In this document: positions 1 through 64,000 of the stretch, piece by piece
Position numbering within the stretch: position 1 is the stretch's first letter
Layout: every line of letters starts with the position of its first letter
NCBI RefSeq assembly: GCF_057098645.1
Contig: NZ_CM169472.1
Direction: 5' to 3' (one strand)
Length of the DNA: 64,000 bases
Notes under the pieces: model-generated
What the model was told of the DNA's origin: nothing
The model's database searches: none
The model's input: only the letters and a program-made list of their open reading frames with translations
Translations under genes and position numbers: made by a program

Positions 1-188
1 CGACGATGATGGGCAGCCGCAACGCCACGCCGGAAGATTTTGCTAAAGTCGGTCGACTGATGGCGGAAGGAAAAATCACTGCTGACATGATGTTAACCCA
101 TCGCTATCCGTTCGCCACGCTGGCAGAAACCTACGAGCGCGATGTGATTAACAATCGTGAGTTAATTAAAGGCGTAATTACTTTCTGA
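1..188 (+). CDS. lgoD: L-galactonate 5-dehydrogenase (YjjN/LgoD), C-terminal fragment; 5' end lies outside the window
   Basis: ORF 6..188 ends ...HRYPFATLAETYERDVINNRELIKGVITF, which I recognise as the C-terminus of the Zn-dehydrogenase upstream of opgB in K-12. Confidence 0.6.
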   Translation, partial: TMMGSRNATPEDFAKVGRLMAEGKITADMMLTHRYPFATLAETYERDVINNRELIKGVITF

Positions 189-325
189 TAAGGCGAGATT
201 ATTAAAGTTGCCATGCAGCGTCCGGGGAAGTGTTGGGCGCTGTTTTTTTTGTTTCTTAATAATGTGTTGTAAGCCGGAGAAGGTGTGTAGGTCGCACCCT
301 ATGCGACCTACATATCAGTCAGGAA

Positions 326-2614
326 TTACCCTTCACGTTCTACCACTTTAATTTCCACCATGCCGATCCCGAGCTTACGCGGCGAGTGTCCGAGGATATT
401 CCCTTCGTTGGTTGAGACAGGTTCCGGCGGCACAATTACCAGTGTGTCGGCATCGGTTGGGTTATCGAAATGCAGTGTGGTGGTGGTCACTTCATTGCCC
501 AGCACAAGAGTTTGTTCTTCATTGCCTACGCGTACCGGAATAGGACGGCTGGCGTTATTGCCGTATGCTTTGGCGGTAATCACCAGGTCAAATTTCTTCG
601 GCAGCGGATGCTTGTACTCGATTTTTACTTCATCGCCCAGCTGCGCGTTGGACCAGCGGCCCCACGACTCCGGACGGGAAATCCCGCTAAACTGTTTCAC
701 CTCTTCTGGCGCACCGGCGACGTTAAAGATGAAACTGTCGGCTTTGTAGCGAATATCGTTATCAACAATCTTCAGCGTATCGACATTGCCTTTGTAACGC
801 GCCATGTCGATGACCGTATCTTTAAATGCCGTCTTGCTCTTCCATGTTGTTTTGTCAACATGCTGAACAATTTGCTGACCGCCAAGCTGCCCCTGCGAGA
901 CACACCAGTCGGTGGAAAGTGCCAGTTCCGGAGCCCAGAGTTGTGCCATCTTGTAGCAACGGTCAACCCAGACGAAATTGTCGCGTGGAGCGAAATCGGC
1001 CAGCTGGAAACGCAGCGGTGCTGAGTATTCGCTTTCCGGCAGCGGTTCCACGCGTTTGTCTGAAACCCGCAACAGCAGCGGCAAACGGAAATGGCTACCC
1101 GAGAAGGCAATCATGTTTTTCTGCTGGTCGATGGTGAACTCTTTCATCTCTTTAGGGAATTTCCACAGGCGGATGATATCTGGCTTCCACGCCAATGTTT
1201 TCTCTTTGATATTGAGGAAGATTTCCGACATCGACTGCCCGGATAAACTGCTACGACCAAGTCCGAGATAGTTATCGCCACCGAGAATGTCCAGCACCGT
1301 CGCGCCGTTATCCATCGTGTTACGCTTCACTGCCAGCGTCTCTTGCTGCGGCTTGTCGCCACGAATGACAAAAAACAGGTTATTGCGATCCTGCTTATTG
1401 AGGTATTTCCACGCCGTGTTGTTCATCGCTAAATGGTCAGAAGAGACGACGATGACGGTATCTTTAAACCACGGTGACGCTTTGATTTTGTTGATAAACG
1501 TCGCGATGTTCTCCTGGCTGCAACTTACCGCGCTGAATGACTGATTCGGCTTACCGTCAAAATCATATTTTTTGCGGTTACAGGTGCGCGAGATAAAACC
1601 ATCCGGGTGATGGGTATCGACTGTCAGGGTAAACAGTGAGAATCGCTGACCTGAGCGGGAAAGCTCTTCAAACTTTTTCCACGCTTCATCGAGAACGGTA
1701 TCGTCGTAGAATCCCCAGTCGTTGCGATAGTGCGGGTCGGCTACCACGCTTTTCAGCTCTTCTGAGCCGTATAAGTGGTCGAAGCCATGCGACTTCAGGA
1801 ACACATCTTTACCGGCAAAACGCAGATTCGCGCCCTGCACGAAATAGTTCTGATAACCCGAGTTTTTCAGGATATCGCCCAGACAGATGTTCTGCGGGAA
1901 GAAGCTGGAAACAGAAGCGGAGGCGTTACCTTCAAAGGGGGCAAACAGCGGTATGCCACACTGAGAAGCCACCATGCCCGCAATCGTGTAATCTGTTCCC
2001 GGCAGCTGCTGCGTGTGGCTGAAATCCAGGCCTTCATCTTTCAACGCGCCCAGTTCAGGCGTGAGATCCGGGAAAGCCTCGTTATCAAAATAGGTCCGCT
2101 CGAGACTTTCGCCGTAGATATAAACCAGGTTGAGTTTCGGGTCAGGGATAGTTTTCGATGGCTCTTTATAATAAGCCGCAAAGTCCGGGTCGCCGTCGCG
2201 TGACTGGGATTTCACCAGTTCCGTTATCTGACGAAATGCCGGGCTGGCGTCCACCGAACCCAGCGCCAGTAAGAGCGCCAGCAGGCTGTAACCAAAATGG
2301 TGCGGATGATGACGACGGCGCAGGATCCAGCCCAGCGCACCGAACACCGCCGTCAGCCCCAGCACAATGCCGATACCCGGCAGGATGTATTTGCTGACGC
2401 CAGCACCGGTCAGGCTGTTGGTTAAGGTATAGAGAACCGCGTCGTTAATACCATCGCCAGTAAAATAGTCGCTGGCAAACAGGGTGATATTTAAAACGAC
2501 AAATAGCCCCAGCACCGTTAATGTGGCTGCAAACCACCAGGTGTTACGTCCCGCTTTCCATGCGTAAATCAGCACAGAGGCGAGAAAAAGGGCGAAAGAG
2601 AGTAGTTCTGACAA
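326..2614 (-). CDS. opgB: Phosphoglycerol transferase I (OPG biosynthesis, sulfatase family)
   Basis: 762-aa ORF with N-terminal membrane helices and a sulfatase-like domain; matches remembered OpgB/MdoB and the K-12 gene order. Confidence 0.9.
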
Positions 2615-2867
2615 CGGGCGATCCTCACTAAACCGGGCCGTTTAGCCAACGTTTAAGCTTTTTGAGAAGCACAATGTAATGGCGTCGCCATATTGCTGCA
2701 ATTCTAGTGTCAAAAAAATGCGATGTTGTTAGGAATTAGTTTATAAACAGACTTTTTTGATCGCGGTCGCTTCCCGTGTAACAGGGGGAAAACCGTCCAG
2801 GAGCAGGGAAAAGGGCAGGAGAGAGCCGCGTCAGCCGGGTAACAGCTAAAACGCGGCGTTTCGCGGT

Positions 2868-3302
2868 TCAGGAAATGAAGTTCAGCCCCTGCTTTAACAC
2901 CAGATCGCAGGCTTTGGTTTTCACCTTTTCTGCCAGCGGAGTCGTTCCGATGTTATCCAGATTGAGTTGCTGACCATCTTTGGTTTTCAGCAAACCCTGA
3001 ATACCGTCCAGATAGTTGGTGTCTTCTTTTTGCTCTTCACTGTTCAGGCCCAGCTTTTCCAGCACCTGATTCTTGATGTTTTCGGCATCGGTTACCGACG
3101 CCAGCTTTTGCTTCGCGCAGTATTGCAGAATGCCTGCGGCATTGTTCATGTTATCTGCGCTTAAGGCCTGGTTTCCGCTGCTAAGCAAGTTAGTTAATGA
3201 CGCGAGCGACCAACCGCCTTCCTGTGTCGTGCTGTTTTGGTTGCCAAGTTCGCTGGCGGCAATGGCACAGCACAGAAGATGTTTAACAGTTTTCATCATC
3301 AT
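2868..3302 (-). CDS. yjjA: YjjA, secreted DUF2501-family protein
   Basis: 144-aa ORF with an N-terminal signal peptide (MMMKTVKHLLCCAIAASE...); sits between opgB and dnaC. Confidence 0.8.
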   Translation of the reverse strand: MMMKTVKHLLCCAIAASELGNQNSTTQEGGWSLASLTNLLSSGNQALSADNMNNAAGILQYCAKQKLASVTDAENIKNQVLEKLGLNSEEQKEDTNYLDGIQGLLKTKDGQQLNLDNIGTTPLAEKVKTKACDLVLKQGLNFIS

Positions 3303-3347
3303 TACTCAAGGTGGAATTGTGTCGCAGTATACCGCCAGAAACGGGGA

Positions 3348-4085
3348 TTAATACTCTTTACCTGTTACACGGCTACGGTAGCTATCCCAGTTGAAGATCA
3401 CCCACAAACTGTTACCCAGGCGCATACGGTCCATCACGCGTTCGCCCAGCAACTTGGTCATCTCTTCCATATTACTATTGGTCAGCATCCCGGTTGGGCG
3501 TTTGGAAGAAGAGCGGCGATCGACGATCTGGTTGATGATCACTTTTTCGTATTTCGATTCGGTCTGCACGCCGATCTCATCGATCACCAGCAGATCAACG
3601 TTGCTCAGATCGTTAAGCAGTTGTTCTTCGCTGGTACCGCTATTCCTGAAGGTATCTTTCATCGCCGACATAATATCGGCCACGGTGATGATCAATACGG
3701 ATTTACCGCGTAGCAGCAGCTCGTTGCAGATTGCCGCCGCCAGATGGTTTTTGCCGGTTCCTGGCTTACCAGAAAAGATAAAGCTGGCGATGTTGCCGTC
3801 AAACTCTTCGACATACTGGCGCGCTTTGCTTAACGCATTCATCTGCCCTTCACACTCAACGCGATAGTTCTCAAAGGAGCAGTTCTGATGCAGTGGACGA
3901 ATACCGGAGCGGTTAAAGGTGCGCTGCATTTTCATCGCCCGATTTTCACGTTCGAGAGCGGCAGAGCGGATCGCCCCTTGTTCTTTTTGCCAGGCCAGTA
4001 GTTCTTCACCCGTTTTGAATGCGGGTTTGATATGGGCAGGCATCATTTTTTGCAGGCGTTGCATCAGGTCGCCAACGTTTTTCAT
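3348..4085 (-). CDS. dnaC: DNA replication protein DnaC (helicase loader)
   Basis: 245-aa ORF with Walker A GKPGTGKNHLAAAI; immediately downstream of dnaT. Confidence 0.92.
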   Translation of the reverse strand: MKNVGDLMQRLQKMMPAHIKPAFKTGEELLAWQKEQGAIRSAALERENRAMKMQRTFNRSGIRPLHQNCSFENYRVECEGQMNALSKARQYVEEFDGNIASFIFSGKPGTGKNHLAAAICNELLLRGKSVLIITVADIMSAMKDTFRNSGTSEEQLLNDLSNVDLLVIDEIGVQTESKYEKVIINQIVDRRSSSKRPTGMLTNSNMEEMTKLLGERVMDRMRLGNSLWVIFNWDSYRSRVTGKEY

Positions 4086-4087
4086 CG

Positions 4088-4627
4088 TTACCCTCTGAAT
4101 CCTGGTGGAATTTGGCTGTCAGGTTCGCTGACCGTATTCACATCTCGTTTCGGCAGTCCGCCGTTGCTGGCACGACCGATTTGCAGGCTGCGCGCCAGTT
4201 TTTGTTGCCACTGCACATGGTGAAAGACTTTACCTTCCGCCTGCCAGTAGGCAATGAATGAGGCCAGTTCTTCGGTGGTCACCGGCTCTCTTAGCGCCAC
4301 GCCCCATAGCGCCGCCAGGCGGATAAAATCGGCATCGGGTTGCCAGTCCGGATACATGGCGAATTTCCCCATGGGTACAGCAACGGGAGCGGCTTGCGGT
4401 TCCTGATAGAGTTGATCGTCCAGATCGACATCGCTTCCCGGACGCGCCAGCTTTTCTTCCAGCGCCAGCAGTTCAGCCAGGCGTGCAGGCGTGACGGCAT
4501 AAAACGCCGGGGCATTGTTAGCAAATACGGCAACCACACCGCCTTCAGCTTTTGCCAGAACGGTTTGGTGATCGTGTACCAGGGCGTCAATACCAACGAC
4601 GTCCGGGGTCAAAACTCTGGAAGACAT
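4088..4627 (-). CDS. dnaT: Primosomal protein DnaT
   Basis: Starts [16 protein letters not shown]... and ends ...[13 protein letters not shown]; the ORF-track start at 4639 looks like an upstream extension. Confidence 0.9.
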
Positions 4628-4733
4628 ACTGTTTCTCAAATATGGAACGATGAACGAGAAGGGAGATAACTTTTATAGTAACACACGGAGGAGAGGAGGC
4701 TGTCTCTCATCCGTGTGCTTAAGCGAGGCAATT

Positions 4734-5207
4734 TTATACGCGAGGGCGCTTGCGGTACAACCATAATCCAGGAATGGAAAGACCGATGGATAACGCACCA
4801 ACAATCGATGAAGCTGTAAGAAAGTTGGTTAACAGGGTAATCATCAACGGTTCGCTGTAACCTAACTGGCTGATTTTTACCGCCGAAATCATTGCGGTAT
4901 AAGCCGATATGCCCGGGAACATAGGGATAACGGCCGCCACGGTAAACACTTTCGGATGCGCCAGATACCAGCGCGACCATTGAATACCAATGGTGCCGAC
5001 CAGCATAGAAGCCATAAAGGTTGACCACTCAATATTCAACCCGCTGGTCATCAAGATCATTCGGGAACCATGACCTATCGAGCCAAGCAGCGCACACCAG
5101 CGTAACGCCCGCACGGGAACGTTGAACACCATCGCAAAGCCGACCGCAGGAATGGCGGCGAGGATCATATCCTGCGCCAATGCAAACAGAAATTCGATCA
5201 CACCCAT
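4734..5207 (-). CDS. yjjB: Inner membrane protein YjjB (ThrE-family transporter subunit)
   Basis: Hydrophobic 157-aa protein starting [14 protein letters not shown]...; paired with yjjP. Confidence 0.85.
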
Positions 5208-5968
5208 CCGCGTAGCCCCCAAATCGTCAGTGCCATCACCACGCCGACGCAGGTAGCCAGTGTCAGCAGACTGGCGATCGCCCAGCGTGCCAGTCCGGTA
5301 TTGATGTGGCCTTTAAACATATCGGCGACGGCATTAATCAACGGAAAGCCCGGCACCAGCAGCAGAACGCTGGCGGCCATCGCAATGGTGGGGGTATTGC
5401 TGAAAGTGGGGAGTTGCAAAAGCAATCCGGAAATGGTGGTGGCGGCGAAAGCGGTAAGGCAAAAGTTGATCTGTGGATGAAGATGACGTTGTGCCAGCAG
5501 CTGGCGGATATACATCGCGGTCGTACTGGCAAAGAAGGTGATGACGGCACCATCCCAGCCACCGTTATTGAGTTTACAGAAACAGGCGCAAGAAAGGCCA
5601 ACCATTAAGGCTACCAGCCATCTTGGGTAACGTAATGGCTGAATTTGGCTAAATCGTTTCTCTACGCCTTTGTAATCCAGCAGATGGTGCTCCGCCAGAA
5701 TCACAATGTGCTGGACTTCAGTCACCACATGCATATTAATGCCGCGATCGTGATTTTTTCGTGTCGATGTCAGGCATTGCCCATCTTTAATAGTTGTCAG
5801 CACTATGGCGTTCGAAGAGATAGAACTTTCGACGCTGTCCATTCCCAGCGCCCGACCCAGTCGTGAGGAAAGCTCATCAACCAACGCGCTTTCCGCACCA
5901 TGTTGCAAAAGAAATAATCCACACTGGATACAAAGCCGTGTTACGGCTCGCTGTTGCTCAGTTTGCAT
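5198..5968 (-). CDS. yjjP: Inner membrane protein YjjP (ThrE-family transporter subunit)
   Basis: Starts [21 protein letters not shown]...; overlaps the yjjB start; the ORF-track start at 6031 is an upstream extension. Confidence 0.85.
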
Positions 5969-6039
5969 AACTCGCCCTTTGTCATAGACGTGATGCGTAT
6001 TGTTCAGATAATGAGAATCCATTTGTATCATGAAGCACG

Positions 6040-6587
6040 GTTGTTTTGCGGTAGGTTAAGATCAAAATTGCGCTGATTAATCCTGGTTATCGGGAGACGC
6101 TTGGTGATAAAAAGCGAATTATCTCTCGCCGTAAACAAACTATCGCATGAATATTATCACTATAATGAATTTATTGTTTGACCTTTACGAGTCAGGATAA
6201 TAGATAACCGGGCGCGTTTTTTAGTGTTAACAAGTTAAAACCATCAGGTTTTATTGAATAAATATTGATTGTGTGATTTTTACATTCTGCGGGAAGAGAT
6301 ATCATTTAATTATAAATTAAATGAATGAGATTTCTGTTTTTCATTAAGTATTTCTAACAACTTAATGTAGATATTTTAAATGTCTCCAGGCTATTTCACC
6401 AGGTTATCATTTGATGCTAACCTTCTGACACATGCAGTGGAGTTAATGTGCAGCAGGAGTATGCTGATATGAAAGTGAATGCAAAGGATAAATTATTCGC
6501 TTAATCTATTAATTTGCTGGAAATATTTAAGGAATGAATATCCTGAATAAACCATCATGATTTATAGACAGTGGATGTGGAGGAAAT
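6040..6587. promoter_or_regulatory. AT-rich regulatory region upstream of yjjQ-bglJ (yjjP-yjjQ divergent intergenic region)
   Basis: ~550 bp strongly AT-rich non-coding stretch between divergent genes, typical of an H-NS-silenced promoter region. Confidence 0.5.
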
Positions 6588-7313
6588 ATGTTGCCAGGAT
6601 GCTGCAAAAATGGAATTGTTATCAGTAAAATACCTGTTATGCAAGCAGGGTTAAAAGAGGTCATGAGGACTCACTTCCCTGAATATGAAATAATATCCAG
6701 CGCCTCTGCGGAGGACCTTACCTTATTACAATTACGTCGTTCCGGATTAGTCATTGCTGATTTAGCCGGTGAAAGTGAAGATCCACGTTCTGTTTGTGAA
6801 CATTATTATTATTTAATCTCACAATATCGGGAAATTCACTGGGTTTTCATGGTGTCACGCTCCTGGTATTCCCAGGCAGTAGAACTGCTCATGTGCCCTA
6901 CGGCGACGTTATTGTCTGATGTTGAACCCATTGAGAATCTGGTCAAGACCGTACGTTCCGGCAATACGCACGCAGAGCGTATCAGCGCTATGCTGACTTC
7001 CCCGGCAATGACTGAAACTCATGATTTTAGCTATCGCTCCGTCATTCTCACTCTTTCAGAGCGCAAGGTACTGCGGCTATTAGGTAAAGGATGGGGCATC
7101 AACCAGATAGCTTCATTGCTTAAGAAAAGTAATAAAACTATCAGCGCCCAAAAAAACAGTGCGATGCGTCGACTGGCAATTCACAGCAACGCTGAAATGT
7201 ATGCATGGATAAATAGCGCGCAGGGTGCAAGAGAACTTAACTTGCCTTCTGTTTATGGAGATGCCGCAGAATGGAACACAGCCGAATTAAGAAGAGAAAT
7301 GTCGCACTCATAG
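6588..7313 (+). CDS. yjjQ: LuxR/FixJ-type transcriptional regulator YjjQ
   Basis: 241-aa ORF with a C-terminal LuxR-type HTH ([23 protein letters not shown]...). Confidence 0.88.
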
Positions 7314-7948
7314 AAAAATGCGTCATGAGTAGTATCGGTATTGAGAGTTTATTCAGAAAGTTTGCGGGTAGCCCTTATAAGCTCCATACCTATACCAGTC
7401 AGGAGTCATTTCAGGATGCCATGTCGCGGATCTCGTTTGCGGCGGTCATTTTTTCTTTTTCTGCCATGAGAAGTGAGCGCAGAGAGGGATTATCTTGCCT
7501 GACTGAACTGGCGATTAAGTTTCCGCGTACCCGGCGTTTAGTTATTGCGGATGATGATATTGAAGCTCGGCTGATTGGTTCATTGTCGCCATCACCGCTG
7601 GACGGTGTATTAAGTAAAGCGTCAACGCTGGAGATTTTTCATCAGGAACTCTTTTTGTCATTAAATGGTGTACGTCAGGCGACCGACCGACTGAACAATC
7701 AGTGGTACATTAACCAAAGCCGGACGCTAAGCCCGACGGAGAGAGAAATATTGCGCTTTATGTCGCGTGGCTACTCAATGACACAAATTGCCGAGCAGCT
7801 TAAACGTAATATCAAAACGATCCGCGCGCATAAATTTAATGTGATGTCGAAACTGGGCGTCAGTTCTGATGCAGGGTTGTTGGAGGCCGCAGATATTCTG
7901 TTATGTATGCGGCATTGCGAAGCAAGTAATGTGTTGCATCCCTATTAA
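7271..7948 (+). CDS. bglJ: LuxR-type transcriptional activator BglJ
   Basis: 225-aa ORF overlapping the yjjQ 3' end, with a C-terminal LuxR HTH ([25 protein letters not shown]...). Confidence 0.88.
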
Positions 7949-7985
7949 TCCGCATGATGCCGGGTTTACTTCCCCGGCAGTGCTT

Positions 7986-8774
7986 TCATTTCAGCGTACA
8001 ATCGCCACATTGCTGCACATCCGGTAAGCGATAACGCTGGCAGCAAGTGCGGCGCACCAGCAGGCCGTCGCGCAGTACCACGGTACGCCAGAGTGGATTA
8101 TCTTCACCGGTAGTAAGCGTTTTCTCAAAAAAGAGGGCATGGCGCAGCGATTCAACCGTCGCCTCGCCGAGCAGTTGCTTCATCTCAGTAAGATACCAGT
8201 TGATCAAATAACCGGTATTACTCCAGATAAGTTTGCCGTTAATCTCTCCCGTTGCTTCTAGTGCCAGCACAACCGGAACCAGCGCCTGGCTGATTAACGT
8301 TTCCATTCGATGCTGCGGCGAATGTGGTGTTACGTTTTTATCTTCACACACATCGACCCAGAAACAGGCGACGCGTCCGGTTTCGTGAAACTCAGCATGG
8401 AAATGTTCCGGCGACACATCTAATGCTTTTTCCTGCGTCAGTAGCGCCAGCATTAATGGTGGTACCATCAGGCCGATATACCACTGCGCCCACAGTGAGA
8501 TCAGCGGTTTGTTCTCGCGGATCATCGTTGGTTGGTTGCGATAGATATGATCGGAATAGACCGCCAGTAGAGAACTTAGAGCATTCGGTGATGACCATTG
8601 CGCCAGCGTCATGGCGTTAAGCGGAGCGGGTTCATCCAGGCGGATAAACTCCAGCAAATGTTCACGATGTTCGGCGATCATCGCCCGTACGGCTTGTGCA
8701 AGCCCAGCATCCTGCGGCTGGAGATGTGTTCGCCAGATGACATCTTCATAGAGCGGTGCGGAACGATAGGCCAT
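7986..8774 (-). CDS. fhuF: Ferric-siderophore reductase FhuF (2Fe-2S)
   Basis: 262-aa ORF ending with the Cys cluster ...RRTCCQRYRLPDVQQCGDCTLK. Confidence 0.88.
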   Translation of the reverse strand: MAYRSAPLYEDVIWRTHLQPQDAGLAQAVRAMIAEHREHLLEFIRLDEPAPLNAMTLAQWSSPNALSSLLAVYSDHIYRNQPTMIRENKPLISLWAQWYIGLMVPPLMLALLTQEKALDVSPEHFHAEFHETGRVACFWVDVCEDKNVTPHSPQHRMETLISQALVPVVLALEATGEINGKLIWSNTGYLINWYLTEMKQLLGEATVESLRHALFFEKTLTTGEDNPLWRTVVLRDGLLVRRTCCQRYRLPDVQQCGDCTLK

Positions 8775-8914
8775 AATCGGGATAGTAATCTAAATGATAA
8801 TGATTGCTAATCCTAGCGATAGGTTTACCCGATAGCAAGGGATTTCTCTGGCTTGCAAATGATAAAAATTATCATATGATATTGGTTATCATTATCAATG
8901 AAAGAGATGAAACC

Positions 8915-9151
8915 ATGTTGCAACGTACGCTGGGCAGTGGCTGGGGAGTGTTGCTGCCGGGATTGCTGATTGCAGGGCTGATGTATGCGGATTTATCGCC
9001 GGATCAGTGGCGGATTGTCATTCTGATGGGATTGATATTGACGCCGGTGATGCTGTATCACAAACAGTTACGGCATTACGTTTTGCTACCATCGTGCCTG
9101 GCGCTTAGTGCTGGCATCATGCTGATGCTAATGAATTTGAATCAGGGATGA
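8915..9151 (+). CDS. yjjZ: Small membrane protein YjjZ
   Basis: ATG at 8915 gives the 78-aa hydrophobic protein MLQRTLGSGWGVLLPGLLIAGL...; the longer track ORF from 8804 is probably an extension. Confidence 0.7.
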   Translation: MLQRTLGSGWGVLLPGLLIAGLMYADLSPDQWRIVILMGLILTPVMLYHKQLRHYVLLPSCLALSAGIMLMLMNLNQG

Positions 9152-9189
9152 AAAATCAAGGAAGAAACAAGAAAGGAAGTAAAGATAAT

Positions 9190-9276
9190 TGGTGCGAGGG
9201 GGGGGACTTGAACCCCCACGTCCGTAAGGACACTAACACCTGAAGCTAGCGCGTCTACCAATTCCGCCACCTTCGC
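9190..9276 (-). tRNA. leuV: tRNA-Leu (CAG)
   Basis: 87-nt sequence whose reverse complement is GCGAAGGTGGCGGAATTGGTAGACGCGCTAGCTTCAGGTGTTAGTGTCCTTACGGACGTGGGGGTTCAAGTCCCCCCCCTCGCACCA. Confidence 0.95.
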
Positions 9277-9310
9277 ACAGTCATCTTACTTTTTTTGATA
9301 TCGCCTCGTT

Positions 9311-9397
9311 TGGTGCGAGGGGGGGGACTTGAACCCCCACGTCCGTAAGAACACTAACACCTGAAGCTAGCGCGTCTACCAATTCCGCCACCTTCGC
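9311..9397 (-). tRNA. leuP: tRNA-Leu (CAG), middle copy with one base change in the variable arm
   Basis: Same 87-nt tRNA except gtaagaacact versus gtaaggacact on the plus strand. Confidence 0.93.
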
Positions 9398-9425
9398 CCA
9401 GTGCGAGCAATATCAACGTGGTTTT

Positions 9426-9512
9426 TGGTGCGAGGGGGGGGACTTGAACCCCCACGTCCGTAAGGACACTAACACCTGAAGCTAGCGCGTCTACCAATTC
9501 CGCCACCTTCGC
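9426..9512 (-). tRNA. leuQ: tRNA-Leu (CAG)
   Basis: Third tandem copy, identical to the first. Confidence 0.95.
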
Positions 9513-9629
9513 ATACCATCAATTCTTAAAAAGAATTGCTACCACGGAGGCGCATTCTAGTGGTTTTCAGCTTTTCGTCAATAGTTAATTATCGACAGAG
9601 GTGTAATTGCTGGAAAAATATCCATCAGG

Positions 9630-9800
<171 letters not shown>

Positions 9801-9812
9801 TCGGCGAGATAA

Positions 9813-10844
9813 TTAACCTTTCTTCGCCTGGAGGGTCATAATGGCGCGATACACCTTGAAGCGCCCGGTTTGCGCGATAACTTCATGGAAGCCAAATGTC
9901 TCATCCAGCACGTCCGGGTAAGGCAGGAAGGCGTTCGCTACAATTCGCAGCTCGCCGCCGCTATTAAGATGACGCACCGCGCCGCGAATCAGCGTTTGCG
10001 CCGCATCCAGGCTGGTTTGCATCCCATCGTGGAACGGCGGGTTGGAGATGATCATATCAAAACGACCTTTCACCTCGGAAAAGACGTTGCTGGCAAAGAC
10101 TTCACCTTCAACACCGTTGGCCGCAAGCGTTGCACGGCTGGCTTCTACCGCCGGGGCAGAGACATCGCACAGAGTGAGACGAATTTTCGGCGAATGGCGC
10201 GCAAAGGCAACCGAAAGCACGCCCGCGCCACAGCCGACATCCAGCACTTTACCTTTCGTGTGCGGAGTTAACGTTGAGAGCAGCAACTGGCTACCGACAT
10301 CCAGACCGTCGCGGCTAAACACGCCAGGCAGCGTTTTGACCGTCAGGCCATCGACGCTGTATTCGCCCCAGAATTTATCGGCATCAAATACCGGCTGTTT
10401 TTCCAGACGACCAAAATAGAGGCCACAGCGACGAGCGCTGTCGACTTTATTCAACGGCGCATAATCTGCCAGCATCTGCTCGGCGCTGCGCACGCCGCTG
10501 CGGTTCTCGCCAACGACAAAAATATCTGTCCCCACTGGCAGCAGAGAAAGTAAATTCATCAACTGGAACTGGGCTTCCGGTTTGTTCTTCGGCCAGTAGT
10601 AAATCAGCGTATCGCAATCTGCGACATCATCCGCCGTGGCGACCAGGCTAAAACGGGCGTTATCCCCCATCTGGCGGCTTAACACCTGCCAATGGTGGAA
10701 TTGCTGGGTATGAGCACGGCTGGCCGCGGTATCTAAACGCGCGGGCAGGTCATCCTGTAAGTCTCCGGCAAACAGAATACGGCTTTGTTCGAAATCATCA
10801 CTGTGACGCAGCAAGACTTCACTTGCCGGGGTAAATGCAGACAT
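9813..10844 (-). CDS. rsmC: 16S rRNA m2G1207 methyltransferase RsmC
   Basis: 343-aa ORF with a SAM-binding motif ([12 protein letters not shown]) and NPPFH motif. Confidence 0.9.
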
Positions 10845-10946
10845 GGAATGCTCCTCAATTGATACTGGCGGCGATTATAGCCATATGTTGGCGCGGTATC
10901 GACGAATTTGCTATATTTGCGCCCCTGACAACAGGAGCGATTCGCT

Positions 10947-11360
10947 ATGACATCCCGACGAGACTGGCAGTTACAGCAACTGGGCATTACCCAGTGGTCG
11001 CTGCGTCGCCCTGGCGCGTTGCAGGGGGAGATTGCCATTGCGATCCTGGCACACGTCCGTCTGGTGATGGTGGCAAACGATCTTCCCGCCCTGACTGATC
11101 CTTTAGTGAGCGATGTTCTGCGTGCATTAACCGTCAGCCCCGATCAAGTGCTGCAACTGACGCCAGAAAAAATCGCGATGCTGCCGCAAGGCAGTCGCTG
11201 CAACAGCTGGCGGTTGGGTACTGACGAACCGCTATCACTGGAAGGCGCTCAGGTGGCATCACCGGCGCTCACCGAATTACGGGCAAACCCAACGGCACGC
11301 GCCGCGTTATGGCAACAAATTTGCACATATGAACACGATTTCTTCCCTCGAAACGACTGA
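10947..11360 (+). CDS. holD: DNA polymerase III psi subunit
   Basis: 137-aa ORF MTSRRDWQLQQLGITQWSLRRP...; co-oriented with and overlapping rimI. Confidence 0.9.
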   Translation: MTSRRDWQLQQLGITQWSLRRPGALQGEIAIAILAHVRLVMVANDLPALTDPLVSDVLRALTVSPDQVLQLTPEKIAMLPQGSRCNSWRLGTDEPLSLEGAQVASPALTELRANPTARAALWQQICTYEHDFFPRND

Positions 11361-11775
11361 TTTACCAGCGGCTTACCACATTGAACAACGCGCCCACGCC
11401 TTTCCGTGGAGTGAAAAAACCTTTGCCAGCAACCAGGGCGAGCGTTATCTCAACTTTCAGTTAACGCAAAACGGCAAAATGGCGGCGTTTGCGATTACGC
11501 AAGTGGTGCTGGATGAAGCTACATTGTTCAATATTGCGGTCGATCCTGACTATCAGCGTCAGGGATTGGGAAGGGCGCTGCTGGAACATCTGATCGACGA
11601 ACTGGAAAAACGCGGCGTGGCGACACTATGGCTGGAAGTCCGTGCCTCAAATGCTGCCGCCATTGCCCTGTACGAAAGTTTAGGCTTTAACGAGGCGACG
11701 ATTCGCCGCAATTACTACCCCACCACGGACGGTCGCGAAGACGCCATCATCATGGCGTTGCCAATCAGTATGTAA
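11329..11775 (+). CDS. rimI: Ribosomal-protein-S18 alanine N-acetyltransferase RimI
   Basis: 148-aa GNAT-fold ORF ([21 protein letters not shown]). Confidence 0.9.
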
Positions 11776-11789
11776 GACAAGGTGGAATA

Positions 11790-12467
11790 ATGAAGTGGGA
11801 CTGGATTTTCTTTGATGCCGATGAAACGCTGTTTACCTTTGACTCATTCACCGGCCTGCAGCGGATGTTTCTTGATTACAGCGTCAACTTTACCGCTGAA
11901 GATTTTCAGGACTATCAGGCCGTTAACAAGCCACTGTGGGTGGATTATCAAAACGGCGCGATCACTTCATTACAGCTTCAGCACGGGCGTTTCGAGAGCT
12001 GGGCCGAACGGCTGAAAGTTGAAGCAGGCTTGCTTAACGATGCCTTTATTAATGCGATGGCGGAAATCTGTACGCCGTTGCCGGGCGCGGTTTCTCTGCT
12101 TAACGCCATTCGTGGCAACGCTAAAATCGGCATCATCACCAACGGTTTTAGCGCCTTGCAGCAAGTGCGTCTGGAACGGACGGGCCTGCGTGATTACTTC
12201 GATTTGCTGGTGATTTCCGAAGAAGTTGGCGTTGCCAAACCGAATAAGAAAATTTTCGATTATGCGCTGGAACAGGCGGGCAATCCTGACCGTTCACGCG
12301 TGCTGATGGTTGGCGACACTGCCGAGTCCGATATTCTCGGTGGCATCAACGCCGGGCTTGCGACCTGCTGGCTGAATGCGCACAATCGCGAGCAACCAGA
12401 AGGCATCGCGCCCACCTGGACCGTTTCTTCGTTGCACGAACTGGAGCAGCTCCTGTGTAAACACTGA
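11790..12467 (+). CDS. yjjG: HAD-family pyrimidine 5'-nucleotidase YjjG
   Basis: 225-aa ORF with the HAD motif FFDADETLF near the N-terminus. Confidence 0.9.
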
Positions 12468-12557
12468 TTGCCTCCCCCCCGTTGATGGGTAAAATAGCCG
12501 CAATTTTTCGTTTTCAACAAGCGCGGCGCGATGCCGCTTACTCAAGAAGAAAGAATT

Positions 12558-12622
12558 ATGACGTTGTCTCCTTATTTGCAAGAGGTGGCGAAGCGCCGCA
12601 CTTTTGCCATTATTTCTCACCC
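12558..12622 (+). pseudogene. prfC: Native 5' end of prfC ([22 protein letters not shown]...) cut off by prophage integration
   Basis: atgacgttgtctccttatttgcaagaggtggcgaagcgccgcacttttgccattatttctcaccc encodes the canonical PrfC N-terminus, then reading diverges into phage DNA at 12623. Confidence 0.8.
12609..12622. other. attL core (attatttctcaccc), identical 14-bp copy at attR
   Basis: Exact 14-bp identity with 55730..55743; chromosomal sequence on the left, phage sequence on the right. Confidence 0.7.
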
Positions 12623-12786
12623 CAATAATTAAGCCCAAATTAAAGCTCTTTTACTCTTTCAAAGTCCTTTCAGTTAATTGAGTGTTAATCATATAACTCA
12701 TTTAATAACATGATGTTATGTGGTTTCTTTAATTGAAAATTCTTTCATGTAACTTTAAATCGATCAGGTTGCTTTCATCAAAAATC

Positions 12787-12843
12787 TGTACATGTGCTTG
12801 TACATAATGTACAAAACAGCAGAGGTGGTTTTTTATTTGTACA
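12787..12843. promoter_or_regulatory. Cluster of four TGTACA motifs directly upstream of int; candidate integrase arm-type or repressor binding sites
   Basis: TGTACA at 12787, 12799, 12808 and 12838; TTGTACATAAT recurs at the attR side (55656). Confidence 0.4.
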
Positions 12844-12852
12844 AGGTGAGTA

Positions 12853-14091
12853 ATGGCGCTGTCTGATGCGTGGTTGCGTTCAGTCGTTGGAAAGGAACGT
12901 GATAAGGTTTTGGTTAAATCCGATCGTGATGGTCTGTCTGTCAGAGTATCACCGAAAGGTCGCGTAGTGTTCCAATATCGTTATCAATGGGCAGGGAAAG
13001 GTGAGCGCCTTGATATCGGAACTTACCCGGCAACTGGATTAAAAGAGGCCAGAGAAGAAGTTATCCGTCTCCGTGGTGAACTCGAGTCAAACCGCAATCC
13101 ACGATTAGTCAAGCAGGCTGAAAAACGAAAAGCTACTGAAGCTATGACGGTAGAGTCTGTGATCCGTGCCTGGTATGAAGCATATTGTGTAAAAAATAAA
13201 AAAGGTTCTGAACAGATACTCCGCTCGTTTGAGCTGCACCTGTTCTCTAAAATCGGGAATATCCCTCACGATGCAGCTACATTGCATGATTGGTTAGAAG
13301 TCCTGGAGCCTCTTAGCACTAAGACTCCAGCAATAGCAGACCGATTGCTAATTAACGCAAAGCAGGCCCATGTCTGGGCGTATAAGAGAAAGCTCATTGA
13401 AACTCGCCCGCTGTCGGATATCACGGGTAAAGATATGGATATCCGTAAAGGTCAGAAGAAACGGTTTCTGACACATGATGAAATTAAAATCCTTTATGCT
13501 GCGATCGATGGTTCTCGAATGGTTCCCAAATACCGGGCCTTCATTAAACTATTGCTGCATTTCGGCTGTCGTAGTTCAGAGCTGATTACTGCCAGGGTGG
13601 ATGATTTTGATTTCATTAATAAGGTATGGACTGTACCGCCAGAACGACATAAGACAGGTGATATAACAGGCGAACCGCTAAAGCGCCCCATTATTGAACC
13701 GGTTGAAGAGCTTATAAAATACGTTATCTCTATGAACAACGGTTCCGATATGCTTTTTACCAAGGAAGGAAGCAAGGAGCCAGTTGGTCGGACATCATTG
13801 CAGTCGCTGCCTTACAATTTAATGCAGTACGCATGGCGGCGTTTGGGGTATCAATTTCCTCATTGGTCTCTTCATGATTTGAGACGAACAGCACGAACAA
13901 ACTTTTCTGATCTTACTGCGCCTCATATTGCTGAAATAATGCTCGGTCATAAACTGCCAGGGGTATGGCAAGTTTATGATAAGAGCGATTATCTAGAAGA
14001 ACAGCGTAAAGCCTATCAGGCATGGTGGGATAGGGTTGATTCGATTCTTACTTACACTAATTTAGGTTCCAACAGACAGCCTATTGAATAA
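12853..14091 (+). CDS. int: Phage tyrosine integrase (P4-type, N-terminal arm-binding DUF4102-like domain)
   Basis: 412 aa; catalytic signature HDLRRTARTN ... LGHK ... VYDKSDY; adjacent to attL. Confidence 0.9.
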   Translation: MALSDAWLRSVVGKERDKVLVKSDRDGLSVRVSPKGRVVFQYRYQWAGKGERLDIGTYPATGLKEAREEVIRLRGELESNRNPRLVKQAEKRKATEAMTVESVIRAWYEAYCVKNKKGSEQILRSFELHLFSKIGNIPHDAATLHDWLEVLEPLSTKTPAIADRLLINAKQAHVWAYKRKLIETRPLSDITGKDMDIRKGQKKRFLTHDEIKILYAAIDGSRMVPKYRAFIKLLLHFGCRSSELITARVDDFDFINKVWTVPPERHKTGDITGEPLKRPIIEPVEELIKYVISMNNGSDMLFTKEGSKEPVGRTSLQSLPYNLMQYAWRRLGYQFPHWSLHDLRRTARTNFSDLTAPHIAEIMLGHKLPGVWQVYDKSDYLEEQRKAYQAWWDRVDSILTYTNLGSNRQPIE

Positions 14092-14203
14092 TGAATAGAC
14101 ATACAGAGTAAGAAAATAGTAATGATTCTTGGATTATAATTAACTGGTTGCTGATATTTTGATTTGCCGATTTATGAAGAGACGGTCATTATACTTATAA
14201 AAA

Positions 14204-14237
14204 CACCACTCCTTATCCTTACAGAAATAAGGAGTGG
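14204..14237. terminator. Bidirectional hairpin terminator between the convergent int and deaminase genes
   Basis: Perfect 10-bp inverted repeat ccactcctta / taaggagtgg with T/A-rich flanks. Confidence 0.6.
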
Positions 14238-14243
14238 AAACAG

Positions 14244-15851
14244 TTATGGCTGAGACTCTGGTTTAGCAATCTCGTTTATAAATTTCTTAGCTACAACAGT
14301 CTCATACTTTCTATAATCATCAAGATATTGAACATCTATATGATTTTCGTAGCGAGCATTAAATTTATTTGCAGCCCCTGTTTTATCATCTTTACGTTCA
14401 TCCGTTGGTCTGAAAAATTTATGGTAGCGGCGGGGTGATACCCCCTCAAAATCACAAAATATTACTTTGGAAGATTCTTCGTTCTTTGTTATTGCATCAT
14501 TATGCAGATCAAGAGCAAGACTTTTATCAAATGGCTCTATATATACTACTTTTTTTATTCCAGCTGCGACAATATGCCTTGCACAGTTGTGGCAGGGATA
14601 GGTTGTCGTAAAAAGAATTTTATCTTTAGTATCGCCGTTTTGTTTTCTAGCCATTGATGTAATGACGTCCATTTCAGCATGAATTGATCTGGAGTACTCC
14701 ATTACACTTGATATTTTGCTGTCTTTGTAAATGCCTTCTGCAATATTATCTAATTTGTTTAGAAGTCGTGTTATATTAATATCGGCAACAGTTTGTCCTG
14801 CGGAAATACCTAATACAGTTCTTACTTCGGTTGATAATATGCTTTTTATACGGTCTTTAATTTTTAGCTTGTTTGCATCATTATAACACTTACCACTTTT
14901 GTGAACGCATCGATGATCGTTATCAAAATCATCACTGCTATACAACCCGCCACCAGCTTTAGGTACGTCGTTCTTACCCACGGCAAGCAAATTCCCTTCA
15001 TCATCAAACAGTGCAGCCCCTACTTGACGTGATAAACAAGCTGATTGTAATGATGTTGAAAAGGCAGCATACATACCTTTCTCGTTAAAAGTTGGTGTTA
15101 AACCATTTTTGCCATGAATAAGACCGAAAAACCGATCAATCTTCTTCTTTAATTCACTTTTTTGGCTGAAGTTATTTTTAATAAAAAAATCTGAATCAAG
15201 AATGGTTTCCCCGGTTCTTTGTCCATACGGATCAGAGGATTTATTATCAATATTGATAATTAAATGAAGGTCGTTCTTTGTCGATTCGTCATCAATGAGA
15301 TTCTGAATTCGGTAATCTAAATCGCGCAAAACTCCTAACAAATAGAAATTATGCTGATATATAACTCTGAATAACTCTATTTCTTCCGGCCTTTTGAATT
15401 GATCAATGATGAAGACAGTACCTTTATATTCATCATTATTATAATCATTATTATAATCAATATTATTTTTCTCTGCTGCGATTGCTGCAATAGCAGCTTC
15501 TGCAAGCAACTCATTTTTTTTGTAATGTTTACGAAGTTTATTGGCAATATCCTGGAGTTTTAAATGTCTATTAGCTTGTGTGCTTTCGGATACCTTCAGT
15601 GCTGCTGGCTCAAAATATAATGGGTTTTCCATAAGCGCACTTATGCGGATGTGTACAACATTATACCCCCATTCTTTGGATATCTCTTCGATAATTTTGT
15701 TTATCGTTCTCATGCCACATCCAACATATCCACACAATCCAAGATAAATATCTTTTGATTGTCGTGAATTCACAATCTCAAGTGATGATGCCGATGTTGA
15801 GCCTTTTTTTTCATTCAGCTTTTGTGGAGTTTTTTTTGCTGCTTCAGCCAT
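14244..15851 (-). CDS. AvcD-like / dCTP-deaminase-family defense protein: N-terminal degenerate P-loop NTPase (kinase-like) fused to a C-terminal dCMP/cytidine-deaminase (CDA-fold) domain
   Basis: 535 aa; degenerate Walker A LGLCGYVGCGMRT (aa 38-49); deaminase zinc motifs HAEMDVI (aa 391) and PCHNCARH (aa 419-426); AT-rich cargo between int and xis. Confidence 0.7.
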   Translation of the reverse strand: MAEAAKKTPQKLNEKKGSTSASSLEIVNSRQSKDIYLGLCGYVGCGMRTINKIIEEISKEWGYNVVHIRISALMENPLYFEPAALKVSESTQANRHLKLQDIANKLRKHYKKNELLAEAAIAAIAAEKNNIDYNNDYNNDEYKGTVFIIDQFKRPEEIELFRVIYQHNFYLLGVLRDLDYRIQNLIDDESTKNDLHLIINIDNKSSDPYGQRTGETILDSDFFIKNNFSQKSELKKKIDRFFGLIHGKNGLTPTFNEKGMYAAFSTSLQSACLSRQVGAALFDDEGNLLAVGKNDVPKAGGGLYSSDDFDNDHRCVHKSGKCYNDANKLKIKDRIKSILSTEVRTVLGISAGQTVADINITRLLNKLDNIAEGIYKDSKISSVMEYSRSIHAEMDVITSMARKQNGDTKDKILFTTTYPCHNCARHIVAAGIKKVVYIEPFDKSLALDLHNDAITKNEESSKVIFCDFEGVSPRRYHKFFRPTDERKDDKTGAANKFNARYENHIDVQYLDDYRKYETVVAKKFINEIAKPESQP

Positions 15852-15861
15852 TGCTAATTAC

Positions 15862-16047
15862 CTAGTCGAAAACTATATCAGTATTTATTATTTCAAAAAA
15901 TGCATCAAGAATTTCTTTATTTTTCTTTTTACTTTCAAATGAAATGACATTATCTTGATTAAATGTTGTTAATTCAATGCAGATAGAATCAACCTGATCA
16001 TTGGCGGCGATGCTCGATTCTATTTCATTAAATGCTATTACATTCAT
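15862..16047 (-). CDS. Small upstream ORF (61 aa) co-oriented with the deaminase gene; possibly an AvcI-like antitoxin locus (peptide or sRNA)
   Basis: Stops 10 nt before the deaminase start codon; very AT-rich; no recognisable domain; weak RBS. Confidence 0.35.
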   Translation of the reverse strand: MNVIAFNEIESSIAANDQVDSICIELTTFNQDNVISFESKKKNKEILDAFFEIINTDIVFD

Positions 16048-16391
16048 TTATCTTATCCAAACATAATAAAAAACCATATGGCCTTTAGTGTACAACAAAA
16101 CCATACTCTTTCCCCTCATTTTAGAGGGGGAAGTGTGGTCCACATCATGTTTTTTCCCACCCATGAAAATGTTCACCTAGGCTGGTGATGCATTTTATGT
16201 ACATCAACTCTTTGAGTTGAATCATTATTTTAGTATTTTTTCTATCATTGTGTAAATGTCTTCGTTTCAATACATCATGCTTGGGGAGCGGTCCCCGTTT
16301 CCTGATAATTAATGCTTGTGGATAGCAACGTCCGTGCCTGTATCGCTCAGACAGACGCTTACCGTGCCATAGACGTGTCTGTTCACATACG

Positions 16392-16586
16392 TCATTCAAT
16401 AACTCCTGCAAACCTGTAAATCTTGCGTGAAGCCCATTTATTTGGGCATGATTTAATATCAGGATCTGGAAAATCAGGCCTGTACTTCTGGCCAGTTCTC
16501 CGGTTTACGCTGTTCCAGCGAAGAACTGTCGATACTGAAACGCCACAGAAGTCGGCGACTTGTTTAGTTGTCATTAAGTTGTTCAT
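16392..16586 (-). CDS. xis: Excisionase / AlpA-family HTH DNA-binding protein
   Basis: 64 aa; MTTKQVADFCGVSVSTVLRW HTH, then the proline-rich FPDP segment typical of AlpA/Xis. Confidence 0.65.
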   Translation of the reverse strand: MNNLMTTKQVADFCGVSVSTVLRWNSVNRRTGQKYRPDFPDPDIKSCPNKWASRKIYRFAGVIE

Positions 16587-17206
16587 TACTTCACCTCCTG
16601 CGGCGGTTCCGGTAGCGGCATCCAGTGGGTTACTTTCGATGCCGGTTCTTCTCCATTGTCAGTAACTGCCCACCATTTGTTTCTCGAACAATCATAATAC
16701 CCTTCGAAGGTATCGCACTCAGTCCAGCCGTAAGACTTACCCCGACACCAAACATACTGTTTATCGTTCGGCATTCGCTCACTACAGCTTATCCAACCAT
16801 CCGGAGTTACCGGAGAGTTGCCCGACAGCTTGTTCAACTTGTAAGTCTGGCTTACAGGTTTGGCACCATGAAGCATGGTGGCGCGGCAGGCGTTCCAGCC
16901 TTCATCAAAACCGACTATGCCATTATTTAAAGACGGACGAGCATCTGGCACCACCAGTACTGGCTTGGCTATATATAGCGGCTGAACATACCAGCCCTTT
17001 GATAACCAACTGTCAGCAATGTTTTTGCTCCTGGTTATTGCCGGAATACCTAAGCCATTGTCTGAATGCAGCCATGCCACCGGCTCCTCTTCCAGCGATG
17101 CCAGAGCAATTTCATAAGCACGGCGCTCAATATCGTCTCGAACCTCTAGGCTGCTGATTCGTTCTTTGATTTCTTTAATCAGTTCTTTATTGGTAAATGT
17201 GGTCAT
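16586..17206 (-). CDS. Phage DUF551-domain protein
   Basis: 206 aa with a Trp/Cys-rich C-terminus ending ...KVTHWMPLPEPPQEVK, typical of DUF551. Confidence 0.6.
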   Translation of the reverse strand: MTTFTNKELIKEIKERISSLEVRDDIERRAYEIALASLEEEPVAWLHSDNGLGIPAITRSKNIADSWLSKGWYVQPLYIAKPVLVVPDARPSLNNGIVGFDEGWNACRATMLHGAKPVSQTYKLNKLSGNSPVTPDGWISCSERMPNDKQYVWCRGKSYGWTECDTFEGYYDCSRNKWWAVTDNGEEPASKVTHWMPLPEPPQEVK

Positions 17207-17568
17207 TATGCTCCAGCCTCCGGCGCTTTGGGTATTACTGCCCAGTGAGTGATATTGAAGTTTTCAAGGTCCCCGACCTGAAATGTCCACTGCCATTCTC
17301 CGGTTTCTTTTTGTCCCCAGGTGTACCAGAGAGAACGCCAGCCAATCAGCCAGCCTTCTCCGTTAGCATCAAATAACAGAACACTTTCATTTGCTGGTGG
17401 CAGTTCAGCTGACACTGGTATTATTTTGTTTTCCAGTGCCGCACATTTAGCTTCAAGCGCGTCGAATTTACGTACCAGGTACTCAGCATTTGTTTCGTTC
17501 ACTTTCAGATCTCGCGGTACACATTTCCCGCGAAGAAACCCTTCCATTTCGAAAACATTCATGCGCAT
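17206..17568 (-). CDS. Phage early protein, hypothetical (YfdS-like position)
   Basis: 120-aa ORF translationally coupled to its neighbours in the early-left operon. Confidence 0.5.
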   Translation of the reverse strand: MRMNVFEMEGFLRGKCVPRDLKVNETNAEYLVRKFDALEAKCAALENKIIPVSAELPPANESVLLFDANGEGWLIGWRSLWYTWGQKETGEWQWTFQVGDLENFNITHWAVIPKAPEAGA

Positions 17569-18095
17569 TTGCGTAACTCCGATAATTCGTTAAAGCGTTC
17601 CATAAACATCCCGTAGGCATGGCCTGGAGCCAGTGGAATCACGTTGATCATCTCTGTTGCCGGGATACCTTCCAGCACAGGCCAGAAAGAGCCATCATCA
17701 AGCCCGAGATCGCGGCGTTCGGTTGCCAGCATGATGAGATCGGCATATTTCACGGGTGTACTCATAACCGGGGGTAACCCGTATTTCTCACGGATTACGG
17801 CGTCTATTTTTTCTTCCATCCGTTTATAGTCAGGAAGAAGGCGTTTCAGTGGAGCCGGGATGTCCTGGCAATACGCTTCTGTTGCATCATGCATTAACGC
17901 TTCAAAAGCAAATTCCTGCGGTACCAGTTTGCTGCAAAGCACCGCATGTTGGGCGACGCTGTAGAAGTGTGAAAGATGACCGGCAAAGCGACAGATATTT
18001 GAAAGGGAAACTGCGATATCGTTAATCACGATGTCGTCTTTATTTATCCTGTCATAATAAAAATGCTTCCCGGAAAAAGTTTTAATAAATGACAT
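17559..18095 (-). CDS. HD-domain phosphohydrolase (YfdR-like 5'-deoxynucleotidase)
   Basis: Starts MSFIKTFSGKHFYY...; HD motif ...VAQHAVLCS ... MHDATEAY; the ORF-track start at 18122 is an extension. Confidence 0.7.
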   Translation of the reverse strand: MSFIKTFSGKHFYYDRINKDDIVINDIAVSLSNICRFAGHLSHFYSVAQHAVLCSKLVPQEFAFEALMHDATEAYCQDIPAPLKRLLPDYKRMEEKIDAVIREKYGLPPVMSTPVKYADLIMLATERRDLGLDDGSFWPVLEGIPATEMINVIPLAPGHAYGMFMERFNELSELRKCA

Positions 18096-18222
18096 TTTGT
18101 TCTCCACGTATATGCGCTGCACCGCGCTGAATTTTGGTTAAAGAAAACCCTCGCCATCAGGCGATTATTGAGTCAATTATGTTTCCATAAATGCCCCCGC
18201 AGGGGCATTTGCAGTAAGGAAA

Positions 18223-19047
18223 TCAGGCGGTAAAAGTACCAATAAAGGTTTCTACTTTGCTGTCTTTGAGTTTCTCAACAAGCAGATCACGAAATTCGTT
18301 AGCCATTTCTTCCTGCACTGCTTCCAGCTGAATAATGCGCAGAACCAGTACAGGACGATCGCCAGTGATAATGCTGAGGCGTAATTTAAACGGACGTTCT
18401 TGCAGGCCTTCAAACGGAACGCATTTAAATTCAAATGCCACTGGCATAATGTCTTTGGTCTTCGCTTCGACAGATTCCATCAGGGAGCGTTTGCCGCTGA
18501 AGTCATTATCTTCAAAATCAGCGGTCTGGTTTGCTTCAATCGTGATTTTACGGACTGCCGCAGCCGCTTTTGTTGCCTGAATGGCGTCACCATTAGCATC
18601 AAAGCCCACAAGGTAGTCGGCCCAGTCTTCAATCCATTCTGCCAGTGACTTCTGGGAGTTACGCTCGCCGTTAACAGACAACAGGGCAGAGAACGGTGCT
18701 GTCTTTTTCAGTTTGAGAGTGGCGGTGTTATCTGCGTGACCTGGTTCATCAATAGTACCCAGGTTAAGCACACTGACGGCACGCATATTATCAGCATCGA
18801 TAAAGCAGCGGGTGCCTTCATCTGCAAGATCTTTAGAATAACGGGTAAAATCATCGATGCTGGCAGTGGAAAGCGCGCCACGGAAACGGAAGCGATTTAA
18901 ATTAAATTTTTCCAGATCATGAATGCGGAAATTCTCAGGCAATGCCACAGCATCGGCACCAATCTTACTGATAATTTCATTAACACCCTGAGCAGAAATA
19001 AGGGCATGGATTTGATTAATTGCGGTTGCGTCTAAGTTCTGAGACAT
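18223..19047 (-). CDS. YfdQ-like (DUF2303) phage protein
   Basis: 274 aa, [21 protein letters not shown]...; length and sequence match remembered CPS-53 YfdQ. Confidence 0.65.
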
Positions 19048-19112
19048 AATAAGTCCTCACTATATAAAGATATTCAGTGATGAGATAAATAATCAGTTAA
19101 TTAAGAACGATA

Positions 19113-19475
19113 TTAATGACCTGCTGCGCGTAGTTTTCCGTCAGGTTCACCGGCAAGAGTCAGTAATTGTCCCTGGTCTTCCTGCAGAATAGTCAGGCGA
19201 CCACCGCGATTGACATACATCGGCGTTTCGGTGGTGTCTTCTTCGGAAATTTTCCCGCGGTTAGTCGGGCGAACATATGAGAGTTTGTGTTTGATTTTCA
19301 CACGGTTCTCATCAAATGGTTCGATTTCCAGGTTGAGTGAGACCTTACCTTTGGTTTTCGTGTTCATCACACCGGAAGCGACTTCACTGAGAACTGCGCC
19401 GATTTTGGTTTCAAATACGCCGCCGTCCAGCTCCCCGATAAATGCCTGCACATCAGTACTGCGTTCGCTAGCCAT
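19113..19475 (-). CDS. Phage early protein, hypothetical (YfdP-like position)
   Basis: Likely start MASERSTDVQAFIG... preceded by AGGAG at the right spacing; the track ORF 19113..19706 runs further upstream with no RBS. Confidence 0.5.
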   Translation of the reverse strand: MASERSTDVQAFIGELDGGVFETKIGAVLSEVASGVMNTKTKGKVSLNLEIEPFDENRVKIKHKLSYVRPTNRGKISEEDTTETPMYVNRGGRLTILQEDQGQLLTLAGEPDGKLRAAGH

Positions 19476-20070
19476 TTTGCTGCTCCTCATCATATCGACC
19501 CTGCAAGGTCGGTTGGTTTCTCCACAAAACAGAGAAGAACACCTGCGGTGGCAGCCGCCCGGATGGATTGGGTTATGAGCCCGTCGTCCGGTGATGCTCT
19601 TCTCTGTTTTGTAAAAAGAGCGGTACCAGCCGGAAGCAAGTGTACAAACTGGTACCGCCAAAGCAGTGGCTGTTGTGGTGGGCTTGTCACTCAGGCGTAT
19701 GGTCAACCTGACAATCCGGTGTCCTCAACGGGGAAAGAGTAACCCCGCCATACTTACCGCCGCGCCATTTCGCGGATTACCACAACGCTGAGAGCACTTA
19801 GCCAGTTACAGCACCACACTTTGTCGCGGCTCCATAAATGCCCTCATCGTTGCACCCTGGTCTCTTCCCAGGCGTCAAACCGAATCGCCACGCTGGTTAG
19901 GCGTCTTATCAGCATCATCATTGACTTGCACATTCCGGCTACCTGGTTTGTTTGCCCGAGCAAGGAGTGGATTGTCCCCTTTAACGTCCCCAGACCGCTA
20001 ACGACGCATGTGCCATACGCCGTGTTACAACCAAATTTTGTTTAATCTTGCCTGTGCTGTGTTTCTTTTA

Positions 20071-20100
20071 GATACATTATGTATCCCAAGGGTACATTGT
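20071..20100. promoter_or_regulatory. Candidate OL/pL operator region (palindromes with the GGTACA half-site)
   Basis: Perfect 15-bp palindrome gatacattatgtatc (20071..20085) and gtatcccaagggtacat; the half-site recurs in the cI-cro intergenic region. Confidence 0.4.
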
Positions 20101-20106
20101 CAAGTA

Positions 20107-20129
20107 TAAAAAAACCTGCCGAAGCAGGT
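20107..20129 (-). terminator. Rho-independent terminator downstream of cI
   Basis: Minus-strand hairpin cctgcttcggcagg followed by a U7 tract. Confidence 0.75.
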
Positions 20130-20141
20130 TATAAATATTGA

Positions 20142-20816
20142 TTAGGCCTTTATTATGTATCTTCTTGGTTTTCCTGAGAAAATCACTGTACCAATTATAG
20201 AGCAATTACCGTTGATCTTAATGTAAGGTTCAGGCCAGTTTGGGTTTAATGCTTTGAGGTAACGCTGTGTTCCATCTTCTATCAACCGCTTGAAGGTGGT
20301 TTCGCCTGTATCGTGCATCAATGCAATAACGTCGTCACCGTGGCAGGCAGGGACTTCAGGATCAACAAAAATCATGTCTCCCGGGCGGTACTCATCAATC
20401 ATTGAATCACCAATCACCCGCAAGATATAAGTCATTTCGCCACAGGGTACAGGGCAGGGGTAAGTTTCTGCTGTGCTCAAATCAACCTCAGAATAGCCAA
20501 CTTCTTTCCATGCTCCGGCCTGTACCCATGATATGACAGGGACTAACGTTATTTGTTTGTTAGTGATTGAAACATCAGGTTTTTTTGTGATGTTCGTGGT
20601 CTGGTGTTCTTGATCAAGCCATCCGACAGGCAGGTCGAAACATTTTTCGATGTGCCGCGCCATGCTGTCACCGATATTTTTAGTAGCACCATCTCCCATA
20701 AACCTGCTGGTCTGGGTTGGCTCGCGATCAATCATGGTGGCAAAGGAAGAATTCCCGCCAACACCATCTCTCAGTTTTCTGGCGTTAGACCGCCGGATGT
20801 CATGGACTGTTTTCAT
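20142..20816 (-). CDS. cI: CI-like prophage repressor (HTH plus LexA-like S24 peptidase domain)
   Basis: 224 aa; C-terminal S24 region with GDSM motif (VIGDSMIDEYRPGDMIFVDPE); divergent from a cro-like gene. Confidence 0.85.
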   Translation of the reverse strand: MKTVHDIRRSNARKLRDGVGGNSSFATMIDREPTQTSRFMGDGATKNIGDSMARHIEKCFDLPVGWLDQEHQTTNITKKPDVSITNKQITLVPVISWVQAGAWKEVGYSEVDLSTAETYPCPVPCGEMTYILRVIGDSMIDEYRPGDMIFVDPEVPACHGDDVIALMHDTGETTFKRLIEDGTQRYLKALNPNWPEPYIKINGNCSIIGTVIFSGKPRRYIIKA

Positions 20817-20832
20817 AAAGAAATTAAAACCT

Positions 20833-20851
20833 TTGTACCGATAAGGTACAA
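20833..20851. promoter_or_regulatory. Operator in the cI/cro divergent promoter region (OR-like)
   Basis: Perfect palindrome TTGTACC-gataa-GGTACAA; a second imperfect copy (tgtatacc gga ggtacata) overlaps the cro RBS at 20884..20904. Confidence 0.6.
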
Positions 20852-20906
20852 GTATCTTGAAGGTTCATCTTAATCATGTAATATGTATACCGGAGGTACA
20901 TATTGT

Positions 20907-21107
20907 ATGAAAGCGTATTGGGACTCTTTAACCAAAGAACAGCAGGGCGAGTTGGCCGGAAAAGTTGGCTCAACACCAGGCTATTTACGGCTGGTTTTCA
21001 ATGGTTATAAAAAAGCCAGTTTTGTGCTGGCTAAAAAACTTGAGCAATGCACGTCAGGTGCAATTACGAAATCTGACTTAAGACCGGATATCTATCCGAA
21101 AGATTAA
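20907..21107 (+). CDS. cro: Cro/YdaS-like HTH regulator
   Basis: Small HTH ORF divergent from cI; GGAGG RBS before the ATG at 20907. Confidence 0.7.
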   Translation: MKAYWDSLTKEQQGELAGKVGSTPGYLRLVFNGYKKASFVLAKKLEQCTSGAITKSDLRPDIYPKD

Positions 21108-21138
21108 CAGAACACCTTCAATTTTTAACCACAGAACG

Positions 21139-21702
21139 ATGAGGCTAACCGTGGGTAAGCATCACTGGAAAGTAGAAAAACAGCCTGAGTGGTACGTGAA
21201 AGCTGTCAGAAAAACTATCGCGGCGTTGCCGGGGGGGTACGCTGAAGCTGCTGAGTGGCTAGATGTAACAGAGAACGCTTTATTCAACCGCCTTCGTGCA
21301 GATGGCGATCAGATTTTCCCGCTGGGATGGGCAATGATTTTACAGCGCGCGGCTGGCACTCACTACATTGCGGATGCTGTCGCACAGTCTGCTGGTGGGG
21401 TGTTTGTATCGCTTCCTGAAATTGAGGAAGTAGAGAACGCCGATATAAACCAGCGCCTGCTGGAAGTCATCGAACAGATCGGGAGTTACTCAAAGCAGAT
21501 TCGTTCGGCAATCGAAGATGGGGTAGTGGAGCCACACGAGCAGACAGCAATTAATGATGAGTTGTATCTGTCAATTTCGAAGCTCCAGGAGCATGCAGCA
21601 CTGGTCTACAAAATCTTTTGCGCTCCAGAAAAGAGTGACGCCCGCGAGTGTGCAGCTCCGGGCGTCGTGGCGTTTTGTGTCTGTGGAGAAACTAACGCAT
21701 GA
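21139..21702 (+). CDS. CII-like / YdaT-family phage regulatory protein
   Basis: 187-aa ORF directly after cro; assigned by position and general resemblance to prophage CII/CP76-type proteins. Confidence 0.45.
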   Translation: MRLTVGKHHWKVEKQPEWYVKAVRKTIAALPGGYAEAAEWLDVTENALFNRLRADGDQIFPLGWAMILQRAAGTHYIADAVAQSAGGVFVSLPEIEEVENADINQRLLEVIEQIGSYSKQIRSAIEDGVVEPHEQTAINDELYLSISKLQEHAALVYKIFCAPEKSDARECAAPGVVAFCVCGETNA

Positions 21703-22535
21703 ACAGTTTAACGGCAAATAACCGTTTGTCGCAACAGCTGGTGGTCAGCGTCGCTGAACACCTGTTGTTACGGCATGAATGCAGATTACCAAATCACCTG
21801 GCTGTAAGTAACCACAGAGAACTTTACCTGACTGTGGGGGGCGAGTTGTGCAGGAACTTAACCGCTGGTTTCGTGACGGAAGAGGGCTTTATGTCCATGT
21901 TATTCGTTGGGAGCCAGAAACACAGCGCGTTATCTATCTTCGCAAAGACTACCCGCATGAGTGCTTTAGTCCTTTGTGGAAATTCAGGCGTGATTTTGTT
22001 GAGTGTGAAGGACCACCAGCACATTGATTCTGCCATTCCGGGACGTTACACTGTTCAGGCACCTTATAAAGCGGGTGCCGGGATTGGCGTCCTGGAAATG
22101 TTATCGGCGATATATGACGCGCCAGCGTCTTTTTTATCGTCTGCGTCTGTGCACACCCAAATTATGGTGGGCTGGACGGGGGCACCGAAAGGTGCGCCGG
22201 TTTCCGATAACGCCGGTTACGCCAACCCCGTTCAGTTCACCACCAGCGAAATTGGCGTTTCCGGTGGTGAAGGTAATTCACTGTTATCGGAGGCTGCCAT
22301 CATGGCTACTGTCCCAGCCCTCACTCGTCTGAATGATGAAGACTTACATAAACTCAGTTATGTAACAACTGCACTACGTGCTCTGCGCAAGGTAACTCTT
22401 TCGGATCCGCAGGCGCATCAAGTTCTGGTAGAAACCCTTCTTAACTTGCAGGCTGAACGTATTCGTCTGGCGGATAAGGCTAATTTTCATATTCACCGTC
22501 TCCTGAATATCAGCGGAGGGCATCGTCATGCTTAA
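21699..22535 (+). CDS. Hypothetical phage protein (replication-module position)
   Basis: 278-aa ORF translationally coupled between the CII-like and O-like genes; no motif recognised. Confidence 0.5.
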   Translation: MNSLTANNRLSQQLVVSVAEHLLLRHECRLPNHLAVSNHRELYLTVGGELCRNLTAGFVTEEGFMSMLFVGSQKHSALSIFAKTTRMSALVLCGNSGVILLSVKDHQHIDSAIPGRYTVQAPYKAGAGIGVLEMLSAIYDAPASFLSSASVHTQIMVGWTGAPKGAPVSDNAGYANPVQFTTSEIGVSGGEGNSLLSEAAIMATVPALTRLNDEDLHKLSYVTTALRALRKVTLSDPQAHQVLVETLLNLQAERIRLADKANFHIHRLLNISGGHRHA

Positions 22536-22764
22536 TCCGTTGATCCTCAATATTTGCCGTTTGCTTCAGCGTAAAAAAACATCAATTCCTACAGTTGGGC
22601 AGTGGTACACCACACCTGCAGGGCATGTTCTACGTGTTAGCCTGGTTGACCGTGAATGCCAGAAGGTGATTTGTGAACCGCTGGGCCGTAATTACCGCGT
22701 CAGTATGCCGCTTATAGCCTTTCGCTCCGGAAAAAACATGAAGCATCTCGGAGGTGCAGCATGA
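22528..22764 (+). CDS. Hypothetical small phage protein
   Basis: 78-aa ORF with overlapping stop/start coupling to its neighbours. Confidence 0.4.
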   Translation: MLNPLILNICRLLQRKKTSIPTVGQWYTTPAGHVLRVSLVDRECQKVICEPLGRNYRVSMPLIAFRSGKNMKHLGGAA

Positions 22765-23579
22765 GTATGGAGCTGATGGTTAAAGCGATGAAAATTCGAG
22801 TGGGTAATCCATTGCGAAAACTGGTTCTGATCAAGCTGGCTGATAATGCCAGCGATCAGGGTGAGTGCTGGCCCAGCTACCAGCATATTGCTGACCAGTG
22901 CGAGATTAGCAAACGTTCTGTGATGAATCATATTGCGGCCCTTTGTGAGTCCGGGCTGGTAAAAAAAGTCACCCGGAAAGGTGAAAAAGGTAACTCAAGT
23001 AATATCTATCTCCTTCATCTGGATGGTGCAGGAGATTCACTAGGGGGTAGTGCAAATAATTCACTATCTGGTGCAGCAAATTCACCAGGTAGTGCAGGAG
23101 TTGCACCAGGGGGTAGTGCAGGAGATTCACCCAGAACCAGTCACTCTTTTGAACCAGTCAAAGAACCAGTCAATGAACCAATAGCTGTTGGTGCATCAGT
23201 TGATGAGTCCGTGCGAGTTCGTTCAAACCGACCGGAATATTCTCCGGAGTTTGAGCAGGCATGGCTGGCATATCCCAAACGTGCTGGTGGCAATTCAAAA
23301 TCTGCAGCCTTCAAAGCCTGGAAAGCCCGTTTGAATGAGGGGGTAAACCCCGAAACCATGCTGGAAGGTGTGAAACGCTATGCGGGCTGGGTATCTGCGA
23401 TGGGTAACAGCGGCACACAATTTGTGAAACAGGCTGTCACGTTCTTTGGTCCGGATCGTCATTTCGAAGAATCCTGGGAAGTTCCTGCGGTATCTGCAGC
23501 CAGACGTGAGGACCCGTACTTCAAATCCAGTTACGACAACGTGGACTACAGCCAGATCCCGGCAGGATTCAGGGGGTGA
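22761..23579 (+). CDS. Replication initiator (O-like N-terminal HTH) with a DnaT-like C-terminal domain
   Basis: N-terminal HTH (IADQCEISKRSVMNHIAALCESGLV); Gly/Ser-rich linker encoded by repeats; C-terminus ...DYSQIPAGFRG matches host DnaT ...[10 protein letters not shown]. Confidence 0.7.
   Translation: MSMELMVKAMKIRVGNPLRKLVLIKLADNASDQGECWPSYQHIADQCEISKRSVMNHIAALCESGLVKKVTRKGEKGNSSNIYLLHLDGAGDSLGGSANNSLSGAANSPGSAGVAPGGSAGDSPRTSHSFEPVKEPVNEPIAVGASVDESVRVRSNRPEYSPEFEQAWLAYPKRAGGNSKSAAFKAWKARLNEGVNPETMLEGVKRYAGWVSAMGNSGTQFVKQAVTFFGPDRHFEESWEVPAVSAARREDPYFKSSYDNVDYSQIPAGFRG
23034..23190. repeat. Iteron-like direct repeats inside the O-like gene (candidate ori)
   Basis: ggtgcaggagattcac at 23035 and 23126; five gtagtgca/ggtgcag units; three gaaccagtca units at 23145..23182. 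Confidence 0.5.
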
Positions 23580-23911
23580 TCATGAGTCTTTTGAATGACG
23601 TTCAGAAATTCATTGAAGCCCATCCGGGGTGTACTTCCGGAGACATTGCGGATGCTTTTGCAGGTTACTCACGGCAGCGCGTACTGCAGTCAGCAAGCAA
23701 GTTACGTCAGAGTGGGCGTGTGGCTCACCGTTGTGAAGGGGATACACGCAGACATTTCCCGCGCCTGACTGAGAGAGCGCAGGAGCCGGAACCACAACCA
23801 GTTCGTGAAACCAGACCTGTGCGCAATTTCTATGTCGGCACTAACGATTCCCGGGTGATTTTGTGCCTGACTCGCCAGGCGGAAAAACTGGTCAGGGAGA
23901 TGGCGGCATGA
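23576..23911 (+). CDS. Hypothetical phage protein
   Basis: 111-aa ORF coupled between the replication gene and the LexA-like gene. Confidence 0.4.
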   Translation: MIMSLLNDVQKFIEAHPGCTSGDIADAFAGYSRQRVLQSASKLRQSGRVAHRCEGDTRRHFPRLTERAQEPEPQPVRETRPVRNFYVGTNDSRVILCLTRQAEKLVREMAA

Positions 23912-24234
23912 CGACGTTAACTCAATGCCAGCAGCAGGTGCTGGATATGCTGATTTCTTACCAGAAAGAACGTGGCTTCCCGCCAACCAATCAGGAGGTG
24001 GCAACCATGCTGGGATACCGTTCAGTGAATGCAGCGGTGGAGCATCTTCGCGCACTGGAGAAAAAAGGCGTCATCACGATAAAGCGTGGCGTGGCCCGGG
24101 GGATCACGCTTCATACCGCAGTGAAGGACGACGACAGCGAAGCGGTCGGTATCATCCGCGCACTGCTTGCCGGTGAGGAGAACGCCAGGCTGCGTGCAGC
24201 CCACTGGTTACATGAGAGGGGCCTGAAAGTATGA
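23908..24234 (+). CDS. LexA N-terminal DNA-binding-domain-only protein (no S24 peptidase domain)
   Basis: MTTLTQCQQQVLDMLISYQKERGFPPTNQEVATMLGYRSVNAAVEHLRALEKKGVITIKRGVARGITL closely parallels the LexA N-domain; the protein ends after ~108 aa. Confidence 0.7.
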   Translation: MTTLTQCQQQVLDMLISYQKERGFPPTNQEVATMLGYRSVNAAVEHLRALEKKGVITIKRGVARGITLHTAVKDDDSEAVGIIRALLAGEENARLRAAHWLHERGLKV

Positions 24235-24620
24235 AGTTGATCCTGCCTTTCCCGCCCAGTGTGAACACGTACTGGCGACACCCCAACAAAGGGGCATTTG
24301 CTGGTAAGAGCCTGATAAGCGAGGCGGGGCGAAAATTTCAGAGCGCGGCGTGCGCAGCAATAGTTGAGCAGTTACGTCGTCTGCCGAAACCAACGTCGGC
24401 ACCTGCTTCAGTGGAGATCGTGTTGTTTCCTCCGGATAACCGGATCCGCGATCTGGACAACTATAACAAGGCGCTGTTTGACGCCCTGACCCACGCGGGT
24501 GTGTGGGAAGACGACAGACAGGTGAAAAGAATGCTGGTGGAGTGGGGACCGGTTATCCCGAAAGGGAAGGTCGAGATCACTATCAGTAAGTATGAGAAAC
24601 CGGCGGGTGCAGCCGCCTGA
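24231..24620 (+). CDS. rusA: Holliday junction resolvase RusA
   Basis: MKLILPFPPSVNTYWRH... canonical RusA N-terminus. Confidence 0.9.
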   Translation: MKLILPFPPSVNTYWRHPNKGAFAGKSLISEAGRKFQSAACAAIVEQLRRLPKPTSAPASVEIVLFPPDNRIRDLDNYNKALFDALTHAGVWEDDRQVKRMLVEWGPVIPKGKVEITISKYEKPAGAAA

Positions 24621-24639
24621 TTAAGAGGAGAAACGAAGT

Positions 24640-25449
24640 ATGAATAATCTGATGGTCATTGATGGTATTGAAGTTCGTCGTGATGCTTATGGGCGTTACA
24701 GCCTGAACGATCTGCATCGCGCAGCAGTAGCATCTGGTGCAAATGCCAGAACCAAGGAGCCAGGAAAGTTTCTTTCCAGCCAACAAACTGTTGAGCTTGT
24801 TCATGAATTGACCAACACCCAGAATTTGGGTGTTGACCCGGTGAGTGTGATTCATGGGGGAAATGAACGGGGAACGTATGTCTGCAAGGAACTGGTGTAT
24901 GCCTATGCAATGTGGATCAGCCCTTCATTCCATCTGAAGGTGATCCGTACTTTCGATATGGTAACCAGCGCACCGGAAAAATTATCCGGGCAGGCTGCTG
25001 ACAAGATGCAGGCTGGTGTGATTCTGCTGGACTTTATGCGTCGGGAATTAAACCTGTCTAACTCATCTGTGCTTGGTGCCTGTCAGAAACTCCAGGAGGC
25101 TGTTGGCTTACCGAATCTGGCACCGCGCTATGCCATTGATGCTCCAGCTGATGCACACGATGGCTCAAGTCGCCCGACACTGTCACTGAGTGCACTGCTG
25201 AAACAGTATGGTATCCGCCTGACGGCTAATCAGGCATATCATCAGATGGTGAAGCTGGGGATCGTCGAGCAGCGCGAACGATACAGCCGTACCGCGATTA
25301 ACAACATCAAAAAATTCTGGTCGCTGACAGCGAAAGGCTGCATGTTCGGCAAGAACATCACCAGTCCCGCAAATCCGCGCGAGACGCAGCCGCATTTCTT
25401 CGAATCCCGATTCCCTGAGCTGTTAAAGCTGCTCGATACCGTTCATTGA
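24640..25449 (+). CDS. KilA-N domain protein (antirepressor-like)
   Basis: N-terminal KilA-N-like segment (IEVRRDAYGRYSLNDLHRA). Confidence 0.65.
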   Translation: MNNLMVIDGIEVRRDAYGRYSLNDLHRAAVASGANARTKEPGKFLSSQQTVELVHELTNTQNLGVDPVSVIHGGNERGTYVCKELVYAYAMWISPSFHLKVIRTFDMVTSAPEKLSGQAADKMQAGVILLDFMRRELNLSNSSVLGACQKLQEAVGLPNLAPRYAIDAPADAHDGSSRPTLSLSALLKQYGIRLTANQAYHQMVKLGIVEQRERYSRTAINNIKKFWSLTAKGCMFGKNITSPANPRETQPHFFESRFPELLKLLDTVH

Positions 25450-25450
25450 G

Positions 25451-26446
25451 GTGACCGTGAGAGCACTACTGACCCCTGAAATTGCCCCGCGTATGGGGAT
25501 CGTATTGTTCAGGCCAGGTTCAGAGCTGATGCCCCTGTTTATGCAGGGGCGTGTCCTGCTGGAGCCTGAGCCGGAACGTTATTCATCTTTCGCTAGTGGT
25601 GCCGTTCCGGCGGCATCACAACCGCTGGCGGATGATCCTGCCGTTCGGGCCGTGTTCCGCAATGAGGCAGTGATCCGTCGTGCTGGTGGCGTGGAATGTC
25701 TTGAAAGCTGGTTACTTCGTGAAAAAGGCTGCCAGTGGCCTCATTCCGACTGGCACAGCGAGAACATGACCACAATGCGACACGCTCCGGGTGCAATCCG
25801 TCTGTGCTGGCACTGCGATAACCAGCTGCGCGATCAGTTCACGGAACGGCTGGAATCAATGGCAACGGATAACTGTGCCCGCTGGGTGTTGTCTGTTGTG
25901 CGTCGGGATCTCGGTTTTGATGACAGTCACGTTGTGACAATGCCGGAACTGTGCTGGTGGCTGATTCGTAATGACCTGGCGGATGCCTTACCGGAAAGTG
26001 CAGCCCGTAAGGCACTGAGATTACCGAAGCCTGTTGTGCCGTCTGTCACCCGGGAAAGTGACCTTGTGCCTTCGGTTCCTGCCACCAGCATCATCCAGGA
26101 TAAAGCGAAAAAGGTGCTGGCGCTGAAAGTGGATCCGGAGTCGCCGGAGTCTTTTATGTTACGCCCCAAACGTCGCCGCTGGGTTAATGAAAAGTACACG
26201 CGCTGGGTTAAGACGCAGCCGTGCGCATGTTGTGGAAAGCCAGCTGATGATCCCCACCACCTGATAGGCCACGGTCAGGGTGGAATGGGTACAAAAGCGC
26301 ATGATCTCTTTGTGTTGCCTTTGTGCAGAAAGCATCACGACGAGCTGCATGCGGATACCGTGACATTTGAAGAGAAGTATGGCTCCCAGCTGGAGCTGAT
26401 ATTTCGTTTTATCGATCGTGCGCTGGCAATAGGCGTACTGGCGTAA
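25451..26446 (+). CDS. DUF968-family phage protein (YdfU-like; Cys/His cluster, possible HNH-like nuclease)
   Basis: C-terminal CACCGKPADDPHHL ... LCRKHHDELH cluster; sits before Q as in Qin-type prophages. Confidence 0.6.
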   Translation: MTVRALLTPEIAPRMGIVLFRPGSELMPLFMQGRVLLEPEPERYSSFASGAVPAASQPLADDPAVRAVFRNEAVIRRAGGVECLESWLLREKGCQWPHSDWHSENMTTMRHAPGAIRLCWHCDNQLRDQFTERLESMATDNCARWVLSVVRRDLGFDDSHVVTMPELCWWLIRNDLADALPESAARKALRLPKPVVPSVTRESDLVPSVPATSIIQDKAKKVLALKVDPESPESFMLRPKRRRWVNEKYTRWVKTQPCACCGKPADDPHHLIGHGQGGMGTKAHDLFVLPLCRKHHDELHADTVTFEEKYGSQLELIFRFIDRALAIGVLA

Positions 26447-26459
26447 GTGGAGAACGAGC

Positions 26460-27212
26460 ATGAACCTTGAAGCCTTACCAAAATATTACTCCCCAAAATC
26501 TCCAAAACTGAGTGATGACGCACCGGCGACAGGCTCTGGTGGTTTAACAATTACGGATGTAATGGCTGCGCAGGGGATGGTGCAGTCGAAAGCACCGCTT
26601 GGGTTTGCCTTATTCCTGGCAAAAGTTGGCGTTCAGGATCCTCAGTTTGCGATTGAAGGTCTGCTCAATTACGCGATGGCACTGGATAACCCGACATTGA
26701 ACAAATTGAGTGAAGAAATCCGGTTACAGATCATCCCTTACCTTGTGAATTTTGCCTTTGCTGATTATTCCAGGTCTGCGGCAAGTAAGGCTCGCTGTGA
26801 GCATTGTGATGGTACTGGATTTCATAATGTATTGCGCGAGGTGGTGAAACACTCCAGAAGCGGGGAATCTGTTATCAAGGAAGAGTGGGTGAAGGAACTA
26901 TGTCAGCATTGTCATGGTAAGGGAGAAGTCAGCACAGCGTGCAGAGGGTGTAAGGGTAAAGGTATTGTCCTGGATGAAAAAAGAACCCGGCTTCATGGTA
27001 CGCCTGTTTATAAGATTTGTGGGCGTTGCAATGGTAACCGGTTTAGCCGTTTACCAACCACACTGGCGCGGCATCATGTCCAGAAGCTGGTACCTGCCCT
27101 GACGGATTATCAGTGGTACAAAGGATATGCAGATATCATTGATAAACTGGTTACAAAGTGCTGGCAGGAAGAAGCATATGCAGAGACACAATTGAGAAAA
27201 GTGACAAGATAA
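26460..27212 (+). CDS. Late-gene antiterminator Q (Qin QuuQ/YdfT-like, 250 aa, four CxxCxGxG zinc-finger repeats)
   Basis: CEHCDGTG, CQHCHGKG, CRGCKGKG, CGRCNGNR repeats; immediately upstream of a promoter-terminator pair and the lysis genes. Confidence 0.75.
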   Translation: MNLEALPKYYSPKSPKLSDDAPATGSGGLTITDVMAAQGMVQSKAPLGFALFLAKVGVQDPQFAIEGLLNYAMALDNPTLNKLSEEIRLQIIPYLVNFAFADYSRSAASKARCEHCDGTGFHNVLREVVKHSRSGESVIKEEWVKELCQHCHGKGEVSTACRGCKGKGIVLDEKRTRLHGTPVYKICGRCNGNRFSRLPTTLARHHVQKLVPALTDYQWYKGYADIIDKLVTKCWQEEAYAETQLRKVTR

Positions 27213-27249
27213 ATGATTTTCGCCGAAGATGGCGACATGATGCTTGCGT

Positions 27250-27290
27250 TTTTCAAAAAATATGGATAAGATTTTCCCAACGATGGGCTT
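27250..27290 (+). promoter_or_regulatory. Candidate late promoter PR' / Q-utilisation region
   Basis: TTGCGT-17 nt-TAAGAT about 40 nt upstream of the tR' hairpin; position typical for PR'. Confidence 0.35.
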
Positions 27291-27320
27291 TGTATGTCTA
27301 CCGTTGATAAGATTTAAGAA

Positions 27321-27345
27321 CCCGCCGCTGAGCGGGTTTTTTTGT
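27321..27345 (+). terminator. tR'-like intrinsic terminator downstream of Q
   Basis: aacccgccgctgagcgggttttttt hairpin plus T-tract. Confidence 0.75.
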
Positions 27346-27492
27346 GCCTGATGTCTCATGAAACTATGAAATGGATTGGTGCGTTAAACATTTTTTCTTA
27401 TTATCTTTTAGATTTTGGAGAGATGGGTAACGTCTGTATTCCAGAAACTCGATGAATATTTAATAAATTAGTTTCAATGATGCTTCTAGGTT

Positions 27493-27918
27493 ATGAGTGT
27501 AATGAAAAAGGTATTAATAGCAGCGATAGGTTTTTGTTTAGTTGGTTGTGCAGGTATGAAATTACCTGAGTATTCGCAAGTTAAAGCAAGTCCGTATTAT
27601 ACAGATTGCCGTGCGTTTGCCATGGATGTTTATAAAAATGATGGATACAGCAAAATTGCGAAAACCACTATCCTTAGCATGGATGATGTGAAGGCTAGAT
27701 ATATTGTTACAGGGTGTGTAGTTGCTATGGGGAAAAACACTGTAGAGGAAATTAAAGCTGATCTCTCTGCTAAAGGGAGTTCTTTTGGGCTTATCAGTGG
27801 TGCTTGTTCTAGTGCTGCATGTCGGGTTGATGTAGAGCAGCAAATGAACGCTTATATACTTGGTAGTTATTATGCTACAAATAAAAAATTCCCGGATAAA
27901 ATGAAAGCAGAGTTTTAA
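27493..27918 (+). CDS. Lipoprotein moron (signal peptide with lipobox LVGC, Cys-rich mature part)
   Basis: MKKVLIAAIGFCLVGCAG... (alternative start at 27502); AT-rich; bracketed by near-identical terminators. Confidence 0.65.
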   Translation: MSVMKKVLIAAIGFCLVGCAGMKLPEYSQVKASPYYTDCRAFAMDVYKNDGYSKIAKTTILSMDDVKARYIVTGCVVAMGKNTVEEIKADLSAKGSSFGLISGACSSAACRVDVEQQMNAYILGSYYATNKKFPDKMKAEF

Positions 27919-27996
27919 GCAAACCTTGTTTTCGATTATATGCCGAAGATAAATGTTAGTAACGGCATAATAAGTAAATATATAGCTGTGATAGCA

Positions 27997-28020
27997 ACCC
28001 GCCACTGAGCGGGTTTTTTG
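27997..28020 (+). terminator. Second copy of the tR'-like terminator after the lipoprotein gene
   Basis: aacccgccactgagcgggtttttt, nearly identical to 27321..27345. Confidence 0.7.
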
Positions 28021-28117
28021 TACCTGTAAACTTGGTGCAGTACAGTAAACACGCTGGTGGTCGTGAATACTGACTTTTTATCTTGCTGGCTTTTTAGACA
28101 AGAGTTATTGGTATGTC

Positions 28118-28345
28118 ATGTTAACCAGAAGGGAAAAAGACATGCTAAAACAGCAAGATATGACAGAAACCGCCGCCGCAGTCCTTCATTTCTTACCTGC
28201 TGACAAGTGGGTAACGCCACGCATGATGACGAGAACTACCGGAGTAAGCGAAGCCCAGTGCCAGTTAATACTGACTCAGTTAGTTCTGGCGGGTCTGGCG
28301 AAGGATAACGGCGGGTACGGGAATAAATTCAGACGCTGCCAGTAA
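28118..28345 (+). CDS. Hypothetical small phage protein
   Basis: 75-aa ORF between the moron and the methyltransferase. Confidence 0.4.
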   Translation: MLTRREKDMLKQQDMTETAAAVLHFLPADKWVTPRMMTRTTGVSEAQCQLILTQLVLAGLAKDNGGYGNKFRRCQ

Positions 28346-28495
28346 TGGCGGTTTCCTGCTGTGAAAATGGGCGGCTGGTGGGTGTTGGTAGCACCTGCCA
28401 GCCATTCGCTCATGCTTACTGGTCACAAGCGAACCACGGCCCACTGCTTTAGCGCAAAAGCAGAGTGAGCCTACCAGAGTTACGCTTACTGATCC

Positions 28496-29548
28496 ATGAA
28501 AAATACTGTAAAAATAAACAGTGTTGATTTAATCAACGCTGATTGCCTGCATTTTATTCAGTCCCTGCCTGATAACTCCATTGATCTGATTGTTACCGAT
28601 CCGCCGTACTTCAAAGTGAAGCCCAACGGCTGGGACAATCAGTGGAAAGGGGACGAAGATTACCTGAAGTGGCTGGACCACTGTCTGGCCCAGTTCTGGC
28701 GGGTACTGAAACCAGCCGGAAGCCTTTACCTGTTCTGTGGGCATCGCCTGGCATCTGATATTGAGATCATGATGCGTGAACGTTTCAACGTGCTTAACCA
28801 TATCATCTGGGCGAAGCCGTCCGGACGTTGGAATGGGTGTAATAAAGAAAGTCTGCGCGCATATTTTCCTGCCACAGAGCGCGTTCTGTTTGCTGAACAT
28901 TACCAGGGGCCATATCGCGGCAAAAGTGACGGCTATGCGGCAAAAGAAAGGGAACTCAAACAGCACATAATGGCACCGCTGATATCGTATTTCAGGGATG
29001 CTCGTGCCGAACTGGGTATAACGGCAAAACAAATTGCTGAAGCCACAGGTAAGAAAAATATGGTTTCCCACTGGTTTGGTGCCAGTCAGTGGCAGTTGCC
29101 GAATGAGGCTGACTATCGGAAGTTACAGGCACTGTTTTCCCGTATAGCGGCAGAGAAGTTTCAGGAACAACAACTGGAACAACCACACCACCAGCTGGTG
29201 GCATCTTATGATTCACTGAATCGCAAATATTCTGAATTGCTGGATGAGTTTAAATCTCTCCGGCGCTATTTCTCCGTATCAGTCTCCGTGCCTTATACCG
29301 ATGTCTGGATGCATAAACCCGTTCAGTTCTACCCGGGTAAACATCCGTGTGAGAAACCGGCGGATATGCTCAGGCAAATAATCAATGCCAGTAGTCGACC
29401 TGGTGATCTGGTTGCTGATTTTTTTATGGGATCCGGTTCCACAATAAAAGCAGCAATGGCGCTGGGGCGTCGGGCCTTAGGTGTTGAGCTTGAGTCAGAG
29501 CGGTTTAACCAGACAGTGAAAGAGATAAACGAGCTGGTGGGGAAATAA
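28496..29548 (+). CDS. Orphan DNA methyltransferase (N6-adenine/N4-cytosine class, DPPY motif)
   Basis: LIVTDPPYF catalytic motif and a C-terminal SAM-binding region ([13 protein letters not shown]); no adjacent restriction gene. Confidence 0.8.
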
Positions 29549-29554
29549 TCTGGT

Positions 29555-29577
29555 GGCCACGTCAGGTGGCCTTTTTA
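29555..29577 (+). terminator. Hairpin plus T-tract after the methyltransferase gene
   Basis: ggccacgtcaggtggcc followed by ttttta. Confidence 0.5.
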
Positions 29578-29615
29578 TTTCCATTACACAGCACCCGCAT
29601 CTGCGAGGTGGGGTT

Positions 29616-29831
29616 ATGAAATCCATGGATAAGTTAACAACGGGTGTCGCCTATGGCACCTCAGCAGGTAGTGCCGGTTACTGGTTTTTACAGCTGCTCG
29701 ATAAAGTCACGCCCTCACAGTGGGCAGCAATAGGTGTGCTGGGTAGCCTGGTATTTGGCCTGCTGACGTACCTGACAAACCTTTATTTCAAGATTAAAGA
29801 AGATAAGCGCAAGGCTGCGAGAGGTGAATAA
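29616..29831 (+). CDS. Pinholin, phage 21 S21-like, with dual start (MKSMDK... / MDK...)
   Basis: [71 protein letters not shown] closely matches remembered S21. Confidence 0.85.
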
Positions 29832-30328
29832 TGCCTCCATCATTACGAAAAGCAGTTGCTGCTGCTATTGGTGGCGGAGCAATTGCTATAGCATCAGTGT
29901 TAATCACTGGCCCAAGTGGTGACGATGGCCTGGAAGGTGTCAGCTACATACCATACAAAGATATCGTTGGCGTATGGACTGTATGTCACGGACACACCGG
30001 AAAAGACATCATGCTCGGTAAAACGTATACCGAAGCAGAATGCAAAGCCCTCCTGAATAAAGACCTTGCCACGGTTGCCAGACAAATTAACCCGTACATC
30101 AAAGTCGATATACCGGAAACAACGCGCGGCGCTCTTTACTCGTTCGTCTACAACGTGGGTGCTGGCAATTTCAGAACATCGACGCTTCTTCGCAAAATAA
30201 ACCAGGGCGATATCAAAGGCGCATGTGACCAGCTACGTCGCTGGATATACGCTGGCGGTAAGCAATGGAAAGGCCTGATGACTCGTCGTGAGATTGAGCG
30301 TGAAGTCTGTTTGTGGGGGCAACAATGA
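29831..30328 (+). CDS. SAR endolysin (phage 21 R21-like lysozyme with N-terminal signal-anchor-release helix)
   Basis: N-terminal Gly/Ala-rich SAR helix ([21 protein letters not shown]) followed by a lysozyme domain; start overlaps the holin stop. Confidence 0.85.
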
Positions 30329-30792
30329 GCAGAGTAACCGCGATTATCTCCGCTCTGGTTATCTGCATCATCGTCTGCCTGTCGTGGGCGGTCAATCATT
30401 ACCGTGATAACGCCATCGCCTACAAAGAACAGCGAGATAAAAAAGTCAGTGAGCTGAAGCAGGCGACCGCCACCATTACTGACATGCAGCAGCGCCAGCG
30501 TTCTGCTGATGCACTCGATGCTAAATACACGAAGGAGTTAGCTGATGCGAAAGCTGAAAATGATGCTCTTCGGCGCAAGCTTGATAATGGTGGTCGGGTG
30601 TTCGTCAAAGGAAAATGCCCTGTGCCATCCTCAGCCGAAACCTCCAGCGCCTCCGGCATGGGCAATGATGCCACCGTCGAACTCTCTCCAGTTGCTGGAC
30701 GAAACGTTCTCGGTATCCGGGACGGAATTATCCGCGACCAAACAGCACTGAGAACGCTTCAGGAATACATCAGGACGCAATGCCTTCGATGA
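30325..30792 (+). CDS. Spanin inner-membrane subunit Rz
   Basis: N-terminal TM helix then a coiled-coil periplasmic region; directly after the endolysin. Confidence 0.8.
30545..30751 (+). CDS. Spanin outer-membrane lipoprotein Rz1, embedded in Rz in the +1 frame
   Basis: [21 protein letters not shown] lipobox followed by a proline-rich segment; entirely inside the Rz ORF. Confidence 0.8.
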
Positions 30793-30965
30793 TAGCGATA
30801 ATTTTACTCATCATCCTTCACATCTGGCTCTGTAGACAGGATGGTGATCACTTCTGGAGTGAATCCAGATTAAACATCTCATTGCTGATGCTTGATATTG
30901 AGCATCTTGCGCGCGGTAAGGGGCTGCGTTGAGATAAGAGCCAGTCATTACAAATACCAGGATTT

Positions 30966-30990
30966 AGCCTCGCATTCGCGGGGCTTTTTA
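30966..30990 (+). terminator. Hairpin plus T-tract after the lysis cassette
   Basis: agcctcgcattcgcggggct followed by tttttatt. Confidence 0.5.
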
Positions 30991-31073
30991 TTGCCATTAC
31001 AAAAGCCACTCCCTACAGAGTGGCTTTGATAATGGCTTATACCCTACACGGGATAGCTTAACTGATATCCCTT

Positions 31074-31289
31074 TTAACGGATAAAGGTATTCAAGCCTGA
31101 CACATCATGCGCTGTATCGTCGCCGTATTCCCGTATTAACAGAGACCGTAGCCCGACGGGGAACTCCTTCTGCGCGAGTGTGCGGGAATAATCAAAAACG
31201 ATGCACACCGGGTTTTTACCGCGTTTATGGTTCGCGGGTTTGTCCCTCATGCTCGCCAGTCCTGTGCGGGGGTGGAAGAAACAGGACAC
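31074..31289 (-). CDS. Hypothetical small ORF at the phage right-end region
   Basis: 71-aa ORF with no recognisable features; may not be a real gene. Confidence 0.25.
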   Translation of the reverse strand: MSCFFHPRTGLASMRDKPANHKRGKNPVCIVFDYSRTLAQKEFPVGLRSLLIREYGDDTAHDVSGLNTFIR

Positions 31290-31418
31290 TTACACAGATT
31301 CTTGTGGGCACGATGCTATGCCTTTCTGGATTATCCCGATGCCATTCATGCAAGGTGTTGTATCAGACGTTCGTCAGAGCTGTCAGGCTGACGGGTCCTC
31401 CCGGTGGGGTGGCCTGCC

Positions 31419-31440
31419 ACGGGGCGGGAGCGTCGCGGAA
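31419..31440. other. Candidate cosN (cohesive-end site)
   Basis: acggggcgggagcgtcgcgg resembles lambda cosN ACGGGGCGGCGACCTCGCGG (16 of 20); lies ~186 bp before the small terminase start, as in lambda. Confidence 0.55.
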
Positions 31441-31607
31441 AAAGGCTAGTTTTTGCATTTTTATCGGCCACCATCATCTTTTCATCTTATTGATTATTAA
31501 TGGTTATTTGTTTTTTGTATGTCGAATTGAGTGTTTTTTGTTCGACATCGAACGCGTTTTCTTAAAGTTGTTCGCACGATGCATGTTTAAAGCTCTCCGG
31601 AGGAAAT

Positions 31608-32099
31608 ATGGATCATGAGTTGAAAAACCTGGTGCTGAATATTAATCAACTGGCGGCTTTATCTGGTCTGCACCGCCAGACTGTCGTGGCAAGACTGAAA
31701 AACATTCGTCCCGCTGGTGGACATGACAAACTCAAGCTATACCGGTTGACCGATATTCTGACTGAATTTATGGGGTTACCACCGCCGGTTGCTGAGGGCG
31801 AAATGGATCCACATGAACGCAAAGCCTGGTATCAGTCTGAACGTGAGCGTCTTAAGTTCGAACAGGAAACGGCACAACTCATTCCGGCCAGTGATGTCAG
31901 ACGGGAGTTTGCCATCTGGGCAAAAGCGGTCGTGCAGGTGCTGGAGACATTACCGGATATTCTGGAACGTGACTGCGGCCTGCAGCCTGCCGCTGTGAGC
32001 CGTGTTCAGTCCATTATTGATGATCTGCGCGATCAGATAGCCCTGCGGGTGACCGAAGCAGGTGCGGATGATGAGGAGGAATTACAGCAGGAGGAGTAA
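31608..32099 (+). CDS. Terminase small subunit (Nu1-like HTH)
   Basis: N-terminal HTH (LNINQLAALSGLHRQTVVARL); directly before and coupled to the large terminase. Confidence 0.75.
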   Translation: MDHELKNLVLNINQLAALSGLHRQTVVARLKNIRPAGGHDKLKLYRLTDILTEFMGLPPPVAEGEMDPHERKAWYQSERERLKFEQETAQLIPASDVRREFAIWAKAVVQVLETLPDILERDCGLQPAAVSRVQSIIDDLRDQIALRVTEAGADDEEELQQEE

Positions 32100-34201
32100 T
32101 GCTGAATCAGGAAACCGCAAAGGCAGCACGAACCGATTCAGGTTATATCCTTCGCGCACCGAGACGAATGCTGGTTGCTGATGCCGTTGCTCAGTATATG
32201 CGGGTGCCCATGGGGGCCGGGAATTCAGTCCCGTGGGATCCGCTGGTGGCACCGTATGTTATTGAGCCGATGAACTGCCTGGCCTCGCGTGAATACGACG
32301 CAGTGATATTTGTTGGCCCGGCACGAACTGGCAAGACTATCGGCCTGATTGACGGCTGGGTGATTTACAATGTGATTTGCGATCCTGCTGATATGCTGAT
32401 CATTCAGATGACGGAGGAAAAAGCCCGCGAACACTCCAAAAAACGACTTGCCAGAACGTTTCGCGTCAGCCCGGAAGTGGTCAGTCGCCTGAGTCCGAAC
32501 AAAAATGACAACAACGTTTATGACAGAACATTCCTTGCTGGCAACTACCTGAAAATCGGCTGGCCGTCAGTCAATATCATGTCCTCATCAGATTATAAAT
32601 GCGTGGCGCTGACGGATTATGACCGTTTTCCGGAAGATATTGATGGCGAGGGGGATGCCTTCTCTCTTGCCTCAAAACGTACCACCACATTTATGTCCAG
32701 TGGTATGACGCTGGTGGAGAGTTCCCCCGGCAGGGATGTGAAGGATGTGAAATGGCGACGGACTTCACCGCATGAGGCTCCACCAACCACGGGGATACTG
32801 TCGCTCTATAACCGTGGCGATCGCCGTCGCTGGTACTGGCCCTGTCCACACTGTGGTGAGTATTTTCAGCCCTGCGGCGATGTGGTTGCTGGTTTCCGTG
32901 ATATTGCCGATCCCGTGCTGGCAAGTGAGGCGGCTTATATTCAGTGTCCTTCCTGTTCAGGACGGATTATGCCTGAACAAAAACGTGAGCTGAACGGACG
33001 TGGGGTCTGGTTGCGGGATGGTGAATCCATCAATGCGGATGGCAGTCGTTATGGTGATCCCCGACGCTCACGTATTGCGTCATTCTGGATGGAGGGTCCG
33101 GCAGCTGCTTACCAGACACTCTCGCAACTCGTTTACAAACTGCTTACTGCAGAACAGGAATACGAGACAACCGGAAGTGAAGAAACACTCAAGACGGTTA
33201 TCAATACCGACTGGGGATTACCTTATCTTCCCCGTGCCAGCATGGAGCAACGAAAAAGTGAACTGCTTGAGCAGCGGGCAGAGCCAGTTCCTTCCCGCAG
33301 TGTGCCGGATGGCGTTAATTTCCTGGTGGCGACAGTGGATGTGCAGGCGGGACGTCATCGCCGTTTTGTGGTTCAGGTAACGGGCTATGGCAGCCGTGGC
33401 GAACGCTGGATTATTGATCGTTACAACATCACGCAGTCATTGCGCGGTGACAGCGACGGGGAGAGCCAGCGAATTGATCCGGCCAGCTATCCGGAAGACT
33501 GGGATGTCCTGCTGACGGATGTTTTTCATAAAAGCTGGCCGCTGGCCTCCGATCCTTCTCAACAAATGCGACTGATGGCTATGGCGGTGGACTCCGGCGG
33601 TGAAGACGGGGTCACTGATAATGCCTATAAATTCTGGCGTCGTTGCCGTCGTGATGGCCTTGGTAAACGTATTTACCTGTTTAAGGGCGACAGCATCCGG
33701 CGCGCAAAACTGATCACCCGTACATTCCCTGATAACACCGGACGAACGGGCCGACGGGCGCAGGCCGCAGGTGATGTGCCGCTCTGGCTTCTTCAGACGG
33801 ATGCCCTGAAAGACCGGGTGAATAACGCGTTATGGCGTGACTCTCCAGGTCCCGGCTATGTGCATTTCCCTGACTGGCTGGGGAGCTGGTTTTACGACGA
33901 ACTGACGTATGAAGAGCGGAGTAGTGACGGGAAATGGAGTAAGCCGGGTCGCGGTGCCAACGAAGCTTTTGACCTGATGGTGTATGCCGAGGCTCTGGTC
34001 ATTCTGCATGGATACGAAAAGATCCGCTGGCCGGATGCACCGGAGTGGGCGAGCCTGGAAACCTGGCTGGAGTGTGTCCCGGACAGTACCGAACCGTCAC
34101 CCTCACCGGAACCGGTATCCACGCCTGTTAAAAAACAAAAACGGAAGAAAACAGTAACTGACGATGTTAACCCCTGGCTGACTTCCGGAGGATGGTTATG
34201 A
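32099..34201 (+). CDS. Terminase large subunit (GpA-like)
   Basis: 700-aa ORF with a Walker A-like VGPARTGKT; position and size. Confidence 0.85.
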   Translation: MLNQETAKAARTDSGYILRAPRRMLVADAVAQYMRVPMGAGNSVPWDPLVAPYVIEPMNCLASREYDAVIFVGPARTGKTIGLIDGWVIYNVICDPADMLIIQMTEEKAREHSKKRLARTFRVSPEVVSRLSPNKNDNNVYDRTFLAGNYLKIGWPSVNIMSSSDYKCVALTDYDRFPEDIDGEGDAFSLASKRTTTFMSSGMTLVESSPGRDVKDVKWRRTSPHEAPPTTGILSLYNRGDRRRWYWPCPHCGEYFQPCGDVVAGFRDIADPVLASEAAYIQCPSCSGRIMPEQKRELNGRGVWLRDGESINADGSRYGDPRRSRIASFWMEGPAAAYQTLSQLVYKLLTAEQEYETTGSEETLKTVINTDWGLPYLPRASMEQRKSELLEQRAEPVPSRSVPDGVNFLVATVDVQAGRHRRFVVQVTGYGSRGERWIIDRYNITQSLRGDSDGESQRIDPASYPEDWDVLLTDVFHKSWPLASDPSQQMRLMAMAVDSGGEDGVTDNAYKFWRRCRRDGLGKRIYLFKGDSIRRAKLITRTFPDNTGRTGRRAQAAGDVPLWLLQTDALKDRVNNALWRDSPGPGYVHFPDWLGSWFYDELTYEERSSDGKWSKPGRGANEAFDLMVYAEALVILHGYEKIRWPDAPEWASLETWLECVPDSTEPSPSPEPVSTPVKKQKRKKTVTDDVNPWLTSGGWL

Positions 34202-34410
34202 ACCAGAATGATATCGAAGCCATGATTCAGCGTTATACGGAAGCTGAAATGGCGGTGCTGGACGGAAAATCCGTCACCTTTAATGGTCAGCAGATGACCA
34301 TGGAAAACTTATCTGAGATCCGGCAGGGACGGCAGGAGTGGGAGCGCCGCCTTGCGGCTCTGATTACACGACGACGGGGGCATCCTGGGTACCGGCTGGC
34401 GAGGTTCTGA
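34198..34410 (+). CDS. Head-tail joining protein (gpW-like)
   Basis: ~70 aa ending ...RRRGHPGYRLARF (lambda W ends ...RRRGPAGFYV); ATG overlaps the terminase stop (ATGA). Confidence 0.7.
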   Translation: MNQNDIEAMIQRYTEAEMAVLDGKSVTFNGQQMTMENLSEIRQGRQEWERRLAALITRRRGHPGYRLARF

Positions 34411-35918
34411 TGGCAATTCTTGATGATGTGATTGGCGTTTTTTCACCAGGATGGAAAGCGGCAAGGCTGCGTTCCCGTGCGGTGATCCAGGCTTATGAGG
34501 CCGTAAAAACGACACGGACACACAAAGCCCGGCGGGAAAACCGAACTGCCGACCAGTTAAGCCAGTACGGGGCCGTGTCGTTACGTGAGCAGGCCCGTTA
34601 CCTTGATAACAACCACGATCTGGTTATTGGTGTATTTGACAAGCTGGAAGAACGGGTGGTGGGGAAAAACGGGATTATTGTCGAGCCACATCCGGTATTA
34701 CGCAATGGGGCCATTGCCCGTGATCTGGCAGCGGAGATACGCACCCGATGGAGTGAATGGTCTGTCAGTCCGGAAGTCACCGGGCAGTTTACCCGTCCGA
34801 TGCTGGAACGTCTGATGCTGCGTACCTGGCTGCGCGATGGTGAGGTGTTTGCCCAGATGGTTTCCGGGCGCATAAACAGCCTGACGCCTTCTGCCGGTGT
34901 TCATTTCTGGCTGGAGGCGCTCGAGCCGGACTTTATTCCCATGACCAGTGATGAGAGCAACAGGCTGAATCAGGGCGTGTTTGTTGATGACTGGGGGCGT
35001 CCCGAAAAATATCTGGTGTATAAAAGCCGTCCCGTATCCGGGCGGCAGATGGAAACCAAAGAAGTGGATGCAGAGCGAATGCTGCATCTTAAATTTGTTC
35101 GCCGTCTGCACCAGATGCGCGGGACGTCTTTGTTGTCCGGTGTGCTGATCCGCCTCAGTGCCCTGAAAGAGTATGAAGATTCTGAGCTGACTGCAGCAAG
35201 GATCGCCGCTGCTCTGGGGATGTACATCCGGAAAGGCGACGGGCAGAGCTATGAACCGGATGGTAATGGCAGCAAGGAGAATGAACGCGAGCTTACCATT
35301 CAGCCAGGCATTATTTACGACGATCTGAAACCCGGCGAAGAAATCGGAATGGTGAAGTCGGATCGTCCCAATCCTAACCTTGAAACTTTTCGTAATGGTC
35401 AGTTGCGTGCCGTGGCGGCGGGCAGTCGTCTGAGTTTTTCCAGTACGGCACGCAACTATAACGGCACTTACAGCGCCCAGCGTCAGGAACTGGTTGAGTC
35501 TACTGATGGCTACCTGATCCTGCAGGACTGGTTTATTGGTGCCGTCACCCGCCCGATGTATCGTGCCTGGCTGAAACAGGCTGTGGCATCCGGTGTTATC
35601 AGGTTACCCCGCGATCTTGACCGTTCTTCACTGTATACCGCGGTGTATTCCGGACCAGTGATGCCGTGGATTGACCCTGTTAAGGAGGCTGAGGCCTGGA
35701 AAATCCAGATTCGTGGTGGAGCGGCGACAGAATCAGACTGGGTACGTGCTGGTGGTCGTAATCCGGATGATGTCAAACGTCGGCGCAAGGCCGAAATTGA
35801 TGAAAACCGCAAGCTGGATCTGGTATTTGATACCGATCCGGCCAGTGATAAAGGAGGCAGCAGTGCCGCAACGAAACGACAGGAGCCGCAGCACACCGAC
35901 GACCAGTCCGAAGAATAA
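34410..35918 (+). CDS. Portal protein
   Basis: ~500-aa ORF between W and the protease-capsid gene; start MAILDDVIGVF... Confidence 0.8.
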   Translation: MAILDDVIGVFSPGWKAARLRSRAVIQAYEAVKTTRTHKARRENRTADQLSQYGAVSLREQARYLDNNHDLVIGVFDKLEERVVGKNGIIVEPHPVLRNGAIARDLAAEIRTRWSEWSVSPEVTGQFTRPMLERLMLRTWLRDGEVFAQMVSGRINSLTPSAGVHFWLEALEPDFIPMTSDESNRLNQGVFVDDWGRPEKYLVYKSRPVSGRQMETKEVDAERMLHLKFVRRLHQMRGTSLLSGVLIRLSALKEYEDSELTAARIAAALGMYIRKGDGQSYEPDGNGSKENERELTIQPGIIYDDLKPGEEIGMVKSDRPNPNLETFRNGQLRAVAAGSRLSFSSTARNYNGTYSAQRQELVESTDGYLILQDWFIGAVTRPMYRAWLKQAVASGVIRLPRDLDRSSLYTAVYSGPVMPWIDPVKEAEAWKIQIRGGAATESDWVRAGGRNPDDVKRRRKAEIDENRKLDLVFDTDPASDKGGSSAATKRQEPQHTDDQSEE

Positions 35919-35931
35919 TTCCTGGTTCAGG

Positions 35932-37890
35932 ATGCAGGCTGGTCACCAGAGTGACGCGGATATTTATATTTATGACGAGATTGGTTTCTGGGGTGTTACA
36001 GCGAAGCAGTTTATCAGTGATCTGAATGCACTGGGCGATATCACCCACATTAATCTCCATATTAATTCACCGGGTGGCGATGTCTTTGAAGGCATCGCCA
36101 TTTTTAATGCGCTGAAAACACATGGTGCGTCCATTACCGTTTATGTCGACGGTGTGGCGGCGTCAATGGCGTCGGTCATTGCGATGGTGGGAAACCCGGT
36201 CATTATGCCGGAAAACACCTTCATGATGATTCATAAACCATTTGGCTTTACGGGCGGTGATGCGGAGGACATGCGCACCTATGCCGACCTGCTCGATAAG
36301 GTTGAGGCGGTTCTGTTACCCGCTTATGCACAGAAAACCGGGAAAACCACCGATGAAATTGCTGCCATGCTGGCGGATGAGACCTGGATGTCCGGTGCCG
36401 AATGTCTGGCACATGGATTTGCTGATCAGGTAACGCCAGCCGTTAAGGCAATGGCATGTATTCAGTCAAAACGTACAGAGGAATTTAAAAAGATGCCGGA
36501 ATCCATTCGAAACATGATTACTCCGCCACGCAACAGTGCTCCACGCGTACAGGATGATGAACCTGCAGCCTCCCGGACGCCAGTGCAGGCAGCAGCACCC
36601 GTGGTGGATGAAAACAGTATCCGTGCGCAGGTACTGGCAGAGCAAAAAGCGCGTGTAAACGGTATTAATGATCTGTTTGCCATGTTTGGCGGGCGTTATC
36701 AGACGCTGCAGGCTCAGTGTCTTGCCGATCCTGAATGTTCGCTGGAGCAGGCCCGCGAAAAGCTGTTGAACGAGATGGGGCGCGAGTCCACGCCATCCAA
36801 TAAAAATACCCCGGCTCATATTTATGCCGGTAACGGTAATTTTGTGGGGGACGGGATCCGCCAGGCGCTGATGGCGCGTGCCGGATTTGAAAAAACCGAA
36901 CGTGATAATGTCTACAACGGGATGACCCTGCGTGAATATGCCCGTATGTCACTGACTGAACGGGGTATTGGGGTTTCCAGTTATAACCCGATGCAGATGG
37001 TCGGTGCGGCGTTCACACACAGTACGTCTGACTTCGGTAATATTCTGCTGGATGTTGCGAACAAAGCCATTCTGCAGGGCTGGGAAGATGCCCCTGAAAC
37101 CTATGAACAGTGGACGCGGAAAGGTCAGTTGTCTGATTTTAAAATTGCCCATCGTGTGGGTATGGGGGGCTTCAGTGCTCTGCGTCAGGTGCGTGAAGGG
37201 GCGGAATATAAATACGTCACCACCGGAGATAAACAGGCCACTATTGCACTGGCGACCTATGGCGAGCTGTTCAGTATCACCCGTCAGGCCATTATCAATG
37301 ATGATCTGAATATGCTGACCGATGTCCCGATGAAACTGGGCCGTGCGGCGAAATCCACTATTGCCGATCTGGTTTATGCCATTCTGACGTCTAACCCGAA
37401 AATCTCCACAGATAATGTAAGTCTGTTCGATAAAGCGAAACATGCAAACGTACTGGAGAGCGCTGCAATGGACGTGGCATCGCTGGATAAAGCCCGCCAG
37501 TTGATGCGCGTTCAGAAAGAGGGGGAGCGTCATCTGAATATTCGTCCTGCGTTCGTACTGGTACCGACGGCGATGGAGTCTGTTGCTAACCAGGTCATTC
37601 GCTCCTCAAGTGTCAAGGGGGCTGACATTAACGCCGGTATTATTAACCCGGTGAAAGATTTTGCGACCGTTATTGCAGAGCCTCGTCTTGATGATAACAG
37701 CCAGACCACTTTCTACCTGGCTGCGTCCAAAGGCTCCGATACGATTGAAGTGGCTTATCTCAACGGTGTGGATACGCCATATATTGATCAGATGGAGGGC
37801 TTCAGTGTGGATGGCGTGACAACGAAAGTGCGTATTGACGCCGGTGTCGCGCCAGTTGATCACCGCGGTCTGGTGAAATGTACGGCGTAA
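35932..37890 (+). CDS. Prohead protease (ClpP/S49-like) fused to the major capsid protein
   Basis: N-terminal ClpP-like region (INSPGGDVFEGIAIFNALK ... MASVIAM), central coiled-coil scaffold-like segment, C-terminal ~300-aa capsid-like domain; ATG at 35932. Confidence 0.75.
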   Translation: MQAGHQSDADIYIYDEIGFWGVTAKQFISDLNALGDITHINLHINSPGGDVFEGIAIFNALKTHGASITVYVDGVAASMASVIAMVGNPVIMPENTFMMIHKPFGFTGGDAEDMRTYADLLDKVEAVLLPAYAQKTGKTTDEIAAMLADETWMSGAECLAHGFADQVTPAVKAMACIQSKRTEEFKKMPESIRNMITPPRNSAPRVQDDEPAASRTPVQAAAPVVDENSIRAQVLAEQKARVNGINDLFAMFGGRYQTLQAQCLADPECSLEQAREKLLNEMGRESTPSNKNTPAHIYAGNGNFVGDGIRQALMARAGFEKTERDNVYNGMTLREYARMSLTERGIGVSSYNPMQMVGAAFTHSTSDFGNILLDVANKAILQGWEDAPETYEQWTRKGQLSDFKIAHRVGMGGFSALRQVREGAEYKYVTTGDKQATIALATYGELFSITRQAIINDDLNMLTDVPMKLGRAAKSTIADLVYAILTSNPKISTDNVSLFDKAKHANVLESAAMDVASLDKARQLMRVQKEGERHLNIRPAFVLVPTAMESVANQVIRSSSVKGADINAGIINPVKDFATVIAEPRLDDNSQTTFYLAASKGSDTIEVAYLNGVDTPYIDQMEGFSVDGVTTKVRIDAGVAPVDHRGLVKCTA

Positions 37891-37914
37891 ACGTCGCAGA
37901 CAACAACTCTGATG

Positions 37915-37933
37915 GCCCGTAAGGGCTTTTTTT
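37915..37933 (+). terminator. Intrinsic terminator after the capsid gene
   Basis: gcccgtaagggc followed by ttttttt. Confidence 0.7.
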
Positions 37934-37976
37934 GTACCTGAAATCAGCCCCTGAACGGGGCTGTGCGGAGACAGTT

Positions 37977-38300
37977 ATGGCAAAGAATTTTGTAGAAGAA
38001 GGAAAAACGGTGGCGATTGTTGCCAGTGCAGCCATCAGCAGCGGAGATCTGGTGCAGGTGGGCGATGTTTTTGCGGTGGCGCTGACCGATATTCCACAGG
38101 GTGAAACAGGCGACGGCATGACCGAAGGTGTGTTTATGCTGCCTAAGCTGAAAACGGATGACATGAAAACGGGTAAGAAGGTTTATCTGAAGTCCGGAAA
38201 AGTTCAGCTGACTAACAGCGGCTCTGATCCGCTGGTCGGGGTTGTCTGGGCAGATGCCGGAACCAGTGCAGAAGAAGTGCCGGTAAAACTCAATGTCTGA
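37977..38300 (+). CDS. Head decoration / DUF2190-like small head protein
   Basis: ~107 aa from MAKNFVEEGKTVAI... with a GGAG RBS; directly after the capsid gene. Confidence 0.5.
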   Translation: MAKNFVEEGKTVAIVASAAISSGDLVQVGDVFAVALTDIPQGETGDGMTEGVFMLPKLKTDDMKTGKKVYLKSGKVQLTNSGSDPLVGVVWADAGTSAEEVPVKLNV

Positions 38301-38568
38301 TCCCTTTTCCCGGCTGGCAGCGCGTATGGATGCTATCACGGTCAGAAAGATGGGAAAGACAGCCTCGATTAATGATGTCGATATGACTGTGATCCCGGGA
38401 GAAACACTGGCAGAACTGAATGCTCTGTCCGGACCTGCGGTCTCTCTGGTGGTGTTTTCTTCGGGATACCGCCCACGGCGCGGGGATCGCGTTGTTTATG
38501 ACGGACAACAATGGACGGTCACACGGCATGAACGCTTTAACGGTAAGCCAATGATCTTTATTGAGTAA
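38293..38568 (+). CDS. Head-tail joining protein (lambda FII-like)
   Basis: 91 aa with ...RPRRGDRVVYDGQQWTVTRHE..., similar pattern to lambda FII; precedes Z. Confidence 0.55.
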   Translation: MSDPFSRLAARMDAITVRKMGKTASINDVDMTVIPGETLAELNALSGPAVSLVVFSSGYRPRRGDRVVYDGQQWTVTRHERFNGKPMIFIE

Positions 38569-38579
38569 AGAGGTGTGGG

Positions 38580-39158
38580 ATGAAGGGGCTTGAGAATGCC
38601 ATCCGTAATCTGAACAGCCTTGATACCCGTATGGTGCCACAGGCCAGCGCATGGGCGATAAACCGTGTGGCACAGAAAGCGGTCTCGGTTGCCACCCGGC
38701 AGGTTGCCGGGAATACCGTTGCGGGAGATAACCAGGTGAAAGGGATCCCCCTGAAACTGGTACGTCAGCGTGTCCGGGTGTTTAAAGCCAGTCCGTCAGG
38801 AAAAATGACGGCCAGGATCCGCGTTAACCGGGGCAATCTGCCCGCCATTAAGCTGGGGACAGCCCGGGTCAGACTGGCCCGGCGTGGTGGAAAACTGCAG
38901 TACCGTGGCAGTGTGCTGAAGGTGGGTAAATATCTTTTCCGGGATGCGTTTATTCAGCAACTGGCGAATGGTCGCTGGCATGTGATGCGGCGTATTGATG
39001 GCAAAAATCGTTACCCCATTGATGTGGTGAAAATCCCGCTTTCCGGACCGCTGACACAGGCATTTGAAGATGCCCGCGACCGCATCATTGCTGCGGAAAT
39101 GCCGAAACAGCTGGGGTATGCACTGAAACAACAACTGAGGTTATGGCTGACCCGATGA
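38580..39158 (+). CDS. Tail completion protein Z (lambda gpZ-like)
   Basis: 192 aa; MKGLENAIRNLNSLDTRMVPQASAWAINRVAQKAVSVATRQVA... matches remembered lambda Z. Confidence 0.8.
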   Translation: MKGLENAIRNLNSLDTRMVPQASAWAINRVAQKAVSVATRQVAGNTVAGDNQVKGIPLKLVRQRVRVFKASPSGKMTARIRVNRGNLPAIKLGTARVRLARRGGKLQYRGSVLKVGKYLFRDAFIQQLANGRWHVMRRIDGKNRYPIDVVKIPLSGPLTQAFEDARDRIIAAEMPKQLGYALKQQLRLWLTR

Positions 39159-39556
39159 ACCGACATACACAAATCCGCCAGGCCGTACTGGCACGCCTTC
39201 GGGAACAGTGTGGAGACAGCGCCACGTTTTTTGACGGGCTTCCGGCATTTATTGATGCGCAGGAACTGCCTGCCGTGGCGGTGTGGCTGAGTGATGCTCA
39301 GTACACCGGAAAAATGACGGATGAAGATGACTGGCAGGCTGTTCTGCATATTGCTGTCTTCATCCGGGCACAGGCACCGGATTCAGAGCTGGATATGTGG
39401 ATGGAGAGCACCATTTTCCCGGCCCTGAATGATATACCGGCACTTTCCGGACTCATCGACACCCTGATCCCTCTCGGTTTTAACTATCAACGTGATAATG
39501 AGATGGCCACCTGGGCGATGGCGGAAATCACGTACCAGATCACGTACACGAATTAA
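39143..39556 (+). CDS. Tail terminator protein U (lambda gpU-like)
   Basis: ...ATFFDGLPAFIDAQELPAVAVWLSDAQYTG ... ELDMWMESTIFPALNDIPALSGL ... ITYQITY parallels lambda U. Confidence 0.85.
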   Translation: MADPMNRHTQIRQAVLARLREQCGDSATFFDGLPAFIDAQELPAVAVWLSDAQYTGKMTDEDDWQAVLHIAVFIRAQAPDSELDMWMESTIFPALNDIPALSGLIDTLIPLGFNYQRDNEMATWAMAEITYQITYTN

Positions 39557-39567
39557 AGGAGGTGGCA

Positions 39568-40311
39568 ATGACCACACCAAATCCACTGGCAAAAACGAAA
39601 GGTGCGGGAACGACGTTCTGGATGTACACCGGCAAGGGCGATGCGTTTGCGAACCCTTTATCGGACACTGACTGGCTGCGTCTTGCGATGGTGAAGGATC
39701 TGCAACCTGGCGAAATGACCGCTGATGCAGAAGATGACACTTATCTCGATGATGAAGATGCAGACTGGAAAACGACAACCCAGGGGCAGAAATCCGTCGG
39801 TGATACTTCGGCGACGCTGGCCTGGCGTCCGGGTGACAGCGGGCAGAAAAAACTGGTTCAGTTGTTCGACTCCGGTGAAGTCTGCGCGTTTCGTATCAAA
39901 TATCCCAACGGCACTGTTGATGTTTTCCGTGGCTGGCTGAGCTCACTGGGTAAAACCATTGCCTCAAAAGACGTGATGACCCGCACAGTGAAAATCAGCG
40001 GTGTGGGGCGTCCGTATCTGGCAGAGGAAGGCACTGAAACAGTGAGCGTTACCGGGCTGACGGTGGCACCGGCATCTGCCAGTGTAAAAGTGGGAGCAAC
40101 CACCACGCTGACCTTTACAGTAAAACCTGACGGAGCCAGTGACAAAGCGATCAGTGTGCATTCGACAGATCCACAGACTGCCACGGTGACCCTGAACGGG
40201 CTTGTGGCCACGGTGAAAGGCGTGAAGCAGGGCAGTGTCAGCATTGTGGGCATGACTTCTGACGGCGATTTTGTGGCAGTGGCTGCGGTGGCTGTCAGCG
40301 CCGCAGGTTAA
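39568..40311 (+). CDS. Major tail protein V (lambda gpV-like, C-terminal Ig-like domain)
   Basis: ...KGAGTTFWMYTGKGDAFANPLSD ... YLDDEDADWKTTTQGQKSVGDTS ... matches lambda V; AAGGAGG RBS before the ATG at 39568. Confidence 0.9.
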   Translation: MTTPNPLAKTKGAGTTFWMYTGKGDAFANPLSDTDWLRLAMVKDLQPGEMTADAEDDTYLDDEDADWKTTTQGQKSVGDTSATLAWRPGDSGQKKLVQLFDSGEVCAFRIKYPNGTVDVFRGWLSSLGKTIASKDVMTRTVKISGVGRPYLAEEGTETVSVTGLTVAPASASVKVGATTTLTFTVKPDGASDKAISVHSTDPQTATVTLNGLVATVKGVKQGSVSIVGMTSDGDFVAVAAVAVSAAG

Positions 40312-40331
40312 CAGGACGATACTCATCATTT

Positions 40332-40356
40332 GCCCCGGTTATCCGGGGCTTTTTTG
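40332..40356 (+). terminator. Intrinsic terminator after V
   Basis: gccccggttatccggggc followed by tttttt. Confidence 0.7.
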
Positions 40357-40371
40357 CAGGTGGAGAACATG

Positions 40372-40758
40372 ATGTTTCTGAAACAGGGCACGTTTAATTA
40401 TGAAAAGCAGTCCGTGGTGCTCAGTGAGCTGTCCGGGCTGCAGAGAATTGAATATCTGGCGTTTGTTCAGCAGCGAACGGCAAAGTTTGATGCCGAAGAG
40501 GGAGAACTGCCGGAGGCTGAACGACAGATTGCTTTTCTGCGGATGGGGATGGATATCAATGCCTGGCTGGTTTCCCGCTCACTGTGGAATGCGGAACAGT
40601 CTCAGGATGTTGAGACGCTTTGCGCATCCGTTATTACAACATGGTCGTATGATGCCCTGGGAGCGGGGGCGGAGATGGTTCTGTCGCTGAGCGGTATGGG
40701 AGCCATTGAGAATGCCGGGGATTTGGAGCATGAGGTGCTGACGCCGGAAAAGTCCTGA
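40372..40758 (+). CDS. Tail assembly chaperone G (lambda gpG-like)
   Basis: MFLKQGTFNYEKQSVVLSELSGLQRIEYLAF... parallels lambda G. Confidence 0.85.
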   Translation: MFLKQGTFNYEKQSVVLSELSGLQRIEYLAFVQQRTAKFDAEEGELPEAERQIAFLRMGMDINAWLVSRSLWNAEQSQDVETLCASVITTWSYDALGAGAEMVLSLSGMGAIENAGDLEHEVLTPEKS

Positions 40759-41096
40759 CGCGGGAAATGCAGTTTGTCATGCGGCTTGCCCGGGAGTTCC
40801 GGCGGGCAGACTGGCGGCGGATGCTGTCGGAAATGTCGGCCACTGAGCTTGGTGAGTGGGGCGATTATTTCCGGATGCAGAGCTTCAGTGATGTCTGGAT
40901 GGATGCGCAGTTTGCCTCGCTGAAGGCATTGATCGTGAGAATGGTGTCCGGCAGCAGTGATGCTGCGGTGGCTGATTTCAGCCTTTTACCGGAAGAGAAC
41001 GGGATACCGGAGCGAACGGACGAAGAACTGATGCATCTTGGAGAAGGTATTTCCGGAGGTGTGCGTTATGGACCAGATAGCCAACCTGGTCATTGA
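40745..41096 (+). CDS. gpT-like segment, expected to be made only as a G-T fusion by programmed -1 frameshift near the end of G
   Basis: Open -1 frame continues from before the G stop (40756..40758) to 41096; candidate slip region ccggaaaag at 40744..40752; exact slip site not resolved. Confidence 0.5.
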
Positions 41097-44000
41097 TTTG
41101 GGGATTGATGCGGCAGAGTTTAAAAATGAAATTCCCCGTATCAAAAACCTTCTGAATGGTGCCGCCAGCGATGCAGAACGGTCTTCTGCCCGTATGCAGC
41201 GTTTTATGGAGCGTCAGACTCAGGCCGCCCGGCAGACAACGCAGGCGGCTTCTTCGGCTGCAACAGCCGCCTCCGTCCATGCGCAGACGGTGGAGAAGAA
41301 CGCACAGGCTCATGAACGCATGGCCCGCGAGGTGGAGAAAACCCGCCAGCGCATGGAGGCGCTGAGCCAGAAAATGCGCGATGAACAGGCGCAGGCCATG
41401 GCTCTGGCGGAGGCTCAGGATAAAGCGGCTGCTGCGTTTTATCGTCAGATTGACAGTGTGAAACAGGCCAGTGCGGGGCTGCAGGAATTACAGCGTATTC
41501 AGCAGCAGATCCGACAGGCCAGAAACAGTGGCGGGATTGGTCAGCAGGATTATCTGGCGCTGATTTCTGAGGTTACGGCGAAAACCCGTGTTCTTACACA
41601 GGCTGAGGAAGAGGCTACCCGACAGAAAGTGGCGTTTATCCGTCAGCTTAAAGAGCAGGCAACCCGCCAGAATCTTTCTTCTTCTGAGTTGCTTCGTGCT
41701 AAGGCTGCCCAGCTGGGGGTAAGCAGTGCTGCAGAAGTGTATATCCGCAAAATGGAGCAGGCAGGAAAAGCCACGCATTCGCTGGGTCTGAAAAGTGCAG
41801 CGGCCCGCCAGGAGATAGGCGTTCTGATAGGTGAACTGGCTCGCGGCAATTTAGGTGCGCTGAGGGGATCCGGGATAACGCTGGCTAACCGTGCCGGATG
41901 GATAGACACACTGATGTCACCGAAAGGCATGATGCTGGGCGGGGTTATTGGCGGTATTGCCGCGGCCGTCTATGGTCTGGGTAAAGCCTGGTATGATGGT
42001 CAGAAGGAGGGGGAAGAATTTAACCGCCAGTTGTCGCTGACGGGGCATTATGCCGGAGTCACTGCCGGGCAGCTGTGGACGCTCAGTCGTGCTATTTCCG
42101 GGAATGGTATTACGCAACATGCTGCAGCCGGTGCGCTGGCTCAGGTGGTGGGGAGTGGTGCATTTCGTGGAAACGATATCGGTATGGTGGCGAGAGCTGC
42201 CGCACAGATGGAGCGATCGGTTGGCCAGTCGGTCAGCGATACCATAAATCAGTTTAAGCGGCTGAAGGATGATCCTGTAAATGCCGCGAAGGCTCTGGAC
42301 AATGAGCTGCATTTTCTTACTGCCACTCAGCTTGAGCAGATACGCGTCCTTGGGGAACAGGGGCGGTCCAGTGATGCGGCACGGATAGCCATGTCTGCAC
42401 TGGCAGAGGAAACCGGTCGGCGTACTGCGGATATTGATAATAACCTCAATGCGCTGGGCAGTACGCTGAAGTATCTGTCTGATTTATGGAGTCGTTTCTG
42501 GGATGCGGCCATGAATATTGGTCGTGAAGACTCGCTGGATGAACAGATTTCCGCTTTACAGGAGAAAGTGTCGCAGGCGAAAAGACTCCCCTGGACGGCA
42601 TCATCTTCTCAGGTTGAGTACGATCAGCAGCGTCTTAACGAGCTTCAGGAGAAAAAACGCCAGAAGGATTTGCAGGATGCAAAAGAGCAGGCAGAGCGGA
42701 ATTATCAGGAGCAACAGAAACGCCGTAATGCTGAAAATGCTGCACTGAACCGGATGAATGAAACGGAAGCAGCACGACATCAGCGTGAAATTGCGCGTAT
42801 TAATGCCATGCAGTACGCCGATCAGGCTGTCAGGGATGCGGCGATACAACGTGAAAATGAACGTTACGAGAAAGCCCTGGCATCCGGTAAGAAAAAAACA
42901 CGCGAACCCCGTAATGATGAGGCCACCCGGTTATTGCTGCAGTACAGTCAGCAACAGGCACAGGTGGAAGGACAGATTGCTGCTGCCAGACAGTCAGCAG
43001 GCATTGCCACGGAAAGGATGACAGAAGCGCATAAACAGCTTCTGGCTCTGCAGCAGCGCATCAGCGACCTGGACGGGAAAAAACTGACGGCAGATGAAAA
43101 GAGTGTGCTGGCCCGTAAAGATGAACTGATTCAGGCACTGACGCTGCTGGATGTAAAACAGCAGGAGCTTCAGAAACAGACGGCACTCAACGAGCTGAAG
43201 AAAAAAACAATTCAGCTGACCAGTCAACTGGCTGAAGAAGAGCGCGCTCAGCGTCAGCAACATGACCTGGATATCGCCACGGTGGGTATGGGTGATCAGC
43301 AGCGGCAGCGATATCAGGTACAACTGAGTCTTCGCCAGAAATACCAGCAACAGCTGGAACAGTTGAGGCGGGATAGTGAGCAGAAAGGAACATATAACAC
43401 GGATGACTACAGAAAGGCCGAGCAGGCGCTGACGGAGAGCCTGAACCGACAACTGAATGAGAATCGCCGTTACTGGCAACAGCTTGAAGTTGTGCAGGGT
43501 AACTGGAAAAACGGAGTCCTGCGTGCATTTCAGGATTTTACCGTGGATGCAGATAATACGGCAGGAACAGCAGAACAGGTGTTCTCGTCAGCCTTCAGCA
43601 ACATGGGAAATGGCCTGGCAACTTTTGTCACTACCGGCAAACTCAATTTCAAATCCTTCACCTCTTCTGTGCTGTCAGATATGGCGAAAATCCTGGCGCA
43701 GGCAACCATGATGAAATCGATAAAAGGGATTGGCAGTGTACTGGGATTTGATCTCAGCAGCCTTTCCCTGAATGCCAATGGGGGGATTTATCAGTCTGCT
43801 GATTTGAGTCGTTACAGTGGCACGGTGGTTAACCGTCCGACGTTTTTTGCTTTTGCAAAAGGCGCGGGTGTGATGGGGGAAGCGGGACCTGAAGCCATTC
43901 TGCCACTGCGTCGTGGTGCTGACGGTAAGCTGGGGGTTGTGGCGGATATTGGTGGTTCAGGTATGGCGATGTTTGCCCCGCAGTACAACATCGAGATCAA

Positions 44001-44133
44001 TAACGATGGCACGAACGGGCAGATAGGTCCGGCTGCCCTGAAGGTGGTTTATGACCTTGGGAAAAAAGCGGCAGCGGACTTTATGCAACAGCAGGCCCGT
44101 GATGGTGGTCGGTTAAGTGGAGCATATCGGTAA
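41068..44133 (+). CDS. Tail tape measure protein (gpH-like)
   Basis: ~1020-aa coiled-coil-rich protein between G-T and M; GGAGG RBS before the ATG at 41068. Confidence 0.88.
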   Translation: MDQIANLVIDLGIDAAEFKNEIPRIKNLLNGAASDAERSSARMQRFMERQTQAARQTTQAASSAATAASVHAQTVEKNAQAHERMAREVEKTRQRMEALSQKMRDEQAQAMALAEAQDKAAAAFYRQIDSVKQASAGLQELQRIQQQIRQARNSGGIGQQDYLALISEVTAKTRVLTQAEEEATRQKVAFIRQLKEQATRQNLSSSELLRAKAAQLGVSSAAEVYIRKMEQAGKATHSLGLKSAAARQEIGVLIGELARGNLGALRGSGITLANRAGWIDTLMSPKGMMLGGVIGGIAAAVYGLGKAWYDGQKEGEEFNRQLSLTGHYAGVTAGQLWTLSRAISGNGITQHAAAGALAQVVGSGAFRGNDIGMVARAAAQMERSVGQSVSDTINQFKRLKDDPVNAAKALDNELHFLTATQLEQIRVLGEQGRSSDAARIAMSALAEETGRRTADIDNNLNALGSTLKYLSDLWSRFWDAAMNIGREDSLDEQISALQEKVSQAKRLPWTASSSQVEYDQQRLNELQEKKRQKDLQDAKEQAERNYQEQQKRRNAENAALNRMNETEAARHQREIARINAMQYADQAVRDAAIQRENERYEKALASGKKKTREPRNDEATRLLLQYSQQQAQVEGQIAAARQSAGIATERMTEAHKQLLALQQRISDLDGKKLTADEKSVLARKDELIQALTLLDVKQQELQKQTALNELKKKTIQLTSQLAEEERAQRQQHDLDIATVGMGDQQRQRYQVQLSLRQKYQQQLEQLRRDSEQKGTYNTDDYRKAEQALTESLNRQLNENRRYWQQLEVVQGNWKNGVLRAFQDFTVDADNTAGTAEQVFSSAFSNMGNGLATFVTTGKLNFKSFTSSVLSDMAKILAQATMMKSIKGIGSVLGFDLSSLSLNANGGIYQSADLSRYSGTVVNRPTFFAFAKGAGVMGEAGPEAILPLRRGADGKLGVVADIGGSGMAMFAPQYNIEINNDGTNGQIGPAALKVVYDLGKKAAADFMQQQARDGGRLSGAYR

Positions 44134-44462
44134 TGGAGACGTTTCACTGGAAAGTGCGCCCGGATATGAATGTGGTATCAGAGCCGAAAGTGGTGACAGT
44201 GAAGCTGGGCGATGGTTATGAACAGCGTCGTGCGGCGGGACTGAATAACCAGTTGTCGACTTACAGCGTGACGATACGTGTTCGTAAATGTGAACACCCA
44301 TCTTTAAAAGCCTTTCTGGAACGGCACGGTGGCGTCCGTGCATTTCAGTGGACGCCACCTTATGACTGGAAACCGATTAGGGTGGTTTGTCGTAAATGGT
44401 CGGCAAGCGTGGGGGCGCTGTGGGTAACCATAACGGCAGATTTTGAACAGGTCGTGGCATAG
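44133..44462 (+). CDS. Minor tail protein M (lambda gpM-like)
   Basis: 109 aa, METFHWKVRPDMNVVSEPKV... Confidence 0.85.
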   Translation: METFHWKVRPDMNVVSEPKVVTVKLGDGYEQRRAAGLNNQLSTYSVTIRVRKCEHPSLKAFLERHGGVRAFQWTPPYDWKPIRVVCRKWSASVGALWVTITADFEQVVA

Positions 44463-44471
44463 GAGGCTCTG

Positions 44472-45170
44472 ATGCAGGATATTCCACAGGAAACACATCA
44501 TGAGACGACACGCCTCACTCAGTCAGCCCAGGTGGTGCTCTGGGAAATCGATCTGACAGAGGTCGGTGGTGAACGTTATTTTTTCTGTAATGAGCAGAAC
44601 GAAAAAGGTGAGCCGGTTACCTGGCAGGGGCGGCAGTATCAGGCATACCCCATTCAGGGGACGGGATTTGAACTGAATGGCAAGGGCAGTGCTGCCCGTC
44701 CGACACTGACGGTTTCTAACCTGCACGGCATGGTCACCGGGATGGCGGAAGACCTGCAGAGTCTGGTCGGCGGAACGGTGGTCAGGCGTAAGGTTTACGC
44801 CCGTTTTCTGGATGCGGTGAACTTCGTCAACGGAAACAGCGACGCCGATCCGGAGCAGGAGGTGATCAGCCGCTGGCGCATCGAGCAGTGCAGCGAACTG
44901 AGTGCGGTCAGTGCCTCCTTTGTGTTGTCCACACCGACGGAAACGGATGGTGCCGTTTTTCCGGGGCGCATCATGCTGGCCAACACCTGCACCTGGACCT
45001 ATCGCAGTGATGAGTGCGGTTATCACGGTCCGGCTGTCGCGGATGAATATGATCAGCCGACGTCCGATATCACGAAGGATAAATGCAGCAAATGCCTGAG
45101 TGGCTGTAAGTTCCGCAATAATGTCGGCAACTTTGGCGGCTTCCTTTCCATTAACAAACTTTCGCAGTAA
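44472..45170 (+). CDS. Minor tail protein L (lambda gpL-like)
   Basis: 232 aa with a C-terminal Cys cluster (CSKCLSGCKF). Confidence 0.85.
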   Translation: MQDIPQETHHETTRLTQSAQVVLWEIDLTEVGGERYFFCNEQNEKGEPVTWQGRQYQAYPIQGTGFELNGKGSAARPTLTVSNLHGMVTGMAEDLQSLVGGTVVRRKVYARFLDAVNFVNGNSDADPEQEVISRWRIEQCSELSAVSASFVLSTPTETDGAVFPGRIMLANTCTWTYRSDECGYHGPAVADEYDQPTSDITKDKCSKCLSGCKFRNNVGNFGGFLSINKLSQ

Positions 45171-45175
45171 ATCCC

Positions 45176-45919
45176 ATGACAGAGACAGAATCAGCGATTC
45201 TGGCGCACGCCCGGCGATGTGCGCCAGCGGAGTCGTGCGGCTTCGTGGTGAGAACGCCGGAAGGGGAAAGATATTTTCCCTGCGTGAATATCTCCGGTGA
45301 GCCGGAGGATTATTTCCGGATGTCGCCGGAGGACTGGCTGCGGGCAGAGATGCAGGGTGAGATTGTGGCGCTGGTCCACAGCCACCCCGGTGGCCTGCCC
45401 TGGCTGAGTGAGGCTGACCGGCGGCTGCAGGTGCAGAGTGATTTGCCATGGTGGCTGGTCTGCCGGGGGGCGATTCATAAATTCCGCTGTGTGCCGCATC
45501 TTACCGGGCGGCGCTTTGAGCACGGGGTGACGGATTGTTACACGCTGTTCCGGGACGCTTACCATCTGGCGGGGATTGAGATGCCGGATTTTCATCGTGA
45601 GGATGACTGGTGGCGTAACGGCCAGAATCTCTATCTGGATAATCTGGAGGCCACAGGACTGTATCAGGTGCCGTTGTCATCAGCACAACCGGGTGATGTG
45701 CTGCTGTGCTGTTTTGGTTCATCGGTGCCGAATCATGCCGCCATTTACTGTGGTGACGGCGAGCTGCTGCACCATATTCCTGAACAACTGAGCAAACGAG
45801 AGAGGTATACAGACAAATGGCAGCGACGCACACACTCCCTCTGGCGTCACCGGGCATGGCACGCATCTGCCTTTACGGGGATTTACAACGATTTGGCCGC
45901 CGCATCGACCTTCGTGTGA
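45176..45919 (+). CDS. Tail assembly protein K (lambda gpK-like, JAB/MPN plus NlpC/P60 domains)
   Basis: JAB-like HSHPGG motif and an NlpC/P60-like Cys/His region. Confidence 0.85.
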   Translation: MTETESAILAHARRCAPAESCGFVVRTPEGERYFPCVNISGEPEDYFRMSPEDWLRAEMQGEIVALVHSHPGGLPWLSEADRRLQVQSDLPWWLVCRGAIHKFRCVPHLTGRRFEHGVTDCYTLFRDAYHLAGIEMPDFHREDDWWRNGQNLYLDNLEATGLYQVPLSSAQPGDVLLCCFGSSVPNHAAIYCGDGELLHHIPEQLSKRERYTDKWQRRTHSLWRHRAWHASAFTGIYNDLAAASTFV

Positions 45920-46458
45920 AAACGGGGGCTGAAGCCATCCGCGCACTGGCCACACAGCTCCCGGCGTTTCGTCAGAAACTGAGCGACGGCTGGTATCAGG
46001 TACGGATTGCCGGGCGTGATGCAGGCGAAAATGAATTATCAGCCCGTCTTAATGAACCGCTGGCAAATGGTGCTGTGATCCATATCGTGCCGCGTCTGGC
46101 AGGAGCCAAAAGTGGCGGTGTGTTTCAGGCTGTGCTGGGGGCGGCTGTTATGGCGGTTGCTATATGGATGCCGGGGGTAGGAATTATGGCGAGTAATCTG
46201 CTGTTTTCTCTCGGTGCCAGTATGACGCTTGGCGGTGTTGCACAGATGCTGGCCCCTAAACCCAAAACCCCCCGCACACAGACAACGGATAACGGCAAAC
46301 AGAACACCTATTTTTCTTCACTGGATAATATGGTTGCCCAGGGCAATGTCCTGCCCGTTCTGTACGGTGAAATGCGTGTGGGGTCGCGGGTGGTATCTCA
46401 GGAGATCAGCACGGCAGATGAAGGTGATGGTGGTCAGGTTGTGGTGATTGGTCGCTGA
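45817..46458 (+). CDS. Tail assembly protein I (lambda gpI-like)
   Basis: MAATHTLPLASPGMARICLYGDLQRFGRRIDLRVKTGAEAIRALATQLPAFRQKLSDGWYQVRIAGRD... near-identical to remembered lambda I; overlaps the K 3' end. Confidence 0.88.
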   Translation: MAATHTLPLASPGMARICLYGDLQRFGRRIDLRVKTGAEAIRALATQLPAFRQKLSDGWYQVRIAGRDAGENELSARLNEPLANGAVIHIVPRLAGAKSGGVFQAVLGAAVMAVAIWMPGVGIMASNLLFSLGASMTLGGVAQMLAPKPKTPRTQTTDNGKQNTYFSSLDNMVAQGNVLPVLYGEMRVGSRVVSQEISTADEGDGGQVVVIGR

Positions 46459-46518
46459 TGAAAAATGTTTTATGTGAAACCGCCTGCGGGCGGTTTTGTC
46501 GTTTATGGAGCGTGACGA

Positions 46519-49500
46519 ATGGGTAAAGGCAGCAGTAAGGGGCATACCCCGCGCGAAGCGAAGGACAACCTGAAATCCACGCAGTTGCTGAGTGTGATTG
46601 ATGCCATCAGTGAAGGGCCGGTTGAAGGTCCGGTGGATGGATTAAAAAGCGTGCTGCTGAACAGTACGCCGGTGCTGGACAGTGAGGGGAATACCAACAT
46701 CGCCGGTGTCACGGTGGTGTTCCGGGCTGGTGAGCAGGAGCAGACTCCGCCGGAGGGATTTGAATCCTCCGGCTCCGAGACGGTGCTGGGTACGGAAGTG
46801 AAATACGACACGCCGATCACCCGCACCATCACGTCGGCAAACATCGACCGTCTGCGCTTTACCTTCGGTGTACAGGCACTGGTGGAAACCACCTCAAAGG
46901 GTGACAGGAATCCGTCGGAAGTCCGTCTGCTGGTTCAGATACAACGTAACGGTGGCTGGGTGACGGAAAAAGACATCACCATTAAGGGCAAAACCACCTC
47001 GCAGTATCTGGCCTCGGTGGTGGTGGGTAGCCTGCCGCCGCGCCCGTTTAATATCCGGATGCGCAGGATGACGCCGGACAGCACCACAGACCAGCTGCAG
47101 AACAAAACGCTCTGGTCGTCATACACCGAAATCATCGATGTGAAACAGTGCTACCCGAACACGGCACTGGTCGGCGTGCAGGTGGACTCGGAGCAGTTCG
47201 GCAGCCAGCAGGTGAGCCGTAATTATCATCTTCGCGGGCGCATTCTGCAGGTGCCGTCGAACTATAACCCGCAGACGCGGCAATACAGCGGTATCTGGGA
47301 CGGAACGTTAAAGCCAGCATACAGCAACAACATGGCCTGGTGTCTGTGGGATATGCTGACCCACCCGCGCTACGGCATGGGGAAACGTCTTGGTGCGGCG
47401 GATGTGGACAAATGGGCGCTGTATGTCATCGGCCAGTATTGCGACCAGTCGGTGCCGGACGGTTTTGGCGGCACGGAGTCGCGCATCACCTGTAACGCTT
47501 ACCTGACCACACAGCGTAAGGCGTGGGATGTTCTCAGTGATTTCTGCTCGGCGATGCGCTGTATGCCGGTATGGAACGGGCAGACGCTGACGTTCGTGCA
47601 GGACCGACCGTCGGATAAGGTGTGGACCTATAACCGCAGTAATGTGGTGATGCCGGATGATGGCGCGCCGTTCCGCTACAGTTTCAGCGCCCTGAAGGAC
47701 CGCCATAATGCCGTTGAGGTGAACTGGATTGACCCGAATAACGGCTGGGAGACGGCGACAGAGCTTGTGGAGGACACGCAGGCCATTCTCCGTTACGGTC
47801 GTAACGTCACGAAGATGGATGCCTTTGGCTGTACCAGCCGGGGGCAGGCACACCGCGCCGGGCTGTGGCTGATTAAAACGGAGCTGCTGGAAACGCAGAC
47901 TGTGGACTTCAGCGTGGGCGCAGAAGGGCTTCGCCATGTACCGGGCGATGTCATTGAAATCTGCGATGATGACTATGCGGGTATCAGCGTCGGCGGGCGC
48001 GTGCTTGCGGTAAACAGCCAGACCCGGACACTGACGCTCGACCGTGAAATCATGCTGCCATCCTCCGGAACCACGCTGATAAGCCTGGTTGACGGAAATG
48101 GCAATCCGGTCAGCGTGGAGGTCCAGTCCGTCACCGACGGCGTGAAGGTGAAAGTGAGCCGTGTTCCTGACGGCGTTGCCGAATACAGCGTGTGGGGGCT
48201 GAAGCTGCCGACGCTGCGCCAGCGCCTGTTCCGCTGCGTGAGTATCCGTGAGAACGATGACGGCACGTATGCCATCACCGCCGTGCAGCATGTACCGGAG
48301 AAAGAAGCCATCGTGGATAACGGGGCGCACTTTGACGGTGACCAGAGCGGCACGGTGAATGGTGTCACGCCGCCAGCAGTGCAGCACCTGACCGCCGAAG
48401 TCACTGCAGACAGCGGGGAATATCAGGTGCTGGCGCGATGGGACACACCGAAGGTGGTGAAGGGCGTGAGCTTCCTGCTCCGTCTGACCGTAACAGCGGA
48501 TGACGGCAGTGAGCGGCTGGTCAGCACGGCCCGGACGACGGAAACCACTTACCGCTTCACACAACTGGCGCTGGGGAACTACAGGCTGACAGTCCGGGCA
48601 GTAAATGCGTGGGGGCAGCAGGGCGATCCGGCGTCGGTATCGTTCCGGATTGCCGCACCGGCAGCGCCGTCGCGGATTGAGCTGACGCCGGGCTATTTTC
48701 AGATAACCGCCACGCCGCATCTTGCGGTTTATGATCCGACGGTACAGTTTGAGTTCTGGTTCTCGGAAAAGCGGATTGCGGATATCAGGCAGGTTGAAAC
48801 CACAGCACGCTATCTTGGCACGGCGCTGTACTGGATAGCCGCCAGTATCAATATCAAACCGGGCCATGATTATTACTTTTATATCCGCAGTGTGAACACC
48901 GTTGGCAAATCGGCATTCGTGGAGGCTGTTGGTCAGCCGAGTGATGATGCATCCGGTTATCTGGATTTTTTCAAAGGCGAGATAGGGAAAACCCATCTGG
49001 CTCAGGAGCTGTGGACGCAGATTGATAACGGTCAGCTTGCGCCTGACCTGGCTGAAATCAGGACGTCCATTACGGATGTCAGCAATGAAATCACGCAGAC
49101 CGTCAATAAGAAACTGGAAGACCAGAGTGCTGCAATTCAGCAGATACAGAAGGTTCAGGTTGATACAAATAATAACCTGAACAGCATGTGGGCTGTGAAG
49201 CTGCAGCAGATGCAGGACGGACGCCTTTATATCGCGGGTATTGGTGCCGGTATTGAGAATACCCCTGACGGCATGCAGAGTCAGGTGCTGCTGGCGGCGG
49301 ACAGGATTGCGATGGTTAATCCTGCGAATGGCAACACAAAACCGATGTTTGTTGGTCAGGGCGATCAGATATTCATGAACGACGTGTTCCTGAAACGCCT
49401 GACGGCTCCCACCATTACCAGCGGTGGAAATCCGCCGGCATTTTCCCTGACACCAGACGGAAAGCTGACCGCTAAAAATGCGGATATCAGCGGTAATGTG

Positions 49501-50001
49501 AATGCAAATTCAGGGACGCTCAACAATGTCACGATTAATGAAAACTGTCAGATTAAGGGGAAACTGTCAGCCAATCAGATTGAAGGCGATATTGTCAAAA
49601 CGGTCAGCAAGTCTTTCCCCTGCACGAACAGTTATGCCAGTGGCACCATCACGGTAAGAATCAGTGATGATCAGAAATTTGACCGGCAGGTCATGATACC
49701 GCCAGTGTTATTCCGCGGTGGTAAGCATGAGAATTTCAACAGTAATAACCAACAGTCATACTGGTATTCAACCTGCCGGTTAAGAGTGACCCGCAATGGT
49801 CAGGAGATTTTTAAGCAGTCCACGACGGATGCTCAGGGCGTATTTTCCTCAGTTATAGATATGCCTGCCGGACAGGGGACGCTGACACTGACATTCACCG
49901 TATCTTCATCAGGAGCGAATAACTGGACACCAACAACCAGTATCAGCGATCTGCTGGTTGTGGTGATGAAAAAATCCACAGCAGGTATCAGTATCAGCTG
50001 A
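46519..50001 (+). CDS. Central tail fiber / host specificity protein J (lambda gpJ-like)
   Basis: 1160-aa ORF following I; size, position and fibronectin-like repeats. Confidence 0.9.
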
Positions 50002-50018
50002 ATTTTATAACCCAGAAC

Positions 50019-50043
50019 GGGCGTCAGAAATGACGCCTTTTTT
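50019..50043 (+). terminator. Intrinsic terminator after J
   Basis: ggcgtcagaaatgacgcc followed by ttttttatt. Confidence 0.7.
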
Positions 50044-50067
50044 ATTGCAGAAAAGCGAGAGGTAATT

Positions 50068-50667
50068 ATGCGTAAACTTTATGCCGCCATTTTGTCCGCA
50101 GCCATTTGTCTGGCCGTATCCGGTGCGCCTGCATGGGCGTCTGAACATCAGTCCACGCTGAGCGCGGGGTATCTTCATGCCCGGACGAACGTTCCCGGCG
50201 GTGATGATCTGAACGGGATTAACGTGAAATACCGTTATGAGTTTACGGACACACTGGGGATGGTGACGTCGTTCAGCTATGCAGGAGACAAGAATCGCCA
50301 GATTACCCGTTACAGCGATACCCGCTGGCATGAAGATTCCATTCGTAACCGCTGGTTCAGCGTAATGGCGGGGCCGTCTGTGCGCGTGAATGAATGGTTC
50401 AGCGCGTATGCGATGGCGGGTGTGGCTTACAGCCGTGTGTCGACTTTCTCCGGGGATTATCTCCGCGTAACTGACAACAAGGGGAAAAAGCACGATGTGC
50501 TGACCGGAAGTGATGACGGTCGCCACAGCAACACGTCTCTGGCGTGGGGAGCTGGCGTGCAGTTTAACCCGACCGAATCCGTGGCCATTGATGTCGCTTA
50601 TGAAGGCTCCGGCAGTGGTGACTGGCGCACTGACGGTTTCATCGTGGGTGTCGGTTATAAATTCTGA
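50068..50667 (+). CDS. lom: Lom outer-membrane beta-barrel protein (Ail/Lom family moron)
   Basis: Signal peptide and beta-barrel ending ...GVGYKF; position after J as in lambda. Confidence 0.88.
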
Positions 50668-50695
50668 TTAGCCAGGTAACACAGTGTTATGACAG

Positions 50696-50720
50696 CCCGC
50701 CGGTTCAGGCGGGCTTTTTT
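50696..50720 (+). terminator. Intrinsic terminator after lom
   Basis: gcccgccggttcaggcgggc followed by tttttt. Confidence 0.7.
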
Positions 50721-50725
50721 GTGGG

Positions 50726-53700
50726 GTGAATATGGCAGTAAAGATTTCAGGTGTACTGAAAGACGGCACAGGAAAACCGGTACAGAACTGCACAATCCAG
50801 CTGAAAGCAAAACGTAACAGCACCACGGTGGTGGTGAACACGCTGGCCTCAGAAAATCCGGATGAAGCCGGGCGTTACAGCATGGACGTTGAGTACGGGC
50901 AGTACAGCGTTATTCTGTTGGTGGAGGGATTCCCGCCGTCACATGCCGGGACCATCACCGTGTATGAAGATTCCCGACCCGGTACGCTGAATGATTTTCT
51001 CGGTGCCATGACGGAGGATGATGCCCGTCCTGAGGCACTGCGCCGTTTTGAACTGATGGTGGAAGAGGTGGCGCGTAACGCGTCCGCGGTGGCACAGAAC
51101 ACGGCAGCCGCGAAGAAGTCAGCCAGCGATGCCGGCACATCAGCCCGTGAGGCGGCAACCCATGCGACTGATGCTGCAGGCTCAGCACGCGCAGCCAGCA
51201 CGTCAGCCGGACAGGCCGCGTCGTCGGCTCAGTCAGCGTCTTCCAGCGCAGGAACGGCATCAACAAAGGCCAGTGAAGCATCGAAAAGTGCTGCTGCTGC
51301 AGAGTCCTCAAAAAGCGCGGCGGCTACCAGTGCCGGTGCGGCGAAAACGTCAGAAACGAATGCTGCAGCGTCACAAAAATCTGCAGCCACTTCTGCATCC
51401 ACCGCGACCACGAAAGCGTCAGAAGCTGCCACCTCAGCCCGGGATGCAGCGGCCTCAAAAGAGGCAGCGAAATCATCAGAAACGAGCGCAGCCTCGAGCG
51501 CCAGTAATGCCGCTTCCTCGGCAACAGCGGCAGGAAATTCCGCGAAGGCGGCAAAAACGTCCGAGACGAACGCCAGGTCTTCTGAAACGGCAGCGGAACA
51601 GAGCGCCTCAGCTGCGGCAGACTCTGAGACAACAGCTGCATCATCGGCCCGTGAGGCGTCCATTAAGGCAGAGGAGGCAGCAGTCAGTGCCACCGCCGCC
51701 GGAAAATCGGCAGAAAGCGCCGCATCATCCGCTTCAACAGCCACAACGAAGGCTGGCGAAGCCACTGAACAGGCCAGCGCAGCAGCGAGGTCTGCTTCCG
51801 CAGCGAAGACATCCGAAACGAACGCGAAAGCGTCGGAAACCAGCGCAGAATCCTCAAAAACGGCTGCCGCATCGTCCGCCAGTTCGGCGGCGTCATCGGC
51901 ATCATCGGCGTCTGCTTCAAAAGATGAGGCGACCAGACAGGCGTCAGCAGCGAGGGGCAGCGCCACGACGGCATCCACGAAGGCGACAGAGGCTGCTGGC
52001 AGTGCGGCAGCGGCAGCACAGAGCAAAAGTACGGCAGAATCCGCAGCAACGCGCGCCGAGACAGCAGCAAAACGGGCAGAGGATATTGCATCCGCCGTGG
52101 CGCTTGAGGATGCGAGCACGACGAAAAAGGGGATAGTACAGCTCAGCAGTGCGACCAACAGCACTTCCGAGTCACTGGCGGCAACGCCAAAAGCCGTTAA
52201 GGCCGCGTATGACCTGGCTAACGGGAAATACACCGCACAGGATGCAACGACAGCACAGAAAGGGATAATCCAGCTAAGCAGCGCGACCAACAGCACGTCT
52301 GAAACGCTGGCGGCAACGCCAAAGGCAGTAAAAGCAGCCAATGACAATGCTGAGAAACGTCTGCAGAAAGATCAGAACGGTGCGGATATCCCTGGCAAAG
52401 ACACCTTTACGAAAAATATTGGTGCCTGCCGTGCCTTCGGTGGGTCAGTAAGCACAACAACAGGAAACTGGACGACTGCACAGTTTATCGAGTGGCTGGA
52501 TTCTCAGGGAGCATTTAACCATCCATACTGGATGTGCAAGGGTTCCTGGTCTTATGGCAATAATAAAATCATTACTGATACTGGCTGCGGTAATATTCAT
52601 CTCGCCGGAGCTGTCATTGAAGTAATGGGGATAAAGTCAGCGATGACGATCCGCATTACCACACCGACCACCTCCACTGGTGGTGGAACAACTAACGCCC
52701 AGTTTACCTATATTAATCACGGAACAGATTATTCACCTGGCTGGCGAAGGGACTATAACTCCAGAAATAAGCCAACGGCATCAGAGATCGGGGCGTTACC
52801 GTCAGGTGGAACAGCAGTATCATCAGTTAATCTGTCTTCAAAAGGTCGGGTAACCGCGCTGACAGACAATACGCAGGGGGCAACAGGTCTTGAGTTATAC
52901 GAGGTGTATAACAACGGATATCCAACAGCGTATGGAAATATCATTCACCTGAAAGGGATGACAGCCGTTGGCGAAGGTGAGTTACTCATCGGCTGGAGTG
53001 GTACAAGCGGTGCTCATGCTCCGGCATTTATTCGTTCACGACGGGATACGACCGACGCAAACTGGTCGCCGTGGGCGCAGCTTTACACCTCGGCTCATCC
53101 TCCTGCAGAGTTTTATCCAGTCGGTGCACCAATCCCGTGGCCATCAGATACCGTTCCGTCTGGTTATGCCCTGATGCAGGGGCAGACTTTTGACAAATCT
53201 GCTTACCCGAAACTTGCAGCCGCTTATCCGTCAGGCGTGATCCCTGATATGCGTGGCTGGACGATTAAGGGCAAGCCCGCCAGTGATCGAGCCGTATTGT
53301 CTCAGGAACAGGACGGCATTAAATCACACACCCACAGCGCCAGCGTATCCAGTACGGATTTGGGGACGAAAACCACATCGTCGTTTGATTACGGCACTAA
53401 ATCCACGAATAACACTGGTGCGCATACCCATAGTGTTAGCGGTACGGCTGCTTCAGCCGGTGCACATACCCATTCGATGACATTTGTTTCAGGTGGTTCC
53501 AGTGGTGCTCCGGGAAGTGGATCACCTGATTACTCTAAATACAGTGTTAACACTTCTTCTGCAGGCGCTCATACGCACTCTGTATCGGGTACTGCTGCAA
53601 GCGCAGGTGCACACGCACATACTGTCGGTATTGGTGCTCATACGCACTCCGTTGCGATTGGTTCACATGGACATACCATCACCGTTAACGCTGCTGGTAA

Positions 53701-53755
53701 CGCGGAAAACACCGTCAAAAACATCGCATTTAACTATATTGTGAGGCTTGCATAA
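50726..53755 (+). CDS. Side tail fiber protein (Stf-like) with a long Ala/Ser/Thr-rich repeat region and C-terminal GAHTHS repeats
   Basis: 1009 aa; residues ~120-470 are low-complexity repeats; C-terminal [20 protein letters not shown] tail-fibre repeat motifs. Confidence 0.85.
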
Positions 53756-54336
53756 TGGCATTCAGAATGAGTGAACAACCACGGACCATAAAAATTTATA
53801 ATCTGCTGGCCGGAACTAATGAATTTATTGGTGAAGGTGACGCATATATTCCGCCTCATACAGGTCTGCCTGTAAACAGTACCTATATTGCACCGCCAGA
53901 TATTCCGGCTGGTTTCGTGGCTGTTTTCAACAGTGATGAGTCATCGTGGCATCTCGTTGAAGATCATCGGGGTAAAACGGTTTATGACGTGGCTTCCGGC
54001 GACGCGTTATTTATTTCTGAACTCGGTCCGTTACCGGAAAATGTTACCTGGTTATCGCCGGAAGGGGAGTTTCAGAAGTGGAACGGCACAGCCTGGTTGA
54101 AGGATACGGAAGCAGAAAAACTGTTCCGGATCCGGGAGGCGGAAGAAACAAAAAACAACCTGATGCAGGTAGCCAGTGAGCATATTGCGCCGCTTCAGGA
54201 TGCTGCAGATCTGGAAATTGCAACGGAGGAAGAAATCTCGTTGCTGGAAGCATGGAAAAAGTATCGGGTATTGCTGAACCGTGTTGATACATCAACTGCA
54301 CCTGATATTGAGTGGCCAGCAGCACCTGTAGGATAA
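53755..54336 (+). CDS. tfa: Tail fiber assembly protein (Tfa)
   Basis: 193 aa following and coupled to stf; C-terminal ...[23 protein letters not shown]... Confidence 0.85.
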
Positions 54337-54434
54337 AACAAAAACTTTATATAGAGTGCTCTTTTTACAATGTCAGATAAATGCTGGCCGAAATGTAATT
54401 CATTAGAAGTAAAAAACAGAATGGTTTGAGGGTG

Positions 54435-54480
54435 TGTCATCCCTTTATTATTAATAGTGAAAGGGATGACATTCTTTTTT
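54435..54480 (+). terminator. Strong intrinsic terminator after the tail fiber operon
   Basis: tgtcatccctttattattaatagtgaaagggatgaca followed by ttctttttt. Confidence 0.75.
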
Positions 54481-54676
54481 AAGGAGTGTCTTTTTTATCG
54501 GAATATAAGTTGAGATAATGTTTAACTCGATTATAAAAATGTTTTTTCTTATCTCTTGGAATGCTTACTATTATATGCATTATGGGGCTTGTGTTTGCCG
54601 ATAATTTAGCTGATGCATACATTGAAGCAAGGAATTCAATATCAGTATTGTCAAAATTAAAACTTTCTCCATCCAT
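54479..54676 (-). CDS. Hypothetical small ORF in an AT-rich insert
   Basis: 65-aa ORF in very AT-rich DNA; no motif; may be non-coding. Confidence 0.25.
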   Translation of the reverse strand: MDGESFNFDNTDIEFLASMYASAKLSANTSPIMHIIVSIPRDKKKHFYNRVKHYLNLYSDKKDTP

Positions 54677-54996
54677 TTCAATTCCTTATGTGTTTGGCTC
54701 GGTATACTGTATCCCATGAGATTTTACGTAAATTGTCATATCTAATATTGCAATTATAATTGTAGCTAATTATTTTAAATTAGGTGAAAGTTTATTGCGA
54801 ATGATTAACTCGGAAAAAAAGATTTCTCACGGTTAGTAAGTATATTAGGTCAGTATTCAGATATGAGTAGTGTTAACGACTAAATTTGCAATCACATATA
54901 GATTTTTGTTCTAATAAAGATGTTTTATTTGGCGATTCGTCAAGCATCTCCACTTAAGCAATCGTATATATTAAGAGTGCAAAAGAGAAGGGACAA

Positions 54997-55095
54997 CGTT
55001 GCTCGCACTCTGGAATAAATATCGGGTATTGTTAAAGTGTGGTGATACATAATTGTACGGGATATTGAGTGGCCTGAAGTCCCAGTCATTGAGTA
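54997..55095 (+). pseudogene. Remnant of a tail fiber assembly gene 3' end
   Basis: ...ctggaataaatatcgggtattgttaaagtgtggtgatacat... is ~70% identical to the tfa 3' end at 54255..54336; reading frame broken. Confidence 0.6.
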
Positions 55096-55213
55096 ATCTT
55101 TTCGTGATATGCCGCAGAAACGTTGTATGCAGGAACGTGCTGCGGCTAACTGGTGAACTTTCGATAGTGCGGGTATTGAATGATTTCCAGCCGTTACCGA
55201 TTTTACGTGCTAA

Positions 55214-55462
55214 TTAGTGAACAAACCACTCGTCAGCAGACTCCCAGGTATCTTTCAGAGTTTCCTGAACAAAAGTTTTAGCTGAATCTTTATCGGCAGT
55301 GCGCGTAACAGAAAGGCCATCGTTGCTGGTGGTTTTTACGATCACCTCTACATCGTCATAACGCTTACTGATGCGTCGAGTTAATTCTTCCTTTAACGCA
55401 TCCACAGCACCGTTTGGCATTTTAGTCATTTTCTCTTTGGCTATGCAGATCTCAATACGCAT
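55214..55462 (-). CDS. DinI-like protein (SOS-regulated RecA modulator family)
   Basis: 82 aa, [11 protein letters not shown]...[16 protein letters not shown] closely parallels chromosomal DinI. Confidence 0.85.
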
Positions 55463-55477
55463 AAAAATCCCTCTACA

Positions 55478-55521
55478 CTGTGTTTGTATACAGTATTATT
55501 TTTAACTGTATGAATAAACAG
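55478..55521. promoter_or_regulatory. Two tandem LexA boxes (CTGT-N8-ACAG) in the dinI-like promoter
   Basis: CTGTgtttgtatACAG at 55478..55493 and CTGTatgaataaACAG at 55506..55521, directly upstream of the minus-strand dinI-like start. Confidence 0.8.
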
Positions 55522-55546
55522 TGTCAATAGAACAAAGATTGCTGCA

Positions 55547-55662
55547 TGTACAAATGTTCTTTGGCTACAAATACACCTACTGATCATGTTCTGCTATGCT
55601 CTGATACCTCCAAAATGTACAATCAGCGGCATGAATTTTTCTTTGTACATATGATTGTACAT
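55547..55662. promoter_or_regulatory. TGTACA motif cluster on the attR arm / phage-supplied prfC promoter region
   Basis: TGTACA at 55547, 55616, 55644 and 55657; mirrors the cluster at attL. Confidence 0.4.
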
Positions 55663-55681
55663 AATCAAAGAGACAACAATT

Positions 55682-57268
55682 ATGACAAGCCTTTTGGCCG
55701 CAGAGGTAGCGAAAAGAAGAACCTTTGCAATTATTTCTCACCCGGACGCCGGTAAGACTACCATCACCGAGAAGGTGCTGCTGTTCGGACAGGCCATTCA
55801 GACTGCCGGTACAGTAAAAGGCCGTGGTTCCAACCAGCACGCTAAGTCGGACTGGATGGAGATGGAAAAGCAGCGTGGGATCTCCATTACTACGTCTGTG
55901 ATGCAGTTTCCGTATCACGATTGCCTGGTTAACCTGCTCGACACCCCGGGGCACGAAGACTTCTCGGAAGATACCTACCGTACCCTGACGGCGGTGGACT
56001 GCTGCCTGATGGTTATCGACGCCGCAAAAGGTGTTGAAGATCGTACCCGTAAGCTGATGGAAGTTACCCGTCTGCGCGACACGCCGATCCTCACCTTTAT
56101 GAACAAACTTGACCGTGATATCCGCGACCCGATGGAATTGCTCGATGAAGTTGAGAACGAGCTGAAAATTGGCTGCGCACCGATCACCTGGCCAATTGGC
56201 TGCGGCAAGCTGTTTAAAGGCGTTTACCACCTTTATAAAGATGAAACCTATCTCTATCAGAGCGGTAAAGGGCACACCATTCAGGAAGTCCGCATTGTTA
56301 AAGGGCTGAATAACCCGGATCTCGATGCTGCGGTTGGTGAAGATCTGGCACAGCAGCTGCGTGACGAACTGGAACTGGTTAAAGGCGCGTCTAACGAGTT
56401 CGACAAAGAGCTGTTCCTTGCGGGCGAAATCACTCCGGTATTCTTCGGTACTGCGCTGGGTAACTTCGGCGTTGATCATATGCTGGATGGCCTGGTGGAG
56501 TGGGCGCCTGCGCCGATGCCGCGTCAGACCGATACCCGTACCGTAGAAGCGAGCGAAGATAAATTTACCGGCTTCGTATTTAAAATTCAGGCCAACATGG
56601 ACCCGAAACACCGCGACCGCGTGGCGTTTATGCGTGTGGTGTCCGGTAAATATGAAAAAGGCATGAAACTGCGCCAGGTGCGCACTGCGAAAGATGTGGT
56701 GATCTCCGACGCGCTGACCTTTATGGCGGGTGACCGTTCGCACGTTGAAGAAGCGTATCCGGGCGATATCCTCGGCCTGCACAACCACGGCACCATTCAG
56801 ATCGGCGACACCTTTACCCAGGGTGAGATGATGAAGTTCACCGGTATTCCGAACTTCGCACCAGAACTGTTCCGTCGTATCCGCCTGAAAGATCCGCTGA
56901 AGCAAAAACAGCTGCTCAAAGGGCTGGTACAGCTTTCCGAAGAGGGCGCGGTGCAGGTGTTCCGTCCAATCTCCAACAACGATCTGATCGTTGGTGCAGT
57001 TGGTGTGCTGCAGTTTGATGTGGTGGTAGCGCGCCTGAAGAGCGAATACAACGTTGAAGCAGTGTATGAGTCAGTCAACGTTGCCACTGCCCGCTGGGTA
57101 GAATGTGCAGACGCGAAGAAATTCGAAGAGTTCAAGCGTAAGAACGAAAGCCAACTGGCGCTTGATGGCGGCGATAACCTCGCTTACATCGCTACCAGCA
57201 TGGTCAACCTGCGCCTGGCACAGGAACGTTATCCGGACGTTCAGTTCCACCAGACCCGCGAGCATTAA
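55682..57268 (+). CDS. prfC: Peptide chain release factor 3 with a phage-supplied replacement N-terminus
   Basis: Translational GTPase with G1 motif [12 protein letters not shown]; N-terminus [16 protein letters not shown]... replaces native [17 protein letters not shown]... Confidence 0.9.
55730..55743. other. attR core (attatttctcaccc)
   Basis: Exact copy of 12609..12622; phage sequence on the left, native prfC on the right. Confidence 0.7.
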
Positions 57269-57660
57269 TTCTTGCCTCCAGGGCGCGGTAGCCGCTGCGC
57301 CCTGTCAATTTCCCTTCCTTATTAGCCGCTTACGGAATGTTCTTAAAACATTCACTTTTGCTTATGTTTTCGCTGATATCCCGAGCGGTTTCAAAATTGT
57401 GAACTATATTTAACAAAGTGATGACATTTCTGACGGCGTTAAATACCGTTCAATGCGTAGATATCAGTATCTAAAGCCGTCGATTGTCATTCTACCGATA
57501 TTAATAACTGATTCAGAGGCTGTAATGGTCGTTATTCATCACTCATCGCTTTTGTGATGGCGACCATTGACTTCTGTAGAGGGTGAAGTCTCTCCCTATT
57601 CAGCAATGCAACCTCGTGTTGCCAGGCTCAAATTACGAGCAAACATACAGGAATAAATCG

Positions 57661-58266
57661 ATGACTATGACAAGACTGAAGATTTCGAAAACTCTGCTGG
57701 CTGTAATGTTGACCTCTGCCGTCGCGACCGGCTCTGCCTACGCGGAAAACAACGCGCAGACTACCAATGAAAGCGCAGGGCAAAAAGTCGATAGCTCTAT
57801 GAATAAAGTCGGTAATTTCATGGATGACAGCGCCATCACCGCGAAAGTGAAGGCGGCCCTGGTGGATCATGACAACATCAAGAGCACCGATATCTCTGTA
57901 AAAACCGATCAAAAAGTCGTGACCCTGAGCGGTTTCGTTGAAAGCCAGGCCCAGGCCGAAGAGGCAGTGAAAGTGGCGAAAGGCGTTGAAGGGGTGACCT
58001 CTGTCAGCGACAAACTGCACGTTCGCGACGCTAAAGAAGGCTCGGTGAAGGGCTACGCGGGTGACACCGCCACCACCAGTGAAATCAAAGCCAAACTGCT
58101 GGCGGACGATATCGTCCCTTCCCGTCATGTGAAAGTTGAAACCACCGACGGCGTGGTTCAGCTCTCCGGTACCGTCGATTCTCAGGCACAAAGTGACCGT
58201 GCTGAAAGTATCGCCAAAGCGGTAGATGGTGTGAAAAGCGTTAAAAATGATCTGAAAACTAAGTAA
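57661..58266 (+). CDS. osmY: Osmotically inducible periplasmic protein OsmY (two BON domains)
   Basis: [28 protein letters not shown] signal peptide then BON repeats. Confidence 0.9.
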
Positions 58267-58392
58267 TTCGTCGTAATTCGTCCTCCCGAACTTTGTCGGG
58301 AGGCGCGATGTGCACCACACTAAAAATATCGCATTGAGTGATTTTCACGCTCATATCAAGCGGTGACATTAACTATGGTAAAGGAGACGCTT

Positions 58393-58554
58393 ATGTTTCG
58401 TTGGGGCATCATATTTCTGGTTATCGCGTTAATCGCCGCCGCACTTGGGTTTGGTGGTCTGGCCGGTACCGCTGCAGGCGCAGCTAAAATTGTCTTTGTC
58501 GTCGGGATTATTCTGTTCCTGGTGAGTTTGTTCATGGGCCGAAAACGACCCTAG
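58393..58554 (+). CDS. ytjA: Small membrane protein YtjA (DUF1328)
   Basis: 53 aa, [53 protein letters not shown]. Confidence 0.8.
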
Positions 58555-58584
58555 ATTTCAGACCATTAAGAAAATTTTATCCAA

Positions 58585-58610
58585 AGCCAGTCCAGCGGAC
58601 TGGCTTTTGC
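58585..58610 (+). terminator. Intrinsic terminator after ytjA
   Basis: agccagtccagcggactggct followed by tttg. Confidence 0.6.
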
Positions 58611-58675
58611 GGTTTTAGCGAATAATAAATTGCGTTACTTTGTCATTCTTTCACAACAAAAACAGGAAGGCAGAG

Positions 58676-59749
58676 GTGGGGCAGCGAATACCTGTAACGC
58701 TTGGTAATATTGCGCCGTTGTCGCTAAGGCCGTTCCAGCCTGGACGAATAGCTCTGGTGTGCGAAGGCGGCGGACAGCGTGGAATTTTCACGGCTGGCGT
58801 GCTGGATGAGTTTATGCGCGCGCAGTTTAATCCTTTCGATCTTTATCTCGGCACATCTGCCGGGGCGCAGAACCTCTCGGCGTTTATCTGCAATCAGCCC
58901 GGTTACGCGCGCAAAGTCATCATGCGCTATACCACAAAACGCGAATTTTTCGATCCATTGCGCTTTGTCCGTGGAGGAAATCTTATCGATCTCGACTGGC
59001 TGGTGGAGGCCACCGCAAGCCAGATGCCGTTGCAAATGGATACCGCCGCGCGGTTGTTTGACAGCGGCAAATCGTTTTATATGTGCGCCTGTCGTCAGGA
59101 TGACTACGCGCCGAATTACTTTTTACCAACCAAACAAAACTGGCTGGATGTGATTCGCGCCTCCAGTGCGATACCTGGCTTTTATCGTAGCGGAGTGTCG
59201 CTGGAAGGCATTAACTACCTGGATGGCGGGATCAGTGATGCGATTCCGGTTAAAGAGGCGGCAAGGCAGGGCGCTAAAACGTTGGTCGTCATCCGCACTG
59301 TGCCGTCACAAATGTACTACACGCCGCAGTGGTTCAAACGCATGGAACGCTGGCTGGGTGACAGTAGCCTGCAGCCGCTGGTCAATCTGGTGCAGCATCA
59401 TGAAACCAGCTATCGTGACATTCAGCAATTTATTGAGAAACCACCGGGCAAGCTGCGGATATTCGAAATTTATCCGCCGAAGCCATTACATAGTATCGCG
59501 CTTGGCAGTCGGATTCCGGCGCTGCGTGAAGACTATAAACTTGGGCGTTTATGCGGTCGTTATTTCCTCGCCACGGTTGGCAAGCTATTAACTGAAAAAG
59601 CGCCGCTTACCCGCCATCTGGTGCCAGTGGTGACGCCGGAATCGATTGTCATTCCGCCTGCGCCAGTCGCCAACGATACGCTGGTTGCCGAAGTGAGCGA
59701 CGCTCCGCAGGCGAACGACCCGACATTTAACAATGAGGATCTGGCTTGA
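58676..59749 (+). CDS. yjjU: Patatin-like phospholipase YjjU
   Basis: GTG start giving MGQRIPVTLGN...; patatin motifs GGGQRG and GTSAG. Confidence 0.85.
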   Translation: MGQRIPVTLGNIAPLSLRPFQPGRIALVCEGGGQRGIFTAGVLDEFMRAQFNPFDLYLGTSAGAQNLSAFICNQPGYARKVIMRYTTKREFFDPLRFVRGGNLIDLDWLVEATASQMPLQMDTAARLFDSGKSFYMCACRQDDYAPNYFLPTKQNWLDVIRASSAIPGFYRSGVSLEGINYLDGGISDAIPVKEAARQGAKTLVVIRTVPSQMYYTPQWFKRMERWLGDSSLQPLVNLVQHHETSYRDIQQFIEKPPGKLRIFEIYPPKPLHSIALGSRIPALREDYKLGRLCGRYFLATVGKLLTEKAPLTRHLVPVVTPESIVIPPAPVANDTLVAEVSDAPQANDPTFNNEDLA

Positions 59750-60528
59750 TTTGCCGTTTTATCGATACCCACTGCCATTTTGATTTCCCGCCGTTTAGTG
59801 GCGATGAAGAGGCCAGCCTGCAACGCGCGGCACAAGCGGGCGTAGGCAAGATCATTGTTCCGGCGACAGAGGCGGAAAATTTTGCCCGTGTGTTGGCATT
59901 AGCGGAAAATTATCAACCGCTGTATGCCGCATTGGGCTTGCATCCTGGTATGTTGGAAAAACATAGCGATGTGTCTCTTGAACAGCTACAGCAGGCGCTG
60001 GAAAGGCGTCCGGCGAAGGTGGTTGCGGTGGGGGAGATCGGTCTGGATCTCTTCGGCGACGATCCGCAATTTGAGAGGCAGCAGTGGTTACTCGACGAAC
60101 AACTGAAACTGGCGAAACGCTACGATCTGCCGGTGATCCTGCATTCACGGCGCACGCACGACAAACTGGCGATGCATCTTAAACGCCACGATTTATCGCG
60201 CACTGGCGTGGTTCACGGTTTTTCCGGCAGCCTGCAACAGGCCGAGCGGTTTGTACAGCTGGGCTACAAAATCGGCGTAGGCGGTACTATCACCTATCCA
60301 CGCGCCAGTAAAACCCGCGATGTCATCGCAAAATTACCGCTGGCATCGTTATTGCTGGAAACCGACGCGCCGGATATGCCGCTCAACGGTTTTCAGGGGC
60401 AGCCTAACCGCCCGGAGCATGCTGCCCGTGTGTTTGCCGTGCTTTGCGAGTTACGCCCGGAACCCGCGGATGAGATTGCCGAAGTGTTGCTTAATAACAC
60501 GTATGCGGTGTTTAACGTTCGTGGGTAG
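59746..60528 (+). CDS. yjjV: TatD-family metal-dependent hydrolase YjjV
   Basis: IDTHCHFDF N-terminal metal-binding motif of the TatD family. Confidence 0.85.
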   Translation: MICRFIDTHCHFDFPPFSGDEEASLQRAAQAGVGKIIVPATEAENFARVLALAENYQPLYAALGLHPGMLEKHSDVSLEQLQQALERRPAKVVAVGEIGLDLFGDDPQFERQQWLLDEQLKLAKRYDLPVILHSRRTHDKLAMHLKRHDLSRTGVVHGFSGSLQQAERFVQLGYKIGVGGTITYPRASKTRDVIAKLPLASLLLETDAPDMPLNGFQGQPNRPEHAARVFAVLCELRPEPADEIAEVLLNNTYAVFNVRG

Positions 60529-60945
60529 TTTGCCCTTCGTAGGCAGCATCCGGCAGTCGGCGCATAATGCCTGATGCGACGCTTAACGCGTCTTATCATG
60601 CCTACAGGTTTGTGCCGAACCGTAGGCCGGATAAGGCGTTCACGCCGCATCCGGCAGTTGGCGCACAATGCCTGATGCGACGCTTGTCGCGTCTTATCAT
60701 GCCTACAAGTCTGTGCCGAACCGTAGGCCGGATAAGGCGTTCACGCCGCATCCGGCAGTCGGCGCATAATGCCTGATGCGACGCTTGTCGCGTCTTATCA
60801 TGCCTACAGGTTTGTGCCGAACCGTAGGCCGGATAAGGCGTTCACGCCGCATCCGGCAGTTGGCGCACAATGCCTGATGCGACGCTTGACGCGTCTTATC
60901 AGGCCTACAAGTCTGTGCCGAACCGTAGGCCGTATCCGGCATGTC
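60529..60945. repeat. Tandem REP/BIME array (four ~100-bp units)
   Basis: Four repeats of ...gcctgatgcgacgctt(g/a)(t/a)cgcgtcttatcatgcctaca(g/a)g(t)ttgtgccgaaccgtaggccggataaggcgttcacgccgcatccggcagt(c/t)ggcgca(t/c)aat... Confidence 0.85.
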
Positions 60946-61807
60946 ACAAATAGAGCGCCGGAAATATCAACCGGCTCACCCCGCGCACCTTTAATGCATC
61001 AGCCAACGGCTCAACGTCTTCCGGCGTGGCGCTCGCCCAGCTTTGCGCCTCGCCATACACGCCGTGGGCATGAAACGCGTTCAGGCGAACCGGAACATCG
61101 CCAAGTCCCTTGATAAACGCCGCCAGTTCTTCGATGTGTTGCAAATAATCCACCTGGCCTGGGATCATCAGCAAACGCAGTTCCGCCAGCTTGCCGCGCT
61201 CTGCCAGCAAATAGATGCTGCGCTTAATCTGTTGATTATCGCGTCCGGTTAATTGTTGATGACATTCGCTACCCCATGCTTTGAGATCGAGCATTGCGCC
61301 GTCACACACCGGGAGTAATTTTTCCCAGCCGGTTTCGCTCAACATACCGTTACTGTCCACCAGACAGGTGAGATGGCGCAGTTGCGGATCGTTTTTGATA
61401 GCAGTAAACAGCGCCACTACAAACGGCAGTTGGGTCGTGGCTTCGCCGCCGCTTACCGTTATCCCTTCAATAAACAGCACCGCTTTGCGCACATGGCTAA
61501 GCACCTCATCCACGCTCATGGATTGCGCCATTGGCGTGGCATGTTGCGGACACCTCTTCAGGCTGGTATCACATTGCTCGCAGACCACAGCGTTCCACAC
61601 CACTTTGCCGTCAACAATCTGCAACGCCTGATGCGGACACTGTGGCACGCACTCCCCACAGTCATTGCAACGTCCCATCGTCCACGGATTGTGACAGTTT
61701 TTGCAGCGCAGATTGCAGCCCTGCAAAAACAGAGCCAGACGACTGCCTGGCCCGTCAACGCAGGAGAAGGGGATAATCTTACTGACTAAAGCGCATCTGC
61801 TGTTCAT
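60944..61807 (-). CDS. yjjW: Glycyl-radical enzyme activating protein YjjW (radical SAM)
   Basis: N-terminal radical-SAM cysteines ([16 protein letters not shown]) plus ferredoxin-like Cys clusters. Confidence 0.88.
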
Positions 61808-63329
61808 GGCTTATCACGCGCGGCTGGCGTTCCAGAATACGAGTGTTGCGTGCGGCTTCTTCGCCCAGCCAGGTGGTGTTGGTGCGTGAACCTTCGGCGC
61901 GATATTTTTCTAAATCCGACAAACGCACCATATAACCGGTAACGCGAACCAGATCGTTACCGCTGACATTAGCGGTAAATTCACGCATTCCGGCTTTAAA
62001 GGCACCGAGGCAAAGCTGTACCAGCGCCTGCGGATTACGTTTGATGGTTTCGTCGAGCGTCAGAATGTCGCTGATGCCGGAATAATAATAAGCATGATGC
62101 GGGGCGACAGTTTGCAGATGGGTGATCGGATCTGGCTCATCGCCATACGGCAAACGCGCGCCCGGCGTGGTGCCGATATCGGAACTGATCCCCGACTGTG
62201 CGTGTAACATGGCGCGTTTTTGCCAGCCATATTTCACGGGGGTATTGGCGACAAACTCCGCCAGTTGCGCGCTGATGCGATAACCTACTTCATTTGCGGC
62301 GGCTTCTTTACCGTAGCGCGCGGCAATCCCTTCTTTTTCACACAGCAAGTTAACCGCTTCCGCCAGCCCATACATGCCAAACATTGGCACAAAACGTTCA
62401 GGGTTAATCAGCCCTTCTTTCACCAGGAAGCTATTCTCAAAGAAGTGTGATTGTTGATAGAGGAATTCACACCGCGCATCGATGATGGCGATCTGCTGCT
62501 GGCAGTAGTGCGGTAGAGTGCGCGTAAAGAAGTCATCCAGCGATTCGCTGCGCTCGGCAATGGCTTTCAGGTTAAGGCGTACCAGCGTGCTGCCACCACC
62601 CGCCAGCGGCAGTGAGTTGTAACAGCTCACTATCCCGTAGCCCCCTTTTGTGAAAATTTTATCATGCACCGGACCGTTGGCGACGTGCGGTTTGCTACAT
62701 TCACAGATGTTTTTCGCCACTTCCAGCAGCAGGTCATCAGGGGTGATTTCAGGATCGTAGATAAAGGTCAGGTTCGGTGAAACCTGCTTCAACTCTGCGT
62801 CTGCACGTAAGATTGCACGGGTAATGGGCGAATCAGACGGGCCGATATTGGCGTGCATAAAGGCGTCTGGCAGGGTTCTGTCGAGGTAACGCCAGAAACG
62901 TTTTATTCGAAGATCGATCTCGTCTTGTGTTAGAATTCTAACATGCGGTTGCAACAACACATCCAGTTGCCCCAGGTAGACCGGCATCGATGTGACCGAC
63001 GGTACGTGGTGGTAAAGAATGGTCAGCAGAGAGAGTGCGTCATCAAGATCTTTCGCGCCTTCCAGCTCCAGCCATTCGGAACCGTTCGCCAGAAAACGGG
63101 CGTAATCGGGTAAGACATAGCGCGGTTTGTACGGCGCATGACCTTCAAACATATCGCAGATTACACCTTCATCCAGCGCGCGGCGGGCTTCGGCAGGAAG
63201 CTGTGGGTAAGGCAGATTGTTTTCTGCTTCCAGTGCCAGAAAATGGCGCTTCTGCTCCGGGCTAAGCACTGGGCTGGTGACAATTTGCTGGCAACGTTGT
63301 TGCAGTGCATTTTCATGAGAAGTGGGCAT
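61779..63329 (-). CDS. yjjI: YjjI, glycine-radical-enzyme family protein
   Basis: 516-aa ORF co-transcribed with yjjW; matches the K-12 gene order. Confidence 0.85.
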
Positions 63330-63586
63330 CTTCTTTTCCTTTTATGCCGAAGGTGATGCGCCATTGTAAGAAGTTTCGTGATGTTCACTTTGATCCTGAT
63401 GCGTTTGCCACCACTGACGCATTCATTTGAAAGTGAATTATTTGAACCAGATCGCATTACAGTGATGCAAACTTGTAAGTAGATTTCCTTAATTGTGATG
63501 TGTATCGAAGTGTGTTGCGGAGTAGATGTTAGAATACTAACAAACTCGCAAGGTGAATTTTATTGGCGACAAGCCAGGAGAATGAA

Positions 63587-64000
63587 ATGATTGATCTGAA
63601 AGCAAGCAGCCTGCGTGCACTGAAATTGATGGACCTGACCACCCTGAATGACGACGACACCGACGAGAAAGTAATTGCTCTGTGTCATCAGGCCAAAACC
63701 CCGGTCGGCAATACCGCCGCTATCTGTATCTATCCTCGCTTTATCCCGATTGCTCGCAAAACACTGAAAGAGCAGGGCACCCCGGAAATCCGTATTGCTA
63801 CGGTAACCAACTTCCCACACGGTAACGACGACATCGAAATCGCGCTGGCAGAAACCCGTGCGGCAATCGCCTACGGTGCTGATGAAGTTGACGTGGTGTT
63901 CCCGTACCGCGCGCTGATGGCGGGTAACGAGCAGGTTGGTTTTGACCTGGTGAAAGCCTGTAAAGAGGCTTGCGCGGCAGCGAATGTACTGCTGAAAGTG
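63587..64000 (+). CDS. deoC: Deoxyribose-phosphate aldolase, N-terminal part; 3' end lies outside the window
   Basis: [52 protein letters not shown]... matches DeoC. Confidence 0.9.

What the first reader, a model, noticed from the sequence alone, without database searches (positions are those of the whole stretch)
40744..40758. G-T programmed frameshift region with a non-canonical slip sequence
The -1 frame stays open across the G stop codon and continues as a gpT-like sequence, as required for the conserved G-T fusion, but the lambda heptamer GGGAAAG is absent. The nearest candidate is ccggaaaag (40744..40752).
Basis: partly seen in the sequence, partly recalled or inferred. Interest (0 to 1): 0.3.

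Follow-up and report, generated by a model that had tools for sequence, protein, structure and literature searches.

The report
Phage tail G-T frameshift site
This is the ordinary programmed -1 ribosomal frameshift by which a lambda-like E. coli prophage makes a little fused G-T tail-assembly chaperone; its slip sequence, G GAA AAG, is already annotated in phage N15 and is shared by many relatives.

Summary
gpG (40372-40758) and a gpT domain in the -1 frame (open 40734-41096) overlap by only 22 nt. G has no X_XXY_YYZ heptamer. The only slip-capable site in the overlap is G GAA AAG (40746-40752).

It is not a novelty. GenBank AF064539 (phage N15) annotates exactly this heptamer, at the homologous Lys codon, as the -1 slippery sequence. 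HK225, mEp213 and Eeyore share it, and Gifsy-2 (annotated as a G+G' hybrid) carries the same ACGCCGGAAAAGTCCTGA block.

In over 100 related IMG/VR loci (G identity 57-100%) CCGGAAAAG is invariant while the flanks diverge. Across wider relatives the constant part is the A_AAR lysine tetramer; the P-site codon varies (GGA, GAA, GCA, AAA).

This G-T region occurs in 1847 of 5426 complete E. coli genomes, where G and T are annotated as separate genes.

Likely mechanism: tRNA-Lys re-pairs AAG to AAA, and tRNA-Glu re-pairs GAA to GGA with a middle G·U, giving a 241-aa fusion with junction ...LTPEK|VLTREMQF.

Published data rate this heptamer as weak, so a helper may exist. I found no downstream structure. 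A semi-conserved GAGG exactly 10 nt upstream (dnaX-like spacing) is a candidate, unproven.

Low interest.

The parts
39562..40311 (+). Major tail protein (gpV homologue with a C-terminal Big_2 domain), immediately upstream of G
   Evidence: Pfam Phage_TTP_12 6.4e-67 and Big_2 2e-11; ORF list
40332..40355 (+). Terminator-like hairpin GCCCCGGTTATCCGGGGC followed by T6, between V and G. It is context, not part of the frameshift signal
   Evidence: Consensus scan; the same feature is annotated as a terminator in Ayreon, mEp460 and N15
40372..40758 (+). Gene G, tail assembly chaperone, 128 aa, zero frame. An alternative ATG lies at 40369
   Evidence: TIGR01674 190.8 bits; PF06894 1.8e-39; PGAP places the start at the position equivalent to 40372
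40731..40733 (+). TGA in the -1 frame. It sets the 5' limit of the window in which a productive -1 shift can occur (40734-40755)
   Evidence: Frame translation
40732..40737 (+). Shine-Dalgarno-like GAGGTG. Its GAGG ends exactly 10 nt before the heptamer. Candidate 5' stimulator (inferred, not shown)
   Evidence: Duplex with the 16S 3' end is -9.3 kcal/mol, in the top 6-9% of windows. GAGG at the same 10-nt spacing recurs in most cdtI/Gifsy-like lineages. It is absent in the N15/phi80-like group and in lambda
40746..40752 (+). Slip heptamer G GAA AAG: P-site Glu codon at 40747-40749, A-site Lys codon at 40750-40752
   Evidence: Only candidate in the overlap; invariant in all relatives of this clade; identical heptamer annotated as the slippery sequence in N15
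40756..40758 (+). G stop codon UGA, one codon after the slip Lys codon
40752..41096 (+). -1 frame segment (T domain) read after the shift: 114 codons plus the stop. The G-T fusion is 241 aa, with junction ...LTPEK|VLTREMQF...
   Evidence: TIGR01715 136.8 bits, with the model starting at residue 5 after the slip, upstream of the ATG used by annotators; phrog_32165 covers G and T in one profile; alignment A3
41068..44133 (+). Tape measure protein (gpH homologue). It overlaps the end of T
   Evidence: Pfam TMP_2 2.7e-49 and Tape_meas_lam_C 3.2e-22; PGAP start

Best explanation
This is the conserved lambda-type G/GT programmed -1 ribosomal frameshift of a lambdoid E. coli prophage of the Ayreon/phi458/mEp460/cdtI type. 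Most ribosomes translate G to the UGA at 40756 and release the 128-aa chaperone. A small fraction slips back one base on G GAA AAG (40746-40752). tRNA-Lys(mnm5s2UUU) moves from AAG to the cognate AAA. tRNA-Glu(mnm5s2UUC) moves from GAA to GGA, keeping positions 1 and 3 and forming a G·U at position 2. Alternatively only the Lys tRNA slips, on the A_AAG tetramer. Both routes give the same protein. Translation continues with GUC CUG ACG and produces a 241-aa G-T fusion with junction ...LTPEK|VLTREMQF.... By analogy with lambda, the G part would bind the tape-measure protein and the T part would recruit the major tail protein. Shown here: gene identities, frame geometry, the uniqueness of the site, and its conservation. 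Inferred: that the shift happens, its rate, the one-tRNA versus two-tRNA route, and any stimulatory role for the upstream GAGG.
For: G and T are equivalog-level matches to lambda G and T (Pfam), and they sit between V and H. The -1 frame is open only from 40734, and G GAA AAG is the only slip-capable heptamer there. N15 GenBank AF064539 annotates the same heptamer at the homologous codon as 'slippery sequence for -1 translational frameshift'. Gifsy-2 carries ACGCCGGAAAAGTCCTGA and its T is annotated as part of a G+G' frameshift hybrid. CCGGAAAAG is invariant in the 62 loci and in the cdtI/Gifsy-like part of the 80 loci (the two sets overlap heavily), at G identities of 57-100%, while adjacent sequence diverges. 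The slip-site Lys is an invariant column, and the fusion aligns without a gap with lambda, N15, mEp213, an Stx phage and Gifsy-2. T-frame amino-acid conservation (x4-E-x2-F-x3-LAREF) begins directly after the slip. 13 of 41 unique T N-termini have no ATG, GTG or TTG before LAREF. Literature: A_AAG is the most shift-prone tetramer in E. coli (PMC4066793). Natural A_AAG sites exist with a non-slippery P codon (PMC5009743). GAA-to-GGA re-pairing through G:U has been noted at actinophage chaperone sites, and the same paper lists a 'twofour' motif class whose name fits GGAAAA; its definition sits in a supplementary figure I did not see (PMC10885494).
Against: There is no direct evidence of a fusion protein for this phage group. 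In a reconstituted E. coli system G GAA AAG gave mainly zero-frame product and was used as the 'less slippery' control (PMC6924986). A_AAG alone gave only about 0.15% shifting without a stimulator. I found no downstream stimulatory structure: z = -0.96, no covariation support, and no Rfam match. In this window T has an in-frame ATG at 40767, 8 nt after the G stop, and every database record annotates T as a separate gene.
Confidence: 0.85

Rival explanations
1. T is made as a separate 109-aa protein from ATG 40767 by termination-reinitiation after the G stop 8 nt upstream, as the database annotations imply, and no frameshift is needed.
For: An in-frame ATG lies at 40767 close to the G stop. PGAP, mEp460 and others annotate T from this ATG.
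Against: That ATG is confined to the window's close clade. Gifsy-2, mEp213, Eeyore, the Stx phages and others have no start codon before the invariant LAREF segment (13 of 41 unique T N-termini). The T-frame residues between the slip and the ATG (VLTRE) are conserved with lambda and N15. The TIGR01715 model begins upstream of the Met. Only GGGA sits 2 nt before the ATG, which is poor SD spacing. From my own knowledge, in lambda T is found only as the GT fusion (Levin et al. 1993).
Confidence: 0.08
2. The site is a decayed lambda heptamer (GGGAAAG mutated to GGAAAAG) in a defective prophage, so GT is no longer made.
For: In vitro, G GAA AAG is poorly slippery. A few related loci carry broken T frames (L003, L029-L031).
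Against: The same heptamer occurs in viable, plaque-forming phages: N15, HK225, mEp213, mEp460, Ayreon, phi458 and cdtI. It is invariant across lineages down to 57% G identity. The window's tail operon ORFs are intact.
Confidence: 0.03
3. The frame change arises by transcriptional slippage of RNA polymerase on the A4 run rather than by ribosomal slippage.
For: The site contains a short homopolymer, AAAA.
Against: From general knowledge, productive transcriptional slippage needs runs of about 7 or more A or T; this run has four. Relatives with GGGAAAG have only three A's at the same position and still use the site.
Confidence: 0.02

Closest known systems
Phage lambda G / GT frameshift (slip G GGA AAG; Levin, Hendrix and Casjens 1993; Xu, Hendrix and Duda 2004, 2013, 2014)
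   Same: The genes are homologous (TIGR01674 and TIGR01715). The position between V and H is the same. The shift is -1 at the same invariant Lys codon. The T frame starts GK-V... right after the slip. No downstream structure is evident. The G:GT ratio is critical for tail assembly (PMC5009743).
   Different: The P-site codon is GAA (Glu) rather than GGA (Gly), so re-pairing to GGA has a middle-position G·U in place of a perfect match. The G stop is 1 codon after the Lys instead of 5. The overlap is 22 nt against 61 nt. An SD-like GAGG lies 10 nt upstream, which lambda lacks.
Phage N15 gp14/gp15 (GenBank AF064539), with HK225, mEp213 (phi80-like) and Eeyore
   Same: The heptamer G GAA AAG is identical and sits at the homologous codon. 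In N15 it is explicitly annotated as the -1 slippery sequence.
   Different: G-T protein identity is only about 36%. The G stop is 5 codons downstream. There is no SD-like sequence upstream (duplex about -0.9 kcal/mol).
Salmonella phage Gifsy-2 STM1039 / STM1041.1n
   Same: The slip block ACGCCGGAAAAGTCCTGA is identical. GAGG lies 10 nt upstream. The stop is one codon after the Lys. T is annotated as part of a G+G' frameshift hybrid.
   Different: Protein identity is 54%. Gifsy-2 T has no in-frame start codon at all before LAREF.
E. coli dnaX frameshift signal
   Same: It is a -1 shift on a Lys AAG A-site codon read by tRNA-Lys(mnm5s2UUU). An SD-like element sits 10 nt upstream of the heptamer: AGGGAG plus 10 nt in the dnaX-mimic mRNA of PMC6924986, against GAGG plus 10 nt here.
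   Different: The dnaX heptamer is A AAA AAG and is fully slippery. dnaX depends on a downstream stem-loop, which is not found here. The dnaX shift yields a shorter product rather than a fusion.
A_AAG tetramer sites (IS1222 G_CGA_AAG, B. subtilis cdd A_CGA_AAG)
   Same: The A-site Lys slips on A_AAG while the P-site codon cannot re-pair perfectly (PMC5009743; PMC4066793).
   Different: Those cases are in other genes. IS1222 uses a strong downstream stimulator. Here the P-site tRNA can still form two Watson-Crick pairs plus one G·U.

Membership tests
Lambda-type G/GT tail assembly chaperone frameshift | Upstream ORF is a gpG-family chaperone | tested here: met
   TIGR01674 equivalog 190.8 bits (cutoff 74.45); PF06894 1.8e-39
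Lambda-type G/GT tail assembly chaperone frameshift | A gpT domain is encoded in the -1 frame and overlaps the 3' end of G | tested here: met
   TIGR01715 136.8 bits (cutoff 77.35); frame relation and 22-nt overlap
Lambda-type G/GT tail assembly chaperone frameshift | The gene pair lies between the major tail gene and the tape-measure gene | tested here: met
   V at 39562-40311 and H at 41068-44133
Lambda-type G/GT tail assembly chaperone frameshift | A slip site within the overlap is conserved among relatives | tested here: met
   G GAA AAG at 40746-40752 is invariant in its clade and homologous to the annotated N15 site
Lambda-type G/GT tail assembly chaperone frameshift | T has no conserved initiation signal of its own, and conservation starts at the slip | tested here: inconclusive
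   At family level the feature is met: 13 of 41 unique T N-termini lack any start codon before LAREF. The window itself has an ATG at 40767
Lambda-type G/GT tail assembly chaperone frameshift | The G-T fusion protein is made at a low percentage and is needed for tail assembly | not testable with these tools
   Needs expression, mass spectrometry and genetics
Canonical X_XXY_YYZ tandem-slippage heptamer | The first three bases are identical, so the P-site tRNA re-pairs with at most a wobble change | tested here: not met
   The heptamer is G GAA AAG (first three bases GGA). The P-site shift GAA to GGA changes the middle position; this was noted as unfavourable in PMC6924986
Canonical X_XXY_YYZ tandem-slippage heptamer | The A-site is a YYZ codon preceded by Y, allowing cognate re-pairing | tested here: met
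   A AAG, the best E. coli tetramer
dnaX-type signal (SD-like + heptamer + 3' hairpin) | An SD-like element lies 6-17 nt upstream | tested here: inconclusive
   GAGGTG at 40732-40737 with a 10-nt spacer, duplex -9.3 kcal/mol. It recurs in most cdtI/Gifsy-like lineages but not in L035, and it is absent from the N15 group. It also coincides with a conserved Glu codon
dnaX-type signal (SD-like + heptamer + 3' hairpin) | A conserved stimulatory structure lies 5-9 nt downstream | tested here: not met
   z = -0.96 against shuffles; covariation term +1.14, and the small 5-bp hairpin abutting the site is broken in Gifsy-2; nothing in Rfam

The most novel reading that the evidence does not exclude
G GAA AAG is intrinsically weak, so these phages may depend on helpers that lambda does not need. 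In the cdtI/Gifsy-like clade the helper would be the conserved GAGG exactly 10 nt upstream, acting as a dnaX-like anti-SD pairing stimulator. In addition, both slip tRNAs (Glu and Lys) carry mnm5s2U34. The G:GT ratio, and hence tail assembly, in this prophage family (about a third of complete E. coli genomes) would then be more sensitive than lambda to the host's tRNA-thiolation (Tus/MnmA) state.
Probability: 0.25. Interest if true: 0.35.

Novelty: already known. Interest (0 to 1): 0.15.

Why it matters
The practical value is annotation. In 1847 of 5426 complete E. coli genomes, and in every closely related phage record, G and T are annotated as two independent genes. The fusion product (241 aa, junction LTPEK|VLTREMQF) is missing from those records. 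For frameshifting biology it gives a small, testable contrast. Reconstituted-system data rate this heptamer as poor, yet it is the conserved natural site in several lambdoid lineages. Measuring its in vivo efficiency, with and without the upstream GAGG and in tRNA-thiolation mutants, would show how weak sites are tuned to the low G:GT ratio that tail assembly needs.

Tried and rejected
1. Downstream stimulatory structure. Folding 40753-40852 gave z = -0.96. An alignment fold of 8 diverged relatives gave no covariation support, and the 5-bp hairpin abutting the site has no spacer and is broken in Gifsy-2. Rejected.
2. Rfam scan of 40200-41300 at E <= 10 returned only chance hits.
3. GGGAAAT at 40762-40768 as a displaced lambda-like heptamer: it lies after the G stop, so it is unusable.
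5. GAGGTG as a ribosome-binding site for internal T initiation: there is no start codon in the T frame within reach, and ATG 40767 is 29 nt away.
6. Enrichment of the bare heptamer in the window: none, 13 copies against 9.1 expected.
7. Literature. Xu et al. 2004 is not held in the library. Bock et al. 2019 did not test second-position P-site mismatches. The 2025 bioRxiv 10-mer screen does not mention this motif.
8. Nearby stop as a 'shifty stop'. This works for relatives where UAG or UAA directly follows the Lys codon. In the window the stop is one codon further on, so the arrangement does not apply.

Full report
**What is at the coordinates**

- An ORF runs from ATG 40372 (alternative ATG at 40369) and ends ACG CCG GAA AAG TCC TGA, with the stop at 40756-40758.
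- The -1 frame has a TGA at 40731-40733 and is then open from 40734 to 41096.
- The two frames therefore overlap productively for only 22 nt (40734-40755).
- G contains no in-frame X_XXY_YYZ heptamer.
- The only in-frame heptamer with an A-site triplet inside the overlap is G GAA AAG at 40746-40752.
- A GGGAAAT at 40762-40768 lies beyond the stop and is irrelevant.

**Gene identities**

- The upstream ORF is a gpG chaperone: Pfam Phage_TAC_2 at 1.8e-39, and NCBIfam equivalog TIGR01674 at 190.8 bits against a cutoff of 74.45.
- The -1 frame segment is gpT: Phage_tail_T at 5e-15, and TIGR01715 at 136.8 bits against 77.35.
- The TIGR01715 model starts at the fifth residue after the slip, which is upstream of the ATG that annotators use.
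- One PHROG profile (phrog_32165) covers G and T in a single 290-position family.
- The pair sits between a lambda-type major tail protein with a Big_2 domain (39562-40311) and a tape-measure protein (41068-44133).

**Provenance**

- The 771-bp region is 97-99.5% identical to phages Ayreon, phi458, mEp460, cdtI and others.
- It is 100% identical to a prophage in E. coli YPE10, and it occurs in 1847 of 5426 complete E. coli genomes.
- None of these records annotates a frameshift. PGAP calls 'phage tail assembly chaperone G' and 'phage tail assembly protein T' as separate genes, with T starting at the ATG equivalent to 40767.

**Is the slip site more than chance?**

- The bare heptamer is not rare in the window: 13 copies against 9.1 expected.
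- Its placement is unlikely. An in-frame A_AAG within the 22-nt overlap has a chance probability of about 3.7%, and GGAAAAG about 0.08%.
- Conservation is the stronger argument. In 62 IMG/VR loci found with the fusion protein the block CCGGAAAAGTCCTGA is invariant, apart from one TCA synonymous variant (L006). G identity there runs from 57 to 100%, and the upstream part of the overlap diverges freely in sequence and length, from 22 to 40 nt.

**Comparison with annotated phages**

- N15, HK225, mEp213 (phi80-like), Eeyore and Gifsy-2 all have G GAA AAG at the homologous codon.
- Lambda, Turner, PhiR12_1 and an Stx2a phage have G GGA AAG.
- Stx2d and Stx1a phages have A AAA AAG.
- In GenBank AF064539 (N15) a misc_feature at exactly this heptamer reads 'slippery sequence for -1 translational frameshift'.
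- In Gifsy-2 the T ORF is annotated as part of a 'G+G' frameshift hybrid protein'.
- So the slip sequence departs from the textbook heptamer rule, but it is already on record.

**The fusion and the start codon**

An alignment of eight predicted GT fusions is gap-free across the junction, and the slip-site Lys is an invariant column. T-frame conservation (x4-E-x2-F-x3-LAREF..DWR) starts directly after the slip. The ATG at 40767 is confined to the window's close relatives. 13 of 41 unique T N-termini have no ATG, GTG or TTG before LAREF. This argues against independent initiation as the general way to make T.

**Wider survey**

A profile scan returned more distant relatives. At the homologous Lys codon they use:
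- G GAA AAG (most);
- G GCA AAA followed directly by UAG;
- G GAA AAA followed by UAG;
- A GAA AAG followed by UAA.

The constant element is the A_AAR lysine tetramer. The P-site codon varies between GGA, GAA, GCA and AAA, and its first base is usually able to keep pairing after the shift. [quoted passage not shown] In the window's clade the stop is one codon further on.

**Mechanism**

The best-supported reading is a -1 shift with Glu (GAA) in the P site and Lys (AAG) in the A site.
- tRNA-Lys re-pairs to the cognate AAA.
- tRNA-Glu re-pairs to GGA, with Watson-Crick pairs at positions 1 and 3 and a G·U at position 2.
- A slip of the Lys tRNA alone on A_AAG would give the same product.
- The result is a 241-aa fusion with junction ...LTPEK|VLTREMQF....

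Supporting literature:
- A_AAG is the most shift-prone tetramer in E. coli (PMC4066793).
- Natural A_AAG sites with imperfect P-site codons exist in IS1222 and in B. subtilis cdd (PMC5009743).
- GAA-to-GGA re-pairing through G:U has been noted for actinophage chaperone sites. That paper also lists a 'twofour' motif class whose name fits GGAAAA, although its definition is in a supplementary figure I did not see (PMC10885494).

Contrary literature:
- In a reconstituted E. coli system G GAA AAG gave mainly zero-frame product and served as the 'less slippery' control (PMC6924986).
- The A_AAG tetramer without a stimulator gave about 0.15% shifting.

Lambda needs only about a 30:1 G:GT ratio, so a weak site may be enough. 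The rate at this site remains unknown.

**Stimulators**

- No downstream structure is supported: z = -0.96 against shuffles, no covariation support across eight diverged relatives, and nothing in Rfam.
- Upstream, GAGGTG (40732-40737) places GAGG exactly 10 nt before the heptamer. That is the same spacer length as AGGGAG in the dnaX-mimic mRNA.
- Its duplex with the 16S 3' end is -9.3 kcal/mol, in the top 6-9% of windows.
- GAGG or GGAGG at that same spacing recurs in most cdtI/Gifsy-like lineages, reaching -15.4 kcal/mol in one subclade.
- The Glu codon there is GAG in about 8 lineages and GAA in about 2, against a 40% GAG background.
- The element is weak in L035, absent from the N15/phi80-like group that uses the same heptamer, and it coincides with a family-conserved Glu.
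- I therefore treat it as a candidate stimulator only.

**tRNA modification**

Both slip tRNAs here, Glu and Lys, are 2-thiouridine (s2U34) tRNAs. Hypomodification of these tRNAs raises lambda GT frameshifting and impairs infection (PMC3296357). That suggests, but does not show, greater sensitivity at this site.

**Verdict**

The feature is an ordinary, already recorded variant of the conserved G-T frameshift. Its practical value is to correct annotation. Its scientific interest is low, apart from the small open question of how a weak heptamer delivers the required GT level.

Noticed in passing
window 40332-40355: Terminator-like hairpin GCCCCGGTTATCCGGGGC followed by T6, between the major tail gene V and G. 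The same element is annotated as a terminator in Ayreon, mEp460 and N15. It may lower G/T/H expression relative to V.
   Followed up: partly
L003:1878-2010; L029-L031 about 2010 (IMG/VR relatives): One-base indels inside T break the T frame: an extra G in a CGGGC run in L003, and a missing T in GAGTGGGG in L029-L031. These are either sequencing errors or decaying prophages.
   Followed up: no
L034 / L095 (IMGVR_UViG_2551306526_000001): The T region and slip block are intact, but the sequence upstream of ...GATGAGCATGAGG is unrelated to G. This looks like a truncated or recombinant G gene.
   Followed up: no
L132-L135, L139-L140, L143-L145, L148-L149, L152 (IMG/VR relatives): More distant G-T homologues place the G stop codon directly after the slip Lys codon (G GCA AAA UAG, G GAA AAA UAG, A GAA AAG UAA). 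This is a tetramer-plus-stop layout with even poorer P-site re-pairing than in the window.
   Followed up: partly
window 35671-37890: The long head ORF upstream of the tail genes corresponds to the CDS that Ayreon annotates as 'putative ClpP protease-like protein/scaffold protein'. I ran no domain search on it here.
   Followed up: no
window 41068-41096: The tape-measure gene start (ATG 41068) overlaps the last 29 nt of the T frame, so G-T-H are tightly packed in three overlapping reading frames.
   Followed up: no

Follow-up and report, generated by a model that had tools for sequence, protein, structure and literature searches.

Results

The stf locus

The window, that is, the whole stretch of 64,000 nucleotides that we analysed (contig NZ_CM169472.1 of assembly GCF_057098645.1), carries, within an E. 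coli prophage, a side tail fibre gene in the order J - lom - stf - tfa (Table 1). The longest open reading frame (ORF) listed for Stf starts at a GTG and covers 50726..53755 on the plus strand (1009 aa), and the ATG at 50732, from which the protein reads MAVKISG as in lambda, is the start also picked by PGAP. At its N-terminus the protein matches the phage_tail_N family (PF08400; residues 3-136, E 1.4e-71 in Pfam) and the collar in PDB 9e7m (chain 9e7m_Ta; residues 3-96, E 1.3e-51). Residues 541-697 match PDB 8ju3 and resemble the tail fibre S of Mu, and residues 796-1009 match PDB 2xgf (E 5e-86), a tip of the T4 gp37 type. Stf also carries a Pfam Collar domain and two Phage_fiber_2 (Pf2) repeats, which have a period of 132 nt (44 aa) and appear as two 107-nt copies with 77% identity. 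With the PfN domain, the genomic position and the gp37-type tip all present, Stf belongs to the lambda-type side tail fibres. In Ur-lambda, gpStf is laid out as a collar on gpV/gpM (given as residues 1-94 and as 1-91), a linker, a proximal coiled coil (102-393) and a hinge; it forms trimers, with four fibres per virion, and binds an outer-membrane receptor (PMC12617516).

Table 1. Features of the stf locus, in window coordinates.
Feature	Coordinates	Strand	Details
stf, side tail fibre gene	50732..53755	+	1007 aa from ATG 50732
N-terminal collar (PfN) domain and linker, tail attachment of the fibre	50732..51061	+	PF08400, PDB 9e7m
Predicted coiled-coil rod, ~50 heptads without a break; Ala/Glu/Lys at a, Ala at d, Ser at g	51062..52111	+	
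Block-boundary patch of mosaic alleles	51632..51691	+	60 nt, stf nt 901-960
15-heptad stretch without counterpart in lambda Stf	51641..51955	+	315 nt, 105 aa
Two Pf2 (Phage_fiber_2) repeats, rod end/hinge region	52107..52345	+	PF03406, two stretches
tfa, tail fibre assembly chaperone	53755..54336	+	Caudo_TAP, E 2.9e-43
+1-frame ORF, Arg/Pro/Gln-rich by-product	51129..52136	+	335 aa
Antisense ORF, wobble-aligned frame, by-product	51229..52347	-	372 aa, TTG start
Two shorter antisense ORFs, another frame	51324..51644, 51684..52091	-	ORF listing

An alanine-cored heptad rod

A preliminary description of this DNA had pointed to an Ala/Ser/Thr-rich repeat region in the side tail fibre, and this holds: Stf contains a segment that consists of these three residues to 71.5%. 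Ala makes up 37% of residues 120-470, Ser 23% and Thr 12%; in the remainder of Stf the three together reach about 36%. Between residues 113 and 462 there are a single Leu, two Ile, one His, eight Gln and no Tyr, and just seven codons with T at position 2; the GC content of the rod DNA is 0.59-0.64, versus 0.46-0.55 in the flanks.

The repeats exceed chance by far, and their periodicity is that of a coiled coil. For an alanine indicator the Fourier power at period 3.5 is 45, and at period 7.0 it is 17 (the 95th percentile of shuffles is about 8), and residue identity is 0.36-0.40 at all multiples of seven versus 0.21 expected. The heptad register does not change across residues 113-462, at one core position 47 out of 47 consecutive heptads carry Ala, and this chain of core alanines is identical in eight alleles with 87-96% DNA identity. 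No super-repeat above the heptad was found at lags of 7k residues up to 273, where the identity profile is flat at about 0.4; similar rod segments do occur at lags of 70, 84, 112, 126, 154 and 238 aa, and have the look of duplications that are old and have since diverged. The preliminary description had missed the strict heptad coiled coil.

An AlphaFold2 (AF2) model of the rod as a monomer is all helix (model residues 8-181 and 191-382; mean pLDDT 69). The modelled chain bends back as a hairpin, at moderate confidence. The model thus supports helix only, and we treat the break near model residues 182-190 as an artefact of single-chain folding, not as a hinge.

The repeat is in the protein, not in the DNA

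At the DNA level the picture is different. Tandem Repeats Finder returned only two trivial 22-nt rows on the rod and no tandem array of high identity; direct repeats that match exactly reach 12 nt at most, where codon shuffles average 12.2; and internal copies are short (15-29 nt, 65-80% identity), many of them spaced by multiples of 21 nt. The periodicity of the rod thus resides in the protein and not in the DNA. The repeats had been called degenerate, which holds for the protein, where they are about 50 unbroken heptads. The further suggestion of repetitive DNA that is prone to recombination is right only in part: as worded it is not supported, the DNA not being repetitive enough to favour slippage or intragenic recombination.

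Alternative reading frames across the rod

Two long ORFs that overlap the rod, one in the +1 frame and one antisense, had also been named, and both exist exactly where they had been placed (Table 1). Across the 1050 nt of the rod, two frames are open, with 0 and 1 stops, while two others contain 12 and 23. Inside the coil the +1 frame has no stop, and to create one takes a stf codon whose second base is T, of which the coil has only seven; on the opposite strand, the ends of the ORF are set by a Gln or His codon that follows a codon ending in T, which creates a stop. Nearly all codons of the rod are for Ala, Ser, Thr, Glu or Lys; Tyr is absent, and codons whose second base is T are almost absent. 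Of the five alternative frames, two are therefore unable to gain stops, and the result is long ORFs rather than genes.

Null models agree. Under synonymous recoding the median open length is 350 codons in the +1 frame, versus 359 observed, and 331 codons in the antisense frame, versus 380 observed (P = 0.29). Three null models reproduce the observed open lengths (P = 0.16-0.44), the probability of an antisense run of at least 380 codons being 0.21-0.30 over the three, and the 152 codons observed in the shorter antisense frame fall within the 5-95% null range of 72-164. Selection is visible in the stf frame, with 37, 26 and 153 variable columns at codon positions 1, 2 and 3. The +1 ORF is disrupted in one allele (L007), its variation lies mostly on its own second codon position, and it has no family match in Pfam or PHROG. 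When the alternative-frame ORFs were searched for promoters, Shine-Dalgarno sequences and family membership, the match of the antisense ORF to phrog_560 was the sole one; a Pfam match to S1CSD-TOTE-2 (18 bits versus a cut-off of 27) was dismissed as low-complexity. Both named ORFs are by-products of the amino-acid composition of the rod, as had been proposed: recoding nulls match, the start codons vary between alleles, and selection on the antisense frame was not detected.

Rod length and mosaic alleles

For rod length we sampled E. coli matches spread over the identity range. All 32 full-coverage matches align as a single ungapped piece of 1050 nt, with identity down to 87.6%, and no copy-number polymorphism among close relatives was found in these 32 or in the eight alleles of 87-96% identity. 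Over the wider family, representatives have 10-47 heptads; 20 of 22 have a common register, and in the remaining two the signal falls on the other core position within that heptad frame. The proposal that such a tract could vary fibre length is therefore right for the family, whose members differ by whole heptads, and wrong for close relatives, in which length is fixed.

The alignment with lambda orf-401 shows one clean in-frame gap of 105 aa relative to the rod. Among E. coli genomes, 3690 carry the corresponding 15-heptad stretch, at 5503 places in all; the PfN domain is present in 4838 of the 5426 genomes, with 15,360 copies. Near the start of this stretch, a 60-nt patch (Table 1) differs at 18-19 positions from seven of the eight alleles, which are otherwise 87-96% identical. 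The patch marks a block boundary, the alleles being mosaics of blocks.

Discussion

Our results make it very likely that the Ala/Ser/Thr-rich segment of Stf is the proximal coiled coil (PCoil) of a lambda-type side tail fibre. Rods of this type are already described in the literature, and the one studied here is nothing new in kind. An all-alanine core is unusual for coiled coils, in which Leu and Ile are the usual core residues. A comparable core is that of alanine zippers such as the one in Lpp-56 (Braun's lipoprotein), a parallel three-stranded coil with Ala at the a and d core positions; in Lpp, however, a short Ala stretch is flanked by a conventional hydrophobic core, whereas the rod of Stf is Ala-cored over all of its roughly 50 heptads. 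We know of no atomic structure of a full rod. These heptads, which place Ala in the two core positions and Ser in g, would allow three Stf chains to wind together, and the resulting long alpha-helical coiled coil would hold the receptor-binding distal half of the fibre away from the tail collar. The three-stranded state is taken over by analogy from work on homologues, and ~350 residues at 0.148 nm per residue give a predicted length of ~52 nm. Indeed, PCoil has been described as Ala/Ser-rich, with A-x-x-A/S-x-x-S heptads and lengths that differ by multiples of seven, and fragments of it are trimeric by SEC-MALLS, as shown for EPclA, and alpha-helical by CD, with a cooperative and reversible melt (Ghosh et al., 2012; PMC3368898). 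In 2025 a trimeric bundle was seen by cryo-EM in Ur-lambda, its proximal part being resolved and the rest modelled with AlphaFold3 (PMC12617516).

Comparison with individual fibres shows what is shared and what differs. Lambda Stf shares the J-lom-stf-tfa position, the heptad register and the Pf2 motif that closes the rod, and by inspection of the alignment its collar and rod are alike in about nine residues out of ten over the aligned length. Its rod is shorter by exactly 15 heptads (105 aa, ~15.6 nm calculated), only one Pf2 repeat aligns in it against two here, and the Mu S-like middle part (PDB 8ju3) that precedes the gp37-like tip differs from lambda Stf. The PCoil of EPclA/B, collagen-like tail-fibre proteins of E. 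coli O157:H7 prophages, likewise follows PfN directly, is Ala/Ser-rich and nearly without Leu or Ile, has multiple-of-seven lengths and shows the A-x-x-A/S-x-x-S pattern that we also find in the rod; yet it spans only ~110 residues (~16 nm) before a collagen triple helix begins, unlike the rod here, with its ~350 residues followed by Pf2 repeats and a gp37-like tip, and its periodicity was termed 'loose' (PMC3368898), while here it is strict at one core position. StfR of the K-12 Rac prophage has the same 1050-nt rod: copies from K-12-derived strains align ungapped with 93.6-93.7% identity, and over residues 127-449 the Ala chain is identical. The distal part of StfR differs, the protein totalling 1120 aa and diverging after the first Pf2 repeat.

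Other explanations of the region have to be weighed against this one. The segment could be a disordered low-complexity linker or a beta-structured shaft rather than a coiled coil, as its low-complexity composition without a Leu/Ile core and the moderate confidence of the AF2 model would allow. But neither would be expected to show an exact 3.5/7.0 periodicity in constant phase over 350 residues or core alanines that are invariant across alleles, nor is it compatible with an all-helix model, with the trimeric, helical state of homologous PCoil fragments (PMC3368898) or with the trimeric bundle of Ur-lambda (PMC12617516), and we regard it as the least probable of the readings discussed, with next to no chance of being correct. 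The coiled-coil rod might, on the other hand, be a hypermutable repeat locus in which slippage or unequal crossing-over often alters fibre length within a lineage. Motifs do recur internally (AAKTSETNA occurs three times), heptad number varies among family members, and ~36% (5503/15,360) of the E. coli PfN-type fibre genes have the 15-heptad stretch. However, with no tandem array, exact repeats no longer than those of codon shuffles, internal copies that are diverged as well as short, and no higher-order period above 7 aa, the sequence offers slippage no substrate beyond chance, and the relatives that it should have altered are ungapped and equal in length in 32 cases out of 32 and in all eight alleles. 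We therefore reject it as very unlikely. The mosaic alleles and the whole-heptad steps in length argue instead for exchange between prophages: the length classes of the rod would have arisen through in-register exchange between their fibre genes.

The antisense ORF has known counterparts. Relative to stf, its frame is that of lambda orf206b, which has been annotated since the original lambda record and appears as lambdap90 in PMC10695390; it matches phrog_560 with E 1e-115, and in none of the nine alleles examined is its open run shorter than 245 codons. That it is a real overlapping gene opposite the rod is nevertheless highly improbable. Its open length is what the amino-acid sequence of Stf predicts, and it follows rod length, from 206 aa in lambda (the phrog_560 profile has 249 positions) to 372 aa here. 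Its upstream end shifts among stf nt 1286, 1475, 1538 and 1640, its starts are TTG or GTG at differing codons, its length across alleles ranges from 245 to 372 aa, and its open run has no ATG close to the 5' end; where there is an ATG at all, it comes at least 200 codons in. No Shine-Dalgarno sequence or promoter-like site was found for it, PGAP does not call it, and a CRISPRi knockdown in lambda scored orf206b as non-essential (PMC10695390). The wobble positions of this frame coincide with those of stf, which means that dN/dS cannot separate the two strands; we therefore used transversions at fourfold sites of stf, and in this test, of low power with its 132 sites, amino-acid-changing transversions were not depleted, at 11/49 sites versus 15/83 (odds ratio 1.3, P = 0.65). 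We give equally little credence to the bolder idea that the antisense frame is a real gene with its conservation hidden at the wobble positions or, in a milder form, that a rod length of exactly 50 heptads, constant over thousands of E. coli prophages with differing receptor-binding tips, would be a selected molecular ruler for reach.

The coiled-coil rod has some practical consequences. A rod quantised in heptads, with conserved in-register DNA, explains why chimeric Stf fibres can be made through exchange of their distal parts at the rod or Pf2 junction; this helps host-range engineering, although the principle is not new. The main value lies in annotation, where the lesson is that long ORFs opposite to or out of frame with Ala/Ser-rich coiled-coil genes should not be called. 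At least one artefact of this kind, the probably spurious family of orf206b and phrog_560, has already found its way into phage databases, where its function is listed as unknown.

A known coiled-coil rod in strict heptad phase

The Ala/Ser/Thr-rich rod of the side tail fibre protein Stf is a known domain: lambda-type side tail fibres have a coiled-coil rod that is well described, and the one here has the common long form of 50 heptads. Ghosh et al. (2012) gave the name "PCoil" to the Ala/Ser-rich stretch that, in tail-fibre proteins of E. coli prophages, follows the N-terminal collar domain (PfN). [quoted passage not shown] In the 2025 Ur-lambda structure, gpStf runs from a collar (residues 1-91) through a linker (92-101), a proximal coiled coil (102-393) and a hinge to a distal part, and a trimeric bundle was resolved adjoining the collar (PMC12617516).

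The composition given in the preliminary description holds: Ala makes up 37% of residues 120-470, Ser 23% and Thr 12%, and the DNA is GC-rich (0.59-0.64), with A strongly in excess of T on the coding strand. The repeats, described there as degenerate "AAKTSETNA" units, do exist, but they are more regular than that. At period 3.5 the Fourier power of Ala is 45, and at 7.0 it is 17 (95th percentile of shuffles, about 8), and residue identity reaches 0.36-0.40 at every multiple of seven, other lags staying at or below the expectation of 0.21. When residues 113-462 are set out seven to a row, they form about 50 heptads of constant phase without a stutter. In one column Ala fills 47 of the 49 rows and Val the other two; a second has Ala in 35 and otherwise mainly Glu or Lys, and a third has Ser in 36. 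The coiled-coil register places Ala at a and d and Ser at g, the d-position Ala running unbroken through 47 consecutive heptads. AF2 models residues 93-475, as a monomer, entirely as helix (model residues 8-181 and 191-382, mean pLDDT 69), and the mid-model fold-back reflects a single chain modelled without its partners. With the textbook rise of 0.148 nm per residue, the 350-residue rod would measure about 52 nm.

A mosaic fibre in a lambdoid prophage

The window is an E. coli prophage of the lambdoid type. Its rod is 100% identical over 1050 nt to the chromosome of strain YPE10, where the prophage carries terminase through tail genes and has its end beside prfC. The genes follow in the order J, lom, stf, tfa.

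Features of the stf region (window positions)
Feature	Position	Strand	Content
J	46519-50001		
ORF antisense to lom	50005-50526	-	173 aa
lom	50068-50667		Pfam Ail_Lom
Hairpin	50694-50725		8 pairs (7 G-C), then TTTTTGT
stf	50726/50732-53755	+	PF08400, Phage_fiber_2 x2, Collar
Rod	51062-52111	+	residues 113-462
+1-frame ORF	51129-52136	+	335 aa
Antisense ORF	51229-52347	-	372 aa
Rod part homologous to pYLMB53a fibre	51285-52111		43-heptad rod in that fibre
Divergent patch	51632-51691		stf nt 901-960
Stretch absent from lambda	51641-51955		105 residues, 15 heptads
Phage_fiber_2 pair	52107-52345		two 107-nt copies
Mu-type middle	52346-52816		residues 541-697
His-rich repeats	53417-53652		GGTGCNCATACNCAT
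tfa	53755-54336		Caudo_TAP
AT-rich stretch	54300-55050		GC 0.29-0.33

The N-terminus of Stf is PF08400, the prophage tail-fibre N-terminal domain (E 1.4e-71), and residues 3-96 match a 94-residue tail fibre chain in PDB 9e7m, which we take to be the Ur-lambda collar because its length and copy number fit the published description (PMC12617516). For the middle, the sequence match is to structure 8ju3 of phage Mu tail fibre S/S' (290 bits), and for residues 796-1009 it is to the T4 gp37 tip (PDB 2xgf), so that the fibre is a mosaic of lambda-type collar and rod, Mu-type middle and gp37-type tip. Short direct repeats near the end of the gene encode the GAHTHS His-rich repeats of that tip. The only real DNA-level duplication near the rod is the pair of Phage_fiber_2 repeats just after it (77% identity, 132 nt apart), of which one copy only aligns in lambda; their number therefore varies too.

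The stf ORF call opens at GTG 50726 (MNMAVKISG), but the true start is probably ATG 50732, two codons later: lambda, PGAP and all homologues examined start at the ATG, with MAVKISG or, in three alleles, MTVKISG. Lambda residue numbers equal those counted from the GTG minus 2. Two near-identical homologues (P0056 and P0096) are misnamed in public records as 'PPE-repeat protein' and 'short-chain fatty acid transporter', probably through the low-complexity rod or fused gene calls.

Several neighbouring features deserve mention. The strong terminator-like hairpin between lom and stf suggests that lom can be transcribed alone and that stf is read only under late antitermination. The ORF opposite lom is probably another non-coding overlap. 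Downstream of tfa, the AT-rich stretch has a base composition that would be typical of a cargo or moron gene; the identical YPE10 record has a small hypothetical gene there and a DinI-like gene just beyond, before the prophage ends at prfC.

Rod length moves in heptads and is fixed in the long class

Comparing repeat number among related prophages, as the preliminary description proposed, gives whole-heptad steps in the family and a fixed length in the long class. Collar and rod of lambda orf-401 are closely similar to those of Stf, apart from one gap, clean and exactly 105 residues long. A further eight alleles, taken from E. coli chromosomes and one phage and including K-12 StfR, O157:H7 and O104:H4, share 87-96% DNA identity and differ in their distal domains (the seven complete genes measure 972-1134 aa overall; L006, a truncated pseudogene, is left out of this range). 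The rod is free of indels in all eight, and seven keep 47/47 core Ala, the eighth (L008) having 44 over the same 47 heptads.

The rod segment is present in 4119 of 5426 complete E. coli genomes, and 3592 have one place covering at least 80% of it; in a spread sample of matches, all 32 full-coverage rows were one ungapped 1050-nt piece. The PfN-coding segment is far commoner than the rod, with 15,360 places (up to 14 per genome) against 5503 for the 15-heptad stretch, so most PfN fibres have shorter or different rods. Representatives of the wider family have rods of 10 to 47 heptads, all in one heptad frame relative to the collar; length is therefore variable but quantised, and the class seen in the window has the longest rod found, of invariant length. 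Separately, the E. coli plasmid pYLMB53a (about 112 kb, probably a phage-plasmid) encodes, after a TipJ gene, a tail fibre that exceeds 1400 aa and has a homologous 43-heptad Ala rod. This rod looks to sit behind a different N-terminus, since the rod segment matched only in part, and the module thus seems to be shared beyond lambda-type PfN fibres.

Probable exchange between alleles

The preliminary description saw the DNA as repetitive and recombination-prone. That view is right only in part. Within the gene it does not hold: Tandem Repeats Finder returns only two trivial 22-nt rows, the longest exact repeat is 12 nt (codon-shuffle mean 12.2), and no period above seven residues was found. Internal copies are 15-29 nt long at 65-80% identity, many of them spaced by multiples of 21 nt. 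Between alleles, on the other hand, mismatches come in blocks. For about 400 nt, L008 and L012 match the window base for base, after which their identity falls to about 94%; L007 comes close to full identity only at stf nt 841 and beyond. Only L007 shares a 60-nt patch in which the other seven alleles, close elsewhere, differ at 18-19 positions; this patch encodes the two Ile- and Val-containing heptads and lies at the left edge of the stretch absent from lambda. To judge from these alignments, the blocks are probably the signature of homologous exchange between fibre genes of co-resident or co-infecting prophages, which about 1 kb of DNA, 88-96% identical and invariably in register, would favour.

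Overlapping ORFs as by-products of composition

Both long overlapping ORFs were recovered with exactly the ends given in the preliminary description, and their reading as by-products of composition is supported: recoding nulls reproduce their lengths and their starts are not conserved. Within the 1050 nt, the +1 frame contains no stop and the wobble-aligned antisense frame a single one; two of the other frames have 12 and 23. By the genetic code, a +1 stop can arise only from the sense codons for Phe, Leu, Ile, Met or Val, those with T at position 2, and a stop in that antisense frame requires a Tyr codon, or a His or Gln codon after one ending in T. Stops are few because the rod nearly lacks such codons (no Tyr, one His, eight Gln and seven residues with T at position 2, versus 24, 21, 18 and 125 in the other 659 residues). 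The observed open runs are 359 codons in the +1 frame and 380 in the antisense frame; with Stf synonymously recoded or its codons shuffled, the medians were 307-350 (P = 0.16-0.44) and 302-331 (P = 0.21-0.30), respectively.

Conservation as independent genes finds no support among nine alleles. Variable columns number 37, 26 and 153 at stf codon positions 1, 2 and 3, so that selection acts on the stf frame; most changes land on position 2 of the +1 ORF, which is cut to 196 codons in one allele. The upstream end of the antisense ORF falls at four different places (245-372 aa); its starts are TTG or GTG, the open run lacks an ATG near its 5' end, and neither a Shine-Dalgarno nor a promoter-like site was found for the overlapping ORFs. 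As wobble positions coincide, dN/dS cannot separate stf from the antisense frame; we therefore compared transversions at stf fourfold-degenerate sites, and those that would change the antisense amino acid were no rarer than those that would leave it unchanged (11/49 versus 15/83, odds ratio 1.3, P=0.65).

The same antisense ORF is orf206b of the original lambda record, kept in RefSeq as lambdap90 and scored non-essential by CRISPRi. The window ORF matches phrog_560 (E 1e-115), and the simplest view is that this family consists of the Stf rod translated in mirror image. The feature itself is already known; the useful outcomes are an annotation warning on orf206b and phrog_560, and the confirmation that rod length in this family changes by whole heptads only.

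Follow-up and report, generated by a model that had tools for sequence, protein, structure and literature searches.

A probable accessory-gene slot behind the tail fibre genes of an mEp460/cdtI-type lambdoid prophage inserted at prfC

The ends of lambda-like prophages, downstream of the tail fibre genes, have been described as exchangeable effector loci (PMC8112680, citing Tobe et al.). For instance, the O157:H7 prophage inserted at ssrA carries, in this order, espW, a gene for a DUF1076 protein, espM2, a tfa fragment that is annotated as a pseudogene, a short end-piece, dinI, and ssrA. Similarly, the cytolethal distending toxin-converting phage cdtI (NC_009514) carries an nleH-like gene, cif, integrase fragments, a tfa relic, cdtABC, the end-piece, and dinI, and the K-12 prophage DLP12 carries tfaD, ybcY (on the minus strand), and tfaX. 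In lambda itself, morons and b-region genes such as lom, bor, and ea47 are extra genes of deviant G+C content placed between shared blocks; the moron concept is reportedly due to Hendrix and colleagues.

Here, the corresponding region of another prophage was analysed in a 64,000 nt stretch of contig NZ_CM169472.1 (assembly GCF_057098645.1), referred to as the window. The prophage spans approximately 43 kb of the window and is inserted at the 5' end of prfC: the K-12 sequence from rsmC to yjjG together with the start of prfC matches positions 10144-12622, and that from prfC to osmY matches 55702-57765. The 42 bp common to the two flank matches are the attachment-site duplication, and the start of prfC has been replaced by a new one, supplied by the phage, at 55682. 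An integrase-sized ORF lies at 12853-14091 on the plus strand, and the right arm includes a gpJ-like gene (46519-50001), a lom-like gene (50068-50667), and the side tail fibre gene stf (50726-53755). The backbone relative used for comparison, phage mEp460, whose own annotation describes it as resembling the cdt-converting phage cdtI, is 95-98% identical to the prophage over 17218-49015 and 94% identical over 49984-51573. The final gene annotated ahead of the prfC junction is dinI-like (55214-55462, minus strand; Pfam DinI PF06183, E = 1e-19; DinI-like family protein in the PGAP annotation). Two motifs resembling LexA boxes were read from the sequence upstream of it (55478-55493 and 55506-55521), and the 21-bp sequence reported as attB within a prophage (PMC8112680) was not seen by eye in this region. 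Overall, the DNA between tfa and dinI is probably a slot for accessory genes (morons, or cargo), located close to the right end of this mEp460/cdtI-type lambdoid prophage and bounded by an ordinary mosaic junction.

The tail fibre assembly gene tfa (53755-54336, plus strand) is intact, encodes 193 amino acids (Pfam Caudo_TAP, PF02413; E = 2.9e-43), and is 95.7% identical to lambda tfa and 96.7% identical to K-12 tfaQ. Approximately 100 nt 3' of its stop codon (54336), a hairpin (approximately 54434-54472) is followed by a U-run (54473-54480) on the plus strand in the manner of an intrinsic terminator. The segment 54425-54500 folds with -23.6 kcal/mol (z = -5.0), and none of 200 shuffled sequences folded as well, in keeping with an earlier reading made from the sequence only, which had described a strong terminator after tfa. 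The element at 54434-54480 is therefore predicted to terminate the tail fibre transcript. Its hairpin is kept in one of the two other alleles described below (94% identical), and is not found in the second (84% identical).

The same sequence-only reading had reported a very AT-rich stretch behind the terminator, and this description also holds: the G+C content is 0.302 in 54481-54996, compared with 0.474 in tfa and 0.503 in the prophage as a whole. The AT-rich DNA forms a 660 bp module without assigned strand (54337-54996, G+C 0.303) that is absent from lambda, mEp460, cdtI, and K-12. It sits between two blocks that are contiguous in related phages. In lambda and in strain ML35, the end-piece directly follows tfa, and in mEp460, stf is followed by a tfa relic and the end-piece with no insert. 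The module thus has both the position and the composition (G+C 0.30 against 0.50 in the backbone) of a moron, and it lies where exchangeable effector loci are found, at the end of a lambda-like prophage and downstream of the fibre genes.

To the right of the module lies a relic, the remains of an older tfa 3' end (54997-55095, plus strand; G+C 42%). Positions 54997-55074 are 78.5% identical to tfa positions 54239-54317 over 79 nt (blastn E = 7e-14), and the Smith-Waterman score of relic against tfa is 71, compared with 16.9 +/- 2.1 for shuffled sequences (z = 25.7; none of 500 shuffles reached the score). The degenerate tfa copy of approximately 100 bp that had been read from the sequence is thus real, with the coordinates and orientation proposed for it, and the alignment that had been suggested as its check bears it out. 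The similarity reaches the TAA of the relic at 55093-55095. However closely it resembles the end of tfa, only the last 99 nt or so of the gene are left, and a 1-nt deletion after GATACAT has produced a frameshift and a premature in-frame TAA. Searching with the Tfa protein (tblastn) gave matches only within 54987-55087, as two HSPs in different frames: a 21-residue stretch matched to EGTTLLALWNKYRVLLKCGDT, and the residues DIEWP. The relic is similar to, collinear with, and in the same orientation as tfa, and it has lost its coding capacity, as a pseudogene fragment of the Caudo_TAP family (PF02413) would. No tfa similarity was found upstream of approximately 54987 (z <= 1.5 for 54700-54996). 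A backward extension of the relic to 54873, as drawn by a cmscan alignment to the Rfam model IS009, was rejected: the added part has no similarity above that of shuffled sequences and is an effect of global alignment.

On its other side, the similarity continues for approximately 50 nt past the stop codon of the relic into sequence that normally stands behind tfa. The match to lambda (22457-22609, 81% identity) spans from within tfa to 52 nt beyond its stop codon, and the same is seen with K-12 tfaD and with strain ML35. Because the similarity runs past the stop codon, the relic is the true 3' end of a former tfa together with its native downstream DNA. This downstream DNA, the end-piece (55096-55213, plus strand), is the natural post-tfa DNA of lambda-like phages. 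It contains an inverted repeat (CCGCAG-N22-CTGCGG, 55112-55145), and 5,396 of 5,426 complete E. coli genomes carry it, at 17,249 places in all; the hairpin element occurs in about three copies per E. coli genome.

To place the relic, distances among twelve tfa 3' ends were tabulated. The relic is 76% identical to the tfa of the window and 75-79% identical to intact tfa genes and to the fresh relics of mEp460 and cdtI, so that it is approximately 22-25% diverged from every intact tfa compared. Its identity to two other old relics, K-12 tfaX and relic 1 of locus L002, is 70%. In contrast, it is 91-99% identical to the relics that stand beside the same AT-rich module in two other loci (L002 and L004). 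The relic therefore clusters with the cargo relics rather than with intact tfa genes; it is older than the fibre exchange in this prophage and came in with the cargo. The mEp460 relic, which is 97% identical to lambda tfa, is in contrast recent and independent.

Comparison with mEp460 shows where that exchange took place. Homology to mEp460 stops at 51573, approximately 850 nt into stf, and none is found over 51574-54193; it resumes at the tfa 3'-end sequences, and firmly so from the hairpin at 55112. Across this right-hand boundary, the identity to mEp460 is 75% in the relic, falls to 31% in 55096-55111, and recovers to 88% in the hairpin, 91% over the remaining end-piece, and 94% in dinI. 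At the same place, mEp460 has a different fibre C-part, no intact tfa, and a fresh tfa relic, after which come the end-piece and dinI. A block of approximately 3.5 kb (51574-55111, plus strand), comprising the C-part of stf, tfa, the cargo, and the old relic, has thus been imported relative to the mEp460 lineage, and the imported fibre C-part is of lambda/Qin type. The past exchange of a tail fibre module that had been proposed from the sequence is therefore supported by mapped breakpoints. The relic had been taken as a sign of that exchange, and this part of the proposal needs revision: the exchange occurred, although the relic was not left behind by it, being already attached to the cargo, as the comparison with the relics of two other contexts indicates. 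An invertible fibre segment of the Gin/Cin/Pin type does not account for the arrangement, as the tfa copies are direct rather than inverted, and no recombinase ORF is present between tfa and dinI.

The segment 54337-55213 is present in approximately 590 of the 5,426 complete E. coli genomes, in three alleles only. An allele approximately 99.9% identical to the window occurs in 10 genomes, and in the one inspected it also adjoins prfC. A second allele (93.7% identical) occurs in two genomes, and in the one inspected it adjoins an AraC-family gene sized like K-12 appY. The third (approximately 84% identical) occurs in 578 genomes; the one inspected is a Qin-type prophage, in which the module lies beside a truncated ydfJ. 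Whichever of the three alleles is present, a tfa 3' end flanks the module on its left, and the old relic with the end-piece flanks it on its right. Additionally, the Qin-type prophage inspected has two cargos stacked, with a relic after each. The AT-rich part had no match among the sequenced phages of a phage database, and a 21-mer scan that took one genome from each species gave no match to the module outside E. coli. In IMG/VR, only three prophage-derived contigs were found, with approximately 74% protein identity, as for the Qin-type allele.

The module contains a probable gene for a 65-residue orphan protein, here called ORF65 (54479-54676, minus strand), which PGAP annotates as a hypothetical protein (WP_000348577.1) in identical genomes. 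The earlier view that the stretch holds only doubtful small ORFs is therefore too pessimistic, as this annotated ORF behaves like a real gene. A Shine-Dalgarno sequence (AAGGA, 54683-54687, minus strand) stands 6 nt before its ATG and is invariant in the three alleles. A scan also gave a candidate sigma-70 promoter (TTCACC-18-TACAAT, 54759-54788, minus strand) with 9 of 12 consensus matches, of which the -10 element is invariant and the -35 element is TTCACC or TTCACT across the alleles. The ORF65 stop codon sits in the complement of the terminator U-run, and the hairpin that follows it has no U-run on the minus strand. Between dinI and ORF65, no minus-strand terminator was predicted, and SOS-dependent read-through into ORF65 from the dinI promoter, with its LexA-box-like motifs, is possible. 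In contrast, read-through into dinI and ORF65 across the attachment site from an early leftward promoter, as for the lambda b-region genes, was rejected, as the integrase genes here and in cdtI are on the plus strand and the geometry is unlike that of lambda.

Each of the two main ORF65 protein alleles is found on at least 1000 contigs, mostly from E. coli and some from Salmonella. Beyond its own alleles, searches of 1.8 billion cluster representatives and of 5.8 billion clustered proteins gave no homologue, and the relatives of ORF65 are confined to the ends of Enterobacteriaceae prophages. There was no match in Pfam, PHROG, NCBIfam, PADLOC, or PDB sequences, and no paralogue in lambda, mEp460, cdtI, the K-12 prophage ends, or the rest of the window. 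With the three alleles as input, AlphaFold2 modelled a three-helix protein (pLDDT 82.8, pTM 0.67), and fold searches with this model returned generic helical bundles only, with no significant match. A relationship to the theta subunit of DNA polymerase III or to Hot of phage P1 (PF06440) was considered and rejected, there being neither family similarity nor a specific fold match. Similarly, nothing marks ORF65 as a type III effector, as it has no match in Pfam, NCBIfam, or PHROG and no relative among known effectors. The product of ORF65, the one credible gene of the insert, would be a cytoplasmic and probably three-helix protein.

Three other explanations of the AT-rich stretch were weighed against the view that it is a cargo module with a working gene. 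If the stretch is a pure scar, then illegitimate recombination left the AT-rich DNA behind as non-functional filler, and in ORF65 the annotation pipelines have picked up a frame that is open by chance. The lack of any family or fold assignment fits such an origin, as does the existence of frameshifted ORF65 forms (at an A-run, on approximately 46 contigs). Furthermore, the frame remained open in 16% of random-substitution trials, and an ORF in the antisense frame (ORF52, plus strand) has a dN/dS similar to that of ORF65 over their overlap (0.26 vs 0.17); since ORF52 shares third codon positions with ORF65, dN/dS cannot separate the two. ORF65 is also more diverged than its surroundings, with a dS of 0.65 between alleles against approximately 10% divergence (estimated by eye) in the upstream non-coding DNA, which indicates a mosaic history rather than simple constraint. 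On the other hand, ORF65 is intact in all three alleles, with exactly 65 codons and no indels at 21% nucleotide divergence, whereas its flanks have several indels, and the Shine-Dalgarno sequence is equally unchanged. The differences fall as 12, 10, and 20 on codon positions 1, 2, and 3, with a Nei-Gojobori dN/dS of 0.29, and random placement of the same 42 substitutions gave 27.9 +/- 2.4 amino-acid changes compared with the 21 observed (P = 0.004), in a test that draws on three alleles only and thus has little power. The ORF65 model is confident relative to that of the antisense control, which was run as a single sequence (pLDDT 64.2, pTM 0.40), and the intact forms far outnumber the broken ones. 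Therefore, a mere scar is unlikely, and ORF65 is rather likely to be a functional gene. ORF52 itself was rejected as a gene: its length varies, it has no Shine-Dalgarno sequence, and its model is poor (pLDDT 64), although its dN/dS does not discriminate it from ORF65.

The sequence-only reading had offered two further possibilities, neither of which fared well. One was a decayed alternative fibre cassette; 54337-55095 would then have been a second stf-tfa pair that has lost all recognisable sequence except its tfa end. The position of the relic downstream of tfa in the same orientation would agree with this, and the global IS009 alignment nominally reaches back to 54873. However, no stf or tfa similarity above that of shuffled sequences was found in 54337-54996, and uniform decay of fibre genes of 47-50% G+C would not lead to 30% while the adjoining relic, at 42%, stays 78% identical to tfa. 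A gene with its own translation signals runs in the opposite direction inside the stretch, there is neither an invertase nor an inverted fibre segment, and in none of the approximately 590 genomes does an intact stf-tfa pair grade into the AT-rich sequence. A decayed cassette is thus extremely improbable. The other possibility was a small toxin, such as that of a type I toxin-antitoxin system, or a small regulatory RNA within the AT-rich DNA. A hydrophobic ORF of 28 codons (ORF28, 54518-54604, plus strand) is indeed antisense to ORF65, and a near-consensus promoter-like site lies on the plus strand at 54733-54760. However, ORF28 was rejected as a gene, as it has no Shine-Dalgarno sequence, is poorly conserved (dN/dS 0.68, with non-conservative changes), and ends differently in another allele; it is not the conserved hydrophobic peptide with translation signals and antisense RNA of a type I system. 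The promoter-like site is broken by a 5-nt insertion in both other alleles. A weak match to IS009 (RF02111) at 54873-55054 scores 37.8 bits, far below the gathering score of 117, while full matches to this model are given by the 3' half of tfa (223.6 bits) and by a tfa relic between yagU and ykgJ (193.6 bits). As the full-score match is tfa coding sequence itself, the match in the relic reflects tfa similarity only. Folding gave no sign of a structured RNA (z = -0.7 to -1.2 for 54677-54996 and the end-piece), and PADLOC had no match in the region. A toxin or RNA locus is therefore very unlikely, and what the stretch holds instead is a small protein gene of unassigned role. 

A variant of the cargo explanation gives more weight to the borders. 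The tfa relic and the hairpin element of approximately 100 nt (55112-55213) may be conserved homology handles that bracket cargo and allow cassette swaps between unrelated lambdoid prophages, in which case ORF65 would be a functional, unrecognised accessory protein. Relics accompany the cargo in every context examined, the hairpin at 55112 is the exact mosaic breakpoint relative to mEp460, and the same element brackets ea47 in lambda. Nevertheless, such a dedicated role is considered doubtful, and an ordinary mosaic junction is preferred.

From the observed anatomy, homologies, mosaic breakpoints, and signs of coding in ORF65, the following arrangement and history are proposed for the accessory-gene slot. 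The late operon ends with tfa and its predicted terminator, followed by the 660-bp foreign insert of 30% G+C, in which ORF65 would be transcribed towards tfa by a weak promoter of its own and translated from a strong ribosome-binding site. Beyond the insert lie the last 99 bp of a dead, older tfa with its native downstream DNA, and then dinI. Cargo and relic form one unit, which homologous recombination has probably placed into three backgrounds (prfC, Qin/ydfJ, and DLP12/appY-like). In this genome, the 3.5-kb block would have replaced the corresponding mEp460-type DNA by crossovers in the conserved N-terminal part of stf on the left and at the conserved hairpin after the relic on the right. 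The first joining of cargo and relic may date from an earlier fibre swap whose right-hand junction was illegitimate, or from an insertion into tfa. Expression of ORF65 from the prophage would rely either on its own promoter or on read-through transcripts of the LexA-controlled dinI promoter, and the protein could act as a lysogen-benefit or phage-accessory protein.

Taken alone, the region has little significance, as it is a further example of lambda-like prophages exchanging small add-on genes behind their fibre genes. Nevertheless, the history of what had been called a scar can now be put in order: the old relic moves together with its cargo, and the 3.5-kb fibre swap, whose breakpoints are defined, is recent. 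An uncharacterised 65-residue gene, recorded on 1000 contigs or more, is also brought to notice as probably real. Additionally, the Rfam family IS009 and the ubiquitous, unannotated 100-nt element are parts of the same fossil prophage-end architecture, and annotators and small-RNA screens should take account of their origin in prophage ends. IS009 matches the 3' half of tfa, and the below-threshold score of the window relic is not evidence for an RNA gene.

The systems described at the outset can be compared part by part. In O157:H7, as here, cargo, a truncated tfa, an end-piece of approximately 100 nt, a dinI-like gene, and the attachment site follow one another; in contrast, the cargo there consists of type III effectors rather than one 65-residue orphan gene, and the O157:H7 relic is fresh (93% identical to an intact tfa), whereas that of the window is old (approximately 76-79%). 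The backbone relatives cdtI and mEp460 show the same succession of tfa relic, end-piece, and dinI, and both are without the AT-rich module: mEp460 has neither cargo nor an intact tfa, and in cdtI the nleH-like gene and cif precede the relic, with cdtABC placed between it and the end-piece. DLP12 also has an intact tfa-type gene, an oppositely oriented cargo, and a tfa fragment in the same orientation as tfa, although its cargo is a methyltransferase pseudogene and its tfaX is an independent relic, 70% identical to that of the window. The morons and b-region genes of lambda share the placement of an extra gene of deviant G+C content between common blocks, and lambda ea47 is flanked by two copies of the hairpin element found at 55112-55145, although ORF65 has no sequence relationship to any lambda gene. 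The region is thus a small, non-effector case of an already known, recurrent prophage-end architecture.

The two alleles of the AT-rich cargo module carried by the window and by Qin-type prophages have not diverged uniformly along their length. Within ORF65, the 65-codon minus-strand gene of the module (54479-54676), 21% of nucleotides differ between them, with a dS of 0.65, whereas the non-coding DNA upstream of the gene and the relic of an older tail fibre assembly gene, tfa (54997-55095), are roughly 8-10% diverged in alignments read by eye. ORF65 is thus much more diverged than the upstream non-coding DNA and relic (within 54677-55213), which suggests either that recombination has left another boundary close to where ORF65 starts or that ORF65 itself has evolved unusually fast. 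The same upstream DNA contains a plus-strand sigma-70 promoter-like site (TTGTCA-16-TATAAT; 54733-54760) that is near consensus, with 11/12 matches, and is directed at the relic. A 5-nt insertion disrupts its spacing in both other alleles of the module, and therefore it is probably a spurious promoter of AT-rich DNA.

On the left of the module, the central part of stf (51100-52350) is a long repetitive region rich in Ala, Ser, Thr and Glu, with a G+C content of 58-65% and numerous imperfect direct repeats, and the break in homology to the related phage mEp460 (51573) falls within it. On the right, near the prophage end, is a minus-strand dinI-like gene (55214-55462). Two LexA-box-like motifs (CTGT-N8-ACAG) upstream of it, at 55478-55493 and 55506-55521, suggest SOS control of this gene, which might possibly extend to read-through toward ORF65. 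The prophage is integrated within the 5' end of prfC, with 42 bp of prfC sequence duplicated (12581-12622 and 55702-55743). Phage DNA (55531-55701) provides prfC with a new upstream sequence and a new start codon (ATG at 55682), and the gene is thus intact with an altered N-terminus.

The right-hand mosaic breakpoint of the window coincides with a hairpin element (55112-55213) that begins with CCGCAG-N22-CTGCGG (55112-55145) and lies in the end-piece, the DNA naturally found 3' of tfa in lambda-like phages. As a 118-nt query (55096-55213), the end-piece gave 17,249 matches in a set of 5,426 complete E. coli genomes, 5,396 of which contain it (median of 3 copies per genome), and the majority of matches span ~100 nt starting at the hairpin. 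Almost all of 30 sampled matches lack an annotated feature there. The element itself belongs to no Rfam family and does not fold significantly, and no compensatory changes were seen by eye in the inner stem. In lambda, ea47 has the hairpin on either side.

The end-piece also occurs between yagU and ecpE, where a tfa relic, ykgJ (minus strand), the end-piece and a dinI 3' fragment follow one another in EC958 and in STN0717-20, the two genomes inspected; this locus is a fossil prophage end. The IS009 'sRNA family' (RF02111) is sequence derived from tfa, since its model scores both intact tfa, over the 3' half of the coding sequence (54098-54296; 223.6 bits), and the yagU-ykgJ tfa relic (EC958, L017 1887-2087; 193.6 bits).

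Comparable slots hold other cargo. The Qin-type prophage of APEC E12049 (L002 3315-4002) has a second stacked cargo of ~590 bp between tfaQ and a further tfa relic (3905-4002), including an unannotated, strongly hydrophobic 33-codon ORF on the minus strand (MKIQSKLIVLLNIIIAFILFELLAQKFGLSTLF; 3580-3681). In a lambdoid prophage of strain ML35 (L018 2858-4465), a gene of the McrB family directly follows tfa and the end-piece and precedes an IS3 element. Its role is probably in restriction or defence, and its position shows this slot to be open to defence genes as well.

Follow-up and report, generated by a model that had tools for sequence, protein, structure and literature searches.

Introduction

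E. coli DinI stabilizes RecA filaments, and LexA, UmuD, and lambda-type CI repressors all make use of the same elements of the RecA groove (PMC9926225). Mutational analysis has identified DinI residues L13, L21, W71, W77, and F78 as a pocket for RecA F203, while the acidic residues E24, E69, and D76 face a basic patch of RecA (Gao et al., PMC9926225).

LexA-controlled prophage homologues of dinI are already known from Salmonella, and DinI genes are routinely annotated in phages. The Salmonella prophages Gifsy-1, -2, and -3 carry a LexA-controlled operon consisting of dinI, an antirepressor gene (gfoA/gftA), and irsA (Lemire et al., PMC3121763). Activation of the Gifsy dinI homologues by mitomycin C depends on their promoter and on the LexA box 5' of them (PMC3121763), and nalidixic acid raises their expression 4.6- to 23-fold (PMC8072944). 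Non-polar deletions of Gifsy dinI have no significant effect on induction; the Gifsy repressors are non-cleavable (PMC3121763). LexA likewise represses Tum of coliphage 186, the C-terminal half of which is DinI-like (PMC3121763).

Here, we describe a dinI-like gene located near one end of a lambdoid prophage, in a 64,000-nt stretch of E. coli chromosome referred to below as the window. We consider it likely that the gene is a LexA-repressed, SOS-induced moron of the DinI family, whose product acts on RecA filaments. Genes of this type are common and largely expected in prophages, and the locus adds to a known theme without starting another: its two boxes and the lack of a downstream gene are a small variation, a difference of degree. 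It is also a clean natural case of a moron controlled by a stress regulator of the host, and its two-operator design invites comparison with one-operator dinI promoters.

Results and Discussion

Genomic Setting of the dinI-like Gene

The prophage is inserted within the 5' end of prfC, which codes for release factor 3 and is a listed integration site of Stx and Cdt phages. An identical 14-bp core, ATTATTTCTCACCC, is present at 12609-12622 and at 55730-55743. At the left junction (window positions 12558-12630) a 24-codon stump is all that remains of the native prfC start, and at the right junction (55682-55745) the upstream region and the N terminus are new and come from the phage, with the ATG at 55682. 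SXT/R391 elements use the same 5'-end replacement strategy at prfC. Eight of the 16 TGTACA hexamers of the window lie in two clusters of four at the prophage junctions (12787-12843 and 55547-55661); these clusters are probably the arm-type integrase binding sites of attP.

The dinI-like gene follows the tail-fiber and tail-fiber-assembly genes, adjoins att, and is monocistronic. The right-hand TGTACA cluster begins about 20 bp upstream of its -35 element.

The Product Is a Single-Domain DinI-Family Protein

The coding sequence (55214..55462, minus strand) opens with ATG and specifies 82 amino acids followed by a stop codon. A Shine-Dalgarno motif, GAGGG (55469..55473, minus strand), can be read 6 nt 5' of the start codon. 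The original prediction had named this gene a DinI homolog, and searches against Pfam, PHROG, PDB, and Foldseek confirmed it. The protein matches the Pfam DinI family over its full length (PF06183, E = 1.3e-19, model positions 1-63 of 63), and its only relatives of solved structure in the PDB are E. coli DinI itself (1GHH) and the RecA-DinI complex (7YWA; E = 8e-13). An AlphaFold model (mean pLDDT 85.8) matched both structures in Foldseek (E about 1.5e-7, TM 0.79-0.83, with 0.82 to 1GHH), predicting a single-domain alpha/beta DinI fold of about 80 aa. E. coli DinI (dinI, b1061) belongs to the same Pfam family and has the same length and predicted fold, with about 44-49% identity.

When the window protein was aligned with E. 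coli DinI, all eight of the RecA-contact residues listed above were found to be kept, five of them identical and three conservatively replaced (L13→M15, L21→L23, E24→E26, E69→D71, W71→W73, D76→E78, W77→W79, F78→F80). Family, fold, and contact residues, all assigned in silico, thus predict a protein that binds RecA. Its score against the NCBIfam DinI equivalog NF007893 (72.5 bits) is below the curated cut-off of 111; we therefore regard it as a DinI-like paralogue and not as an orthologue, and its activity on RecA may differ from that of DinI in degree or direction. RefSeq names it a "DinI-like family protein" (WP_001217546.1). Comparison with homologues gave dN/dS values of 0.08-0.21, and by this sequence measure the gene is under purifying selection.

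The protein also matches PHROG 189, "RecA filament binding protein DinI" (E = 5.5e-31), where it covers only positions 71-149 of the 151-position profile. Such partial coverage fits a family that includes two-domain, Tum-like members, and so accords with another reading of the locus, in which the DinI-like protein is an antirepressor system, or part of one, comparable to Gifsy gfoA/gftA or 186 Tum. Relief from LexA repression would in that case induce the prophage itself or a co-resident one by inactivating a repressor, and not via RecA. Known examples lend this some weight: the DinI-like half of Tum is one, and another is the Gifsy operon, where the dinI homologue comes first and a small antirepressor follows (PMC3121763). 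Tum, however, is a protein of 146 aa with an extra N-terminal antirepressor half, whereas the window protein consists of the DinI domain alone and has every RecA-contact residue in place. In PSP3, moreover, antirepressor activity is assigned to the non-DinI half, according to work cited in PMC3121763.

Two LexA-Type Operators Flank the -10 Element of the Predicted Promoter

Consensus and weighted scans both placed a promoter upstream of the dinI-like gene, on the minus strand. It consists of a -35 hexamer TTGACA (55522..55527) and a -10 hexamer AAAAAT (55498..55503, four of six positions matching the consensus) separated by 18 nt, a 10/12 match overall. With a score of 11.2 in our own weighted scan it is the best candidate in 55400-55700 and among the 24 best in the window on both strands. 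The promoter was placed by its match to the consensus, and the transcription start, near 55490, is likewise a predicted one.

Two boxes of the form CTGT-N8-ACAG, 28 bp apart, had been proposed for this region, and both were present where the original prediction had put them. Read on the gene's strand (minus), the proximal operator, box 1, is TACTGTATACAAACACAGTG (55476..55495; core 55478-55493) and matches the consensus TACTGTATATATATACAGTA at 16 of 20 positions; the distal operator, box 2, is CACTGTTTATTCATACAGTT (55504..55523; core 55506-55521) and matches it at 15 of 20. The cores are 28 bp apart, start to start. Scored with a LexA weight matrix, box 1 reaches 20.9 bits and box 2 reaches 22.9 bits, both in the upper half of the 26 E. 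coli training sites; one of these sites (K-12 dinI) was re-read from sequence, and bit values are approximate. Box 2 takes up the spacer that separates the -35 from the -10, and box 1 begins 2 nt past the -10 and spans the expected transcription start, so that the two boxes flank the -10 of the region's best promoter-like site. LexA bound to either box should shut out RNA polymerase.

Chance palindromes were considered as the origin of the boxes and were ruled out by sequence shuffling and by conservation (see below). The window holds five matches to CTGT-N8-ACAG, with 0.67 expected, and none of 100 dinucleotide shuffles reached five. It has three sites of at least 20 bits, compared with a mean of 0.005 per shuffle (200 dinucleotide shuffles), and a pair of sites scoring 18 bits or more and no farther than 60 bp apart did not occur in any of 200 shuffles. 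Both boxes are real and far above chance level. They can be described in silico as strong, promoter-overlapping, and evolutionarily conserved LexA-type operators, and we infer from these properties that LexA binds them and that the gene is SOS inducible. In the searchable literature, coverage of which is incomplete, we found no LexA-binding, transcript, or protein data on the gene and no description of the two-operator arrangement or of experiments on the E. coli clade; the supplement of an EHEC ciprofloxacin transcriptome likewise held nothing on it.

Only one strong box, at a distance of 13-19 nt from the ATG, is present in K-12 dinI, in the 77-aa Gifsy-type genes (those of Gifsy-1, mEp237, SEN34, a Klebsiella phage, and an Aeromonas phage were compared), and in Klebsiella phage P18-100. 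K-12 dinI has its known LexA box 19 nt from the ATG, one operator as against the two of the window gene, which also differs in being prophage-borne and mobile and in having a consensus -35. More than one strong operator per promoter, as in the window, is a feature of the multi-operator SOS promoters of lexA, recN, ydjM, and the colicin genes. The boxes of lexA are about 21 bp apart and those of colicin genes overlap; the window boxes, 28 bp from center to center with the -10 between them, are set apart from both. Three boxes have been reported for Salmonella recN and two each for lexA and dinI of that organism (PMC8072944). At about 2.7 helical turns, the 28-bp spacing gives no hint of face-to-face cooperativity, and we can therefore only infer the purpose of the second box.

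The dinI-like gene and prfC diverge from a 219-bp region that contains the boxes and is entirely phage DNA, and a promoter-like sequence on the plus strand (TCTACA-16-TATTAT, 55472-55499) overlaps box 1. The LexA sites might, accordingly, also or mainly govern transcription in the opposite direction, toward the 5' end of prfC in the lysogen or toward int in the excised phage, which would make release factor 3 or the integrase SOS-responsive. Yet the plus-strand match scores only 6.5, and the window contains 461 matches scoring at least 6 on its two strands, which puts it at background level. The weighted scan found no better plus-strand candidate in 55463-55681, and no convincing plus-strand promoter for the rebuilt prfC. 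The behavior of the operator pair among related prophages, described next, speaks against this possibility as well.

Promoter, Operators, Gene, and Terminator Form a Mobile Cassette

A scan of IMG/VR yielded 80 loci with near-identical proteins, 55 of them with full upstream sequence. All 55 retain the segment from the -35 to the ATG, while the DNA 5' of the -35 belongs to several contexts unrelated to one another. The CTGT and ACAG of both boxes do not change among the 17 distinct promoter variants, and neither do the -35 (TTGAYA) or the core AAAAT of the -10, which reads (A/G)AAAAT throughout; variation is concentrated in the N8 centers and the leader, and the flanks vary too. Two boxes with the same geometry were present in about 60 related prophage copies.

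The same two-box register recurs in the more distant homologues of phages 1720a-02, PhiR12_2, P-EibC, and BP-4795 (protein identity 79, 69, 63, and 60%, respectively), in which the two sites end 41-42 and 13 nt from the ATG. Values of dS between these genes and the window gene range from 0.65 to more than 1. For P-EibC, where gene dS exceeds 1, the 50-nt stretch that opens with the -35 and closes with box 1 is only about 10% different from its counterpart in the window. The Stx1 phage BP-4795 has weakened versions of both LexA boxes (15.5 and 15.6 bits), its homologue (L087 181-496) has arginine in place of the conserved tryptophan of the TWES motif, and an annotated "putative avirulence protein" lies 3' of the gene on the same strand; this copy is possibly decaying or rewired.

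BLAST comparison of about 60 loci showed that similarity across contexts starts at 55527-55531, that is, at the -35, and mostly ends at 55111-55125, just past a hairpin (GCCGCAG...CTGCGGC; 55111..55148, minus strand). Folding, covariation (compensatory changes in 5 of 12 pairs of the conserved stem), and comparison with relatives identify this hairpin as the family's intrinsic terminator. In most relatives it is followed by TTTTT, whereas the window copy has ATATCACG instead (55103-55148), its T-run having been replaced at a recombination breakpoint. Because the T-run is absent, termination in the window copy may be inefficient, and transcripts may read antisense into the tail-fiber region. 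For the same reason a simple terminator scan of 54900-55800 returned nothing, and the hairpin was recognized only through comparison with relatives.

The sharp boundaries at the -35 and at the hairpin thus define a moron made up of promoter, operators, gene, and terminator: a unit with its own promoter and terminator, abruptly delimited in otherwise unrelated contexts. The lambdoid morons lambda bor and lom are organized likewise, as promoter-gene-terminator units with sharp boundaries that occupy an accessory region and are common to differing phages. Morons of the bor/lom type are constitutive in the lysogen, whereas the window cassette would be repressed by host LexA.

These boundaries also bear on the direction in which the operators work. 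The pair accompanies the dinI-like gene in many contexts where prfC is absent, and similarity stops at the -35. Together with the background-level score of the plus-strand match, this makes control of prfC or int by the LexA sites highly improbable, and we retain the assignment of both operators to the dinI-like gene.

Of 5426 complete E. coli genomes, 1818 contain the gene with its promoter, in up to seven places per genome; O157:H7 strains have four to six copies each. They are also found in phages 2H10, cdtI, and mEp460 and in many Stx1- and Stx2-converting phages, and copies of the cassette occur in defective prophages too.

No Antirepressor Gene Follows the dinI-like Gene

Like the window gene, the Gifsy-type genes are prophage-borne DinI homologues immediately preceded by a LexA box; their 77-aa products are about 42% identical to the window protein. 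Only a single box is present, 18-19 nt from the start codon, and the genes are located in the early region after the replication genes, where they are followed by a small same-strand ORF or antirepressor and a DUF1367 gene. The window gene, in contrast, has two boxes, is monocistronic, lies near att, and belongs to a prophage with a cleavable S24-type CI.

We examined the region 3' of the gene by listing ORFs of at least 20 aa in 54337-55213, by an Rfam scan, and by alignment to the 3' end of the tail-fiber-assembly gene (tfa). Within about 120 nt past the stop codon, no ORF of 20 aa or more opens on the same strand, the nearest being 54940..55089, and the 537 bp 3' of the gene contain only the terminator hairpin and the decayed 3' end of a tail-fiber-assembly gene. 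A downstream antirepressor of the Gifsy type was therefore ruled out. A 65-aa ORF at 54479..54676, outside the conserved cassette, has no match in PHROG, NCBIfam, or PADLOC.

The tail-fiber-assembly remnant occupies 54873-55110 and abuts the dinI-like terminator. Rfam family IS009 scores 37.8 bits in this decayed copy and 223.6 bits in the intact tfa (54098-54296). In the ancestral layout tfa probably converged on the cassette, and about 640 bp, including the 65-aa ORF, were inserted later.

The repressor of the prophage is relevant here as well. The original prediction had included an S24-type CI among the SOS-linked components of the prophage, and this was borne out: the product of 20142..20816 (minus strand) contains a Peptidase_S24 domain (E = 4.6e-26). 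Since CI is of the S24 type, induction requires no antirepressor. With no same-strand ORF behind the gene, a cassette that in most contexts ends at the hairpin, and a product limited to the DinI domain, we think it very unlikely that the locus is an antirepressor system, and we return to a product that acts on RecA filaments.

Proposed Mechanism of Action

For the LexA-repressed, SOS-induced moron that we favor, the following course of events can be envisaged. In the lysogen, host LexA dimers would occupy both operators, one in the promoter spacer and one at the transcription start, excluding RNA polymerase and keeping the gene tightly off; the two sites would act as independent road-blocks. 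Upon DNA damage, RecA filaments would form and LexA would cleave itself, and once LexA was deeply depleted both sites would be empty and the gene strongly expressed. Because two strong sites must both be vacant, derepression is probably late and steep.

The product would then bind in the RecA filament groove in the manner of DinI. Since LexA, UmuD, and the CI repressors share elements of that groove, it is expected to stabilize filaments and, when abundant, to compete with slower substrates. These would be UmuD and S24-type phage repressors, the prophage's own CI among them.

Net action on prophage induction is the weakest step of this scheme. Feedback is plausible, and the same speculation on induction has been voiced for Stx phages (PMC8456039), but we regard a measurable effect of the DinI-like protein on induction of its own prophage as doubtful. 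The lack of phenotype of the Gifsy dinI deletions, the one genetic test of such an effect, does not transfer cleanly to the window prophage, because the Gifsy repressors are non-cleavable.

Alternatively, the gene may be a lysogenic-conversion factor that benefits the host and has no role in the phage's own switch. Extra DinI would stabilize RecA filaments and restrain UmuD cleavage, resulting in better survival or less mutagenesis. The moron organization of the cassette and its position in an accessory region between tail-fiber genes and att agree with this, as do its prevalence among E. coli genomes (1818 of 5426, each with at most seven copies, defective prophages included), the Gifsy dinI deletions without an induction phenotype (PMC3121763), and the filament stabilization known for E. 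coli DinI (PMC9926225). Yet the host already has a dinI of its own, and every molecular step is common to the mechanism outlined above, only the beneficiary being different. A purely host-directed role is possible, if in our estimation the less likely case.

A LexA-repressed gene whose product acts on RecA filaments could also be read more ambitiously, as a dual-operator cassette that sets the threshold of prophage induction and mediates competition between prophages. Expression would occur only after deep LexA depletion, and the product would occupy the RecA groove elements used by CI (PMC9926225), delaying cleavage of S24 repressors both in its own prophage and in co-residents such as Stx phages. 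We consider this distinctly unlikely; if it were true, dose (up to seven copies) would tune the induction of toxin-converting prophages.

Should the favored mechanism hold, a third of E. coli genomes would carry one to seven extra SOS-inducible RecA-filament binders, and pathogenic strains with Stx- and Cdt-converting phages would be among the carriers. SOS mutagenesis and the threshold of RecA-dependent prophage induction could then be shifted, with possible consequences for antibiotic-triggered toxin release.

Other Features of the Prophage

In addition to CI, a "LexA-like binder" had been proposed for this prophage. None was found: searches of five ORFs (19113..19706, 20142..20816, 21139..21702, 21699..22535, and 22761..23579) with Pfam, NCBIfam, and PHROG revealed no LexA DNA-binding domain. 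The first of these, 19113..19706, has no Pfam match. The immunity region (20883-22535) resembles that of prophage e14 and comprises, besides the S24 repressor, a small Cro-like ORF (20883..21107), a YmfL-family regulator (21139..21702; 169 bits in NCBIfam), and an Ash-family protein identified by its family match (21699..22535). The ORF at 22761..23579 codes for a replication protein with HTH_36/DnaD_N domain matches. A weak CTGT-N8-ACAG sequence at 21802, inside the Ash-family gene, scores below 12 bits in the LexA matrix.

A third strong LexA-like site, TACTGTAAAAATAAACAGTG, is found at 28504-28523 (22.6 bits, where a shuffled window would be expected to have 0.005 such sites). It coincides with codons 3-9 of a DNA methyltransferase gene in the late region (28496..29548). 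The motif CTGT-N8-(A/C)CAG is kept at the starts of the methyltransferase genes of phiNP, Stx2a_1447, phiP27, and a Providencia phage (71% identity), and its conservation extends to third codon positions.

Adjoining the integrase gene, a 535-aa protein (14244-15851, minus strand) matches the PADLOC dCTP deaminase model PDLC02373 (E = 1.9e-164) and also phage dCMP-deaminase profiles. Judged by these profile matches, it is probably the product of an AvcD-like nucleotide-depletion anti-phage gene of the prophage.

Follow-up and report, generated by a model that had tools for sequence, protein, structure and literature searches.

In the 64 kb window (the window being the whole stretch of DNA that was analysed) the interval 55547-55680 belongs to a cdtI-like lambdoid prophage and is the attachment-site arm next to prfC, which becomes attR upon integration. 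Its TGTACA-centred repeats are likely to be arm-type sites of the phage integrase (Int), and the arm supplies the interrupted host gene with a recoded 5' end and probably with a promoter. The arrangement is the phage case of a principle known from the SXT/R391 elements and from the dusA-specific islands, in which the element repairs the gene that it enters and brings a promoter.

The prophage comprises about 43 kb and interrupts E. coli prfC at codons 17-21. A 14-bp common core (ATTATTTCTCACCC) is present as an exact duplicate at 12609-12622 and 55730-55743. This core, as well as the relationship between attL, attR, attB and attP, was established by a four-way alignment of the window, the K-12 locus and the phage cdtI (NC_009514), in which the attR-side and the attL-side sequences are contiguous and form attP. 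On the left side of the prophage, yjjG is followed by the native prfC upstream region, 21 prfC codons starting with the ATG at 12558, the core, AT-rich phage DNA and int. On the right side, tail-fibre genes are followed by a dinI-like gene on the minus strand, the interval 55547-55680, the ATG at 55682, the core and the rest of prfC, with osmY, ytjA and yjjU located 3' of the rebuilt gene.

All DNA upstream of 55730 is phage DNA. The first-pass annotation had already taken the DNA upstream of the rebuilt start for phage DNA and the native arrangement of prfC for changed. Both views are borne out, as this DNA is 99% identical to the attP of cdtI and as the native promoter region was left 43 kb away at attL. 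In K-12 the similarity to the arm starts only within the coding region of prfC, and upstream of the gene no counterpart of the arm is found. In the free circular element an uninterrupted attP joins the arm via the core to the other arm, as is evident from the cdtI phage record and from the metagenome contigs L189 and L271. Of 5426 complete E. coli genomes, 699 have the same phage-type arm immediately in front of prfC. The coordinates of all features are summarized in Table 1.

Table 1. Features of the two attachment-site arms and their surroundings in the 64 kb window.
Feature	Position	Strand	Remarks
Candidate native prfC promoter, TTGCCT-16-TAAAAT	12468..12495	+	Consensus scan only; now points through prfC' toward int
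prfC', truncated native 5' end	12558..12632	+	21 native codons, then phage codons and TAA; read from the sequence, aligned with K-12
attL core copy	12609..12622	+	Exact duplicate of 55730-55743; alignment switch point
attL arm (int-proximal attP arm)	12623..12852	+	Four TGTACA: 12787, 12799, 12808, 12838
int, tyrosine integrase of the IntSXT cluster, 412 aa	12853..14091	+	Pfam domains, cdtI identity
dinI-like gene (phage cargo)	55214..55462	-	PGAP: DinI-like family protein; NCBIfam DinI, E = 2.8e-20
Two LexA boxes, CTGT-N8-ACAG	55478-55493, 55506-55521		Overlie the minus-strand dinI promoter
dinI promoter, TTGACA-18-AAAAAT	55527..55498	-	-35 at 55527-55522, -10 at 55503-55498; boxes bracket the -10
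TGTACA repeat 1 (distal)	55547..55552	+	Restricted to arms of the enterobacterial phage version; offset -197 from core end
Candidate extended -10, TGcTATGCT	55592..55600	+	Positional counterpart of TGnTAYAAT in relatives; predicted start near 55607
TGTACA repeat 2	55616..55623	+	Inverted copy of repeat 4; overlaps the alternative -10 TACAAT
Alternative -10, TACAAT within TGTACAAT	55618..55623 (in 55616-55623)	+	Corresponds to TGTAAAAT in Xenorhabdus, Budvicia and Pragia
Tandem TTGTACATA pair, 12-bp period, candidate arm-type Int sites	55644..55661	+	Universally conserved feature; 100/88 nt (±3) from core end
Phage-supplied RBS (AAGAGA) and first 16 prfC codons (ATG 55682)	55668..55729	+	Recoded replacement 5' end
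Rebuilt prfC, hybrid RF3, 528 aa	55682..57268	+	Intact ORF; altered N-terminus; PGAP start at the same ATG
attR core copy	55730..55743	+	Exact duplicate of the attL core; attP/attB/attL/attR alignment

The integrase of the window is 98% identical to that of phage cdtI. It consists of an N-terminal Arm-DNA-bind_3 domain, which covers residues 3-90 (Pfam, E = 5e-16), followed by Phage_int_M and the catalytic Phage_integrase domain. The integrases of cdtI and SXT were assigned to one prfC-targeting cluster in a published phylogeny (PMC8138268).

Integration takes place inside the 5' coding region of prfC and the open reading frame is restored by sequence of the element, whereas the original 5' end of the gene stays behind at 12558-12632. 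As the crossover is located 48 nt inside the coding region, the ribosome binding site and the first 16 codons of prfC are also supplied by the phage, and integration rebuilds an intact RF3 gene from these recoded parts of the arm. Between codons 8 and 18 the phage and the host copy differ at 8 nucleotides in six codons, and all eight differences are synonymous, which indicates purifying selection for a working RF3 N-terminus. The conserved coding of the supplied segment is kept in about 170 arms among the matches listed. Since prfC is dispensable in E. coli K-12, we can only infer that the rebuilt gene is expressed in the lysogens.

The hexamer TGTACA occurs 16 times in the 64 kb, and eight of these copies are found in two clusters, one in each attachment arm. 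The copies of the attR arm start at 55547, 55616, 55644 and 55656, and those of the attL arm (span 12787-12843) are situated immediately upstream of int, where the last one just precedes the int ribosome binding site. Four TGTACA within the 219 bp of the attR arm are expected with P of about 1e-6 given the local base composition, and the value is about the same for each arm. If 16 sites are placed randomly in 64 kb, four of them within 120 bp are expected with P = 4.5e-5. The two arms share a direct similarity of 35 nt, which is centred on the tandem pair TGTACAT(A/G)TG(A/C)TTGTACATAAT. The four motifs upstream of prfC noted in the first-pass annotation are therefore present and non-random (P about 1e-6). 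However, they were described there as motifs of a promoter region, whereas they behave as repeats of a recombination site: they occur in both arms of attP and next to int and keep a fixed 12-bp phasing.

Relatives of the element were sampled in two independent ways, by Int homology with no motif imposed and by a motif scan. In the Int-based sample, elements of Salmonella (Int 84% identical) and Xenorhabdus innexi (64%) share the rimI/yjjG-prfC' context of the window; in their attL arms the four TGTACA just before int are kept amid otherwise diverged sequence. Elements of Serratia (61%), Pseudomonas (52%) and Acidovorax (51%) still comprise prfC', the core and the direct pair with 12-bp phasing, together with an inverted copy of the repeat just before the int ribosome binding site. 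The Acidovorax attL unit (CGTACATA) is non-palindromic, with CGTACA/CGTACA and an inverted TGTACG. An Int homologue of Pantoea agglomerans (56% identical, locus L179) is not located at prfC and has a single TGTACA.

For the motif scan, genomes of one representative per species were searched for TGTACA-N3-12-TGTACA-N60-90-ATTTCNCACCC. This revealed 79 loci, in comparison to about 10 expected by chance, and about 70 of them are prfC 5' ends. In these about 70 arms the gap between the two copies is always 6 nt, although 3-12 nt were allowed, and the pair keeps a distance of 88/100 nt (±3) to the core end, where 60-90 was allowed. The prfC matches include roughly 35 Acinetobacter species as well as Xenorhabdus, Vibrio, Shewanella, Pectobacterium, Serratia, Marinomonas, Pseudomonas, Burkholderiales, Neisseriaceae and others. 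A relaxed scan of metagenomes, in which NGTACA was required twice, found at least 120 loci, at least 103 of them at prfC 5' ends and several in the contiguous attP form. Both scans required (T/N)GTACA twice, so that these bases are conserved by construction; independent of the search are the spacing, the position, the flanks, the context and the number of matches, and in addition the Int-based sample. In IMG/VR the Int-based retrieval gave only relatives with 96-99% identity, which often end at int, and the motif scan gave five matches.

The base preceding GTACA varies independently in the two copies. Among the 103 metagenome arms in the matches listed the combination is T/T in 63, C/T in 22, T/C in six and another one in 12 cases. 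Because of this independent variation the conserved unit is a directional (T/C)GTACA(T/A)A repeat and not a palindrome.

We also considered the GTACA pair as a native regulatory site of prfC in Acinetobacter and other genera, and rejected this. The DNA upstream of the pair is non-syntenic: the 2 kb upstream of the arms are mostly non-homologous between species and resemble cargo, with aadA, IS elements, McrBC, Fic, HipBA and phage tail genes. Moreover, the same arm is joined to non-prfC DNA at six loci (L101, L167, L236, L245, L252, L279). Both observations identify the arm as DNA of the element. The native upstream regions of prfC in K-12, Salmonella and X. innexi are devoid of the pair, and several well known Acinetobacter species are missing from the list of matches.

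Arm-type Int binding sites are the best explanation of the TGTACA-centred repeats, which occur in both arms, are phased, keep a fixed distance to the core and follow the lineage of an Int that has an arm-binding domain. They are kept along this lineage from 84% down to 51% Int identity while the arm around them diverges, and the phage SPN3UB, whose Int belongs to a different lineage, uses TGTCCA instead. The N-terminal domain of Int would bind the (T/C)GTACA(T/A)A units, that is the tandem pair with its 12-bp phasing and the additional copies, and the recombination complex would assemble on the repeats of both arms, with the 14-bp core in prfC at its centre. This binding is predicted from sequence features of the arms and of Int. 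A description of arm-type sites in SXT, or of TGTACA in the context of an attP, was not found in the literature searched.

Instead of Int, another protein might use the repeats as operators and control the transcription of int and prfC, for example an excision factor or a regulator of phage or host origin. Their location immediately upstream of int and in or near the prfC leader would fit to such a function, and a small AlpA/Xis-like ORF with weak matches is encoded at 16392-16586. We nevertheless regard this as quite unlikely. The repeats are found at a fixed distance from the core in both arms, and they track the Int family over phages, ICEs and small islands which have unrelated regulators; moreover, it is Int itself that carries an arm-binding domain. 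Sites of excision factors are typically confined to one arm, as in lambda, and not distributed over both as observed here.

The palindromic TGTACA copies could also work in the transcript, where a hairpin in the 5' leader of prfC would affect stability or translation. The predicted fold of RNA from 55606-55700 indeed pairs repeats 2 and 4 in a stem of 11 bp, at -19.3 kcal/mol (z = -2.3); only four out of 200 shuffled sequences fold equally well. However, the same repeats recur in the int-proximal arm, which is outside of any prfC transcript, and in 40 of the 103 metagenome arms among the matches listed one or both copies start with C, A or G, which destroys the self-complementarity and leaves the direct repeat intact. 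The Acidovorax attL arm with its CGTACA copies likewise deviates from the palindrome. No known RNA family of Rfam matches the interval 55547-55680. The independent variation of the first base, the non-palindromic variants and the repeats in an untranscribed arm favour a protein site at the level of DNA, and the hairpin, which we hold to be most improbable, was therefore rejected.

Concerning the promoter, the candidate native promoter of prfC was left behind at attL, 43 kb from the rebuilt gene, so that a promoter supplied by the arm is needed. A strict consensus scan revealed no sigma-70 promoter on the plus strand inside 55547-55680, and its placement is hence based on the comparison with relatives. 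Of 53 non-redundant relatives, 37 have a -10 hexamer with at least 5/6 matches at a distance of 35-75 nt upstream of the repeat pair, compared to 7-14 of 53 in three control windows. For a TGn-extended -10 element in the same range the numbers are 26 of 53 and 3-7 of 53, respectively. The typical -10 of the family is TGCTACAAT at 51-53 nt from the pair, with a poor -35. A poor -35 is expected for promoters with an extended -10.

Thus, the arm probably carries a promoter for prfC within 55592-55623, for which we infer both the position and the activity from this comparison. The element TGcTATGCT is the likelier candidate, and TACAAT is the alternative. TGcTATGCT is placed 43 nt from the repeat pair and is identical in Trabulsiella, but its -10 hexamer matches the consensus at only four out of six positions and its -35 is poor. 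In Symbiopectobacterium the TGcTATG element is degraded, with the final T lost, while TACAAT is kept, and both candidates therefore stay in play. TACAAT overlaps repeat 2, and the conserved TGTA(C/A)AAT at this place is shared by Trabulsiella, Symbiopectobacterium, Xenorhabdus, Budvicia and Pragia. With either candidate transcription would start at, or shortly before, two or three of the repeats: repeat 2 would lie at the start or just after it, and the tandem pair would in both cases be part of the transcribed leader. A terminator hairpin immediately preceding the -10 element, which would make the arm an insulated cassette, was considered as a general feature and dismissed, as it is present in only six out of 52 relatives.

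The arm might also lack a dedicated promoter, with the rebuilt prfC being transcribed by read-through from upstream, or being barely expressed and tolerated due to the dispensability of RF3. The arm does not contain a strong consensus promoter, and a near-consensus promoter on the plus strand, TTGTCA-16-TATAAT (11/12), is located at 54733-54760 with no predicted terminator before prfC. In SXT, furthermore, setR is co-oriented and directly upstream of prfC. We consider read-through unlikely, as the cargo upstream of the arm varies among the carriers, with cdtABC in cdtI, other genes in strain EBJ001 and IS26 in FY10 (at about 55584). Across these phage backgrounds, and in the 699 E. coli genomes mentioned above, nothing upstream of prfC is thus constant except for the arm. 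Further arguments against read-through are the enrichment of the -10 element at a set distance across the family, the purifying selection on the replacement coding sequence and the antisense orientation of dinI, which lies in the path of any read-through.

The divergent promoter with LexA boxes ahead of a dinI-like gene, which was pointed out in the first-pass annotation, is confirmed: the gene at 55214-55462 is encoded on the minus strand and preceded by two boxes and a minus-strand promoter. It had been concluded that prfC might be under phage or SOS-linked control. The comparative -10 enrichment and the precedent of SXT speak for the phage promoter; the SOS part is not supported by the sequence, as the boxes are on the dinI promoter.

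According to the SOS reading, LexA bound at the boxes, or the divergent transcription of dinI, would govern the promoter that reads into prfC and RF3 would become responsive to DNA damage. Two good LexA boxes 160-200 bp upstream of the prfC ATG could be taken as an indication of this, as could the plus-strand sequence TCTACA-16-TATTAT (55472-55499), which has the first LexA box in its spacer. This sequence is the sole promoter-like match on the plus strand over a LexA box. It scores only 9/12, and such matches occur in the region at chance frequency (seven found, 5.1 expected). The boxes fit exactly to the minus-strand dinI promoter and are located at least 70 bp upstream of the candidate -10 elements of prfC. 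Conservation of the arm starts only at 55513 in strain EBJ001, which has other cargo upstream and no dinI gene; the segment with dinI and the LexA boxes is thus outside of the conserved module, and the wider family is devoid of it. By their position the boxes belong to the neighbouring divergent dinI cargo gene, and SOS control of prfC appears very unlikely to us.

The closest known counterparts are the SXT/R391 elements. Integration of SXT at prfC is described to supply a new N-terminus and a promoter (Hochhut & Waldor 1999, as cited in PMC8409611), and the SXT attP and attR at prfC go back to the same work (as cited in PMC2791158 and PMC8138268). A genuine SXT is carried by E. coli cq9, as seen from TraG, EexS, SetCD, CroS and SetR directly upstream of prfC, and the published sequence of the primer SXTjun-F (PMC10866021) is found at its junction. 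The arm of this SXT comprises gtgTGTACAaatccgTGTACAaac 18 nt before the new ATG of prfC, and its attL arm has two more GTACA pairs. SXT/R391 elements and the window element thus share the target (the 5' end of prfC), the position of the core, the Int cluster and an N-terminus of RF3 that is supplied by the element. Both also have a GTACA pair with 12-bp phasing, which precedes the new ATG by 18-20 nt, and further GTACA pairs in the opposite arm. However, SXT/R391 are conjugative elements and not lambdoid phages, and the SXT arm does not have the two extra distal repeats. Upstream of the arm SXT encodes the co-oriented setR, in contrast to the divergent dinI with its LexA boxes in the window. 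The int gene of the window is co-oriented with prfC and located 230 bp past the core, whereas that of SXT is inverted, about 1.3 kb away and behind xis. Expression of the SXT int requires SetCD (PMC4344509).

The dusA-specific elements, like IMEVchUSA3 (PMC8409611), share with the window element the supply of a 5' end to the target gene and, as is probable for the window, of a promoter. They differ in target gene, Int lineage and excision factor, and for them promoter activity was measured.

The attP of lambda consists of P and P' arms with arm-type Int sites; its core is located between genes and rebuilds nothing, and lambda int is transcribed toward attP from pL or pI. Common to lambda and the window are the N-terminal arm-binding domain of Int and short directional repeats on both sides of the core, including adjacent tandem copies. 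The arm consensus is different, and in the window the arm doubles as the 5' end of a gene and as a probable promoter. The Salmonella phage SPN3UB (Int 46% identical) has its attP at lepA with a phage-borne lepA 5' end, MKNIRNFSIIAHID. As in the window, the target is the 5' end of a gene for a translational GTPase, and repeats flank the core on either side and closely precede int. The target gene itself is a different one, and the repeat is TGTCCA/TGGACA and not GTACA.

The orientation of int allows a further, tentative reading. It is co-oriented with prfC and placed about 200-260 bp past the core in all seven sampled elements with a core-adjacent int, namely those of the window/cdtI phage, Salmonella, Xenorhabdus, Serratia, Pseudomonas, Acidovorax and the Moraxellaceae locus L167; the inverted int of SXT is the exception. 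No terminator is predicted between the native prfC promoter, or the core, and int. In the excised or infecting circle, the promoter of the arm could therefore be read through the replacement prfC leader and the core into int. After integration it would drive host RF3, the host prfC promoter would in turn drive int, and Int would exert feedback on both. We regard this exchange of promoters as possible, though doubtful. Known partial parallels are the promoter Pcirc of ICEclc, which crosses the joint of the excised circle and drives the integrase, and the Int of P4, which represses its own promoter. In comparison, the arm promoter of the window element would read over attP into the co-oriented int, and the repeats adjacent to int could allow autoregulation. 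If this is true, the GTACA repeats at or downstream of the transcription starts would let the occupancy by Int tune the expression of int as well as of RF3.

The gene-repair-with-promoter principle is already established, whereas the family-wide GTACA architecture and the extended -10 element, for which no earlier description seems to exist, are of specialist interest. About 13% of the complete E. coli genomes (699/5426) express, or must express, RF3 from a phage-built 5' end. The carriers include Stx- and Cdt-converting lysogens, so that in many pathogenic strains the promoter and the leader of RF3 are phage sequence. The GTACA repeats with their 12-bp phasing and fixed distance to the core are a candidate arm-type motif for the prfC-targeting IntSXT family, including the SXT/R391 resistance elements. 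A motif defined in this way would help to recognise such elements and their remnants and to engineer att sites.

In E. coli FY10 (L086, NZ_CP095816) an IS26 insertion lies within the phage-derived arm that precedes the rebuilt prfC start, about 150 bp upstream of prfC and equivalent to window position 55584, and the phage sequence upstream of the prfC ATG is reduced to 98 bp. The candidate extended -10 element TGcTATGCT and the three proximal repeats are retained, while repeat 1 and all DNA upstream of it are lost. The interrupted arm is a natural deletion variant. In Xenorhabdus griffiniae (L149), Pectobacterium betavasculorum (L107) and Budvicia aquatica (L111) an element-type arm and a replacement prfC 5' end are found near native neighbours (rimI, or serB-ytjB), with just one or two cargo genes in between (a LysE-family gene, hipBA, an acyltransferase). 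Across the 3.6-5 kb read upstream at these three loci, no genes of an element can be recognised. The loci resemble decayed elements in which the 5' end once supplied is now the sole prfC start.

The int-side (attL) arm of SXT in E. coli cq9 (L177) carries an internal duplication. In each copy a GTACA pair precedes a ~60-nt segment that starts with catgacacaaa.

The integrase of Salmonella phage SPN3UB (L083, JQ288021) is 46% identical to the window integrase, and at 1190-1500 the attP of that phage bears a phage-borne lepA 5' end (MKNIRNFSIIAHID). TGTCCA/TGGACA repeats flank the core of that attP on both sides and are also found immediately upstream of int. The strategy is shared with the prfC elements, the target being the equivalent G1-motif region of the gene for a paralogous translational GTPase. 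A 56% identical integrase on a Pantoea agglomerans metagenome contig (L179) is located at a site other than prfC, next to genes for an MFS transporter and a YdgH/BhsA-like protein, and upstream of it one TGTACATAAT is followed by AATTTCTCCATTAC, which together suggests that target specificity differs within the integrase family.

After integration, the prfC' remnant of 24 codons and the putative native promoter of prfC, both at attL (12468-12852), point straight into the co-oriented int. No terminator is predicted between this promoter and int within that interval, and therefore int may be transcribed in the lysogen from a host housekeeping promoter.

Int adjoins a dCTP deaminase ORF, which matches NCBIfam profile NF041025 (465 bits, cutoff 400) and PADLOC dCTPase (E = 2e-164). 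This defence gene belongs to the cargo at the attL end of the prophage. A small helix-turn-helix ORF, convergent with int, is weakly similar to Gifsy-1 Xis and AlpA-type excisionases (E ~5e-4) and is a candidate recombination directionality factor.

Coordinates of additional features (window unless stated)
Feature	Location	Strand	Basis or remark
Anti-phage dCTP deaminase, 535-aa ORF	14244-15851	minus	NCBIfam NF041025, PADLOC dCTPase
Helix-turn-helix ORF, 64 aa	16392-16586	minus	weak similarity to excisionases
Third good LexA-type box, TACTGTAAAAATAAACAGTG	28506-28521		inside prophage
Near-consensus promoter-like site, TTGTCA-16-TATAAT	54733-54760, in the region 54733-55054	plus	consensus match, 11/12
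Internal duplication, ~240 bp	L177 38091-38690		SXT attL (int-side) arm, E. coli cq9

The further LexA-type box is distant from dinI. The promoter-like site is followed on the plus strand by a match to Rfam IS009 (54873-55054) that scores 37.8 bits (E = 7.6e-7), below the gathering score of 117, and both are located within the AT-rich cargo region standing where phage cdtI has cdtABC. Transcripts from this site would run toward prfC, antisense to dinI.
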